Shown here in pieces: positions 1 to 64,000 of a stretch of 64,000 nt of DNA (position 1 is its first letter; the number at the start of each line of letters is the position of its first letter). The stretch is taken from the NCBI GenBank assembly GCA_977016875.1, contig CDRNST010000171.1, positions 868,001-932,000 of the forward strand, given 5' to 3'. The stretch comes from Pavona decussata. Its lineage: Eukaryota. The translations under genes and the position numbers were made by a program. The notes under the pieces are model-generated. The model had not been told where the DNA came from. It was given only the letters and a program-made list of their open reading frames with translations, and searched no databases.

Positions 1-13440: not shown

Positions 13441-13631
13441 GACTCTCAAACACTTCTACCGCTCAGCAACGAAGGAACGATCGATTCGAAAGAGTCTCGA
13501 ACGAATATAATCAGAAGAGATTGAGCCCACAAATGATCAGCGGCTAACAAATACAGGTACAGAATGTGCCATCGTACATGACGAAATTCCATTTCTCGAA
13601 CCAGTCCTCCTGCAAACATTACAAAACAAAA
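13441..13631. promoter_or_regulatory. Bidirectional promoter region between TMEM38 and EBNA1BP2
   Basis: The divergent ATGs at 13440 (-) and 13632 (+) are only 191 bp apart. Confidence 0.75.
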
Positions 13632-16600
13632 ATGGCCGACGTTGAAGAAGAGTTTATGGAAAGCGACTCCGATTTAACAGATGAAGAGGTCAGATTTGCC
13701 AGTTTTAGAAATCGCCGTGTTCGTCATTAGTGTAGATTGTCTAATACATTATATTTTTTTCGTTTCACAGCTTCAGCGAGATTTCGCAAGCGGAAAGCTT
13801 CATGTCGGTTTGAACAGGCTTCAACCACAGGAGAAGACACGTGCTTTGTACAATAACGTTGTAAGTTTATTATGGCGAGCTGCTATGGGTTTATCGTGGC
13901 GTGTACGTCTGAGTTTAAAGGAGGAAAGGGCTAGATTGCAGAATATCCGTCCCACCAAATATCTAACTTAAAATCCACTACGGGACTGCGGACCGCGGTA
14001 CGGTAGTTAATAGCACTCCAATTGAATACTTAGATCAATTACTTATTCATCTGTTGAGTGCGGTAGTACGGACCACGGGTTTCAGAGTAGTAACGCACCT
14101 TGCGAGTGGACGGGTATTCTGCAATTGCTCCATACATGTACATGTATAGACTTCAGAAAGCTAACCAAGACCCCTATTAGTCTGAATACAGCTAATTTAG
14201 ACTAAGTTTAATCCAGTCCCCAGTGGATTACATTATTTCTGCAGTCTACTTTGAGCTAGATCACAGAATATAGGACCACTTTTGCAAGTGTAGTTGGTCA
14301 CTGGCTGATTGGTAAGTTGCCTAGTCATCTTCCTCATTCTGTTAAGCACTAAATCAGCTCACAAGCTGTGGAGCCATCGAAATATGGAATTTTACTCATA
14401 CTGCTCTGCCAGTTGCCTTATAAGGAGAGTCTTCTCCTTGTAAAGGAGAGACAAAAGAGGATTTTGCACTCAGGGTACGGTATGTATACCCAACCCAACT
14501 GTACCTGACAGTACTGTTCTACTACTTTTTACACCCATTTTGAAATCACTGGTGATCCTTGCAATCTGATTGGCTCTCAACAGTGTGATTTATTCCCAAA
14601 TTGCACCATTTTTTGCTCTAAATTGCATCCTTTCTTTAGCCCATCAAAATGGAAATGAAGTAACAAAAATAGAATATTAACATTGACAATGATACTCTGT
14701 GATTTCAAAATAGGTGTAACAAAGTGGTAATTGAACTTTGTGTCGTGCAAATTCAGTCTGAAATCATACTTGTGATTTCAAATCAAACTCGCGCTGTGCG
14801 CTCGTTCGATTTTGAAATCACACATATGATTTCAGACCAAATTGCACTCCACTCAGTTCAATTACCATTATTAATTATGATAAATAAATAATAATAGCTA
14901 TTATTACTTTATTATCTCCCAGCCTGGTATGAAGCAGAAACTGGAGCAAGTTGCCCAAGACCTTGACTGGATTGAAAGAATGGACATCACTGTGGACAGA
15001 GAAGAGGAAGAAGAAGGCGAAAGTGTGAAGACAACTGCGGCACCCACACCCAGCAGTGAGAAGAGCATCCATGATGACTTCCAGAGAGAAATGAGATTGT
15101 AAAATTAAAATTATAATTTTTAATTATTAAAAATACCATTGTATTGTGTCCTAAATACAGTCAAATCTCGCCTTGCAGACACCTGGGTATTATGGAGACC
15201 CTGATAAGATGAACAGCAGCTAAATCTTCAGCAAAAATAAATTACAGATGCTTGACTGAAATAAATTCCCACTGTTATGGACTCTCACTATTAAGGACAC
15301 TAACTTGCAATCCCAAGGGTGTCCGCAATAAAGGGAGTTGACTGTAGTGTTCTAAATAGGAAAAAGAACTTACTAACACCGCACAGTTATGGACACTCTC
15401 TAGACTGCTGTATGTACATTGTATTGTTGTCCTGACGATGTTCTGCATTTACATTGTAGATGTCCAGTATAATGGAACTTGTCTGGAAAATACGTTCTCA
15501 GTACTTCTACGAAATCTACCTTTTAACTACATGTTACTAAGTCCATGGATGGTAATGTGATACCAAATTGATTTCAATTGTTTCAGTTACAAGCAAGCTC
15601 AAGCTACAGTGGCCAAGGCACTTCCCAAGCTGAAGGAACTGGGGATTCCAACTAAACGACCAGATGATTACTTTGCTGAAATGGTGAAATCTGATGATCA
15701 CATGCAAAGGGTATTGACATCTATGCAACTTTGTACCGTTTCTTTTAACAATAACTGTAAATCAACTGATCAGGTCTGTTTAAAATTCCTTGCATAGTTT
15801 TTTCATATTTTTGTACAAGTGATTGGAGAAGGACTGTTCAACATTTGGGGGATTACACTCCACATACATGTAAAAATTGTCACATTTTTAAACTCCTTTT
15901 GAAGGTAAGGTGCATATCCAGAATTTATCATGTTAAGTGGGAGTCTGAAGCAAAAACAGGCTGACTTCAATGTGTTTCAGAAATGAAAAAAAGGAAAAGA
16001 CATTCTGTACCTCAGTTTTTGGACAAAATCCATTACCCAAGTCCCTGGAGCCCTTCCTAAGTGGGAATAACTCCTTTAACTCCTTTATTGCACTACTCAA
16101 CCCCCAACATTGATACTGTAGAAAACAAAGAGATACACAATATTCTAGTTTGACATATGCAGTCAACTTTCACCTTGCGGACACCTCACTATAATTGTCT
16201 ATTACGGACTCCCCGATAATACGGACAGCAGCTAAATCCCTGACAAAAATAGAGTACAAACATTTGACTGAAATAAATTCCTGCTATTAAGGACTCTCAC
16301 TATTAAGGACACTAACTCGCAGTCCGAGGGTGTCTGCACTAAAGAGAGTTGACTGTACAATCCATTTACTCAGTCCATAATTGAATGCTACAGTATCTCT
16401 CATAAATAAATGCAGCCTTTTTTTAATTTAAAGTGAAAAAGTAAATCCATGAGAAAGCACTGTAAATGCATGTCCATGCATTAAAGCAAAACAAATTTAA
16501 TGTAAGTGCCCTATAGCCATTAATGTGTTCTGGTACAATAGCCTGACCAAGTTTCAAGTTTCTTTATTTCCACATACTAATCAATGCATTTCTTCCTGTC

Positions 16601-19600
16601 ACAATGCCTTGATTAGGTGAGAGCAAAATTACTTAGCAAGCAGCAAGCAATGGAGAGATCAGAGAAAGCAAAGAAGCAGAGAGAGATGAAGAAATATGGC
16701 AAAAAGGTAGAGTACTAATTCATATTTCCTGCCTTTTCAAAAGTGGATACCTCTTGCAGACAGACAGACAGACAGACAGACCCCTCTCTGAAGTGAACTC
16801 CTCCAGACAAAGTGAGACCTGATATTAAAAGATCTGTGAGAGTCCTTCATCCAAAATCAGATTGTGCAGTTCCGGAAAATATCCATACTCCCCCCATGGA
16901 AAGTTTTTTGTCCTGCACCCCCTCCCCCCCCCCCCGAGGAAATTCCAGTTTTGCTTTGTGCTTTGTTTTAAAATTTTGGTTTTTAAGACCCCCTCCCCCT
17001 GAGAATTTCCAATGACCTTCCATGGGGCAGGTGTGGATTTTTTCTGGAACTGCATATTCTCATACATGTACATGGTAGGAATCCCTTTAAAAAATTATGG
17101 CAATCATCTGTCACTTTTACATGTATGTGCATTTCTGCCCACCCACATGGAGCATTCAGGCTGTCCAATAATATTGGTTTTTTTTCTTGTCAGGTCCAAC
17201 AAGAAGTTTTACAAAAAAGGCAGAAGGAAAAGAAGGCAATGATGGAAGCTGTGAAAAGCTACAAGAAGCGTAAGTACAGACACCTGTGGTGATATTACTG
17301 ATAAAAGTTTGAAGACAGGGTTCGTACGGGTCATGGAAAACCTGGAAAGTCATGGAATTTTAGAATTTCATTTTCCAGGCCTGGAAAGTCATGGATTTTA
17401 ATTGTGGGTCATGGAAAGTCGTGGAAAATAATATTATGTTTATTAAAAAGAACAAAATAAATTGGTTTTTTTTGCAAAGGAAATAGTAAAAACATACCCA
17501 AATGAAAGATGATTTCCAAGAAAATGATCAAATTTAGGTCATGGAAAACTTGGAAAAGTTGTTGAAAAGGTCATGGGAAGTCATGGATTTTCAAAAGCTC
17601 AAAAGAGTACAAACCCTGGAAGAGTCTGAATCCAGGAATTTAAACTTGGCAACATTGTTTGGAGGTGCGTGTTCTCACCACTGTTCCATCCCTGCTGACA
17701 AAGATTAATATAAAAAAGCAAAAACAGATATCAAGCTTGTTGCATGTACATGTATAGAGACCTTTTTATCTTTACAGTAAATGCAATGGTATGTGTAATT
17801 TAAATTAATTTAAAAGCTTAATTTGTAATTTTTTGCATATGTGTAATGCATGCCTGTAGATGTAAGTGCTGTCATTCCTGGGGCTAGTAGCTTTCTGTGA
17901 TAAGTTTTGATATTTCTGTCTGTTACTCTTCTTCAGTTAGTTTTGCCAGCATCCAGGCAATTTTACAGGGCACAGTTGGACTCTTGTCAAGTCCTGAATC
18001 TGCTATGCAGTGCCTACTGCTACGAAACGTTACTTTTTAGAGTGCAAGGTTTTGTCGTCTTTTTATGGCCTTTTTTAAGGAGGTAAAACAACTGCAAATT
18101 CAGATCTACCAGGCATTGGGGATGAATTTCAAATCCAGGCTGAGAAAAACCCTTCAAGTACTAACAAGGGCAAAGTTATTAAACGGTGAGAATTCTTGCA
18201 ACAAACTTTCAGCAATGCAGTAAAGCAGAACCCCAGATCCCTTTTCTGGTTTTGTGAGCATATGTAAAGTTGTACTCAGACCATACATAACAGGAAGTAT
18301 TATAGCATGTATGACTGGATCGGAGATCTACTCAAACCAGTAGTGAGATGGAACGGAGGGAGAGGTGGACAGAATCTGCCTTCACGGATTTCAGACATTT
18401 ATAGCTTTTCTAATATGCAAGGAAAACCCATCAAACTTTGCAAATTTTGCTGAATTTATCTATGGGCATAATGTTTTAGTTTCAGGCCTTTTGTGGCTCT
18501 TTCCCATGGTTTTGAAAGTTAAACAAAATCCAAGATGGTAGTACCAAGATGGCTGCTATTTGGAAATCATTATCATGATACAGTGACTAACTGGAGTATT
18601 ACAACAAAAATAATATTAACAGATTAAAGAGCATGACTTCTCATCAAGCAATACTCTCTAGTTGAAATGATTTTTCTCTCCTCAGTAATATTAATCCCCG
18701 AAACAATCACTCCCTTTTGGAGCAAATAATATTAAATAAAATTAATAAATCATCATCATCATCATTATTATCAATAAGTTATCATCATTGTCGTCATCAT
18801 TTACCATAATCACTCCCTCCCCCACCCCTGCTAATATTCAAGGGAAACACTAGAAACAGATAGTAAGGTGTTCGTTGGACATTGAATTTCAAGGCTGGAT
18901 GCAGGATGTTTGTCCCATGAACCTAGTTTAACGACCTTACATGTAGTTGCCACAAGTCTCCTGTAACTCAGTGGTAGAGCATGCTAACTAGTGATTGGAA
19001 GGTCTTAGGTTTGACTCCTGAGCACTTGGATTTCCTTTCTTTGCGTTTGCCTGTGTCACTCAGTCACTGAATAATACACCATTCTTGACAGTGAACTGTT
19101 AGGAAAACCTAACAGAATGCTAGGTGTTACTCTGCAATGGACCATCTTCTCTTTCCTCCGACTTATACACCTCTTTTGGCTCTATTTTTTTTCTCTGCAG
19201 TGGTAAAAGTGCCAAGAGGAAAAGAAAGGTAAGNNNNNNNNNNNNNNNNNNNNNNNNNNNNNNNNNNNNNNNNNNNNNNNNNNNNNNNNNNNNNNNNNNN
19301 NNNNNNNNNNNNNNNNNNNNNNNNNNNNNNNNNNNNNNNNNNNNNNNNNNNNNNNNNNNNNNNNNNNNNNNNNNNNNNNNNNNNNNNNNNNNNNNNNNNN
19401 NNNNNNNNNNNNNNNNNNNNNNNNNNNNNNNNNNNNNNNNNNNNNNNNNNNNNNNNNNNNNNNNNNNNNNNNNNNNNNNNNNNNNNNNNNNNNNNNNNNN
19501 NNNNNNNNNNNNNNNNNNNNNNGCTAGTCAGATTCATTCAGCCAGCCAGTCAATCACTGAGTCAGTCAGTCAGTCAGTCAGTCAGTCAGTGAGTCAGTCA

Positions 19601-20422
19601 GTTAGTCAGCCAGCCAGCCAGTCATTGAGTCAATCAGCCAGCCAGTCAGTGAGTCAGTCAGTCACTCAACCAGCCAGTTAGTGAGTCAGTCATCAAGACA
19701 AGCCAGCCAGTCTGTCAGTCATCGGTCAGTCACCCAGGTAATCAGCCATTCAGGCACCCAACCAGCCAGTTGGCCAGCTAGTCATTCAAATCAGTCAGTC
19801 AGAATCATAAATCTACATAAAGTGAAAAAACAAACAAAAAAAAAACCAATATATGGAAGATCCAATCTAGTCCAGTCAGCCAGCCAATTCACGAAACTAT
19901 CAATCTTTTTAATTTGAATGTTAAGAGCCATTCATGTACATCTCCTATTTACCCACTTCCTTATTTCTGCGACAGGATTCTAAGTTTGGTTTTGGAGGAA
20001 TGAAGAAAGGAATGAAAAGAAACACTGCACAGAGCTTTTCGGACGTGACTTCTTTTAATTCAGCAAAACACAGCAAGGCACCGAGAGCTAAAGCTGGAAA
20101 TATGGTAAGAAATAAATGAACGCGTAAGAACATAAAACGCGCGTCACCCCTTTTACTCACACATATAACAAGGTGTGAAAAGATGAGAACAATTTATTCA
20201 ACTGTTGAAGTATTTTTGATGGTATTGCTTATTGAGGACATTGTAAATTACAGAAAGTAGCATTGTAAACGGAGCATAACCAGCGGACCTTTCTGCTATC
20301 ACCACAGGAAAGTACCTTTCATTTGAATGGTCACACTTTAGGATGTCATCTGCACACTCGAAATGTTAGAACCACCTTGTACAGCATAATAAACTGCACC
20401 ACAGGATAATAATAATAATAAT

Positions 20423-20474
<52 letters not shown>

Positions 20475-20799
20475 TTGCGCATATACAATAGAAATATTTT
20501 CATATGCGCATAACAGCAATAAGATCAGGAAAGTATTGCTCAGTAGCTTTCATTTGAATCTCTTTCCGTCTTGTACAACGTGGTAAACCGTTGCAATCGG
20601 TAGCTTCATTTGAAATGACGTTTTAAAGTGATTTTTCAGTTCCACAGACTCCAACTTTGAAATTGTACATGTGACAGTACTCTTCTTTGTCCATAACGAC
20701 AAAGCTATTTTCTATTGACGTTGCTTTCATTCTTTTTAGGGTAAAAAGAGGAAAAATGTTAGACCCGGCAAATCGCGGAGGAAACAGATGAAGAAATAA
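13632..20799 (+). CDS. EBNA1BP2: rRNA-processing protein EBP2, ~311 aa; exons 13632-13688, 13771-13860, 14923-15098, 15587-15710, 16617-16706, 17194-17269, 18080-18185, 19201-19228, 19976-20104, 20740-20799
   Basis: GT-AG exons in consistent phase give ...LDWIERMDIT...DDFQREMRFYKQAQA...PTKRPDDYFAEMVKSDDHMQRVR...EKAKKQREMKKYGKKVQQEVLQKRQKEK...KFGFGGMKKG.KRNT...RPGKSRR, diagnostic of Ebp2. An N gap lies in intron 8. Confidence 0.95.
14700..14875. mobile_element. Palindromic MITE-like repeat; fuller copy at 63240-63425
   Basis: Inverted ends TAATGGTAATTGAACTGAGTGGAGTGCAAT / ATTGCACTCCACTCAGTTCAATTACCATTA in the 63 kb copy; the 14.7 kb copy has the right end and a diverged left end. Confidence 0.6.
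15157..15346. mobile_element. Tc1/mariner-like MITE (TA|CAGTC...GACTG|TA); second copy ~16158-16357
   Basis: Termini TACAGTCAAATCTC...GAGTTGACTGTA. Two homologous copies in EBP2 introns. Confidence 0.65.
17316..17618. mobile_element. Non-autonomous DNA transposon with 5-bp TSD (GAAGA)
   Basis: Termini CAGGGTTCGTAC...GTACAAACCCTG, internal GTCATGGAAA subrepeats, GAAGA on both flanks. Confidence 0.7.
19234..19522. other. Assembly gap (289 N) followed by degenerate (CAGT/CAGC)n repeat to ~19800
   Basis: N run; adjacent tetranucleotide repeat. Confidence 0.98.
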
Positions 20800-23700
20800 A
20801 CTACAATTCCTCGTGGATAATGGGTTAGTTTCAAAAGAAACTGTGGTGCTGCGTCTTTGGGCAGTAGGAACGAATGTTTGGTTTATCAACAGAGTTGAAA
20901 ACTAAAGGTAAATTGGCCACCACAGAGAGATTCGAGTGTGAACTCTCGAATCACTTGACGGTTGCCAATTTACCTTTAGTTCTCAACTCTGTTGATAAAC
21001 CAAACATTCGTTACAATTCCTCGTGTCATGCGAAGCTTGGACATTTCGAATTTGACTAAAGGCAGGCGGCATTAACTACAAGGACAAGAGTCTAAAAAAC
21101 ATGTCTGGAGAATCAGAATTCAGTTTATCAAACTTTTGTCTCAAATGCAAACGTTTTCTTTCTCTTCTCCGGTTCTTGTTCATATGTGAAGTAGACTGAA
21201 AAACACGTCTGTAAAAAGTGTAATAAAACCGTCAACACTACAGAATCTTACAGAAGAAATTTCAGCGTACTTAACATAAAAAAAATTGATTTACCCTTTT
21301 AAAGGAAATGATCCTCGCGTCATCAAATTTTTGTTTTGAAATTGCCCGAATTTGAATGTCACTGAAAAAGGTATACTGGAGTGGTTTCGCAATGAACCAA
21401 TCAGAAATCGAAGCAAATACATGTAATCGTCATCAACGGCGACAAAACGCGTGCGAGCACGGTTTTGCATCTCATTGGTTGAGAAAGTGGCGCGAGTTTT
21501 GTCAACCAATCACAGAGCGTTGTAAAACCAAACTGAAGCAAACGCGAATTACATGTATCTTCGATACAGTTGAAAACTTCTTTTCAGAAGGAACTAAAAA
21601 AAAAGGTATTTGTCAGTTGGCTTACGCGCATTTCTCAATCCCACGTTACCTGTTGTCTGTCTCCCATGTGTGGTGTTCACTGCAGTTTTCATGACCGAAG
21701 GTTTTCTCCTTAGAGAAAAGAACTTCCGATTGTGATTAGCAATTTGTGGCCAGGCGTGTAAAATTGCTTAAAAAAAATCAGAAACAGGCTGCATCAAACC
21801 TTATGTGGAAACAACGTCATCAGCTGCTCCGGTGTTCGGTAGCCAAGCCATTGAATCGTAGCTTTCGCAACCATTCTGTTTGGCTTGGCCTATTCCGTTT
21901 TAGTATATAATAGGAAGAATTTCCAGTTTCACAATGTGTATCTTATACTTAAGTATTTGAAAATTTTGACTGTTGAGCATCCGTTTGTCAAGTCAGTGTT
22001 TGCTTTCCTTTACAACACTGATGAGATGTCGTATTATCGCTTAGAGAATAGTCTTAGAATAGTCAGATTTCAACCTGTAGCTGTCATTATCGTACCCAGG
22101 CTTTCGCATTATTAGAGCTCTTCAAATTTCTTCGTGCCGCATATACTCTTTCCACCTTCATCCCACACCAAAAAACTTGCGTGCACTCAATGCACGCCTT
22201 CAACTCTCTCTAATCGTAACTTCATTACCACTGGAAGACTTACTAGTATTCTTTTATTCTCGAGATGGGAATATATATTGCTTAAAGGGGCAAAGAAGGT
22301 CAGCTAGCCTTTCCTGAGAGCCAACAGAAGCTTAGGAAATTCAAGGAATAAGATTGCGCTCTTCAAACTTTCCGCAACTTAAATGTTCAGTTAATCAGCC
22401 GAACAGATCAGATTGCTTACATGTACACGAATATGCCATCAAGATTAAAATGAGTCTGAAATATAGAATATTGAAAAATCTATAGCTGGTAAAACAGATG
22501 GCGTAAATTTACAGAAATCCTGGCCTGCGTTAACAAATCAACTATTAAATTGCCAAAACAACTTTTTTTTGCCCAAGCTATGAAGTAATTAATATATGGC
22601 GGATTTAGCGGATTTTAAAACAATTCAGTAAACATTCAGTTTATGTTCCTGATTGTATTCGTGGTTTTATTGCAGCGCAAGAAGGGCGATTTTTACTGAC
22701 ATAACCTTTGAAATATAAAGAACACAAACACTAATTCTTTTATTTTGTTAATTGTTGAGTACTTGGAAATCTATTAAGCATTCTGAAGCTGCTTTGTACA
22801 TTTGCATCTTCAAGTGCACCTGTGTCAGTTAAATGTCTTCAATGCCAACAAAAGATTTTGTGGTCACACATTTTTATCCTTGTCTTTCTAAGCTAATAAT
22901 GTTTTTAAAAAGTGATTGGTAAACGAGATGTCTAAAGCCATAGTCATCGTTGTGCTATCAAACAAACCATTAAATTTCGATTTTGTGATCCTGTTTTTTA
23001 TTGAAATCGGCCACAGTTACCATTCAGGGTTTCCATTCACTATGAAGTTGCTCGGTGTGTTTCCGCAGCTGAATCTATAATTGTCGGCTGAAGTAGAGAC
23101 TAAGGCAATAAGTGTTTTAACTGAATGGAGAAAACAAAATTTGCATCTCCAAATCCTTCTTTTTCTACTTTCTAAAACTTAGCTAACATTGTTTTTAAAA
23201 AGTGGTTGATAAGTGAATTGTCCATAAGACTTAATCATTGTTGTGCTTTCAAACAAACCATTAAATTTCGATTATGTGATTTAGCTTTTATTGAAATCGG
23301 TGACAGTTACCATTCAGGGTTTCCGTTCACTAAGAACTCTATTCATTTGAAGTTCCTTTGTTCATCTGAATCTGGAATTATATGACTGACAAAGATAAGT
23401 GTTTCCTCTGAGTGGAGAAAACAAAATTTGCATCTCAAAATCCTCTTTTTCGATACTGATTCTCAAATATTCGTTTTCAGCCTGGGAAGAAAATCAACCT
23501 TTTTGGATAACTTTTCTGTGTTTCATGTGTTGTGTGTATTGCATCGCTTCTTTTCGCTTCAGGTTAAAATTTCTTCACGATAACACCGCTATTATTTCAG
23601 TTAATAATATACACATTGAAGAGACACATTGGAGAGGTTTATTAAATTTAGGTTTTCTTTATTCTTTAAGCAAAGGATTGGACGTAATAATACAGTTTCT

Positions 23701-23924
23701 AATTACGTGAAAATCTTCAGATGCTTTCCCGTTGCAGCTGTAGACCGCAACCCAAGCCCAGGGAAATCAAAGCAGTGTCGGTTCGCTTCACCTCGTCAGT
23801 AACACATCTACTCTGTTTCCGATCTGAAAATAAGAATCTTCCGCTGGAAGCAAGGTGTACCTTCTGTCTCTTAAATCCAAAAATATATATTTCAAGAACT
23901 CGCCTCACGCAAAAGTAACGTATC

Positions 23925-25129
23925 ATGAACGTAACTAACACCAAAGGATCGACGATCGCCAATTCTTCTTCCATGGCCAGGCCAATTTTCGTCTGCCCAC
24001 TGTTGCCGTACTTCATCTGGGACTTAAAAAACCCAACTTGGTTTCTCTCATTTCAGTTTGCAATCACCGTCACATCGATCGCTTGCCCGGCTACCACTGT
24101 TTTAAATATCTTAGTGATCGTAGCGGTGAAGAAAACAAAAGAGCTGAAAAAGAACTCAAACATTTTACTTTCGAGCCTGGCTGGAGCAGATCTTTTAGTG
24201 GGCGCCGTAGCCATGCCACTGGCAATCATTGTTTGTGCGTTAGCTCTCCAAGAACATTTAGTTGAGGATGTTATTTGTACCATAGATTACGTGAGTGATT
24301 CTGTCATATACACTGCTACTACTCTTTCAACTTTCCTTTTAGTTTTAATCGCTTGGGAGCGATATGTAGCGGTAACAAAATGGGCAGACTACAGGACTAT
24401 TGTCACAAGAGGCCGTATTAAGAAATACGCAAGAATAGCATGGCTCCTAATTTATTTTGGTGTATTCCCGTTCTTATAATACCAGCTTACCACTCTCAGC
24501 ACGAAGTCGTAGCCACTATAGATGTCGTCACAGCTGTCTTCGGCGGCCTTAAAATAGCTTTCTGCTTAGTTCTAATCGTATATTACTATATCATGGTTTA
24601 CCGCGGAGTACGTAAATGGAACCGAAGCCAAATCCGCCAAGTGCAAGCTTTGGTTAACGCCAAAGTAGAAACTAAGGCTGCTTATACGGCTTTCTTGTTA
24701 ACATTTTCGTTGGGTATTTCAATCGTTCCGGTAATTATGGTTTTAACCTTCGGGGGAGTTTGGCCTTTTCTGCGGAAGCGTTCGTTTTTAAGGTGGAGCA
24801 AGACAATGGTTTCGTTAAACTCTTTATTTAACCCTCTTCTCTACTGCTACAGAAACCGCGTTTTCAGGAAAGCAGTGTGGAAGTTGCTAAGATCACCGGG
24901 AAAATCTCCGAGAATCCAGCCGGTGGACACGGATCGCAAACAGCGATACATCAAGCGCGCAAGGTATGGCACTTCAACTGCATCGACAAACGAGAATAAT
25001 GGAGACCTTGAAACCGTTCAACAATGCCATTTCCGTTGGACTCGATCACGGTCTTGTGGTGCCCTTAAATGCTTAGAACAAGTTGGAAAAAGAGCAAGGG
25101 AGAGAGCTTCGTCCACTGCATCGTGTTGA
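23925..25129 (+). pseudogene. Class A (rhodopsin-like) GPCR copy 1, intronless, 1-bp frameshift at ~24449/24450
   Basis: ORFs 23925-24479 and 24440-25129 together give the 7TM protein (LAGADLLVG, WERY, NSLFNPLLY). CTAATTTATT here versus CTAGATTTATT in copy 3 shows one missing G. Could be an assembly error. Confidence 0.8.
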
Positions 25130-26099
25130 GCACGCATTGCATGATTCTGTCCTATTCTCGGTTTGTCAGTAGATCGGGGCAAGGTTACCATCCATAGACG
25201 AAACAGATTGGCGATGCTCAGCGCAATTCAGCATGCAAGCCGTACAGTAAATGTTGCTGTAGTGGTGCCGCTGAAGGGAATCCAATAAAGCGATGTCGAT
25301 CGACTTAAGGACTGTCAGTTTAAACAGACATTACTAAACTGGAGAAAAGCTGACTGTTGCAGCTATGATCAACCAGAAACCCTTAGAGGATGAAAAATTT
25401 TACCGATAATTAACGTTTTTCAACAGAATTTCTAGTATAAACTGAGATAGCCGGCGCTGAAGGGAGAAGGCAGTTAACAAAAGTGCTTGCTATAGAAATT
25501 GAATTGCTTTTATAGTGTCAACTATTGAAATTGAACAACTTAAGAAATGCTAACCGGCGTGCGGTTATTTGAATCAACGAAAGCTTTCAAGGTAAGCCTC
25601 ATGAAGTTCTTTTCCGTGGTGCAATTTGCCCCACGCTCACAACGTACACAACTTAATTTCGTAACAATGGTACTTTAAACTTCTTCAATTTTTATCCTTT
25701 CCTTTTGTTTTGCTATTGTTTTCACAAGTCAACTGGTAAATGAGATGTCTATAATACTTAGTCAGTGTTGTGCTTTCAAACAAACCATTTCGTAACAATG
25801 GTACTTTAAACTTCTTCAATTTTAATCCTTTCCTTTTGTTTTGTTATTGTTTTCATACGTCAACTGGTAAATGAGATGTCTATAATACTTAGTCAGTGTT
25901 GTGCTTTCAAACAAACCATTAAATCTTGATTATGTGTTCTGTTTTTATTGATATTGGCGACAGTTAGCATTCAGTGTTTCCGTTCACTAAGAACTCTATA
26001 GCTATTCATATGAAATGCCTTTGTTCATCTGATTCTGGAATTGTATGACTGACGAAAGCAAGTGTTTCCTCTTAATGGAGAAAACATAATTTGCAATTT

Positions 26100-26300
26100 G
26101 AGAACCAACTGAAAAGGCCAACACTTCAGACAGCAAGAAGAAGGAAGAATAAAGCTCAGTGAAGGAAAGAGACAGGATAATCCGATTACCCACACACGAA
26201 GAGATGGCAGACTATCTATGACTTTGTAGAAGAAGAAAAAAGTCAGTCTACATTTCTCGTGTGAAAAATTTTGAAAAACAGTCATCGTCACTGCAGACTG
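26100..26300 (+). pseudogene. Inverted duplicate fragment of the TMEM38 last exon and 3' UTR
   Basis: 26102-26152 reads EPTEKANTSDSKKKEE* versus EPAEKANTSDSKKKKE* in TMEM38. Downstream sequence is the reverse complement of ~9300-9470. Confidence 0.85.
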
Positions 26301-29300
26301 GGCCTTAGTAGCTTTTATTTGTTTAGCCATCTTTAGGTGTCTTGTCCCCGAACTCTAATTTAGAACCACCTTGAAGCACAATAAATTGTATCACAGAAAA
26401 GTACTGCTCAGTAGGTTTCATTTGAATGGTCACACTTAATCTACAGTAGCCTCAAGCATATTTAGGCTTGACCCGCCTAATCAGTGATTTAGCATATTTT
26501 TATTTGGAGACGAAGGAGTTGTCAAAACTTCTTGAAACTTGGCAAACAGTTTGTTATAGATATTTCTACGTATTTTGTTGAGAATGTTTTTGTCACGTGA
26601 CCTGAAAACGACTTATAACCTCTATAATCTTTACTCAAAAATGGGTTACAGAAAGCTACATTAAATCAATCTTTTTTGGTGCTTTTTCGATAGTCCCCTA
26701 GAAAGGCCTTTATCATTCCGTTTTTAATGATGTCCGCGTGCTAACAGTAACGCTAAATTAAGGAAATAGGTCACGTGATGTTATAACGAGTGCCACCTTA
26801 AAAGGCGGAATTACATAGGCAGGATTGTACTTTAAACATTTTAATTACAAAAATTTTCAAACTTTTGGAGTGTAAATCCTGGATGTTGTCCATTTTCAAA
26901 AACACGTTATGTGACGTTATCCGCCAAAGAATGTCACGTGACACTTAGGAATATTTCTGTTTGATCATGGAAGTGGTGCAAGTACTTTTACCAACGGAGA
27001 GTAAGAGGTCCCCAAAACCTCTTAAGGTACTTGAGGCTTTCTTAACGACGTCTTCTAATACGTTTTTGCGCGACAGCGACTAGTTGCAAACGAAATGCCA
27101 ATCGCGGGAAAGATATACTCAAGGCTCGCTTGAAATTATTGCTGTATTTATCAATATTTCTACGTTAATTTGAGAGACGGGGAATGGAAACGAAACGTTT
27201 ATTAGCGTGGCCTAAGACTAAAGAGGAAAAAAAAATAAAACTCTTTGGTTCAACGATTAAAGGCGTTAAGGATATATCATTAAATGACGAAAAAAAAAAG
27301 CTCTGTGCTAAATTATCTAAAATTATCCGCGCATCGATTTTGCCCGTGAAATCTTCATCCCAGCTATGGTCGACATGAAACCTTTATTTACTTATTTATT
27401 TATTTATTTGTTAGGGTTTTAATTTTTGTTTTGTTCTGATAATAACCACTACAGTAACACGATTATCTTTTCAAAAAAATTGTATTTTAGGCAATATTTT
27501 TTCATACAATCGAAAGAATAAATTCGAGATGTCCACAGTTGAGATTCTTTTTTACGTAAATGTTGGTCTCATCCTAAAAACCCTGCCACGATTGCTTTAA
27601 CATTTGAAGGTGCAGCGGCTAACTCCGTCGATAAATCAAGAACTGAGCCATGGCAACTTGAAAACAAATGTGGAGGAATAATTCCATAAGCTTGTAAAAC
27701 GTCCGTTTGATGTTGACTCCTGTTAATGTCTTGTTGCGCCGTTTCTCTGTGACAACTTAGTGCAGGCTCTCCCCTGGCAAACTGACTCCTTGTTAACTAG
27801 GTCGCCAAGCTGTTCCCTCTGCTTTCATAGTCCTCGCTTCTCTTCCAGATCGATGTAAGGCCATGAGACAGATGCCTGATTGGGTTTGAACAGTTCATAT
27901 TCAATGTTAAGTGAGTGAACTCGAATTGGTGGTTTGAAAATATTTTTCAGGTCGCCCATTCTTATGGTCACACAGCAACCTACAATTGCCGGGGTGAGAC
28001 TTATCTCCACCAATGGAATGTCTCAATTTTTTTCTTTTACTTTATTTCCATAATCCCTGTCTTAGCTTCCAAAAAACACGCTGGCGTAAACGATAAATGA
28101 CCTCATGTAATAACAGCAATCTTATTTTTATTAGGGCTCGTGGCATTGGAAACTATTACAAATAAAACACGTTACAGCTACAGTCCCGATATTAACGCGG
28201 CAAATGTTTGAAAACTCATGCTTTTCGTTGACGTTATTGTTGTTTTGGAATGTTTTTCATCACACCCCTTTATCCCGGATAAAGGTAATTAGGCGAGGCG
28301 AATTTTTTTGGGTCATTTCGGCTTGTTTGTTTCGAAACCAAAACAAACAACATGAAGATAAGAAAAGAAAGCAGTGATTTTATTGGTGGGCACGCTGAGG
28401 CGCTTTCATCCCACAGAAGTTTTGTTTGACACCTTGCCCGAAAACATCCGGCAAAACACACGTCATTCGGACAAACAACCAGGATTTTGACTCCATACTT
28501 GGCTTAACCTTTCTCAAGCTCATTAATAATTCATAAAGAGAAAACAAAGGAAATCACTACCGTGAAGGAGGTTTGGAAATGTGATCTTAATTATCATAAA
28601 ATTTTGTGAACTTTTGCCTCGAATTTCTTCAAGAATTATCAATAGTTTGAGAAGCTATATCAAACACTCGAAAGAGTGTTTCCTCCTATTTCTAAACACC
28701 TCAAAGTTGGTTAAAAAAAAGTCGGCTGCGCCTCGTTTTTCCCACCTACTTCTCGGTGTTTGGAAATCGGAGGAAACACTCTTCCTCGTGTTTGATCTAT
28801 TACTTTCAAATTAAAACCAATGTAGGTGATAGTTAGGAAGTGCGTTCCAGTAGGGATGTTTGGAAACAATTCAGCAATGCATAAGTTTGTGTTGGCAGTT
28901 CAAATGGTAGCTGAATAAATGACTATCCTGTACGATAAGCTTTGATCTTTACCGCATACAGGAACCAATATGAGCAGGCAATTATTTCTCAAACTCATTA
29001 ATAATTCATGAAGAGAAAACAAAGGAAATCACTACCGTGAAGGAGGTTTGGAAATATGATCTTAATTATCACAAAATTTTGTGAACTTTTGCTTCGAATT
29101 TCTCCAAGAATTATCAATAGTTTGAGAAGCTATATCAAACACTCGAAAGAGTGTTTCCTCCCATTTCCAAAACACCTCGAAGTTGGTTAAAAAAACTTGG
29201 CTGCGCCTCGTTTTTCCAACCTACTTCTCAGTGTTTGGAAATCGGAGGAAACACTCTTTCTCGTGTTTGATATATTACATGAAACCTAAAAGTCATTAGT

Positions 29301-30759
29301 TTCCTTGGAGACAGGCGGTATGCGGATGAAAAGTTATTGGTTTGGATATGACATGATAGATAGTTCGCCGAGTTGGCTATAATCCTCCCATATCCAACAA
29401 GCGCGAGTGGAATAATTGTTTTATCAGAGACAATCAGAAGTATTGCTAGATTTTGCTGCTTTCACTCTGCAAGAACAACCAGGAAACAATTATTAAAATG
29501 GTCGCTATTTCGCGGACATTGTATAATGGCTGGCATACCATGGCCGCTAAGCCAATTAAATCCCTGGAATTACATTATGCAATGATCCAGTTTTTAATAA
29601 TTTAAAATAGACAAATCAACAAGTCAGTAGTTTCCTAAGAGATGAAACAAACAGTATCCAAACAAAAAAACATCAAGCCATTAGTTTCCATGGAGATCCA
29701 GCAAACAGTAGTTTCCCGCTGCAGAAAACACAGTTACAGAAAATTTTATAGTTGTGTGCCTGGTGACCTGGCCTTTGAGTGAAAGCGAGGCTGAAGCTGA
29801 CTTTGTTGTGACACAAACCTCACTACCTTTGATATGAAAATGATGTTCTTCTGCCAACTCGTTTATATTACGTTAGTAGCTGAAGAACATCATTTTCATA
29901 TCAAAGGTAGTGAAGTTTGTATCACAACAAAGTCTGTTCATGGTTTGAGAAGCTATATCCAGATACCTCGAAGTTGGGTAGAAGAAACTCGGCTGTGCCT
30001 CGTTTTTCAATGACCCACTTCCACGTCCTTGTGTTTGGAAACCGAACGAAACACTCTTCTTCGTGTTCGGTATATTACATCCTTGGAAACCCATGAATAA
30101 AAGATTAAAAGACAAGGCCCCTACTTTTTAGTTTATGTGACAAAATCCAAGCACGCTGTCCTGTCTAAACGCATCGACATTTTATCCGACCGATGTGCAA
30201 ATATTCTACTGTAGCTCGACCCGAAAAAAAACATTTTATATTAAAAACCAGTTTTTTTTCGTTGTTCCCACCTAATTTTTTCTGTGGTGTATATACCATC
30301 AAGATTAAAATGAGTCTGAAATATTGAATATTGAAAAATTAGCTAGTAAAACAGATGGCGTAAATTTGCAGAAATCCTGGCGTGCGTTTAGAAATCAACC
30401 TTAAATTTCAAAAAGAACTTTTTTTCGCCCAAACCATGAAGTAATTAATATATGGTGGATCTAGCGGATTTTAAAACATTTCAGTAAACATTCAGTTTAT
30501 GTTCCTGATACTATTCCTGGTTTTTATTGCACCGCAAGAAGGGTGATTTTTACTGACATAACCTTTGAAATATAAAAAACACAAACACTAACTCTATTAT
30601 TTTGTTAACTGTTGAGTACTAGGAAATCTATTAAGCATTCTGAAGCTGCTTTGTTCATTTGCATCTTCAAGTGCACCTGTGTCAGTTAAATGTCTTCAAT
30701 GCCAACAAAAGATTGTGTGGTCACACATTTTTATCCTTGTCTTTCTAAGCTAATAATGT

Positions 30760-31880
30760 TTTTAAAAAGTGATTGGTAAATGAGATGTCTAAAGCCATAG
30801 TCATTGTTGTGCTATCAAAACAAACCATTAAATTTCGATTTTGTGATCCTGTTTTTATTGAAATCGGCGACAGTTACCATTCAGGGTTTCCGTTCACTAA
30901 GAACTCTTTTCATAAGAAGTTCTTTTGTACATTTGAATCTAGAAGAGAAAACAAATTTTGCATCTCGAAATCCTATTTTTTCGACATTCTGAAACTAAGC
31001 TAGTTATTGTTTTTAAAAAGTGGTAAACGTGAAATGTTCAAAGCCATAGTCATTGTTGTGCTTTCCGCAAATAAACCATTAAATTCGATTATGTGATCCT
31101 ATTTTATTGAAATCGGTGACATTTACCATTAAAGGTTTCCGTTCACTAAGAACTCTATTCATATGAAGTTCCTCTGTACATTTGAATCTAGAATCGTTTG
31201 GCGAAGACCGAAGTGTTTCATCTGAATGGAGAAAACAAATTTTGCATCTCGAAATCCTAATTTTTCGACATTTTGAAGCTAAGCTAATATTCTTTTATAA
31301 AAAGTGTTAATGTGAGACTTTGGACATGATGTCCAAAGCCAAAGTCATTGTTCTTCTATCAAACAAACCGTTAAATTTTGATTATGTGATCCTGTTTTTA
31401 TTGGAATCGGCGACAGTTACAATTCAGGGTTTCCGTTTACTAAGAACTCAATTCATATGAAGTTGCTCAGTGTGTTTCCGCAGCTGAATCTATAATTGTC
31501 GGCTGGAGTAGAGACTGACGAAGATAAGTGTTTTATCTGAATAGAGAAAACAAAATTTGCATCTCCAAATCCTACTTTTTCGACATTCTGAAACTAACAT
31601 TGTTTTTAAAAAGTTGTTGATAAATGAATTGTCCATAATACTTAGTCATTGTTGTGCCATCAAACAAACCATTAAATGTCGATTATGTGATTTAGTTTTT
31701 ATTGAAATCGGCGACAGTTACCATTCACCAAGTTACCGTTCACTATGAACTCTATTCATATGAAGTTCCTTTGTTCATCTTATTCTGGAATTGTATGACT
31801 GACGAAGATAAGTGTTTCCTCTGAATGAAGAAAACAAAATTTACATTTCGAAATCCTCTTTTTGCGACACTGATTCTGAA
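30760..31880 (+). repeat. ~250-300 bp tandem units upstream of GPCR2 (4 units); 2 units upstream of GPCR1 (~22900-23480), 4 upstream of GPCR3 (~34450-35580), 1 at ~25870-26100
   Basis: Recurrent core AAACAAACCATTAAATTTCGATT.TGTGAT...TTTTATTGAAATCGGCGACAGTTACCATTCAGGGTTTCCGTTCACTAAGAACTCTATTCATATGAAGTT. Confidence 0.85.
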
Positions 31881-32316
31881 ATATTCGCTCTCAGCCTAGG
31901 AAGGAAATCAACCTTTTTGAAGAACTTTTCTGTACTTGTTTCATGTGTTTATTGCATTGCTTCGTTTCGCTTCAGGTTAAAATTTCTTCACGATAACACC
32001 GCTATTAATTTAGTTAATAATACACATTGGAGAGGTTTCTTCAATTTAAGATTTCTTTGTTCTTTAAGGAAAGGATTGGAAGAAATAATACAGAAACTAA
32101 TTACCTGAAAATCTTCAGACGTTTTCCTGTAGCAGCTGCAGAACCGCAACGCAAGCCCAGGGGAATAACGCAGGGTCGATTCGCTTAAACTCGTCAGTAA
32201 CACAGCTACTGGTTTGCGATCTGAAAATAACAATCTTCCGCTGGAAGCGAGATGTTCCTTCTATCTCTTAAATCCAAAAATATAAGTTTCAACAACTCGA
32301 CTGGTGCAAAAATAAC

Positions 32317-33552
32317 ATGAACGTTACTAATACCAAAGGATCGACGCTCGGCAATTCTTCTACCATGGCCAGGCCAATTTTCGTCTGCCCACTGTTGCCG
32401 TACTTCATCTGGGACTTAAAAAACCCAACTTCATTTCTCTCATTTCAGTTTGCAATCACCGTCACGTCGATCGCTTGCCCGGCTACCACTCTTTTAAATA
32501 TCTTAGTGATCCTAGCAGTGAAGAAAACAAAAGAGCTGAAAAAGAACTCAAACATTCTACTTTCGAGCCTGGCTGGAGCAGATCTTTTAGTTGGCGCCGT
32601 AGCCATGCCACTGGCAATCACTGTTTGTGCGTTAACTCTCCAAGAACATGAAGTTGAGGATGTTATTTGTACCATAGATTACGTGAGTGATACTGTCATG
32701 TATGCTGCTACCGGTATTTCAATTTCACTTTTAGTTTTAATTTCCTGGGAGAGATATGTAGCGGTAGCAAAATGGGCAGACTACAGGACTATTGTCACAA
32801 GAACCCGTATTAAAAAATACGCAAGAATAGCATGGCTCGTAGCTTCATTCTGGTACATTTCCGTTAGTATAAGACCAGTTTATCACCCTCCCTACGAAGC
32901 CATGGTCACTATGGATGTGGGAACCAGCCTTATGGGCGCTTTCTGCTTAGTTCTAATGGTATATTACTATATCATGGTTTATCGCGGAGTACGCAAATGG
33001 AACCGAAGCCAAATCCGCCAAGTGCAAGCTTTGGTTAACGCCAAAAAAGAAACTAAGGCCGCTAGTACGGCTTTCTTGCTAACAATTTCCGTCGGTATTT
33101 CGATCGTTCCGATAATTATGGTTTTCACCTTCGGTGAAGTTTGGCCTTCTCTACGGAAGAGTTCGCATTTCAGATGGAGCAAGACAATGCTTTCGTTAAA
33201 CTCTTTATTTAACCCTCTTCTTCACTGCTACAGAAACCGCGTTTTTAGGAAAGCAGTGTGGAAGTTGCTAAGATCACCGGGAAAATCTCCGAGAATCCAG
33301 CCGGTGGACACGGATGGAAACCAGCAAAACATCAAGCGAGCAAGGTATGGCAATTCCACTGTATCGACAAACGAGAATAAAGGAGACCTTGAAACCGTTG
33401 AACTGCGACATTTCCGTTGGACTCGATCACAGTCTTGCGGTGCCCTTAAATGCTTAGAACAAGTTGGACAAAAAGCAATGGACGGAGTGCTTCGTCCAGT
33501 GCATCGTGTTGAGCACACATTGCATGATTCTGTCGTATTCTCGGTTAGTTGA
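32317..33552 (+). CDS. Class A (rhodopsin-like) orphan GPCR copy 2, intronless, 411 aa
   Basis: Seven hydrophobic segments, TM1 LLN, TM2 LAGADLLVG, TM3 C...WERY, TM7 NSLFNPLLHCYRN, N-terminal NxT/S sequons. Confidence 0.9.
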   Translation: MNVTNTKGSTLGNSSTMARPIFVCPLLPYFIWDLKNPTSFLSFQFAITVTSIACPATTLLNILVILAVKKTKELKKNSNILLSSLAGADLLVGAVAMPLAITVCALTLQEHEVEDVICTIDYVSDTVMYAATGISISLLVLISWERYVAVAKWADYRTIVTRTRIKKYARIAWLVASFWYISVSIRPVYHPPYEAMVTMDVGTSLMGAFCLVLMVYYYIMVYRGVRKWNRSQIRQVQALVNAKKETKAASTAFLLTISVGISIVPIIMVFTFGEVWPSLRKSSHFRWSKTMLSLNSLFNPLLHCYRNRVFRKAVWKLLRSPGKSPRIQPVDTDGNQQNIKRARYGNSTVSTNENKGDLETVELRHFRWTRSQSCGALKCLEQVGQKAMDGVLRPVHRVEHTLHDSVVFSVS

Positions 33553-36018
33553 TTCTGGCAAGGTTGCCATTCTTAGACGAAACATATGGGCGATGTTGTG
33601 TTTGGAAATCGAATGAAGCACTCTTCTTCGTGTTCGATATATTACATCCTTGAAAACCCATAAATAAAAGATTAAAAGATTTGGCCCCTACTTGGTAGTT
33701 TGTGTGACAAAATCCAAGCCGCTGTCCTATCTAGGTCATCCAGACCCATCGATCAGATTATATCCGACCGATGTACAAATATTCCATTGTAGCTCGACGA
33801 ATTAGAAAAAAATTTATATTAACAAACCCTTCTTTTCGTTGTTCCCACCTAGTTTTTTCTGTGGTGTAAATGCTCCTGTTAATTTAAAAGTCTTAGGCCC
33901 CGTTTTCAAAAGTCTCCGTTTTCATCGCTCACTTTCCGCGACTTAAATTTTCAGTTAATCAGCTGAACGGATGAGGTAGCTACACAAATATGCCATCAAG
34001 ATTAAAATGAGTCTTAAATATTCAATATTGAAAAATTAGCTGGTAAAACAGATGGCGTAAATTTGCAGAAATCCTGGCGTGTGTTAAGAAATCAACCATT
34101 AAATTGCAAAAACAACTTTTTTTCGCCCAAACTATGAAGGAATTAATATATGGTGGATTTAGCGGATTTTAAAACATTTCAGTAAACATTCAGTTTACGT
34201 TCCTGATTCTATTCCTTGTTTTATTGCAGCGCAAGAAGGGTGATTTTTACTGACATAACCTTTGAAAAATAAAGAACACTAATTCTATTATTTTGTTAAC
34301 TGTTGAGTACTTGGAAATCTATTAAGCATTCTGAAGCTGCTTTGTACATCTGCATCTTCAAGTGCACCTGTGTCAGTTAAATGTCTTCAATGCCAACAAA
34401 AGATTGTGTGGTCACACATTTTTATCCTTGTCTTTCTAAGCTAATAATGTTTTTAAAAAGTGATTGGTAAATGAGATGTCTAAAGCCATAGTCATTGTTG
34501 TGGTATCAAACAAACCATTAAATTTCGATTTTGTGATTTTCTTTTTATTGAAATCGGCGAAAGTTACCATTCAAGGTTTCCGTTCACTAAGAACTCTATT
34601 CATAAGAAGTTCCTTTGTACATCTGACTCTAGAAGAGAAAACAAATTTTGTATCTCGAAATCCTATTTTTCGAAATTCTGAACTGAAGTAAGATAGTTAT
34701 TGTTTTTAAAAAGTGGTAAATATGAGATGTTCAAAGCCATAGTCATTGTTGTGCTATCCGCAAATAAACCATTAAATGCGATTATGTGATCCTATTTTAT
34801 TGAAATCGGTGACATTTACCATTAAGGGTTTCCGTTCACTAAGAACTCTATTCATATGAAGTTCCTCTGTACATTTGAATCTAGAATCGTTTGGCGAAGA
34901 CTGAAGTGTTTCATCTGAATGGAGAAAACAAATTTTGCATCTCGAAATCCTAATTTTTCGACATTTTGAAACTAAGCTAATATTGTTTTATAAAAGGTGT
35001 TAATGTGAGACTTTGGACATGATGTCCAAAGCCAAAGTCATTGTTCTTCTATCAAACAAACCATTAAATTTTGATTATGTGATCCTGTTTTTATTGGAAT
35101 CGGCGACAGTTACCATTCAGGGTTTCCGTTCACTAAGAACTCAATGCATATGAAGTTGCTCAGTGTGTTTCCGCAGCTGAATCTATAATTGTCGGCTGGA
35201 GTAGAGACTGACGAAGATAAGTGTTTTATCTGAATAGAGAAAACAAAATTTGCATTTTCAAATCCTACTTTTTCGACATTCTGAAACTAACATTGTTTTT
35301 AAAAAGTGGTTGATAAATGAATTGTCCATAATACTTAGTCATTGTTGTGCCATCAAACAAACCATTAAATGTCGATTATGTGATTTAGTTTTTATTGAAA
35401 TCGGCGACAGTTACCATCACTAAGTTACCGTTCAATATGAACTCTATTCATATGAAGTTCTTTTGTTCATTTTATTCTGGAATTTTATGACTGACGAAGA
35501 TAAGTGTTTCCTCTGAATGAAGAAAACAAATTTGCATCTCGAAATCCTGTTTTTGCGACACTGATTCTGAAGTATTTGCTCTCAGCCTAGGAAGGAAATC
35601 AACCTTTTTCGAGAAATTTTCTGTACTTGTTTCATGTGTTGTGTGTATTGCATTGCTTCGTTTCGCGTCTGATTAAAATTTCTTCACGATAACACCGCTA
35701 TTAATTTAGTTAATAACACACATTGGAGAGGTTTCTTCAATTTAAGATTTCTTTGTTCTTTAAGCAAAGGATTGGGAGAAATAATACAGAAACTAATTAC
35801 GTGAAAATCTTTAGATGCTTTCCTGTAGCAGCTGCAGAACCGCAACGCAAGCCCATGGGAATAACGCAGGGTCGATTCGCTTCAACTCATCAGTAACACA
35901 GCTACTGTGTTTGCGATCTAAAAAATAACAATCTTCCGCTGGAAGCGAGGTGTTCCTTCTGTCTCTTTAATCCGAAAATATAAGTTTCGACAACTCGACC
36001 GTTGCAAAAAAAAAAAAA

Positions 36019-37200
36019 ATGAACGTTACTAATACCAAAGGATCGACGCTCGGCAATTCTTCTGCCATGGCCAGGCCAATTTTCGTCTGCCCACTGTTGC
36101 CGTACTTCATCTGGGACTTAAAAAACCCAACTTCGATTCTCTCATTTCAGTTTGTAATCACCGTCACGTCGATCGCTTGCCTTTTAAATATCTTAGTGAT
36201 CCTAGCGGTGAAGAAAACAAAAGAGCTGAAAAAGAACTCAAACATTCTACTTTCGAGCATGGCTGGAGCAGATCTTTTAGTGGGCGCCGTAGCCATGCCA
36301 CTGGCAATCATTGTTTGTGCGTTTGCTCTCCAAGAACATTTAGTTGAGGATGTTATTTGTACCATAGATCACGTAAGTGATTCTGTCATGTTCACTGCTA
36401 CTACTCTTTTAACTTTGCTTTTAGTTTTAATTGCATGGGAGCGATATGTAGCGGTAACAAAATGGGTAGACTACAGGACTATTGTCACAAGAGGCCGTAT
36501 TAAGAAATACGCAAGAATAGCATGGCTCCTAGATTTATTTTTGTTTATTCGCTTTCTTATAATACTAGCTTACCACCCTCGGCACAAAGTCATAGCCACT
36601 ATAGAGATCTTAAACAGCCTTCTAGCAGCGTTCTGCTTAGTTCTAATCGCATATTACTATATCATGGTTTATTGCGGAGTACGCAAATGGAACCGAAGCC
36701 AAATCCGCCAAGTGCAAGCTTTGGTTAAAGCCAAAGTAGAAACTAAGGCCGCTTATACGGCTTTCTGGTTAACAATTTCCGTTGGTATTTCGATCGTTCC
36801 GATAATTATGGTTTCCACCTTCGGGGAAGTTTGGCCTTCTCTACGGAAGAGTTCGTTTTTCAGGTGGAGCAAGACAATGGTTTCGTTAAACTCTTTATTT
36901 AACCCTCTTCTTCACTGCTACAGAAACCGCGTTTTCAGGAAAGCAGTGTGGAAGTTGCCAAGATCACCGGGAAAATCTCCGAGAATCCAGCCAGTGAACA
37001 CGGATCGCAACCAGCGATACATCAAGTCCTCAAGGTATGGCAATTCCACTGCATCGACAAACGAGAATAATGGAGACCTTGAAACCGTTGAACAGCGCTA
37101 TTTCCGTTGGACTCGATCACAGTCTTGCGGTGCCCTTAAATGCTTAGAACAAGTTGGACAAAGAGCAATGGAGAGAGCTTCGTCCACTGCATCGTGTTGA
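36019..37200 (+). CDS. Class A (rhodopsin-like) orphan GPCR copy 3, intronless, 393 aa
   Basis: Paralog of copies 1 and 2 with the same motifs; lacks PATT (12 bp) in TM1. Confidence 0.88.
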   Translation: MNVTNTKGSTLGNSSAMARPIFVCPLLPYFIWDLKNPTSILSFQFVITVTSIACLLNILVILAVKKTKELKKNSNILLSSMAGADLLVGAVAMPLAIIVCAFALQEHLVEDVICTIDHVSDSVMFTATTLLTLLLVLIAWERYVAVTKWVDYRTIVTRGRIKKYARIAWLLDLFLFIRFLIILAYHPRHKVIATIEILNSLLAAFCLVLIAYYYIMVYCGVRKWNRSQIRQVQALVKAKVETKAAYTAFWLTISVGISIVPIIMVSTFGEVWPSLRKSSFFRWSKTMVSLNSLFNPLLHCYRNRVFRKAVWKLPRSPGKSPRIQPVNTDRNQRYIKSSRYGNSTASTNENNGDLETVEQRYFRWTRSQSCGALKCLEQVGQRAMERASSTASC

Positions 37201-37363
37201 GCACGCATTGCTTGATTCTGTCGTATTCTCGTTTAATGGATTGCGGCTAGGTTACCATTCTTAGTCGAAACATATGGGCGATGTTCAGTCCAATTCAGCA
37301 TGCAACCTGTACTGTAAATGTTGGTACGGTGTTGTGGTGGCTCTGGCGAGAATTGACGAAACC

Positions 37364-37855
37364 CAGGGGCCCCACTCACATATTTTAATGACGGGGGGAT
37401 CCGACAGAGGTTCATATTTTATACCCAAAAAAATCCCAACTTCAGAATTTGTCTACCAAAAAAAAATCCCTCAGTGTTTTTGCATCAGCAAATTTTATTA
37501 TTTATCTTCTGGAAAGCTAAAACATGCCAACTTCAACTTTGGTTTTGGTCAAAAACAAAACTATACAAAAACAAACACAAAAAGCTCGCATGACTGTTAT
37601 AGTGTCTCTTCATCCTATCTTCTGTCGGTAATTACTTTTCAAATAGATTACAAGCTCAGAAATATCCCGTAATACCACACAAGCAGTAAATTGCGCTTAT
37701 GTTATTGTTGATTTGAGCTTATGAAAAATACAATACCCGAAAAAATCCCTGTTTTGTTTTCACGACTCCAAAAAATCCCTTTTGGCCACAATGTTAGACG
37801 CAAAAAATTCCTTCGGACCCCCCCCCCCCCCCCCCGTCATTAAAATATGTGGGAT
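37364..37855. mobile_element. MITE inserted downstream of GPCR3
   Basis: TIR CACATATTTTAATGACGGGGGG...CCCCCCGTCATTAAAATATGTG. Absent at the homologous position after GPCR1. Confidence 0.7.
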
Positions 37856-38091
37856 CAACTAAAGGACTGTCAGTTTCAATAAAACTTTACTTAAGTGGTG
37901 AAAAACTGACTGTTGCAGCTATGATCAATCAGAAAGCCCTAGAGGATGAAAAGTTTTACTGACAGAATTACTTAGAATTAACTGTTTCCAACAGAATTTC
38001 TGGTACAAACTGAGATAGCCGGCATTGAAGGGAGAGGACAGCTTACGACATTGTTTGCACATAGAAATTCAACTGCTTTTATAGGATCAAC

Positions 38092-38338
38092 CTGGCCCCA
38101 GTTATTCAAAGGCCGGATAACTTTATCCGCTAAATAAGGTACTATTCGGGATCTAAAATATACTTCACGTTAAACGTTGTCCAAGGTTTTCGTACACTCC
38201 TAAACTAGACTGTGGTTAGAGTGTGCAAATTCGCTTGTACACGATGAAATACTGAAATCTTTGCACAGATTGAAACTGTCGGATAGTGACTTCCCTCCAC
38301 CGGATAAAGTTATCCGGCCTTTGAACAACTGAGGCCTG
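38092..38338. mobile_element. MITE with ~6-bp TSD (ATCAAC)
   Basis: TIR CTGGCCCCAGTTATTCAAAGGCCGGATAACTTTATCCG / CGGATAAAGTTATCCGGCCTTTGAACAACTGAGGCCTG. Empty site in the GPCR1 downstream homolog (~25515). Confidence 0.75.
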
Positions 38339-39537
38339 ATCAACTAGTGAAATTACACGACAGCGCATTACTCATACACGAAGAGATTGCAGACTATCTA
38401 TAACCTTGTAGAGGAAGAAAAAAGTTTTACATTTCTTGGTGTAAAATTTTGAAAACAGTCACTGTCACTGCAGACTACGCCTTAGTAGCTTTTATTTGAA
38501 TGTTCACGTTGAGGTGTTTTTGTCTACAGACTCAAATTTAGAACCACCATGAAGCATAATAAATTGTACCACGAGAAAGTACTGCTCAGTAGGTTTCATT
38601 TGAGTGTTCATACTTTAGGGATTTCACCCACGGAATCAAAAGTTAAAACTACCTTGTCAGTACCAGAGGAAAGTACTGCTCAGTAGCTTTCATTTGAAAG
38701 GTTATAAGCCAATATATCTGTATTATAAATTGAAGTTAATGTGACAACCATAAAACCATCTGTATCAGTCACGCAAAGTGCTAACAAGACGATGACCACT
38801 GTGTTTAACTCAAAAAGGTCAATTCGACCTCGTGCATTTCACATGCTGTGTCATAAGTAAGCCAATCAAAGTGCAGGAAGTCTTCGCTGTCAATCAAAAC
38901 AGTGACTTCTCTCGCCTTCCCACGTGTAGAGTTCACAATTCTCCTCCATTTCAACTGTTACTTTCACAAATTACCACGCACCCACCCCCTTGTCTTGTTA
39001 GCATATTTGCCACTTACGTTAGCAGTTTTGATCTATTCCAAGTAATCAATTTATTTGGCTTAGTTCGATATAGTAGCAGACATGTTGCCAGCTTCATATT
39101 CATGTCCACACTCCTTTGTTCCGACTTTGGTAGTTACACAGCCCAGCGCTGTTGTGGCCTTATGCAATATGTCTGCCCATTAAAGACTTTGTAACAAAAG
39201 TTGAGATTATATTTAGCTTAGTGCTGGACTGGACTTGAGCAGCCGGTCTGCCCATTGAGACTAGAGTTTACCATTCTTACAGTTATTTAATTAGCACAGT
39301 GCCGCCTCTTACAGAACAGGCATATTGTCTGATTATTTTTCTATCTTATTCTTGATTCTCTTGTTTTACATTTTCGAATCTTATTTTGTCATAATACTTA
39401 TTTACTAATTTATACTTTGCCAGGTTATGATTGTTTTTTCCGCGACACGGCATTTGTTATCCAATAAATTTGGGTGGGGATGAAGTGCTCCATACAGGTC
39501 GCCCTTTGCTCCATAGACTAATATTGTCAGCTGTCTT

Positions 39538-39815
39538 GGTAGAGGATTAGGACCTCTAAATGCCCTGGGGATTAGGACCCTGTGAGAAGATAAGGACCTC
39601 TCTGGATTTGGATTCCGTAGAGAGGATTAGGACCTCTAAATGCCCTGGGGATTAGGACCCTGTGAGAGGATAAGGACCTCTGGATTTGGATTCCGTAGAT
39701 AGGATTAGGACCTTTAAATGCCCTGAGGATTAGGACCCTGTGAGAAGATAAGGACCTCTGGATTTGGATTCCGTAGAGAGGATTAGGACCTCTAATGGCT
39801 TGGGGATTAGGACCC
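39538..39815. repeat. ~78-80 bp minisatellite, ~3.3 units, built from GGATTAGGACC submotifs
   Basis: Repeated GTAGAGAGGATTAGGACCTCTAAATGCCCTGGGGATTAGGACCCTGTGAGAAGATAAGGACCTCTGGATTTGGATTCC. Confidence 0.9.
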
Positions 39816-40458
39816 CAGAACAGGCTTAACACTCTCGTTGCCGAGCAACTCGACCTCGTAGCAAATATTTTCATCCACACTAGCGTCTTAGTATCGTTTT
39901 CACAAGTCCACACTAAAACGCTTGAAAACGATGAAACGACTGAGACCTGCGGTTGCGCGTGTGCATGTAGATGCTCGGATTTGAACTGAAAGGGAGGACG
40001 TGTGACGCTGTTTACGTCATCGTTTTCAGTCTGAAGTCTCCGTTTTTACCTGTCCACACTAAAAATAACGTGAAGTCGTCGCTTTTGAAACCGTTTTTGA
40101 CAGTCTCCGTTTTCATTCACGTTTTTTATGGATTTAGTGTGGATGATACTCAGAAAACGTATCAAAAAGTATTTGCACGAAGCACATTTCCTATTAGTGT
40201 GGACGGGGCCTTAGTTCTGTATGAGGGTCAATCAAGTCTCATGGAGCATCACCCATATTTACTTTCATAATTAATATAATACCCCGCTATAGCTTAATGG
40301 TTTAGTCTTAAAGAGGACCCTTCTGTAAGGAGAATTCCCTTCAGTGAATCACAAGTTTTTATACAGCGATGTTTGCATCCTCATTAAAAATTGTCATCAT
40401 TTAGTTATTTCAAGTGCTAGGCAATTCATGTAACCCGGCGCTTGGTCGCTTTAATTAA

Positions 40459-40819
40459 GGACGGTGCGTACTAATACCGAAGTATTTTTGCGCAGTTTAT
40501 GACTATGCGGGAAAAGCAGATCTTAGAAAGGGCATTTGGAATCCAAAAAGAAAATTGGGGGTAACCACGAATTTGTTAGAAATTACAAAGCAATGTATGC
40601 CATTTTTTCCCAAATTGGAGCTTTATTATCTCTGAAAAATGCATGATTACCCCCAATTTTCTTTTGGATACCAAGAACTCTTGCTAAATTTTACTTTGTC
40701 CGCATAGTTTTAAACCGCACAAAAATATCTCTGTATTAGTAGGCACCACCCATAGGAAACTTGAGTACTGTACCTCGAGATGCGCACAACGTCTGCGCAG
40801 TAACAAAAAGGCACCGTCC
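40459..40819. mobile_element. TTAA-flanked non-autonomous DNA transposon (Kolobok-like GG..CC ends); family copies at 54533-55568 and 60292-60697
   Basis: TTAA|GGACGGTGC.TACT...GGCACCGTCC termini; three homologous copies in the window. Confidence 0.7.
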
Positions 40820-41306
40820 GTAACAAACAGGATCAAGAGAATGATAAATGTATGAAGTGTTGACTAACTTTGAACCTTTTCCTTCGAATTAGTCTGATTT
40901 TGTTAGCGAATGCGTCTTTTGAAAGGTAATTGATAAAGATTTTTTTGGTTTTAAATATTAAAAAAAAATCAGGCAATTACGGTTGTAAAGGGAATTTAAA
41001 ACTTTATGCAAACTCGCCCGATGGAAATACGAACGTTTGCTGCAAGTTTACAAGCGACAGGCGAGAAGAAGTCTTGACAGGTAATGACAATGTAGCATTT
41101 TTAATGTTCTAATTTTCGATCCGATCAATGATGTAACTTGGATAAAAATGATATTAAACATTGATAGCCCTCAATTTTGAAAGGAGATACCGAGGTTCAA
41201 AATCAGCCAAAATCCCATACATTTACTGCAATTGTAACCACATTTGAACCCTAACCGAGAACCAAGATGGCCTCAGAAACCGTAAAAGGTCTAATATATA
41301 GTCATC

Positions 41307-44300
41307 TCAGTCTAATGGAATATCTTCGTTAGTGCCTTTGCGTGGCTGAGCTGGTCTTCTGTCCAAACTATTCAAGAATCGACCACTAACCAATGTTCCA
41401 ATGCCAGCAGGACACAGGGCGTTCAGGTCAAAAGGATCTTCAGCGTCAGGTGGGTTAGCCATTCTTTCCACAATAGCTCCAACATTTTCCGGTGCAAAGT
41501 CGGGTTGCCTTATCATCCACTTCATAGATTGAACAACACCTTGAAATGCATCAAGCATACGACGCCTCATGTTTGATTCACTACTCATCAAAACCTTCAA
41601 ACGAAAACAATATATCATCACACAACACAATACAGAACAATCTTCATTTAACTTAACAGGGGGAGATTTACAAAGTTTTCGTTAAATGAATATAAAAAAG
41701 AAGAAGAAAAAATAACGGAAGCATGTTTAAAATTGTCATAAGAACTGTTTATCAATTTAGGTTTCAATTTGTATTTCTATCAAGAGTGTATCGCCTCATA
41801 AACGCCCGAGGCTGCATTCACAAAGAACATGTCCTTGATTTTGTTAGTGGTATTGTGACAGCTGTGAAATGTATCATGAACATCTGGTCTACAATTTAAT
41901 AGGAGAAAACTTTTTGGGGAAAACTAAATTAAAGTCTCAAAAAATCATAAAATTTATCAAGAATATTTACAGTTTACTAACCTTCAGGTGGACTAAGCAC
42001 CAGAAGACTTCAAACACTGTCAGGAAGTTTTCAGCTTGCATGTTGTGCTCTATTATCATCGCTTTGAGATCTTCCACCAACGACATTTCCAGAGGGTCGG
42101 ACATTTCGAGTGTGTGATCGTCATTGAAGGCCTTGTCGATCAGTTCCTGTCCGGTGGCAAGGTAAATATCTTTCAGGTCATGGAAACTATAACTTGTGTT
42201 TAAATTCCTTTCTTGATGAGTGGCGCCCACTTCAATAGGAACTGTTGACAGTTGTAGATTTGATTGGCTGTCATCATTGCCAATGGTTGAAGGTGCTTTC
42301 ATTTCTCCAGGTCTTTGTCCGACAGTTTCCCCAAGTGGATCGCGCCTTTCCATTTCAGCTAGTTTTGCAGCTTCTTCACTCTGGATTAACTTGGCGAATT
42401 TCATCGGATCTTCTATGATCTCCACAACCTTTTCAGCCAAAGCGTCAAGAATCTCTGGGCTTTCAATATAATCTTCACAGAACAGGTTATATGAACTGAC
42501 AAAGAAATGCCGCAAGTTCTTTTCTATAAGAGATTCCAAAAGGTTCCCGAAGAGTTTCATCACGCACTCAGCTCTGTTGCTTTCGGTCCACATTTCGGCA
42601 CCGGTTTCTTCAATCGTTTGCAGAAAGATGTTTTTCAGATGGAAAGTCACCAAACCCTTTTGTTCCTTAGGACCTTTAAGATGGGCTCGATGATATTTCT
42701 TTAGGCAGCGGTAACATTCTCGCTGAACATCATTCATCTCTTGGCTTAACAGGTATTCTGCATGTGAAAAGGAGATTCTGAAGTCGCATTCCGGATTGCC
42801 CCCTTTCTTTGGTGGCTTGACAACCAAATGGAATCCATTTTGAACCACCTTGTGGACTATGTCTGGCGAGGGCCATTTGCGCTCTCGTTTTATCCACTCC
42901 AGTGCGACCTGTGGCCATCCTGGGCATCTTAAAGCAGGAACTAAATCACACCCAGCCACAATGGGTGCCTTCGGAGGGTCCTTCGATTTGGGGGAAGCTT
43001 TGGCTTCTTCACTAACTGGTTTGAAAAGGTGTTCGATGATGTAGTCTCTTTGGCTTGAAATGGTTTTTAAATCTTCGTATCCATCGTTCGGATTGCGTTC
43101 TAGGACCACAACCCTTGAAGGATCGGGCTCCACTGCTGAGGGTTGTTGTTCTGCGTTTGGCTCACTTTGGCTCTCACTCTTGGGCTTTTCGTGTTCGTTC
43201 TTATTCTGCCCACTCTTGTCGTTCGTAGTTGACTGCTGTGGCATCAGATTTCCTGAAGACTTGTCAAAATTCTGCAATGTTTCCTCCAATTTCTCTTGGT
43301 TTGAAGTGGAGGTAAAGTCTTCAGTAGACTGCTGGTTTTCATCAAAATTTTGTGCCATGACAGACGTTTGTTCCTCGCTTCTTTCGCTTTCGTTGTCGTG
43401 ACAGTTTTCTGGCGTGACATTTTGCATACATTTTCGCTCTGCTGCTTCCGCCGAGTGATCATCCCTTCTTCCGCTTTCGTTTTGAGTTTGACTTTCAATC
43501 TCGCCCATTCTGTCTCTGAAGGTTTTAGCGCGTTCGCTGAAAACTAACTCTTGAAACAGAAGAGGAAATGCTTCTGGTTGGCACAGCAGACCTCTCTCAC
43601 AGTATGACATTTGCACCTCATTAGCAAAGTCGATGTATTCCTTGAAGACATCGGCATGTTCTTTTGAATAGTTGTTTCCACTGGATCTGCAGAACTCATG
43701 GGCAAGCCATTCCCATTCCGCGAAGTCGATATTGGTTAATGTCTCCGGGGTTTTCATCCTTTCGGCCAACTCAGAAATTGAACCATATGACTGGGTTAAA
43801 TCAATTTGTATAGCTGGACAATATTCGTTGTTCTTCCATTGCCAAACACCAGTGTCCCACTTTTCTCGAGACGCGATCTGTAGTGTACGGTTTAAAAGAT
43901 CGATCAGATGTGGCGCTGAACTCCCATAAATTGCAGAGTGGAAATTCTTCAAGGCTGAAGTGGCCACGTACTCAGTGCCCTGCACAAGGCAGGATCGCAA
44001 AACGGGGTGATCGACACCTTTGATTTTCACGTGCATTGGGTTCTCCGAATATTCGATCATTTCGTCGTGGATCATCCGATCATCGGATTTAGGACAGATG
44101 ACTATATCTAAATCACCAACATCATCGGGTGCTGGGCTCTTTAAATCTTCAGCCGCACTCCCGTAGGTTTGAAGTATCATACAAATGTCAAACCTTTGGC
44201 TAGAGAACGCCGACAGCTGCTGTAACAAGAGGGCCACGCAATGTTCCGTGTGTTTCTTCCATAATTCGCCTTCCTTTCCTCGCTCTCCCATCGACTTCAA

Positions 44301-44348
44301 GATGGAGTTTAGATCCTGAGTGTTTTGGTCTTCCTCTTTTGACGCCAT
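41307..44348 (-). CDS. cGAS-like receptor (Mab-21/cGLR nucleotidyltransferase) copy B, 884 aa; exons 44348-41982 and 41594-41307
   Basis: NTase motifs YGSAAE (G63/S64), GDLDIV (D79/D81), CDLVPAL (D468), then WP..A.EW..R.R.WP, FHLVVK, FRISFSHAE, HLKN, RHFFV..YNLF of the Mab-21 family. Phase-0 GT-AG intron 41981-41595. Confidence 0.92.
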
Positions 44349-44419
44349 TTTGTAAAATCGAAATGGAGATTTTCAGTTAAATGTCCCACATTGTTAGAGG
44401 AAATTTATGAGAACGTAGC

Positions 44420-44438
44420 TTTCGATTTCGGTTTTCGA
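44420..44438 (-). promoter_or_regulatory. ISRE/IRF-E-like motif upstream of cGLR B
   Basis: Minus strand reads CGAAAACCGAAATCGAAAG (GAAANNGAAA), ~70-90 bp upstream of the ATG. Confidence 0.6.
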
Positions 44439-44928
44439 TGCTACTTTCCTCCCTACGTCATGTCACAGATCAAAATACAGTTCCCAGTCTTCCTCGTTAC
44501 AGTGCCTGAGGTCGCTCAAACGTCAATAAATCAATTAGTGCTTTTCAACCACAAGGTAGCCTCATAAAACATTAACAGCCAATCTCTGGTGTGAAAGACT
44601 TTTAGCGAGATAGGGTGCACATATCGTTGCTTCTTTTTGTTAGTAAAACGCGTAAGGACATTACGAGGATCGGGATAACGAGTTTTCAGGCCTTGAGTTT
44701 AAATTGTTTATTTTTGCTTATTTTAGCTTAAATTCATCTTTTTGCTCATTCCATTTTCCACTTTCTGAGTTAAAGAATGAAAACAAACATACAAGATAAC
44801 TGGTCTGATTAGGTTTGCACAGTTCGGCGGCTGAAAATTAAGCGGATTATAAGGAGGCAGAAAGTAGGGAACTCCAAGTAATTGTTTTAATTCTGTGTAT
44901 AGCGTTTATTTGGTTCATCGCAATGCGA

Positions 44929-45462
44929 ATAGGCCTTATCACGGTTTTCGACGACATTTTGACGAGTAGGCAAACAGGCTCGAAATAACAGTGTCTGTAT
45001 GGAAATCTGATGTCAAATAATTTTCATCAGAAAACATCGCTTCTGAAAAATTCATGAATTGGAAACTTTTGGCACTAGGAAAAGGATTTAAAGAAAAAAA
45101 ACTTGGAGGGATGTAGCTGTGCCAGAAAGCGTGCAGTCGTGTTTTGAGCTTTCCATACATTTCCCTGTATTTTTTTTCCCGCGAGCCTATTTTTAGAGCA
45201 GTTCACGGCTGGTTCGCTATACGGACAAATGTATGGAAAGTTCAAAACACGACTGGACGCTTTCTGGCACAGCTACATCCCTCCAAGTTTTTTTTTCTTA
45301 AAATCCTTTTCCTAGTGCCAAAAGTTTCCAATTCATGAATTTTCAGAAGCGATGTTTTATGAAAATTATCAGTTGACGTCGGATTTCAATACAAACACTG
45401 TTATTTCACGCCTGTTTGCCTACTCGTCAAAATGGCGTCGAAAACCGTGATATGGCCTATTT
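44929..45462. mobile_element. Foldback/MITE with ~210-bp terminal inverted repeats
   Basis: AATAGGCC.TATCACGGTTTTCGACG.CATTTTGACGAGTAGGCAAACAGGC... is mirrored at the right end. Confidence 0.8.
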
Positions 45463-47195
45463 ATTTTGATGGCCGTCTTGATTGGATAAAAAATTACGAG
45501 ATTTTTCGACTGAACAAAATTTAAAAAATCACGATAGCTTGCTTGCGTGTCGGGAATAAATGCGGTTAACAATGAGCGCTAAGGAAAATATCTTAAAGTA
45601 TCGCTGCATATTTTTACGGGTTGTGCCGTATTTTGGCTAGCCCGTAAATTTATTATCCAACTTAAGCCTTTCTGATTAGTAGCAAAGGAAACTACGAGAA
45701 AAAAAAAATTTAAGCAAGATTAGCACGCGCGTTAGAAAACCTTTCTTTTTGTTGTGCGAATAACCACCAAATTGGTTTTTGTTACAATGCAATGCAATTG
45801 ACTAACTGTATCAATATCGCGTCATATTCGTACTGTTTTCGCATATTTTTCGAACGGTACAAAGTGTAGTTGGATAGTAAAAACTAATATTTCTCAAAAA
45901 CTCCCGGAAATTTTGCCCCCAAAACAATGGATGAATAAATTTTCACGGGAAACTACAACTGGAAAAAGGCCCGAGTGTGACTGATGTCACGCACAGTGCT
46001 GATAAAACTTAGAAGTGAAACTGGCCTGCAACAGTTAAATTTTGTGCTGTCCTTATTTTATTTCTCCTGAAAACGGTCTTTGAGTTTATTTCGTTTTGTT
46101 GCAAGCATTCACCGCGTCATGTTATCGGGATATTCCGTTTCGCATAGCAGTCGAAATAATCGTCAATCCTTTTTCTGGGCACAGCAAACTACCTGTTCTT
46201 CAACACTTCATTAGGTATATTTTCTAGGGTGCATAGCATTTACATTGAAAGCCCGGAAAATTCCAGTTGGAAAATGGTACGCATCATTCCATTTGGAGTA
46301 CTTGTGAAATTATGGGCTTCTGGTCAAAGTGATGCACCCCTTTCCCCGAATAACACGACCAGGACAACATTCAGAAATGAGCCTAGCGAATATTCGACAG
46401 ATTGAAATTTAATTTAGTTTCTACAGATTGTGATTGCACTGCTAAATAAAGTACACTCTCTTAATGCTCCGATTTTTACCCTACAATTCCATTCTACCCA
46501 GTAAAGGCCACTTTGCGTGATTCTTTTAAAAACATTTTTAGATAAAGAATACTGAGAAATATAATTGCTCATATATTGTCTGTTCCATCAACGAAAAAAC
46601 TGTGAGCGTCTTGGAACATGCAATGGCCAAATATAGAAAGCTACGCATATTTTACACGCAATTTAAGGTTGTGTTTACTTTCCGTCAAATATTTCCGCTA
46701 AAGGCGCCCGCCGCACTTTCACTTTTAAGTTTTTCGCCTGTTTATCGACAAGTATTAAATTGACTTCCGTATGTCAAGACCTTAAATTGTAACATTATTC
46801 TTCAAAATGTCGTCACCTCGGCATTGGAAAGAAAAAACTTTTTGAATTGCAAATCGGAAATACAGGTCAAAATATTGAACTGTATGAGCTACTCAAGCTT
46901 TCAAAAATTATATGACACTGATTAGGATTTCCATGGATTTAACGAAAGGCTTGATATCTACCGCTGACAAGGGCTTGCTGGTAATTTCATTTTCAAGCCC
47001 TATTTTAGAAAAGTTAATAAATTCATCGATCCGAAACTAAGCTAGCTGTCTAAAGTAATTCAATTTTATCAGTAGATTTTCATCCATAATTGTATACTTA
47101 CATGCAGAATTAATCTAATACCGCTTTTCAAATTGCCAAGCAAGTGACTTAAATCGTCACAAAGTCAAAGTCATCGCTTCTGTATGAAGGTGACT

Positions 47196-47514
47196 TCAGT
47201 CTAATGGAATGTCATCCGTACTGACTTGTTTTGGCTGGGCTGGTGTTCCCTCGAAAACGTTAAGCCATCTGTTTATAACCTCTGTGCCTATCCCAGCTGG
47301 CAAAAGGTTGTTCAAGTCCAAAGGATCTTCACAATCGGGGTTAAGCGCTCGTTGTGCTATAGCTTCTACATTTTCCATTGCATAGTCATCTTGCCTGACA
47401 ATGTACTTCATGGTTTCAACAACCCCTTGGAGTGCATCGAGCATTCGGCGCCTCATGTTGGGTTCAGTGTTCATCCAAACCTTCAAGAAGGATACAATAC
47501 GCAGATATTATTGG

Positions 47515-47577
<63 letters not shown>

Positions 47578-50500
47578 TTTATTTGTACTCACTCTTGCTC
47601 AAAAATAAAATTACAACAAAGAAAATATTAAAAATAATAATTGGAGTACTGGCTGCCTTGAATAACCATAGGGGCTAGCGGAGCCAGGCAGCCAGTTGGC
47701 ATCAGTATTAAATAGAAATAAAATACAGGTCAGCAAGAAAGCTGAAGCACAAATGCACACATAAAAAGAAAAAGAGGAGAGGAAAAGGCTAATTCTACGC
47801 TGTAAGGGAAGTCTAGAATAGTTAAATTTAAATATAAATACAAAACTGTAATATAAGAAGAGCACGCAATAGCTATGACAACTAATAACAAGCTATATAT
47901 TAAACTATAACAGAAAAAAACATTAAGGCTTTGAAAGGTGACAAAACTAAACCAAAGACTTATTTACAGTGAATTTGCTAGAAAAATTACAAGAAACTAA
48001 CAATCTTTGACAAGATCGTCCGTATCAGTAATAAGTCGACTTGTGTTCTTCAGCAGAGAGCTTTTTTAACATTGATAGATCGGACTACTTAAAAACTTCG
48101 CATATGTAGGTGACCACGACGACATAAAAAATTTCATAGCATGACTTCCTTGAATGATTAAGAATAATCCAGCACTTCCTAGAATAGAACATTCCTCAAC
48201 TTTCTTTATTACACTAGAGCTTTATGGAGTCTTTCAAATGAATCCTGAATGTTACAATACATTGGGCAATGACGAAATCTTGGGAGTTTCACGCGACACT
48301 TTTTGTGCTTAAAGGGGAAGTATCATGGGGTTTTTGGTATCTTTTGTAAAAAATGATGAAATAAGACCTTCAAGTGATCAGCTGCCAAATAATTCTAGAA
48401 TGACAAGAGAACAAAAATTAACTCAATTCTCGAAAGGAACAACTCATGGTTTGTTCTAGCGCATTTTGGAAACAAAGATGCGAGAACTTGAAAAACATTA
48501 GCCTAACATTTTTCAAGTTTCAATCCATACTGGCCTACTCTGTCTCTGGCCAGAGGCGCTAATCAACAGCTTTATTGCACTGGGGTGATACTTTATTACA
48601 AACTTGACAATTATTTCTTTGTTTCTGCTGACAGACAAACATTTTTGGGTTTTGAAATGACAGCAAATTTGCGTGATACTTCCCTTTTAATTTTTAACAC
48701 GACTCTTATGTCATAAATTGAGTGGCCAGAAATGCTGCTGTCCGGCAAATCATTTATTTCCTTAAAAGCCTGTTCTGGAGTCAGCTTAACTACATGACTC
48801 ACTGTGGTAAGCGTTAAACACGTACAGCTAAACCTGATTGCCTTGATAACTTGCAATCAAGGCAAATGATGCTAACAGCGATTGAAACATCGATCTCTCC
48901 TCATTTATAAGTCCTTGCGTGGAACGCTAAGTTGTGGCCGCCATTCAAACGAAAATTCTTCACCGACACTTTCCTGAAATATTGTTTGTTTCTCGGACTT
49001 TTACGAGATTAAATTTAGTCCTCTTCGTAAATTTTGATTTTGGAAATAAATTTGAGTGGTATAATCATATTTCCTAGACTGTTTTGAATTCTTATAGAGC
49101 CGTTTGACAAGGTAGCAAACTAACCTTCAAATAGATCGTGTCCCAGAAGACTTCAAACGTTCTCAAGAACTCCCCAGCTTGAATGTTGTGCTTTGCAGTT
49201 ATCTCTCTGAGATCCTTCACCAAGGACGTTTCCAGAGGGTCGCGGATTTGATGTGCGTGGTCGTCGTTGAAGGCCATATCGACCAATTCCTGGCAGATTG
49301 CTAGGTAAATATCTTTCAGGTCATGGTAACGAGGACTTGTGTTTGAATTACTTCCTTTTTGTGTACAGGTGCCCTTTTCCGTGGGAACAGTAGAAGGTTC
49401 AAGCTTTGTTTGGACCTCATCATTGCCTCTCGATGAAACTACGTCCATTCTGCCATGACTTTTTCCTGAAGCAGTGTTTGCAGCTAGGTTGCTGTTTGGG
49501 GCGCATTTTTCTTTTTCCGCTTTCTTTGCAGCGTCTTCTTCTTCAATCAACTTGGCGAATTGAATCGGATTTTCTATGATGTGCGCAGCTTTTTCAGCCA
49601 AGGATCCCAGAATTTCGGTGTTTTCAATATAATCTACACTGAACAGATTATATGATCTAACAAAGAAATGTCGCAAGTTCCGAGTCACAAGTGCTTCCAG
49701 GAGGTTTCTCAAGAGCTGCATCATGCACTCAGTTCTGTTGCTTTCGGTCCACATTTCGGCACCGGTTTCTTCAATCGTTTGCAGAAAAAGGTTCTTCAGA
49801 TGAAACGTCACCAAACCCTTTGGATCTTTGGAAAGATAAGCTCGATGATATTTCTTCAGACAGCGGTAACAGTCGCGTTGGACTTCGTTTAACTCTTGGC
49901 TTAACAGGTATTCTGCATGGGAAAAGGAGATTCTGAAGTCGCATTCTGGATTGCCTCCCTTCTTTGGTGGCTTGACAACCAAATGGAACCCATCTTGAAC
50001 TACCTTGTGGACTATGTCTGGCGAGGGCCATTTGCGCTCTCGTTTTATCCACTCCAGTGCGACCTGTGGCCATCCTGGAGATCTCAAAGCAGGGACTAAA
50101 TCAAACCCACCCAGCATACGATTATCGTTCAGTTCAGGAGTTCCTTTGGTTTCCTCAGTGCCTGTTTTGAAAACATGCTCAGAGATTAGGTCAGTTATGC
50201 ATGAAAGGGACTTGAAATCGTCGTGATCCCTTGGGTTTTTGTTATGACGAACACTTTGTAGAATCCCTGTTGGGGGTTGCTGCCTTTCGTCTGACACACT
50301 TTGGCTGTCTCTCTCGAGGTCTTCATATTCGTTATTACTGTGATCACTGTTGTCACTCGCACCATTGTTTTCTTCAGATGATTGTTTTGACATCCGATCT
50401 CCCGAAGAACAGGCAGGATCCTGTAATGTAACTCCCACTGGCAATGTTCGGCTTGAACGGGATCTTAAGTCTCCACCAGACCTCTGAAAGCCAACAAAAT

Positions 50501-51506
50501 TTGGTGGCGTGACAGGTGACTCATCTTTGGACGGTAAACTTCCTTGTGACTCGTTTTCCTTACTTCCTTCACTTTCAATTTCTTGACAGTTTTCTGACGT
50601 TTCCAGGAAACAGCTTTCACTCTTTCTGCTTTCGTTCTTTCTTCGTTCTTCGATATTGCGAACTCTCTCTGCCAATTTTTTGGTGCGCTCGCTGAAAACT
50701 AGTTCTTGTAGCAGAAGGGGAAACGTTTGTGGTTTGCATAGCAAGCCTTTTTCAAAGTGGGAGGATTGCACTTCTCTTGCAAAGTCGAGATATTCGTTGA
50801 CTACTTCAGCGTGCTCTCTTGAATAATTTCCGCCTTTTAATTTGCAGAAAGTATTGGCTAACCATTCCCATTCCACTGTGTCAAGATTGGTCAACGTTTC
50901 CGAGTGTTTCTGCGTTTCCAATACCCCAGACAAAGGACCATCCGAGTGGGTGTAATTAAGTTGTAGAGCTGGACAAGCTTCGTTGTTCTGCCATTGCGCG
51001 GAAACTTTACCCATCTCCCCTCGAGACGCGAAGTCAAGTATACGAGTTGCAAAGTCGACCAAATGTGGGGAAGATTTCCCGTAAATTTCAGAATGGAAAT
51101 TCTTCAAGGCTGAAGTGGCCACGTACTCAGTGCCCTTCACCAGGCAGGATCGTAAAACGGGGTGATCGACACCTTTTATTTTTACGTGCATTGGGTTCTT
51201 GGCGGAATATTCGATCATTTCGTCGTGAATCATCAAATCATCGGATTTGGGACAGATGATTATATCTAGATCACCAACATCATCGGGTGCTAGGCTCTTT
51301 AAATCTTCAGCTGCACTCCCATAGAGTTGAAGGACCACGCAATTATCGAACTGTCGGCTCAAATACTCATTTAATTTCTTTAACAGGTAGCTTGGGCAAT
51401 GTTCAGTATAATCTTTCCATAGCTCGCCTTCCTTTCCTCGCTCTCCCATCAACTTGAAGATGAGATTTAGGTCCCGGGTTTTTTCGTCTTCTTCTCTCGA
51501 CGCCAT
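47196..51506 (-). CDS. cGAS-like receptor (Mab-21/cGLR) copy C, 888 aa; exons 51506-49125 and 47480-47196
   Basis: Same motifs (YGSAAEDL, GDLDII, FDLVPAL, FRISFSHAE, RHFFVRSYNLF). Phase-0 intron 49124-47481. Exon 2 VWMNTEPNMRRRMLD...DDIPLD. Confidence 0.92.
47517..47576. repeat. (TCAA)n microsatellite in the cGLR C intron
   Basis: Directly visible. Confidence 0.95.
48309..48690. mobile_element. TTAA-flanked MITE in the cGLR C intron
   Basis: TTAAAGGGGAAGTATCA...TGATACTTCCCTTTTAA inverted ends. Confidence 0.6.
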
Positions 51507-51710
51507 TCTAAAAAATCGAAATGTCCCTTAGTGCAACAGGTTTCAAATACTATTTCTGCAGTACGCTTGGGAAACATATATGCTACGTTTGTGTTGTTTC
51601 ATTTTCTAGTGGTATTTATGAGCTATTATTGCCGGGACGGGTAACCTTTCATGGTTAATCTTGTAGAACAGTTTTGATGATCTGATTTGACATTTTCAAT
51701 TGCATTAAAC

Positions 51711-51787
51711 TTTCAGTTTCTCTAGTGCTATAGGTTAAGTTAAGTTTGCTCGAGCGTTTCCTTGTCCAAACTTAGTTGAAACCGAAA
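51711..51787. promoter_or_regulatory. Two ISRE-like motifs upstream of cGLR C
   Basis: TTTCAGTTTC (51711-51720; GAAACTGAAA on -) and GAAACCGAAA (51778-51787), ~205-280 bp upstream of the ATG. Confidence 0.55.
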
Positions 51788-53444
51788 TAACGATCCCCTA
51801 GATGTTTACCTCAATTTTTAATGCGGTGATTAAAGTTTATTGCCAGGCGTCCTGGCTTCAGCTTTCCTCACGAAAAAAATTTGGATAGGAAAGAAACATG
51901 CGAATTGGCGATTGTCAAATGGAACACAGCATTTTGGGAAAAGACAAACTAAAAACTACAATCGGGTATAAATATCTTTTTCTACATATTCGACTAAAAC
52001 ACAATTGAAACTGCAATATGCAATTTGTCCGACGGACTTCCGCGTACAAAAATCACCAACGTTAGGCAGAGTATTTCAAAATAAAGGGTTATTGAAGACA
52101 ATAAATCAGTTGTTGAATCGTAGAAAGCAGCTTGACAGTGAATTCGTAGAACGTAGGTTGCAACTATTACAACAGTTCAAAGGAAATCATGTAGTACTAT
52201 TAATAGTAAACGAAATAATTTCCAAATGGGGAATCGAAAGGACGAGAAACTACGAAAAAGAAATAGTTACGTTGTTACGACCACCGAAATTATAGCAAGT
52301 AGGAAAGCAACTGTCACAGGCGAACTGTAATTAACTAGACTAAACTGCGCTTATTGCGATCCTAAACTAAAATGAGCGCGCTAAGTGCGACTGAAAAAAA
52401 TGGCATGACATTACTGGCAAGCGACGGCTTTTGTTCTCTGACCAATTCTGCAAGGAAAAGGAACAAAAGTAACTAAAAAGAACACAGTAACGAAAACAGC
52501 ATGTAAATGCACATTAACTGATGAAGAGGTGAAACGTAGGGCAAAAACACTGTATGAAATAACCTCAAAGAAAAATGCAAAAAAGGGAAGTATGAAGTAT
52601 GGCACACGAAGCGTTGGTCGCCCGTGTGTTCGAGTTGAAAACTGGCTTTTTATGACAAAAATCTTTTATATTTCCACTCTTTTTGCACTGATAATGAAAA
52701 TCTTGCTTTATTAAATGTTGTGCGTCTTGATGAAAGCGCTCAATGACCGGCAATGCAGTTGCAAGCCGTATATTTTAAAATAGGCAATTCCATCACGCTT
52801 AAAACCGTTGTTAAAACTCTGAACATAGTTAATTTAGCCAACAGGACAAACACGTTTAGAATCACCCCTTGATAATTTCCCAGCTTACAAAAAGGGCCGC
52901 CTCCGTTTTCCTCAGCCACTTGCACAAACCTCAATAACACGCCTTCTCAGGCTGAAGTCATTGATTTAATGCAGAGAGAGAACAATAGGATATTGTGAGG
53001 GTCAGTAATTATTAAATTATAATCTAAACCAGAAATACTTCGAAACAGATTTCTTCCAACACCAGTCTAGAGTTCATTAAGTAATTATACAATGAAAAGT
53101 GTAAAGCCCGCGCTTTGATTGGTCTAGAGGAGTTTGTACTTAAAGTACAGATGCACGCATGACGCCATGAGCCCCAGAAAATTCTCGTAGCCCTCCTTCG
53201 TAAAATGTTGCGTAAATTGAGGTGGCAGATTGCAGTTAGCCAATGACATTTTGTTAGCCTTGCTTTAGCCAATACGTGTGCATCCTCTTTATAGATCACA
53301 AATAACGTTATGAAAACGAAATTTGCCCTCTTATGATCAGTTTCCGCGCAAATCATCACTAAGAGGACTATCGTAAACAATTCAAACTTTAAATGTAAAT
53401 ATATAAAACATATATGAAACTCACAATATTACCAGCTCCGAGTT

Positions 53445-53590
53445 GGCTTGATAGCTCAGTTGGTAGAGCACTGCACCGGCACCGCAGAGGTCATGGGTTT
53501 GAATCCCGTTCAAACCTGAATTTTTTTCAGGCTTTCTTTTCGCAACTGCTTAAGTTGCGTAGTAACTGCGAGGATCTTTCTTCTATTTGA
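53445..53590 (+). mobile_element. tRNA-derived SINE
   Basis: GGCTTGATAGCTCAGTTGGTAGAGCACTGCACCGG...GGTCATGGGTTTGAATCCCGTT head with A/B boxes, followed by a non-tRNA body. Confidence 0.65.
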
Positions 53591-54032
53591 ATTCAAACTT
53601 TATACGTGACAACCAATATCCAAACTACTGTATAAAACAAATAGATTCCGAGTTTGCAATGCAGGCGTTTTCGGGCGCGAAAGCCAGAACCTCGGTAAGT
53701 CGTTAAGTCGTGACCGCCATGTTTTATTTTCAAAATCTTAGGGAGTTGCCCACCCCGTTGGTCACACTTTCTACTCGCCCCAATCTTTCTCTGCTTTTAA
53801 CATCCAAGATGGCGGCTATTGCGCTGAACCAAAATAACACGCCTGCATTGCAGGCTAATACATTCCACTTGGCCGTGTATTTGTACTCTAGTAACGCACA
53901 GAGAACGACGCACCAAAACGTGCATGGTAAGGACATCAGTCACGTCACTCGCCAATTGTTTGTAGCGTACGTCCTTGTCGTCACCTGTGCGTTATCACAG
54001 TAAATAAATAAATAAATAAATCAATCAATCAA

Positions 54033-54295
54033 TCAACTTTGTTTAACGAGGGTGACACTTAACAGTCTGAAGACTGACAAACCTGTGGCCCTCGGATTCC
54101 AGATCGAATTGGAATTTGGAAATGTTGGTTTTTGTGGAGGGAGGAAAACCGGAGAACCCGGAGAAAAACCCTCGGAGCAAGGACGAGAACCAACAACAAA
54201 CTCAACCCACATATGACGTCGAGTCCGGGAATCGAACCCGGGCCACATTGGTGGGAGGCAAGTGCTCACACCACTGTGCCATCCTTGCTCCCCTA
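54033..54295 (-). mobile_element. tRNA-derived SINE with (TTGA)/(TTTA) tail
   Basis: Minus strand GGGGAGCAAGGATGGCACAGTGGT...GGTTCGATTCCC; homologous to 10555-10760; ends in simple repeats at ~54001-54035. Confidence 0.75.
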
Positions 54296-54741
54296 CACAC
54301 GCACGGCACGTGGAATCTTTTGTTCCGACTAGACAGTGGAAATCGCCTTGCTGACTTGTACTAAGTCAACACGGTTCACCCCGAAAAAGCGGTCTTCACA
54401 TGTTAATTTCTCTTATTACTTTACTCAACTTTGGTTCTACAGCAACTGAATTGTAGAAGCTTCGCTCACGCTTGTACTTATGGTGACGAGTTGCTGAAAA
54501 CTCATCACTGTCAAATTAACACTTCAAGTTAAGGACGGTGCCTACTAATATGGTGGTATTTTTGTGTGGCTTATGACTGTGCGGGGAAAGCAGACCTGAG
54601 CAAGGACTATTGGGATCCACAGAGACAATTGGGGTAACCACGCATTTTTTTCTTAGAGATAATTAAGCAACAATTGTTCTTAAAACCAATAAAATACAAA
54701 GCAAGGTATGGCGTTTTTTTTTCCAAATTGAAGCTTTATTA

Positions 54742-55401
54742 ATCAACAAGTTTTTCGAAATTGATTTAACTATAAAAGTTAACGTTAAAAGAGAACGACG
54801 TTTCGACCGTCCGACGGTCATTTTCAAGTTCAAAATGAGAAGTAAAATATGTGTTTATATACAATTGTGAAAAAACTAATGAGATGCTGACTTAAAAAGC
54901 TCTAAGATATTCACATCTAAACAATATCAAAAATAATAGCGTGAATGATAAATACAAAGGAACGCTAAAAACGATAAAAGGTATTTAAAAGGTATTTAAA
55001 AGTGAAATAATTAAACAAATAACTTCGCGCGGATCGAGTCGCATTGTGTCAGAGCAAAACTCGACTGCTTGATCTTCGAGATGTTGTTTATTCGCGACCT
55101 AAAGCCGAAACTCAACAAACAATGCGACTCGATCCGCGCGAAGTTATTTGTTTAATTATTTCACTTTTAAATACCTTTTAAATACCTTTTATCGTTTTTA
55201 GCGTTCCTTTGTATTTATCATTCACGCTATTATTTTTGATATTGTTTAGATGTGAATATCTTAGAGCTTTTTAAGTCAGCATCTCATTAGTTTTTTCACA
55301 ATTGTATATAAACACATATTTTACTTCTCATTTTGAACTTGAAAATGACCGTCGGACGGTCGAAACGTCGTTCTCTTTTAACGTTAACTTTTATAGTTAA
55401 A
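54742..55401 (+). mobile_element. 5'-truncated Penelope-like element with inverted terminal repeat (284-bp perfect palindrome arms) and 13-bp TSD
   Basis: Arms 54764-55047 and 55119-55402. Spacer plus right arm encode KLDCLIFEMLFIRDLKPKLNKQCDSIRAKLFV*, resembling a GIY-YIG C-terminus. TGAAGCTTTATTA occurs at 54729-54741 and 55402-55414. Confidence 0.8.
55335..55373 (+). ncRNA. Minimal hammerhead ribozyme motif (U3-A8 variant); mirror copy on - strand at 54793-54831
   Basis: Stem I GAAC/GTTC, core TTGAAAA(T), stem II GACCGT-cgg-ACGGTC, GAAAC-GTC with loopless palindromic stem III (ACGT). Confidence 0.6.
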
Positions 55402-55420
55402 TGAAGCTTTATTATCTCTG

Positions 55421-55451
<31 letters not shown>

Positions 55452-56170
55452 AGGATACCAAGAGCACTTGCTGAGTTCTACGTTCTCCGCATAGTTTTAA
55501 ACTACGCAAAAATATCCCTGTATTAGATGCGCAGAGCGTATGCGCAGTAACAAAAGTAGGCACCGTCCTTAAAATGTAGTCTAAAGTTATACGCTTCGCA
55601 GTACGTTTTGCGCTGAAATTCGTCTACATTTTGGTATGATTTGCATACGTGGCTTCGTCCGTAGTAAGTTTTCAGCTGATATGATATCATTACCTTCTTC
55701 ACCGCACAATGTTTGCAACCATTACTGACGTGCCAAGTAGGAAATAACACAACGAGAGCAACATAAAAATTACAAGGAATATTTCTATCGATTAAAACTT
55801 GGCATTAACACAATGAGAGTTCATGTAAACTCAGGTTAAACTATTACAAAAGTACATTATTCAAATAAACAGAAAAACTCAGAAAATAATGTGCAAAACG
55901 ACGCTTTCAAAAATCGTGTATTTTTAAGGGTTGATACATAATATCGTTAGACTATGCAAAAATTCTATCATCGAATTTTAGTGGAAATTCAAATAAAGAG
56001 CAAAAGTCAGAAAATAATGTGAAAAACATCACTTTCAAATACAAAAAAATAACGAGAATTTTTATCACTAGTCACTAGTTTCACAAGTTTATGCAAACGT
56101 CTGTCATCGAAATTTCAGTGGTATCCGATGTTTTTCGTGAAACGTTAACGTCCCGTGTCCAAAGTTTCCA

Positions 56171-58566
56171 TCAGTCTAATAGAATGTCTTCGATGTCAAC
56201 CTTTTGTGGCTCAGCTGGTTTCAGACTCTTGAGCATTCTGCGAAATAGCTGCAACCCTAGATTAGCAGGTAATACGTGGCTGAAGTCGAAAGGATTTTCA
56301 GCAGTGCAATCAAGCATTTTGGCCAATGCTGCGCCGTTCTCTCCAAGTACAGCTTTGTCTTGCCTTAACATGTACTTCAGGACCTCTACGACACCTCGTA
56401 TTCCGTCAAGCATTCGGAGTCTCATTTTCGGTTCAGTGCTTAACCAAACCTTGGTGTAAATCATCTTCCAGCCAGACTCAAATATCATGAAGAGCTCGTC
56501 AGCGTTGATATTGTGGATTCGTCCGATTTCTCTAAGCTCTTCCACCAATGACCGTTCTAGAGGGTCCAGAGTTTCAAGCCTGCAATCAGCGACGTTGGCT
56601 GCCATATTGATCATCTCTTTGCTGGTAGCGAGGAAGATATCTTGTAGGTCATGGTATCGATAACTGGTCCTTGAACTGCTTCCTTTTTGCTTTGCTTCTG
56701 CCTGCTTGCCTTGCTCCTCGTCACTGCGTTTGGCTGGATCCTTTACGATTTCTTTATGTCCATGTCTTGTGGCAGATGCTGCAGATGAGGTCGCCTCGCT
56801 GCTGAGAATGTATTTTGTTTCATTTTTGTCTTGCTTCGTGTCTTGACCACTAATCAACTCTTTGGCAAATTGCAACGGATTTTTCATGATCTGTTCAGTT
56901 TTTTCAGCCAAAGATTCCAGAATCTCGGGGCATTCAATGTAATCGACACAGAACAAGTTGTATGATCTCACAAAGAAATGTCGCAAATCCTTCTTTTTAA
57001 GAGCTTCCAAAAGATTCGCGAGTAGCTTCATCATACAGGTGGCTCTGTTGCTTTCAGTCCACATCTCGGCACCGGTTTCTTCAATCGTTTGCAAGAACAT
57101 ATTCTTCAGGTGAAATGTCACCAAACCCTTTGGGTCTTTGGAAAGATAGGCTCGATGATAATTCTTCAGACAGCGGTAACAGTCGCGCTGGATTTCGTTT
57201 AACTCTTGGCTTAACAGGTATTCTGCATGTGAAAAGGAGATTCTGAAGTCGCAATCCGGATTTCCACTGTTCTTTGGAGGCTTAACTACCAAGCGGAAAC
57301 CTCCTTGAACGACTTTGTCGACTATGTCAGGCGAGGGCCATCTACGCTCTCGCTCAATCCACTCCAGGGCAACGTTTGGCCATCCTCGGGATCTTAATGC
57401 TGGGACAAAATCAATTCCCTCAACTATCTCATTGAACTGCGCTTCGTCGATGTTCTTAAATTCCGCTTCCTTAAGGGGATCTTCGGTTGATTCAGCAATC
57501 AATCCGACCATATATTGAAACAAATGTTCAGTTATTCGTGGAAAGCTCTTCACTTCATTCTCTTCTTCGTCTGGATTACGTGGCTTATCTTTACTGACCA
57601 GCTGAGCGATCGCGAAGGAATGTGGCCCAGTTTTCTGCTCATTTTGGTTTCCACCAGTGTCTCTGTTCTTCTCATCTTCACTCTGATACGCCATAATCCC
57701 TTTTGTTTCAGTCCCTAGGATTTTCGTTCTCGGTTCGCTGTTGCTCTCTGGTAAACTCTCGATATCTTCAAGTCGGGCTTTGAGCTTTTCAGCTCCCCTC
57801 CAAACCTCGGAGACCATCTGAGAAATATCACTTGGATAGCTGTTGAACGCAGAAGCGAAGACTCCATTCATTGACTGAATCATGTCGTCGAAAATTCTTG
57901 CCTTTTCTTTAGTGTAATCAGTTCCACTGGTGGTACAGTTCCAATGTGCCAGCCACTCCCATCCAGCTGGATCCAAAGTAAGAGGCAGTTGCAAATTTTC
58001 AGGCCCGTCTTTGATGATCAGCTCCTCATAGTCTCTCCAACTGGGAAGAGAGCTAGAACAAGAGAGGGTCGAAGCAAAGTTATCAAAAAAGGTGAAGGTT
58101 AAAGCTGGGCTTGTTCCACTAGTGTGGAACTGCCCAGTGTTTAGTGCCAAATCTTCTTGAGGTGCTATCTGCTGAAGTATACCGGTATAACAGTCCCCAC
58201 CATAAATTGCATGATGGAAATTCTTTACAGCTGAGGTCGCCACGTACTCGGTACCTTCTTTAAGGCAGGACTGCAACACCGGATGATCGACTCCCTTGAT
58301 TCTGACGTGCATTGGGTGCTCGGGTAAATATTCGATCAACCTGTCATGCATCATCAAATTATCTGAATTCGGAAAGATCATGATGTCCACATCTCCAGGT
58401 TTATTGGGGTTATAACACATCACTTCTTCGACTGAGCTTCCAGAAGGTTCGAATATGATGTCATTTGAACACAGTTTAGCAAAAAGCTGATCTCCTTTCC
58501 TCGTTGTCCGAGAGCCTTGAAGATAAAGTTGAGTTCCTGAGTTTTTGAATCCTGTGTCCCTGCCAT
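56171..58566 (-). pseudogene. cGAS-like receptor copy D, intronless, frameshifted near the 5' end (~58490)
   Basis: ATG at 58566 gives MAGTQDSKTQELNFIFKALGQRGKE, homologous to the B/C N-termini, then runs to a stop at 58420. The homologous EPSGSSVEE...GDVDIMIFP...IDFVPAL...DILLD* lies in another frame, whose first ATG is downstream of the GS motif. About 20 codons are missing relative to B/C. Confidence 0.78.
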
Positions 58567-58643
58567 TTTACAGGAACTAAAGTATCTCTGACATTCGACG
58601 GGTTTAGAATTAGAGGTTGTGATTTGCACAGTTAAGCCTGTCA

Positions 58644-58674
58644 CATTTATAGCAGTTTATGTTTCGGTTTTCGA
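58644..58674 (-). promoter_or_regulatory. IRF-E-like motif plus TATA box upstream of cGLR D
   Basis: TCGAAAACCGAAA (58662-58674, identical to the B promoter motif) and CTATAAATG (58644-58652) on the minus strand. Confidence 0.55.
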
Positions 58675-59892
58675 GACTATATACGGATTGTGCTTAAACC
58701 GAGTCGTGAGTCCGTCACAGGTTAACTGCAATGGTCCTGAAACGAAATCTTCAAAGTGATACACGTAGCCTTTTACACAAGGCTTTCATTTATCTGTCGA
58801 AAACAAGTTGCGACGCCAATCAGACAAAAGTGCTGAGTATCCAATGTCACTTTTGGTTTTCTCATTTCTGAGTTATTTATGGATGATTTTGCTGGTTCAT
58901 AATAAAATAAGACTGACAGTTTTCTAGAATTTTGTTTTCTAAAGTTTTTGGATCAGTGATGCTTTGAAACTTGATCAGGTAACCTAATAGTCGGCACATT
59001 ATGCACACAAGGCAGACAAGTCCATATCGACCGCAGGACACGTCTCATATGTATTTTTGCCCGGTTGGCACCGGTAGAAAATAGACGGGGCTATCTCGAG
59101 ATTTGCTACTGCTTGAGATACGTACATCGATATTTCCCGCTATCAGAATTTACTTTTAAAAACAGGAAACAGGAAAGAAAATGTGAAAAGAACTATTTGA
59201 TAGAAAAGAATGGTACCTTATTAGAGACATAATGAATTCGAGCCACGAAAATGAAACAAGGACTGAATCTGCATGGTACGTCCATAGTCGAGGGCTTCCG
59301 GTTAAAAGCTATTTCCATTTCCCCCCTTCCCGCCTCGAATACGATCCCCGGGTGCTTAACTATTCGAGGTTTTACGATAATTCAGTAAATCAGGACCGGA
59401 AACCAATCCGGGGGACTATTCAATTCAATTCTTTATTCACACTATATATACACGAGAACATTTACATACAATTCATATTATAAATAGAAGAAAGAAAGAA
59501 CAGAGGAGTAACATTAAGCCATGAAGAGATATGGTTCATGTGCGTGCAATGTTCAAAGTAGCAAAAGCTTTCTAGTTGGTCACCGCCAAGGTCAAGTAAA
59601 TGGCATTATAAAATTCATTAGTTATTCATTAAAGTTATGACCAATCAGTAGGTAGAATTTAAGTCACATGTACACCTCCGTAAACCCCAATACAAATCAA
59701 TGAATTATTAAACAGGAGAATTAACTTTTGATACAAACTCCTGCTCAGCTAATTAGTATTCATTAACTTTTAATACAGATCTCTACAGATTAAAATACAA
59801 AACACAATACATTCAATTTATTGTTTCAATTCACAAGTACGAAAACATATTCGCGTCCGATCTGTATGGGCTCGCCTTCGGCTCGCCATTGT

Positions 59893-59929
<37 letters not shown>

Positions 59930-60291
59930 GTACATATAAACTCGGACTAGTGCATGAACAAAGACTTATACAACAAGGAATCCAAATTAGACGTGTAAGC
60001 ACATGTCGGTCTAGTGTTACTTAGACCAAACTGCTATCGTATATTAACTAGGAATCAAAACGAACGCTAAGGTACCATGCCATACAGTCACCCACATAAC
60101 CCCAACCCTAACCCTCCATTTAGTCACCCAACCATCCATATAGTCACCCTTACCTTACCATGAATTAAATGCCCAACAATGGTAAAAATCTCGTTACCGT
60201 AGTCCCAGGTGTGACATACAGAAAGACAGGTGTCTGTGTGATAATAGAAATGGGCATTTTTGCTATCCTTTTGAAGCCCGTGTCCGCTTAA

Positions 60292-60697
60292 GGATAGTGC
60301 CCACTAATAAAGAAGTATTTTTGTTTTGTTTATGACCATGCGGGCAAAGCAGATCTCTGCAGCAAGAGCTATTGAAATCCAGAAACGAAAATTGGTGGTA
60401 ACCACGCATTTTTTAGAGTTATGTAATTAAGCAACAATTATTCTAAAAAAAACTGTAAAATAAAAAGAAATGTATGGCGTTTTTTTTCCAATTCAAGCGT
60501 TTTATCTTTGGAAAATGCATGGTTACGCAAAACAAATTTTCTTTTTGGATACCAAGAGCAATCGCTAAGTTATGCTTTCTGCGGATAGTTTTAAACCGTT
60601 CAAAAATATCCCTGTATTAGTACGCATCACCCATAAGAAACCCGAGTATCTCGAGATGCGTAGAACCTATGCGCAGTAACAAAAGTAGGCACCGCCC
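60292..60697. mobile_element. TTAA-flanked MITE (same family as 40459-40819)
   Basis: TTAA|GGATAGTGCCCACT...AGTAGGCACCGCCC|TTAA. Confidence 0.7.
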
Positions 60698-62494
60698 TTA
60701 AAACCCAAACATTAGGAAGCTAAAGCAACGACGACGGCGACGGCAACGACAACGCCGCAAAACAAAAGGTTTAATGAGCAAAAGCAATCGCCCTGCACGT
60801 GCGTTTTACATTTTGGTAAATTTCTTTGCCGTCCTCTGCAAAACAACAACCTGAAATGACCACATTTAAGGTTTTGTGGAGAACGGTGAACGCAAGACGT
60901 TGAATTTTCCATTTTCTTTCTTACTTGAACGCCACTCCTACCAATTTGGTTCCTGGATAGTTCGCCATTTTTGTAAAAGTTGAGCGAGTTAAAATAATCG
61001 CGAAGTAGCACAATTGCTTAAGCTCCCTATTATAAAAGGTGAATTTGCCGGCTTGGTGTAAGAACCTGACAGGTTTTTCTTTGTGTTGTAGGTTCAGTTG
61101 TTTTCCTTTTGTCATTTTTGTTTCCTTTGTTTTACGTCAGCTGTGAGTTTTATGCTTTCTTACACCGAGAGATGCCTGAAATTGTTGCAAAACATATGCA
61201 ACAGATCTTGGACTTACAACTTACGATATCTCTTCACGCCAACATTGTTAAATGTTGGCTAAAATGCGTGCTCGAAAACAAAACCGCATCAACAAGCCGA
61301 TAGGGTGCTAAACATTCTAACATTGTTGAGCCATCCAAATGTTGCTCGGCGATGTGGAACGTTTGGCGAAGGTTTAAGACTCCTCGTTTAATTTATTCTC
61401 TGTTGACTCTTTAGTTTGAATAAGATCAAAATACAAGAAAAACGAGCCGCAATACCTGGGGTTGATTCGTTGCAAATCATGAAATCGTTTGTCAAGTCAT
61501 TTTTGACAACAAGCGAGCAAGAAAATGCAAATGTTTTGGGTTGCTGACATGAAAAACAACTTCATTTGAATAATAATAATTATTATAATTGTTGCTATTG
61601 TTATTATTGTTGTTATTTTAGTATTAAAACGAATAGATGCGTTAAAAAAAATTCATATGGGGCGCAAAGGCGTAACCTATGCAAAGTCTCCTAGCAATGG
61701 CTGCATTACAAAAGGATACGGTTATAAAAATGCGCTATAGTAAAGAAAAAACAACCTAAAAAATGAACAAAATTTTTAAAAAAATACTTCTGTTATAAAA
61801 AAGAGGCTCAACGTCAATATTTGTTGAATGTTCCGTAAAAGATTAATTGAAATCATTATGTAAAAAATACTAAATATCGTTTGCTGTGTCTTTCAGCAAA
61901 AGAAAGAAAGAAAAAAAAATCAGCTATGCCATCGCTATAATTTGTATATTTTTCCTTTTCAAAATTTGTAACTTTTTATTCCAAAAGTGTACAATCACAC
62001 CAATGATGCTCTTTTGTGACAAAAATTGCTCTCCTTAAATTCTAAGATTGCACACGGCCATTTTAAGAAGTGCAGATCTTATAATATTAGCCTCTCACGC
62101 ATCCGTTCTTTTTGTCGTCACACAATGCCTCTCCCCAAAAACTCCAAACACAAAGGGAAAGAAGAGGAATAAAAGGTAGGCAGTTCACGGAACCATGCCC
62201 GCCAGAATACGGAACTGCATCGAGTGTTGTCACCGATGACCTATCCTAAAGATATTGGCTTTAATCCTTATTTGACCCACAAATGATCTGTGATGTTGAA
62301 AATAAAATAAAATAAAATAAAGTAAAATAAATTAATAAAAAAAGAGACCCCGACCCCGCGTTTTACTGACACCCCGCTCGTTCGTGGAATTCCGGAATTA
62401 AATATTAACTGGGAGACAATGGTTGACCTCAACACAGTTAATTTGCATAACAAGGAAGGTTCCGCGCGTGGTAACGTCCAACATCGACGGGAAA

Positions 62495-62837
62495 ATGTAT
62501 CAAATTCTGTCATTTCTGCTTCTTGCCGGGCTCAAAATCATTCTCAACTTGTGGTTAACTGCTAGAGAGTTGTTTTTTGGTACAGGCAAAGTGCCAAATT
62601 TGCACAGCAAATATGTTTTAATCACGGGTTGCGATTCGGGATTCGGTCGGGAAACCGCCGTGCGCTTGGATAGGATGGGAATACATGTCTTGGCTACTTG
62701 CCTAACTGAGGAAGGAGCGAATGGAGTGAAGTTAGAAACGAGTGAAAGGCTTAAAACGTTTGTCATGAATGTCACAGACGCTCGGCAAATCCAGGAAGTA
62801 TTTGGCCAAGTAAAACAGCTTTTGCCCTCAGGGAACG
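62495..62837 (+). CDS. Short-chain dehydrogenase/reductase, SDR9C type (RDH/HSD17B6/DHRS9-like), exon 1 only
   Basis: MYQILSFLLL... N-terminal hydrophobic anchor, KYVLITGCDSGFG Rossmann motif, VLATCL. Phase-1 donor G|GTAGG at 62837/62838. I did not identify further exons in the window. Confidence 0.85.
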
Positions 62838-64000
62838 GTAGGTCAGAGATCATGCATTATTACACAATTCGGTTTCTTTGAGTAAATACACTACATTCTC
62901 TTTTTTTTATTTTCAAGAACTCTTTTTAAAAGAACGTCGAGGCTGAGATTAACTAAAATTTAAGAACATTCTAAGAAGATTCTAAAGGCTGCTAGTCAGT
63001 GAAGAACCTATTTATTTTGCCCAAATGTTTTTAACATGAACAACGTGTTAAAATACGAATAAATCAATATGTAAACTTCAGTCCAGTGAACCCAAATGTG
63101 TCTCAAGACCTAAGACCTATGACCTAAGGCCTAAGAGCTAAGAGCTAAGACCTAAGACATCGAAAACTAACGCCTCGAACTTGTAGGGAGGAAAATTTGC
63201 TGCCTGTACGTTATAAAAGTAAATAAATTGAAATGTACTTAATAATGGTAATTGAACTGAGTGGAGTGCAATCACAGCATTTCAAAATCGAACGAGCGCG
63301 CAGCGCGAGTTTGATTTGAAATCACAAGGATGATTTCACACTAAAATTGCACGATACAAAGTTTGAAATCACGCGTTTGATTTCAGACCAAATTGCACTC
63401 CACTCAGTTCAATTACCATTATTAATTTTTTACTTTCTACGATGTGATTATGGTCGACTTGTTTCTGAAGTGGAGCGTTGATTTCCACGACCTTAAACAG
63501 ATTATTCAAAAGCGATTCCAAGAGCTTATAAATTAGTGGTCTTGTTGTTCTCTCTAAATATCATTCCCTGATATAAAGAGGGCACAACAGCACTGCACTG
63601 AAACTCGCTGGAATCGCTTCGAAACGCTCAAAACAGCCAAGAACACGCAATAGATAAAAAAAACGGAGAAGAGGTAAAGTATTCTACCGTATTTTTATTA
63701 CTGTTTTAGACTCTTAAATAGCGATGGCTAAAATTCCCAAACAAACCCTTACAATTTGTTTTGCAACCATTCTCACTTATGAGCTAGGGTGACCTATGCA
63801 GGAGTTGGATCTCGAATCCAAAAGGAAAGGTGACAAGCCGGGAGGTGTGCGGAAATTGCACAATTCTCAACGTGATTGAAAACGGGAGAAACAGTAAAAA
63901 TTTCACAACATTACCAATATTTAACTGGTGCCAAGTTTGAGCAGCATCACTCCAGTATTTCCTGAAATATTCTTAATTTTGTGATTTATCTTTATACTGA

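What the first reader, a model, noticed from the sequence alone, without database searches (positions are those of the whole stretch)
42960..43796. ~280-aa insertion splitting the catalytic beta-sheet of the nucleotidyltransferase
Seen: in B the PAIQI strand (aa ~178-183) and the CDLVPAL strand carrying the third catalytic Asp (D468) are ~280 aa apart. From recalled family alignments, these strands in cGAS/Mab-21 proteins are normally joined by a short hairpin. The insert has a conserved helical part (WEWLA..C...G..Y.(K/R)E.A..F/V in B, C and D), a hypervariable acidic/Ser-rich linker, and a conserved I.EH(L/V)F motif just before re-entering the core. Inference: it could be an autoinhibitory or ligand-sensing module, or a pathogen-protease bait region controlling activation.
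Basis: partly seen in the sequence, partly recalled or inferred. Interest (0 to 1): 0.75.

Follow-up and report, generated by a model that had tools for sequence, protein, structure and literature searches.

The report
Orphan domain inserted in coral cGLR
A family of stony-coral cGAS-like immune enzymes carries a real, translated ~280-residue insertion (a small helical domain found nowhere else plus a floppy acidic tether) in the hairpin just before a catalytic residue; the family is already catalogued, but this split architecture has not been described and its function is unknown.

Summary
Gene B (window 41982-44348, minus strand, plus a 3' exon at 41310-41594) is a stony-coral cGAS-like receptor. 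The PAIQIDL strand (aa 178-186) and the IVAGCDLVPALR strand carrying D468 are 276 residues apart. Canonical paralogs in the same genome, Sp-cGLR1, MB21D2 and cGAS join these two strands with 3-10 residues.

An AlphaFold model superposes on human cGAS over 332 of 355 residues (Z 28.7), with about 310 residues looped out. G63, S64, D79, D81 and D468 are invariant in 78 homologs.

The insert has three parts:
- A ~110-aa helical module. It folds confidently alone, is under purifying selection (omega 0.36), has no fold or sequence relative, and occurs only inside this clade (40 clusters among 1.84 billion proteins).
- A 76-240-aa acidic disordered tether under relaxed constraint (omega 0.67-0.82).
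- A short conserved (E/Q)H-hydrophobic-(F/L) helix before re-entry into the core.

The insert is not an intron. The frame is kept across the family, and B/C length differences preserve the frame.

The whole protein is acidic (pI 4.9), whereas canonical paralogs have pI ~9-10. A family member (XP_022779765.1) was screened by Li et al. 2023 and is not listed as active.

The function, regulatory or partner-binding, is inferred and not shown. I rate this a new variant of a known kind, of moderate interest.

The parts
41982..44348 (-). Gene B, exon 1 (aa 1-789). The mechanical ORF 41967-44348 reads 4 codons (VSKL) into the intron.
   Evidence: ORF. Donor CTGAAG|GTTAGT at 41982/41981. Pfam Mab-21 at aa 468-533 and Mab-21_C at aa 542-639.
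41310..41594 (-). Gene B, exon 2 (95 aa, ends ...DIPLD; stop at 41307-41309). It is homologous to the uninterrupted C-terminus of paralog D.
   Evidence: Acceptor ...TTTCGTTTGAAG| at 41595. Alignment with D. Translation check.
43800..44348 (-). N-terminal spine helix and N-lobe of the nucleotidyltransferase (aa 1-183). It holds the G63-S64 activation-loop motif (44157-44162) and D79-L-D81 (44106-44114).
   Evidence: These residues are invariant in 78 homologs. hhalign against canonical paralogs gives E 3.8e-5 and aligns YGSAAEDLK with TGSVYEGLK and GDLDIVI with DEVDVMVV. The VIA superposition on cGAS spans model residues 14-657.
43791..43817 (-). Strand PAIQIDLTQ (aa 178-186), the last core strand before the insert.
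   Evidence: DSSP strand E180-186. Near-identical GPAIQIDI in canonical paralog L009. A179 is invariant.
42954..43799 (-). The insertion as a whole (aa 184-465, 282 aa). By DSSP, aa 187-462 are looped out.
43473..43790 (-). Helical module (aa 187-292; helices 191-198, 209-222, 229-251, 258-270 and 272-292). It contains WEWLA..C...G..Y.KE.A.
   Evidence: pLDDT is 80-94 in the full model. Folded alone it gives pLDDT 87 and pTM 0.77. omega is 0.32-0.36. It is exclusive to this clade. No fold match was found.
43074..43472 (-). Acidic, Ser/Thr- and Gln/Asn-rich disordered tether (aa 293-425).
   Evidence: pLDDT is below 50 for aa 293-421. Composition is D+E 22%, S+T 18%, Q+N 20%, net charge -16. 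In the family its length is 76-240 aa and its median charge -11. omega is 0.67-0.82.
42999..43073 (-). Re-entry segment (aa 426-450) with the conserved amphipathic helix. IIEHLF is aa 437-442 (43023-43040).
   Evidence: Helices 427-432 and 436-442 have pLDDT ~71-76. The family-wide motif is hydrophobic-hydrophobic-(E/Q)-H-hydrophobic-(F/L)-G, 23-37 residues before the third Asp. It is also present in paralogs L019 and L029, which lack the helical module.
42927..42962 (-). Strand IVAGCDLVPALR (aa 463-474) carrying the third catalytic acid D468 (codon 42945-42947).
   Evidence: DSSP strand E463-474. D468 aligns with the catalytic Asp strand of mouse cGAS and Sp-cGLR1. G466 and D468 are invariant.
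42399..42953 (-). C-terminal part of the NTase core plus the Mab-21_C lobe (aa 466-650).
   Evidence: Pfam. PDB sequence hits to Sp-cGLR1 at 1e-16, or 1e-26 with the profile. omega 0.17.
50109..50957 (-). The homologous insertion in paralog C (aa 184-466 of ORF 49092-51506).
57419..58093 (-). The homologous, shorter (225 aa) insertion in paralog D (aa 111-335 of ORF 56171-58423).

Best explanation
SHOWN.
- B, C and D in this window, and A just upstream, are stony-coral cGAS-like receptors (cGLRs) with a complete cGAS-type core and an intact catalytic set (G63-S64, D79-x-D81, D468).
- The beta-hairpin leading into the third-Asp strand has been expanded from about 3-10 residues to 229-379 residues.
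- The expansion is translated and has three parts: a ~110-aa helical module that folds alone and is selectively constrained; a 76-240-aa acidic, fast-evolving disordered tether; and a short conserved (E/Q)H-hydrophobic-(F/L) helix 23-37 residues before the catalytic Asp.
- The helical module has no detectable relative outside this clade, so it is a lineage-specific domain of scleractinian corals.
- Proteins of this family are strongly acidic (core pI ~5.8), unlike the basic, nucleic-acid-type canonical cGLR paralogs of the same genome.

INFERRED.
- The insert leaves and re-enters the sheet five residues from D468. A five-residue beta-strand spans about 17 A, so the module is tethered at the rim of the catalytic cleft.
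- I think it most likely acts as a cis-acting accessory domain. It could be a lid or regulator of the active site, or a docking surface for a protein or other non-nucleic-acid activator.
- The acidic tether would mainly provide slack, and possibly electrostatic auto-inhibition.
- The enzyme would stay a nucleotide-second-messenger synthase, gated by something other than dsRNA or dsDNA.
For: Architecture:
- AF2 model with strands 167-173 and 180-186, then helices 191-292, then disorder 293-421, then helices 427-442, then strand 463-474.
- VIA-align to human cGAS 7ftu gives Z 28.7, rmsd 3.4 A, 332 of 355 residues aligned, model range 14-657.
- Canonical paralogs, Sp-cGLR1, cGAS and MB21D2 have 3-10-residue hairpins.
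- hhalign of the N-part against canonical paralogs gives E 3.8e-5.

Catalytic competence:
- G63, S64, E67, D79, D81 and D468 are invariant in 78 sequences.

The insert is coding:
- The frame is kept in all 78 homologs despite lengths of 229-379 aa.
- There are 0 in-frame stops, and the B/C length differences preserve the frame.
- omega for the whole insert is 0.57 [0.38-0.92].

The module is a constrained domain:
- omega is 0.36 [0.19-0.70] against an ortholog and 0.32 against C.
- Folded alone it gives pLDDT 87 and pTM 0.77.

The module is specific to this lineage:
- The profile finds only 40 clusters among 1.84e9 proteins. All seven hits that span from the module to the C-terminus carry the module upstream of the Mab-21 third-Asp strand; of three shorter hits, one shows it too and two have no Pfam domain.
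- It occurs at only 7 loci in the 602-Mb genome.
- No fold match in PDB, BFVD or the ESM Atlas except the family itself.
- No internal duplication.

The activator is probably not a nucleic acid:
- B has pI 4.9 and the family core a median pI of 5.8, against 9-10 in seven of eight canonical paralogs.
- Li et al. report pI above 8.5 for nucleic-acid-sensing cGLRs and predict cationic ligands for acidic ones.
- Family member XP_022779765.1 was cloned with its insert and is not listed among the active enzymes, with or without poly I:C and dsDNA.

Precedent:
- RET1 and RET2 TUTases carry an accessory domain inserted inside the Pol-beta-type catalytic domain, and it affects enzymatic properties (PMC5159558).
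Against: - No functional data exist. The blank Note entry for sample 12 could equally mean poor expression.
- I could not read model coordinates or PAE, so the position of the helical module relative to the active site is unknown.
- A three-chain docking test gave no verdict.
- Close paralogs carry ~55-aa (L021, L026) or ~150-aa (L019, L029) inserts without the helical module, and still have intact ORFs and conserved cores. In the core tree they are interleaved with module-bearing genes. The module is therefore dispensable for at least some family members.
- The tether's omega (0.67-0.82; CI reaches 1.36) cannot be told from neutral evolution.
- No RNA evidence was available.
Confidence: 0.55

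Rival explanations
1. Tolerated loop expansion. This hairpin is a structurally permissive site where low-complexity sequence accumulated. The helical part is conserved only because it must stay soluble and folded, and the insert does not regulate the enzyme.
For: - Insert length varies continuously across the clade. The distance from DxD to the third Asp is ~100-115 aa in canonical paralogs, 135, ~167, ~245-250, and 327-483 in others.
- The tether evolves nearly neutrally.
- Paralogs without the helical module persist as a young tandem cluster with intact ORFs.
- No known fold or motif was found in the module.
Against: - The helical module has omega 0.32-0.36, close to the N-lobe of the core.
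- It is retained in both complex (Porites) and robust (Orbicella, Oculina, Desmophyllum) corals.
- It keeps a constant ~100-115-aa size while the tether varies threefold.
- The (E/Q)H-hydrophobic-(F/L) helix is conserved at a fixed distance from the catalytic Asp.
Confidence: 0.25
2. Protease bait or decoy. A pathogen or caspase-type protease cleaves the exposed tether, releasing the helical lid and switching the enzyme on or off.
For: - A 130-residue exposed, disordered segment lies between two halves of a catalytic sheet.
- It evolves quickly.
- From memory, not checked here: human cGAS is reported to be cleaved by caspase-3 at the equivalent Asp, D319.
Against: - No conserved cleavage motif was seen. 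The tether shows only weak conserved islands.
- omega does not exceed 1, so there is no arms-race signature.
- Cutting within the hairpin would leave two non-covalently associated halves of the sheet, and the consequence for activity is unknown.
Confidence: 0.07
3. Catalytically silent scaffold. The insertion disrupts the active site, and the protein signals, if at all, through protein-protein contacts, like Mab21L1/2.
For: - The family member in the published screen is not listed as active.
- The protein is strongly acidic and has long extra C-terminal domains.
Against: - The GS motif, D-x-D and the third Asp are invariant across 78 sequences at 40-90% identity.
- The predicted core superposes on active cGAS over 332 of 355 residues.
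- Core omega is 0.17-0.28.
Confidence: 0.08
4. Unrecognised intron or annotation artefact. The 846 nt are removed from the mRNA.
For: - The gene does contain one intron elsewhere (41595-41981).
- No transcript evidence was available. The Logan and TARA contigs I fetched look genomic; one is labelled METAG.
Against: - There are zero in-frame stops, against 6-20 in the other frames.
- B/C length differences preserve the frame.
- No donor/acceptor pair could excise the insert without also removing the catalytic strand.
- The frame is kept in 78 homologs with different insert lengths.
- omega is below 1, with a constrained and confidently foldable helical domain.
Confidence: 0.02

Closest known systems
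cGAS and animal cGAS-like receptors (cGLRs), e.g. Sp-cGLR1 of Stylophora pistillata (PDB 8GJY) and human cGAS
   Same: - Same bilobed Mab-21/cGAS fold: Z 28.7 to human cGAS with 332 of 355 residues aligned; Sp-cGLR1 is the best sequence hit at 1e-16, or 1e-26 with the profile.
- Same GS activation loop, D-x-D and third Asp.
- Same coral-type expansion in tandem clusters.
   Different: - 276-282 residues instead of 3-6 in the hairpin before the third Asp.
- The spacing from DxD to the third Asp is 386 residues, against the X50-90 used to define the family.
- Core pI is 5.7, against above 8.5 for nucleic-acid sensors.
- A long extra C-terminal region of about 230 aa, including a separate exon.
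- The N-lobe is too divergent for Pfam or PDB sequence profiles.
XP_022779765.1 (S. pistillata LOC111321209), sample 12 of the 140-enzyme screen of Li et al. 2023, and XP_020626019.1 (Orbicella faveolata) in their Table S2
   Same: Both are members of this same insert-bearing family. XP_022779765.1 shows the RPYGSAAEDLK, GDMDIMVFP, SGPAFTIDC and GVEYTREHASAF motifs followed by an S/E/Q-rich linker. XP_020626019.1 is P0097 of my alignment.
   Different: These are orthologs or paralogs in other species. In that paper they are only listed. The word 'insertion' does not occur in the text. The CDD hit for the Orbicella protein is flagged N-terminally incomplete. Sample 12 has no activity label.
Human MB21D2 (PDB 7LT1), an orphan cGLR
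   Same: - Second-best PDB sequence hit.
- Shares the GWP..A..W motif after the third-Asp strand.
- Has a non-basic surface, no known ligand and a C-terminal helical extension.
   Different: MB21D2 has an 8-residue hairpin at this site (TIISIIL-GVGSSRML-YDIVPVV). It has no helical module and no acidic tether there.
Trypanosome RNA-editing TUTases RET1 and RET2, with a 'middle domain' inserted in the catalytic domain
   Same: This is an analogy of design. An accessory folded domain is inserted within the Pol-beta-type nucleotidyltransferase catalytic domain, packs on the enzymatic module and influences enzymatic properties (PMC5159558).
   Different: No homology. The inserted domain there is RRM-like, not helical, and has no long disordered tether. 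The enzymes act on RNA 3' ends, not in second-messenger synthesis. Whether the insertion point is equivalent was not tested.

Membership tests
cGLR / cGAS-Mab-21 nucleotidyltransferases (criteria of Slavik 2021 and Li 2023) | Predicted structural homology of the whole catalytic domain to cGAS | tested here: met
   VIA-align gives Z 28.7, rmsd 3.4 A and 332 of 355 residues of human cGAS aligned, with model range 14-657. Foldseek alone aligns only the C-terminal half.
cGLR / cGAS-Mab-21 nucleotidyltransferases (criteria of Slavik 2021 and Li 2023) | G[S/G] activation-loop motif | tested here: met
   Y62-G63-S64; G63 and S64 are invariant in 78 homologs. hhalign aligns them to TGS of canonical paralogs.
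cGLR / cGAS-Mab-21 nucleotidyltransferases (criteria of Slavik 2021 and Li 2023) | [E/D]h[E/D] metal-binding pair on the strand after the GS loop | tested here: met
   D79-L-D81 is invariant and aligns to DEVDVMVV of canonical paralogs.
cGLR / cGAS-Mab-21 nucleotidyltransferases (criteria of Slavik 2021 and Li 2023) | Third catalytic acid on the equivalent strand | tested here: met
   D468 aligns with the catalytic Asp strand of mouse cGAS (isvDiilAL) and Sp-cGLR1 (sVDLtlgi). It is invariant.
cGLR / cGAS-Mab-21 nucleotidyltransferases (criteria of Slavik 2021 and Li 2023) | Spacing of X50-90 between the acid pair and the third acid | tested here: not met
   There are 386 residues between D81 and D468. 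The criterion is quoted. This is a spacing rule of thumb rather than a structural requirement, and a family member is nevertheless in the published cGLR tables.
cGLR / cGAS-Mab-21 nucleotidyltransferases (criteria of Slavik 2021 and Li 2023) | Pfam Mab-21 (PF03281) and Mab-21_C (PF20266) above the gathering score | tested here: met
   52.4 and 52.6 bits against a cut-off of 24.1. PF03281 matches only profile positions 125-193, because the insert and the divergent N-lobe break the match.
cGLR / cGAS-Mab-21 nucleotidyltransferases (criteria of Slavik 2021 and Li 2023) | Ligand-dependent synthesis of a cyclic dinucleotide signal | not testable with these tools
   The only indirect datum is that family member XP_022779765.1 is not labelled active in the published screen.
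Nucleic-acid-sensing cGLRs (subgroup) | Basic protein (pI above 8.5) with a positively charged ligand groove | tested here: not met
   The B core has pI 5.65, the full protein 4.92, and the family core a median of 5.83. Seven of the eight canonical paralogs have pI 8.9-10.1. The threshold is from Li et al.. Surface electrostatics of the groove itself were not computed.

The most novel reading that the evidence does not exclude
The insert turns a cGLR into a new type of gated sensor. The clade-specific helical module sits as a lid on the catalytic cleft, held by the (E/Q)H-hydrophobic-(F/L) helix and the acidic tether. It is released by binding of a cationic or protein ligand, or by proteolytic cutting of the tether. 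Activation would then be controlled at the active-site face, not through the canonical spine and ligand-groove face used by cGAS, OAS and Drosophila cGLR1. The natural short-insert paralogs would be constitutively 'unlidded' versions.
Probability: 0.12. Interest if true: 0.8.

Novelty: new variant of a known kind. Interest (0 to 1): 0.5.

Why it matters
- cGLRs are now seen as a major family of animal pattern-recognition receptors, but most of them, including human MB21D2, have no known ligand.
- This clade keeps every catalytic residue, is acidic rather than basic, and has a constrained orphan domain built into the hairpin next to the catalytic Asp. It is a candidate for a different mode of control or a different class of ligand.
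- The published motif rule (X50-90) and domain searches see only half of the enzyme. Such split cGLRs are therefore easy to mis-annotate, or to clone and test without noticing the architecture.
- The same genome supplies natural comparators for experiments: canonical, ~55-aa-insert, ~150-aa-insert and full-insert paralogs.
- It remains a lineage-specific elaboration of a known enzyme with no functional data, so its interest is moderate.

Tried and rejected
1. Pfam on the N-part, the helical module, the tether, the C-terminal helices and exon 2 separately gave nothing meaningful.
2. An N-part family profile searched against PDB sequences gave no Mab-21 hit. Homology of the N-lobe rests on the fold and on hhalign against canonical paralogs (probability only 71%).
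3. The helical module alone was searched with Foldseek PDB (best E 2.3), VIA-align wide (best Z 6.8, generic helical hits; the tool notes that Z below about 13 means little for helical bundles), BFVD (best E 1.9) and the ESM Atlas by shape (only its own family at TM 0.73; next a TetR-like hit at 0.55). The Atlas search by features gave no usable hit.
4. hhalign of the module against the other five segments of the protein found no internal duplication (all probabilities 5% or less).
5. Complex prediction with N-lobe, C-part and helical module as three chains gave no verdict (scores 0.55, 0.01, 0.06). This is no evidence for or against docking.
6. A motif search of the published Table S3 for AEWEW and DFRISF found nothing. 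That was a false negative, caused by motif variants and truncated rows, and was corrected.
7. RNA evidence was sought from the Logan and TARA contigs carrying P0036 and P0037. One is labelled a metagenome scaffold, and the one 3' end read shows no poly(A). They show uninterrupted single-ORF genes but say nothing about splicing.
8. Pairwise omega against the 90%-identical ortholog was too noisy to use. That script broke off before the last three rows, and the intervals are very wide.
9. Monophyly of the module-bearing genes on the core tree is neither shown nor rejected (p-AU 0.17). Gene conversion in the core may blur the tree (dS 0.34-0.42 in the core against 0.7-1.3 elsewhere between B and C).
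10. The joined two-exon protein and an insert-deleted core were never sent to any search or fold tool. Exons were searched apart, and only composition (pI and charge) was computed on the joined strings inside a script. The AF2 model covers the exon-1 ORF only.
Full report
WHAT IS THERE

The window is eukaryotic. The best named relatives are all stony corals: Oculina, Porites, Orbicella and Desmophyllum. It corresponds to G000:C171:868001-932000 of a 602-Mb assembly.

Three tandem Mab-21/cGAS-like genes lie on the minus strand:
- B: ORF 41967-44348
- C: ORF 49092-51506
- D: ORF 56171-58423

A fourth gene, A, lies on the plus strand and straddles the window start.

B has a second exon. The donor CTGAAG|GTTAGT is at 41982/41981 and the acceptor at 41595. 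Exon 2 (41310-41594) encodes 95 aa ending in DIPLD, and is homologous to the uninterrupted C-terminus of D. The protein is therefore 884 aa. The last four codons of the mechanical ORF are intronic read-through. The exons were searched separately. The joined model was not sent to any search or fold tool; only its pI was computed in a script.

In an alignment of 78 homologs at 38-91% identity, G63, S64, E67, G78, D79, D81, A179, G466 and D468 are invariant.

Pfam sees only the second half of the NTase domain, profile positions 125-193, starting at D468. PDB sequence searches likewise align only from about aa 445-468 onward. D468 pairs with the catalytic Asp strand of mouse cGAS and of the coral enzyme Sp-cGLR1.

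The N-terminal 183 residues have no Pfam or PDB sequence match. Two results place them as the N-lobe:
- A profile-profile comparison with ten canonical cGLR paralogs of the same genome aligns YGSAAEDLK with TGSVYEGLK and GDLDIVI with DEVDVMVV. The support is modest (E 3.8e-5, probability 71%).
- The AlphaFold model (pLDDT 72, pTM 0.69) superposes on human cGAS with Z 28.7 and rmsd 3.4 A over 332 of 355 residues, spanning model residues 14-657. The complete cGAS core is therefore present, and about 310 residues of that span are extra.

DSSP places the extra residues between strand 180-186 (IQIDLTQ) and strand 463-474 (IVAGCDLVPALR).

The equivalence is visible by eye. Canonical paralog L009 reads GPAIQIDI-NSKRTREKLL-SIDLVPCF. 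Sp-cGLR1 reads AVTLKIS-KDGREY-SVDLTLGI. Human cGAS reads SPAVTLLIS-EKI-SVDITLAL and MB21D2 reads TIISIIL-GVGSSRML-YDIVPVV. The hairpin is normally 3-10 residues, and here it is 276.

THE INSERT IS NOT AN INTRON

- The insert frame has no stop in 846 nt, while the other five frames have 6-20.
- The B and C inserts are both 846 nt. Their aligned gaps are multiples of three, apart from a 7+2 pair 19 nt apart that sums to 9.
- The only strong donors inside the insert pair with acceptors that lie beyond the catalytic strand.
- All 78 homologs keep the frame through inserts of 229-379 aa. These include single-ORF genes on coral metagenome contigs.
- omega for the whole insert against a syntenic ortholog is 0.57 [0.38-0.92].
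- No RNA data were available, so this conclusion rests on evolutionary evidence.

ANATOMY OF THE INSERT

1. Helical module, aa 187-292.
   - It has five helices with pLDDT 80-94 in context.
   - Folded alone with 76 homologous segments it gives pLDDT 87 and pTM 0.77.
   - Its length is nearly constant at about 100-115 aa.
   - omega is 0.36 [0.19-0.70] against the ortholog and 0.32 against paralog C. The combined core is at 0.21.
2. Disordered tether, aa 293-425.
   - pLDDT is below 50.
   - Composition is D+E 22%, S+T 18%, Q+N 20%, net charge -16.
   - In the family its length is 76-240 aa, its median charge is -11, and identity falls to 15-34% where the core keeps 68-81%.
   - omega is 0.67-0.82, not distinguishable from 1.
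3. Re-entry segment, aa 426-462.
   - It holds a short helix, IIEHLF in B.
   - Family-wide the motif is broader: hydrophobic-hydrophobic-(E/Q)-H-hydrophobic-(F/L)-G, often followed by T.TE. In the 37 sequences with the strict motif it lies 23-37 residues before the third Asp.

THE HELICAL MODULE IS AN ORPHAN

No Pfam match was found. There is no significant fold match in PDB, BFVD or the ESM Atlas apart from its own cnidarian Mab-21 cluster, and no feature-space neighbour. It is not an internal duplication.

A profile of the module searched against 1.84 billion representative proteins finds only 40 clusters. I checked ten of these. The seven that span from the module to the C-terminus all carry the module upstream of a Mab-21 third-Asp strand. 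Of three shorter ones, one shows the same arrangement and two have no Pfam domain and look like fragments. In the coral's own genome the module occurs at 7 loci: four on this contig, one further full-length gene, and two that look broken. The genome has at least 70 Mab-21 hits in total.

EVOLUTIONARY CONTEXT

All large-insert genes form one strongly supported clade (100/99) apart from canonical cGLRs. Inside that clade the hairpin is a hot spot. The distance from DxD to the third Asp takes these values:
- ~100-115 aa in canonical paralogs
- ~167 aa in a young tandem cluster of at least 11 genes on contig C120 (insert ~55 aa, no helical module)
- ~245-250 aa in L019 and L029 (acidic linker plus the EHLF-type helix, no helical module)
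- 327-483 aa in module-bearing genes

The short forms are interleaved with module-bearing genes from several coral species. Monophyly of the module-bearing set is neither shown nor rejected (p-AU 0.17). Secondary loss of the module in the short forms is at least as likely as a late gain. Either way, the module is not needed to keep the core intact. The EHLF-type helix is shared more widely than the module.

CHARGE

B is very acidic: pI 4.92 and charge -51 for the full protein, with a core pI of 5.65. The family core has a median pI of 5.8. Seven of the eight canonical paralogs have pI 8.9-10.1.

Li et al. report that dsRNA- and dsDNA-sensing cGLRs have pI above 8.5. They predict that acidic cGLRs respond to positively charged, non-nucleic-acid ligands.

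WHAT IS ALREADY KNOWN

The family is catalogued. XP_020626019.1 (Orbicella; P0097 here) is in Table S2 of Li et al. 2023, with its Mab-21 hit flagged N-terminally incomplete. XP_022779765.1 (Stylophora) is sample 12 of their 140-enzyme screen. It was cloned with the insert and carries no 'active' label.

The text of that paper never mentions an insertion. Its stated selection motif requires X50-90 between the acid pair and the third acid, which this family violates with X = 386. Full-text searches found no description of the architecture. This covers only the library at hand.

Trypanosome TUTases RET1 and RET2 are a design precedent. An accessory domain inserted within the Pol-beta-type catalytic domain affects enzyme properties.

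MECHANISM (INFERRED)

The insert leaves the sheet at residue 186 and re-enters at 463, five residues before D468. It is therefore anchored within roughly 17 A of the metal site, at the active-site edge of the sheet.

I consider a cis-acting accessory domain the most likely role: a lid or regulator, or a docking platform for a non-nucleic-acid activator. The reasons are:
- a constrained module that folds on its own
- a conserved re-entry helix at fixed spacing from the catalytic Asp
- invariant catalytic residues
- an acidic surface
- the absence of reported activity with nucleic acids

I could not inspect coordinates or PAE, and a docking test gave no verdict. The position of the module is therefore unknown.

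The main rival is a tolerated loop expansion without a regulatory role. The protease-bait idea has no specific support. The intron idea is effectively excluded.

VERDICT

The structural interpretation is supported and the functional interpretation remains open. This is a new variant of a known kind (a cGLR with a lineage-specific domain inserted in the catalytic hairpin), of moderate interest.

Noticed in passing
window 44418-44436 (-), about 70-90 nt upstream of the ATG of gene B: An ISRE/IRF-like run, GAAAACCGAAATCGAAAGC, lies in the putative promoter of B. A window-wide scan for GAAANNGAAANNGAAA with one mismatch gave 6 hits against 2.1 expected (3 of 100 shuffles reached 6), so it is not clearly enriched. 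No equally clear run was seen in the 300 nt upstream of C.
   Followed up: partly
window 58424-58700 (-), upstream of ORF D (56171-58423): The N-terminus of paralog D looks damaged. A start MAGTQDSKTQELNFIFKALGQRGKE lies in a different frame from the main ORF. The stretch that should form the spine helix is shortened, while an SGSS(VEE) GS-like motif remains in the main frame. D may be a pseudogene or have an unrecognised small intron.
   Followed up: partly
B against C, whole genes (41967-44348 and 49092-51506): Synonymous divergence between B and C is uneven. dS is 0.34-0.42 in the two NTase core segments but 0.7-1.3 in the N-terminal helix and the insert. This suggests gene conversion that homogenises the catalytic core between tandem paralogs.
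   Followed up: no
G000:C120:2709786-2770130 (loci L019, L021, L023, L024, L026, L028-L030): A second tandem cluster holds at least 11 close paralogs (43-47% identical to B). Their inserts at the same hairpin are short (~55 aa) or intermediate (~150 aa), and they lack the helical module. They are natural 'deletion variants'.
   Followed up: partly
Li et al. 2023 Table S3, sample 13 (XP_021346622.1, scallop Mizuhopecten yessoensis): By eye there are about 260 residues between GDWDILV and KDFIPAL, including a helix-like stretch and an S/E/N-rich stretch. Another cGLR lineage may have a large expansion in the same region. My module profile did not detect it, so it would be independent.
   Followed up: no
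window 32317-33552 (+), 36019-37200 (+), 24440-25129 (+): Rhodopsin-family GPCR genes (7tm_1; the third is weak or partial) flank the cGLR cluster. The GPCR-cGLR neighbourhood is conserved in a related coral assembly (L034).
   Followed up: no
window 65-751 (+) and G000:C171:866293-868700 (L037): Gene A, a fourth module-bearing paralog on the opposite strand, straddles the window start. It has DxD at aa 92, WEW at aa 226, EHLF at aa 468 and the third Asp at aa 497.
   Followed up: partly
window 39572-39913 (-): An ORF made of a repeated unit of about 23 aa (GPNP.YGIQIQRSLSSHRVLI.RAF.) points to a tandem DNA repeat between the GPCR genes and gene B.
   Followed up: no

What the first reader, a model, noticed from the sequence alone, without database searches (positions are those of the whole stretch)
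44420..58674. ISRE/IRF-binding motifs upstream of all three cGLRs whose promoters are visible
Seen: B has GAAAACCGAAATCGAAAG at about -70 to -90. D has the identical 13-mer TCGAAAACCGAAA at about -96 to -108, next to a TATA box, although the rest of the B and D upstream sequence shows no obvious similarity. C has GAAACTGAAA and GAAACCGAAA at about -205 and -275. Established: GAAANNGAAA/AANNGAAA is the IRF element, and mammalian cGAS is interferon-inducible. Inference: an IRF-driven feed-forward loop on these receptors in a lineage without known interferons.
Basis: partly seen in the sequence, partly recalled or inferred. Interest (0 to 1): 0.7.

Follow-up and report, generated by a model that had tools for sequence, protein, structure and literature searches.

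The report
IRF-type sites upstream of coral cGLRs

Summary
Three minus-strand Mab-21/cGLR paralogues (B, C, D) carry GAAA-repeat elements at the stated places. Paralogue A, whose promoter lies just left of the window, has one too.

This is not AT-rich background. GAAANNGAAA occurs 0.95 times per 330-bp promoter across the family, against 0.07-0.10 in controls. Composition-matched shuffles give 0.8 against 15.6 observed. Only GAAA half-sites with a 2-nt spacer are enriched.

The core AAACCGAAA is the best or only match between otherwise unalignable promoters of paralogues and of Porites. It lies 68-125 bp before the ATG. In A-D it sits 9-14 bp upstream of a TATA-like box.

The genome encodes five IRFs with IRF1/2/4-like DNA-binding domains. 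Their own upstream regions carry the motif about six times more often than expected.

Published Nematostella data show Mab-21 genes induced by cGAMP and poly(I:C).

Verdict: a real conserved cis-element, most likely an IRF site. The feedback loop is plausible but inferred. It is a new member of a known kind of regulatory logic. The scan had already noted ISRE-like sites at IRF genes of this genome.

The parts
41967..44348 (-). cGLR paralogue B, first coding exon (793-codon open frame starting at ATG 44348)
   Evidence: Pfam Mab-21 and Mab-21_C hits. The N-terminus holds the nucleotidyltransferase motif YGSAAEDL...GDLDIVICP.
44419..44439 (-). B proximal IRF-type element ATCGAAAACCGAAATCGAAAG. 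It holds two overlapping AANNGAAA cores, one 2-nt-spaced GAAA pair and one 3-nt-spaced pair.
   Evidence: Present in the orthologues in L049 and L052 with a variable number of CCGAAA/TCGAAA units; absent from the L050/L051 orthologue.
44403..44409 (-). B TATA-like box CATAAAT, 9 bp downstream of the element and 55-61 bp before the ATG
   Evidence: CATAAAT is found in 7 of 16 promoter lineages against 5% of background tiles. The transcription start site (TSS) was not mapped.
44354..44365 (+). B leader block. It reads AAAATCGAAATG on the plus strand, which is an antisense IRF core at -15 to -8 from the ATG.
   Evidence: The same block sits at the same distance in A and C, and an antisense AANNGAAA sits at -15 in several distant homologues. 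Its role is unknown.
49092..51506 (-). cGLR paralogue C, first coding exon (804-codon open frame starting at ATG 51506)
   Evidence: Pfam Mab-21 and Mab-21_C hits; N-terminal translation; orthologues at 97, 89 and 74% identity.
51596..51606 (-).
   Evidence: Invariant in four species (alignment A1).
51577..51583 (-). C TATA-like box CATATAT, 13 bp downstream of the proximal element
   Evidence: Invariant in A1. TSS not mapped.
51710..51720 (-). C middle element GAAACTGAAAG (-205)
   Evidence: Invariant in four species.
51778..51787 (+). C distal element GAAACCGAAA (-272), inverted relative to the gene
   Evidence: Invariant in four species.
56171..58566 (-). cGLR paralogue D. The open frame is broken by a 37-bp deletion relative to its orthologues, with the junction at 58490|58489.
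   Evidence: Pfam hits; three-frame translation and alignment with L050 and L052.
58661..58674 (-). D proximal IRF-type element TCGAAAACCGAAAC (core AACCGAAAC)
   Evidence: In the orthologues the GAAA blocks are kept, with one spacer change and a variable 3' flanking base (alignment A3).
58645..58651 (-). D TATA box TATAAAT, 9 bp downstream of the element
   Evidence: Invariant in A3.

Best explanation
The GAAA-repeat sequences are functional cis-regulatory elements of the IRF-E/ISRE type. They have been kept by selection in the proximal promoters of one stony-coral cGLR clade.

Proposed mechanism: one or more of the coral's five IRFs bind the AANNGAAA cores as monomers or dimers. The candidates are the IRF1/2-like proteins, which in other cnidarians mark immune cells and are themselves induced by cGAMP, poly(I:C) and bacteria. 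Binding would occur 10-25 bp upstream of a TATA-like box and would raise transcription of the sensor genes in immune cells and after immune stimulation. This would prime or amplify cGLR-STING signalling without interferon.

Shown here:
- The presence, enrichment, spacing specificity and conservation of the elements.
- The presence of IRF genes with a conserved DNA-binding domain.
- The same motif upstream of the IRF genes themselves.

Inferred: IRF binding, the direction of the effect (activation), inducibility of these particular genes, the position of the TSS, and closure of the loop through STING.
For: Enrichment:
- GAAANNGAAA occurs 0.95 times per 330-bp promoter in the family, 0.10 in 30 GPCR control upstream regions and 0.073 in 792 random tiles.
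- The lineage-weighted count is 15.6, against 0.81 +/- 0.83 in 1000 dinucleotide shuffles of the same promoters.
- 10 of 15 independent promoter lineages carry the motif (binomial p 2e-7). Leaving out the window's own genes gives 8 of 12 (p 3e-6).

Specificity:
- Among 16 same-composition patterns, only GAAA with a 2-nt spacer is enriched, 13-fold.
- The strict IRF-E form GAAASYGAAAS is about 60-fold enriched.
- Most hits (19 of 23) lie on the sense strand.
- Density is 2.3-2.8 per kb from -800 to 0, nil in the first 600 bp of coding sequence, and 0.22 per kb in background.
- An unbiased k-mer screen ranks AAACCGAA, GAAACC, AAGTGAAA and AAACTGAA among the top words, beside CATAAAT.

Conservation:
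- AAACCGAAA at -68 to -125 is the top or only HSP between the otherwise unalignable promoters of B, D, L036, L038, L044 and Porites lutea L055.
- All 32 motif columns of C are invariant in four species, against 221 of 298 other columns (p 1e-4).
- Oculina, Desmophyllum, Porites and an unnamed Logan contig carry consensus sites.

The candidate factor:
- The genome has five IRF DNA-binding-domain genes. The one tested (L058) finds IRF2, IRF1 and IRF4 structures as its best PDB matches, at E about 1e-35.
- There are 10 motifs in the 7.4 kb upstream of those genes, against 1.6 expected.

Literature:
- AACCGAAAC and CCGAAACCGAAACC are high-affinity IRF probes, and sites with a 3-bp spacer are functional (PMC5861432).
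- The mammalian cGAS promoter holds ISREs (PMC9496985).
- Nematostella Mab-21 genes rise after cGAMP (log2FC 2.6) and poly(I:C) (PMC13319465, Supplementary Data S23 and S7).
Against: - There is no binding or expression evidence for this species.
- The B orthologue in one related species (L050/L051) has lost the element through a roughly 50-bp deletion.
- Five lineages lack a strict tandem site within 330 bp: L035, L038, L053, L095 and the partly masked Orbicella locus L094.
- A and D carry only the non-canonical 3-nt spacing plus one full core.
- D is frameshifted in this assembly yet keeps its element.
- In Nematostella, single IRF knockdowns did not change cGAMP-induced genes, and only NF-kB was shown to contribute (PMC8713801).
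- Genome-wide, neither the 13-mer nor the triple repeat is more frequent than its reversed control.
- The GPCR upstream regions are an imperfect promoter control.
Confidence: 0.6

Rival explanations
1. The elements are functional and conserved, but they do not work as an inducible IRF activator site. Either another GAAA-reading factor binds them (for example a PRDM1/Blimp-1-like repressor). Or a repressor-type IRF2-like protein holds the genes down. Or they only set constitutive, cell-type-specific expression.
For: - The enrichment and conservation results say nothing about which protein binds or the sign of the effect.
- Single IRF knockdown had no effect on the cGAMP response in Nematostella (PMC8713801).
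- IRF1/2-type genes mark immune cells already at baseline (PMC13319465).
Against: - The shared core AACCGAAAC equals the optimal IRF half-site used as a probe (PMC5861432).
- The 2-nt spacing specificity is the IRF dimer signature.
- IRF genes of the same genome carry the motif, as expected for an IRF network.
- Anthozoan Mab-21 genes are induced by cGAMP and poly(I:C).
Confidence: 0.22
2. The motifs have no function. They are either chance matches in A-rich promoters or leftovers of one ancestral promoter copied along with the gene duplications.
For: - The paralogues descend from one gene, so a shared short word could be inherited.
- The A and B promoters are plainly homologous.
- The C120 array members are recent copies.
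- The element can be lost (L050 B).
- A pseudogenised copy (D) still has it.
Against: - Composition-matched shuffles never approach the observed count (0 of 1000).
- Permuted half-sites and other spacings are not enriched.
- Between promoters with no other detectable similarity, the core is the top or only HSP and sits at a similar distance from the ATG.
- It is found in species whose proteins are only 42-49% identical to C (Porites, Oculina, Desmophyllum).
- The C motif columns are significantly more conserved than their flanks.
Confidence: 0.1
3. The upstream regions examined are not promoters. On this reading, a 5'-UTR intron puts the true promoter elsewhere, and the motifs lie in an intron or an enhancer of another gene.
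For: - No TSS data could be obtained.
- C has a pyrimidine run followed by AG directly before its ATG.
Against: - TATA-like boxes lie 55-85 bp before the ATG in A-D and several homologues, and CATAAAT is itself enriched.
- A, B and D have no AG at the position that looks like an acceptor in C.
- Motif density peaks within 800 bp upstream and falls to about background further out.
Confidence: 0.08

Closest known systems
Vertebrate ISRE / IRF-E (PRDI-like) promoter elements of interferon-stimulated genes
   Same: - The same core (AANNGAAA) and the same tandem GAAANNGAAA with a 2-nt spacer preference.
- (G/C)(C/T) spacers and a C/G after the second GAAA.
- A proximal position upstream of a TATA box.
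- Occasional 3-nt-spaced variants, as in IFNB PRDI (PMC5861432).
   Different: - The lineage has no known interferon, so there is no IFN-triggered ISGF3 route; ISGF3 (STAT1/STAT2/IRF9) is, from general knowledge, vertebrate-specific and its components were not searched for here. Any binding would be by IRF1/2- or IRF4/8-like proteins alone.
- Binding and induction have not been demonstrated.
- The commonest form in A, B and D has 3-nt spacing plus a single full core.
Interferon-inducible mammalian cGAS (ISREs and a STAT1 site in the cGAS promoter; positive feedback on DNA sensing)
   Same: A cGAS-family sensor gene with IRF-type sites in its promoter. The logic is that a pathway output raises the level of its own sensor (PMC9496985).
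   Different: - Here a whole expanded clade is involved: 17 paralogues in this genome, with homologues across Scleractinia.
- The mammalian loop runs through secreted interferon and JAK-STAT. In coral the link from STING to IRF is unknown. Nematostella STING lacks the C-terminal tail that recruits TBK1/IRF3 (PMC8713801).
Invertebrate IRF axes described in molluscs and crustaceans (oyster cGAS/STING-TBK1-IRF driving an IFN-like protein; shrimp STING-IRF-Vago)
   Same: IRF proteins acting on ISRE-like promoter sites in animals without canonical interferon (PMC8218723; bioRxiv 10.1101/2022.12.18.520954, titles and abstracts seen).
   Different: - The targets described there are cytokine-like effectors, not the cGLR sensors.
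- Those are bilaterians, not cnidarians.
- In the papers searched here I found no report of IRF target sites in cnidarian cGLR promoters.
IFN-beta enhanceosome-type composite (ATF/CRE + IRF + NF-kB)
   Same: In distant homologues the IRF site sits beside a kB-like site and GAS-like sites. Examples are GGAAAGTCCC in Desmophyllum L057, and the sites in Porites L055 and Oculina L093. TGACGT is frequent near the IRF site.
   Different: The window's own promoters A-D show no kB or GAS consensus. The CRE enrichment is not significant after correction for multiple tests.

Membership tests
ISRE / IRF-E cis-element | Sequence consensus: an AANNGAAA core, or a tandem GAAANNGAAA (A/GNNGAAANNGAAA) | tested here: met
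   B holds GAAATCGAAAG plus AACCGAAA. C holds three GAAANNGAAA. D and A hold AACCGAAAC / AACAGAAAC with an upstream GAAA at 3-nt spacing. The consensus is taken from PMC5861432.
ISRE / IRF-E cis-element | More frequent than composition predicts, with the characteristic half-site spacing | tested here: met
   13-fold over random tiles and about 19-fold over dinucleotide shuffles. Only the 2-nt spacing is enriched.
ISRE / IRF-E cis-element | Lies in the promoter or enhancer of the regulated gene, close to the transcription start | tested here: inconclusive
   The elements lie 66-125 bp before the ATG, and in A-D 9-14 bp upstream of TATA-like boxes. Motif density peaks from -800 to 0.
ISRE / IRF-E cis-element | Evolutionary conservation beyond the flanking sequence | tested here: met
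   C: 32 of 32 motif columns are invariant, against 74% of the others (p 1e-4). D: 10 of 12, not significant. The core is shared among unalignable paralogue promoters and with Porites. It has been lost in one B orthologue.
ISRE / IRF-E cis-element | The organism has IRF proteins with a conserved DNA-binding domain | tested here: met
   The genome holds five PF00605 loci at 119-129 bits. L058 aligns to IRF2, IRF1 and IRF4 structures at E about 1e-35, with the WK..FRCA recognition helix kept. One gene also has an IRF-association domain.
ISRE / IRF-E cis-element | Physical binding by an IRF | not testable with these tools
   Needs EMSA, PBM, DAP-seq or CUT&RUN with coral IRFs.
ISRE / IRF-E cis-element | The gene responds to immune stimulation or IRF levels | not tested
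There is only indirect support: Nematostella Mab-21 genes are induced by cGAMP and poly(I:C) (PMC13319465, Supplementary Data S23 and S7).
cGAS-like receptor (cGLR) genes | Mab-21 nucleotidyltransferase fold (PF03281 plus PF20266) | tested here: met
   B, C and D each hit both Pfam families above the curated cut-off.
cGAS-like receptor (cGLR) genes | Catalytic G[S/G] and [D/E]h[D/E] motif | tested here: met
   YGSAAEDL...GDLDI(I/V)ICP is present in C and B. D has the equivalent PGDVDIMIFP, but it lies downstream of the frameshift. The third acidic residue was not examined.
cGAS-like receptor (cGLR) genes | Ligand-activated synthesis of a cyclic dinucleotide | not testable with these tools
   Biochemistry is needed.

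The most novel reading that the evidence does not exclude
An interferon-independent circuit, in which IRFs drive transcription of an expanded cGLR sensor family through IRF-E sites next to the TATA box, has been conserved across Scleractinia. Together with the motif-bearing IRF genes, it would form a self-reinforcing antiviral network that predates interferon. On this reading the 'ISG-like' promoter logic, including sensor amplification, was already present in the cnidarian-bilaterian ancestor.
Probability: 0.35. Interest if true: 0.72.

Novelty: new member of a known kind. Interest (0 to 1): 0.55.

Why it matters
How cnidarians mount a broad 'interferon-like' antiviral transcription programme without interferon is an open question. 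In Nematostella only NF-kB has been tied to it, and IRF knockdowns were uninformative (PMC8713801).

This finding supplies short, conserved candidate IRF target sites at defined positions in front of defined genes. They are present across corals and specific in their spacing. That makes the role of cnidarian IRFs directly testable with probes, reporters and motif-aware re-analysis of existing cGAMP and poly(I:C) RNA-seq data.

It also suggests that transcriptional amplification of cGAS-family sensors is older than interferon.

Tried and rejected
- Exact 13-mer as a regulon probe. The 46 genomic copies are mostly two repeat families and show no excess over the reversed control, so this was uninformative.
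- Triple-repeat genome scan. It gave 74 hits against 81 for the control, many of them hexamer microsatellites, and one falls in the C120 cGLR array. I did not try to fetch them another way.
- Other antiviral genes. For the same reason, the promoters of STING, GBP, OAS, viperin and the other Mab-21 clades of this genome were not examined.
- A Logan contig (L096), fetched in the hope that it was a transcript giving a 5' end, looks genomic. It only added one more promoter with GAAAGTGAAA at -101.
- NF-kB and STAT consensus sites are absent from A-D, so they were rejected as the shared element of the window's promoters.
- The Cell version of Li et al. 2023 (the Stylophora cGAMP RNA-seq) is not held. 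The stored part of the derived table S22 has no Mab-21 rows.
- The Orbicella locus L094 is masked with N upstream of -275. It was left as it is and not counted.


Full report
**What is there**

The window is G000:C171:868001-932000 of a 602-Mb stony-coral genome. Homologues of its proteins come from Oculina, Desmophyllum, Porites and Orbicella.

Three minus-strand genes, B (first-exon frame 41967-44348), C (49092-51506) and D (56171-58566), each hit Pfam Mab-21 and Mab-21_C above the cut-off. B and C carry the nucleotidyltransferase motif YGSAAEDL...GDLDIxICP near the N-terminus.

A fourth paralogue, A, starts at C171:866334 on the plus strand, 1.7 kb left of the window. The clade has 17 copies in this genome: A-D, a 12-gene array on contig C120, and single genes on C103 and C318.

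**Check of the observation**

- B has GAAAACCGAAATCGAAAG at 44419-44436, which is -72 to -89 from the ATG.
- D has TCGAAAACCGAAA at 58662-58674 (-96 to -108), flanked by TATAAAT (58645-58651) and TATATAG (58677-58683).
- C has GAAACTGAAA at 51711-51720 and an inverted GAAACCGAAA at 51778-51787.
- A has GAAAACAGAAAC at -86.

The only blastn match between the B and D promoters is the 13-mer. That 13-mer occurs just 46 times in the genome, and about half of those copies belong to two repeat families that do not involve B or D.

**More than chance**

I took the 330 bp before the ATG of all paralogues and of homologues from other corals. GAAANNGAAA occurs 0.95 times per promoter there. It occurs 0.10 times in 30 GPCR upstream regions of the same genome and 0.073 times in 792 random 330-bp tiles.

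I then collapsed recent duplicates into 15 lineages. Ten lineages carry the motif (binomial p 2e-7 at a 10% background). Leaving out the window's own lineages gives 8 of 12 (p 3e-6).

Dinucleotide-preserving shuffles of the promoters themselves give a lineage-weighted count of 0.81 +/- 0.83 (maximum 5.4), against 15.6 observed. For B+C+D alone the figures are 0.13 expected and 4 observed.

The signal is specific. Among 16 patterns built from permuted half-sites (GAAA, AGAA, AAGA, AAAG) with spacers of 1-4 nt, only GAAA with a 2-nt spacer is enriched, 13-fold. The stricter IRF-E form GAAASYGAAAS is about 60-fold enriched. Most hits lie on the sense strand.

Motif density is 2.3-2.8 per kb from -800 to the ATG. 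It is zero in the first 600 bp of coding sequence and 0.22 per kb in background.

An unbiased k-mer screen puts AAACCGAA, GAAACC, AAGTGAAA and AAACTGAA among the top words, together with the TATA-like CATAAAT.

**Conservation**

In three closely related assemblies the D-C-B cluster is syntenic. All three C elements are invariant in four species: 32 of 32 columns, against 221 of 298 other columns (Fisher p 1e-4).

The D element keeps both GAAA blocks, with one spacer change. For D alone the test is not significant (10 of 12 columns invariant).

In the A/B lineage the element is present in five of six sequences. The number of CCGAAA/TCGAAA units varies, and the element is partly decayed in a homologue whose protein is 54% identical (L053). 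It is absent from the B orthologue of one species because of a roughly 50-bp deletion.

Between promoters that are otherwise unalignable, the best or only short match is AAACCGAAA, at -68 to -125. This holds for B, D, L036, L038, L044 and Porites lutea L055. B and L038 share 17 of 18 bases around it.

More distant homologues also carry consensus sites:

- Oculina has two inverted GAAAGTGAAA at -88 and -67.
- Desmophyllum has GAAACTGAAA next to GGAAAGTCCC.
- Porites has GAAACCGAAAGT at -93.
- An unnamed Logan contig has GAAAGTGAAA at -101.

**Promoter layout**

In A-D the element lies 9-14 bp upstream of a TATA-like box: CATAAAT in A and B, CATATAT in C and TATAAAT in D. Each box lies 55-85 bp before the ATG. 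This predicts a start site 25-55 bp before the ATG, with the element around -40 to -60 from that start. This layout is inferred, because no transcript ends could be examined.

**The candidate factor**

The genome has five loci encoding an IRF DNA-binding domain, and one of them also has an IRF-association domain. One of these domains aligns to the IRF2, IRF1 and IRF4 crystal-structure sequences at E about 1e-35, with the WK..FRCA recognition helix retained.

The 1.5 kb upstream of the five IRF genes hold 10 GAAANNGAAA against 1.6 expected (p about 1e-5). Three of them lie within 150 bp of the ATG. Two unchecked notes of this scan had already flagged ISRE, GAS and kB motifs at IRF genes of this genome.

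Published binding work defines AANNGAAA as the IRF core and A/GNNGAAANNGAAA as the dimer site. It uses AACCGAAAC and CCGAAACCGAAACC as monomer and high-affinity probes. It also shows that sites with a 3-bp spacer, like those of A, B and D, are bound more weakly but are functionally active (PMC5861432).

**Interpretation**

The best-supported reading is that these are real IRF-type cis-elements that put the clade under IRF control.

Indirect support for inducibility comes from Nematostella. A Mab-21 gene annotated CGAS rises with log2FC 2.6 after cGAMP and is enriched in immune cells. Four other Mab-21 genes rise after poly(I:C) (PMC13319465, Supplementary Data S23 and S7). Cnidarian IRFs are themselves induced by cGAMP, poly(I:C) and bacteria (PMC8713801, PMC13319465, PMC11444771). 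The mammalian cGAS promoter likewise holds ISREs (PMC9496985).

The following points argue against a strong claim:

- Nothing here shows binding or induction in this coral.
- Single IRF knockdowns in Nematostella did not change the cGAMP response, and only NF-kB was implicated.
- The element has been lost in one orthologue.
- Some family members lack a strict tandem site.
- D is frameshifted in this assembly by a 37-bp deletion after codon 26.

How STING would reach the IRFs is unknown; it may run through transcriptional induction of the IRF genes.

**Rivals**

- A different GAAA-reading or repressive factor, or a role only in cell-type-specific expression (about 0.2).
- Non-functional inheritance or chance (about 0.1). 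This is disfavoured by the shuffles, the spacing specificity and the conservation in unalignable promoters.
- A misplaced promoter caused by a 5'-UTR intron (below 0.1). This is disfavoured by the enriched TATA-like boxes.

**Novelty**

IRF-E/ISRE promoter logic, IRF axes in invertebrates (oyster, shrimp) and an interferon-inducible cGAS are all known. In the papers I could search, I found no report of IRF target sites in cnidarian cGLR promoters.

I therefore file this as a new member of a known kind. Its interest is moderate, because it turns the open question of what cnidarian IRFs do into specific experiments.

**Limits**

- The N-masked part of the Orbicella locus was left untouched.

Noticed in passing
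window 58489-58490 (paralogue D, minus strand): D lacks 37 bp that are present in three orthologues. The deletion falls just after codon 26 and shifts the frame into an early stop. In this assembly D therefore looks like a recent pseudogene, a null allele or an assembly error. Its promoter is intact.
   Followed up: partly
window 44354-44365 and 51512-51523; also A (L033), L054, L093, L095: A conserved leader block CATTTCGATTTT lies directly before the ATG. It places an antisense AANNGAAA core at exactly -15 to -8 in A, B and C, and in several distant homologues. It could be a second IRF site, an initiator or leader element, or translation context.
   Followed up: partly
L057:2760-2790, L055:2900-2920, L093:9905-9945: In Desmophyllum, Porites and Oculina homologues the ISRE is interleaved with GAS-like TTCNNNGAA sites. 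In Desmophyllum it is also next to a perfect kB-type GGAAAGTCCC, an enhanceosome-like composite. The window's own promoters have no GAS or kB consensus.
   Followed up: partly
G000:C287:1649451-1839418 and G000:C436:4041023-4050798: Seven identical triple repeats GAAAGTGAAAGTGAAAG are spaced 17-43 kb apart on C287, and two GAAACTGAAAGTGAAAC lie 10 kb apart on C436. They may mark other tandem gene families with ISRE-type promoters. The DNA could not be fetched.
   Followed up: no
L058-L062 (five IRF genes of G000): All five IRF genes carry GAAANNGAAA upstream of the ATG, three of them within 150 bp (GAAAGCGAAAGG at -148, GAAAGCGAAAGT at -93, GAAATTGAAACT at -42). This suggests IRF auto- or cross-regulation.
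   Followed up: partly
window 43382-43391 and 50573-50582: Sense-strand GAAANNGAAA matches lie inside the coding exons of B and C, about 930-970 bp after the ATG. They contribute to the window-wide excess (18 against 8.7 expected). They are probably coding sequence rather than regulatory.
   Followed up: no
alignment A2 (B orthologues), around window 44419-44436: The number of CCGAAA/TCGAAA hexamer units in the B element differs between close species: one unit in L049, two in the window and in L052, none in L050. The site appears to evolve by slippage of units.
   Followed up: partly
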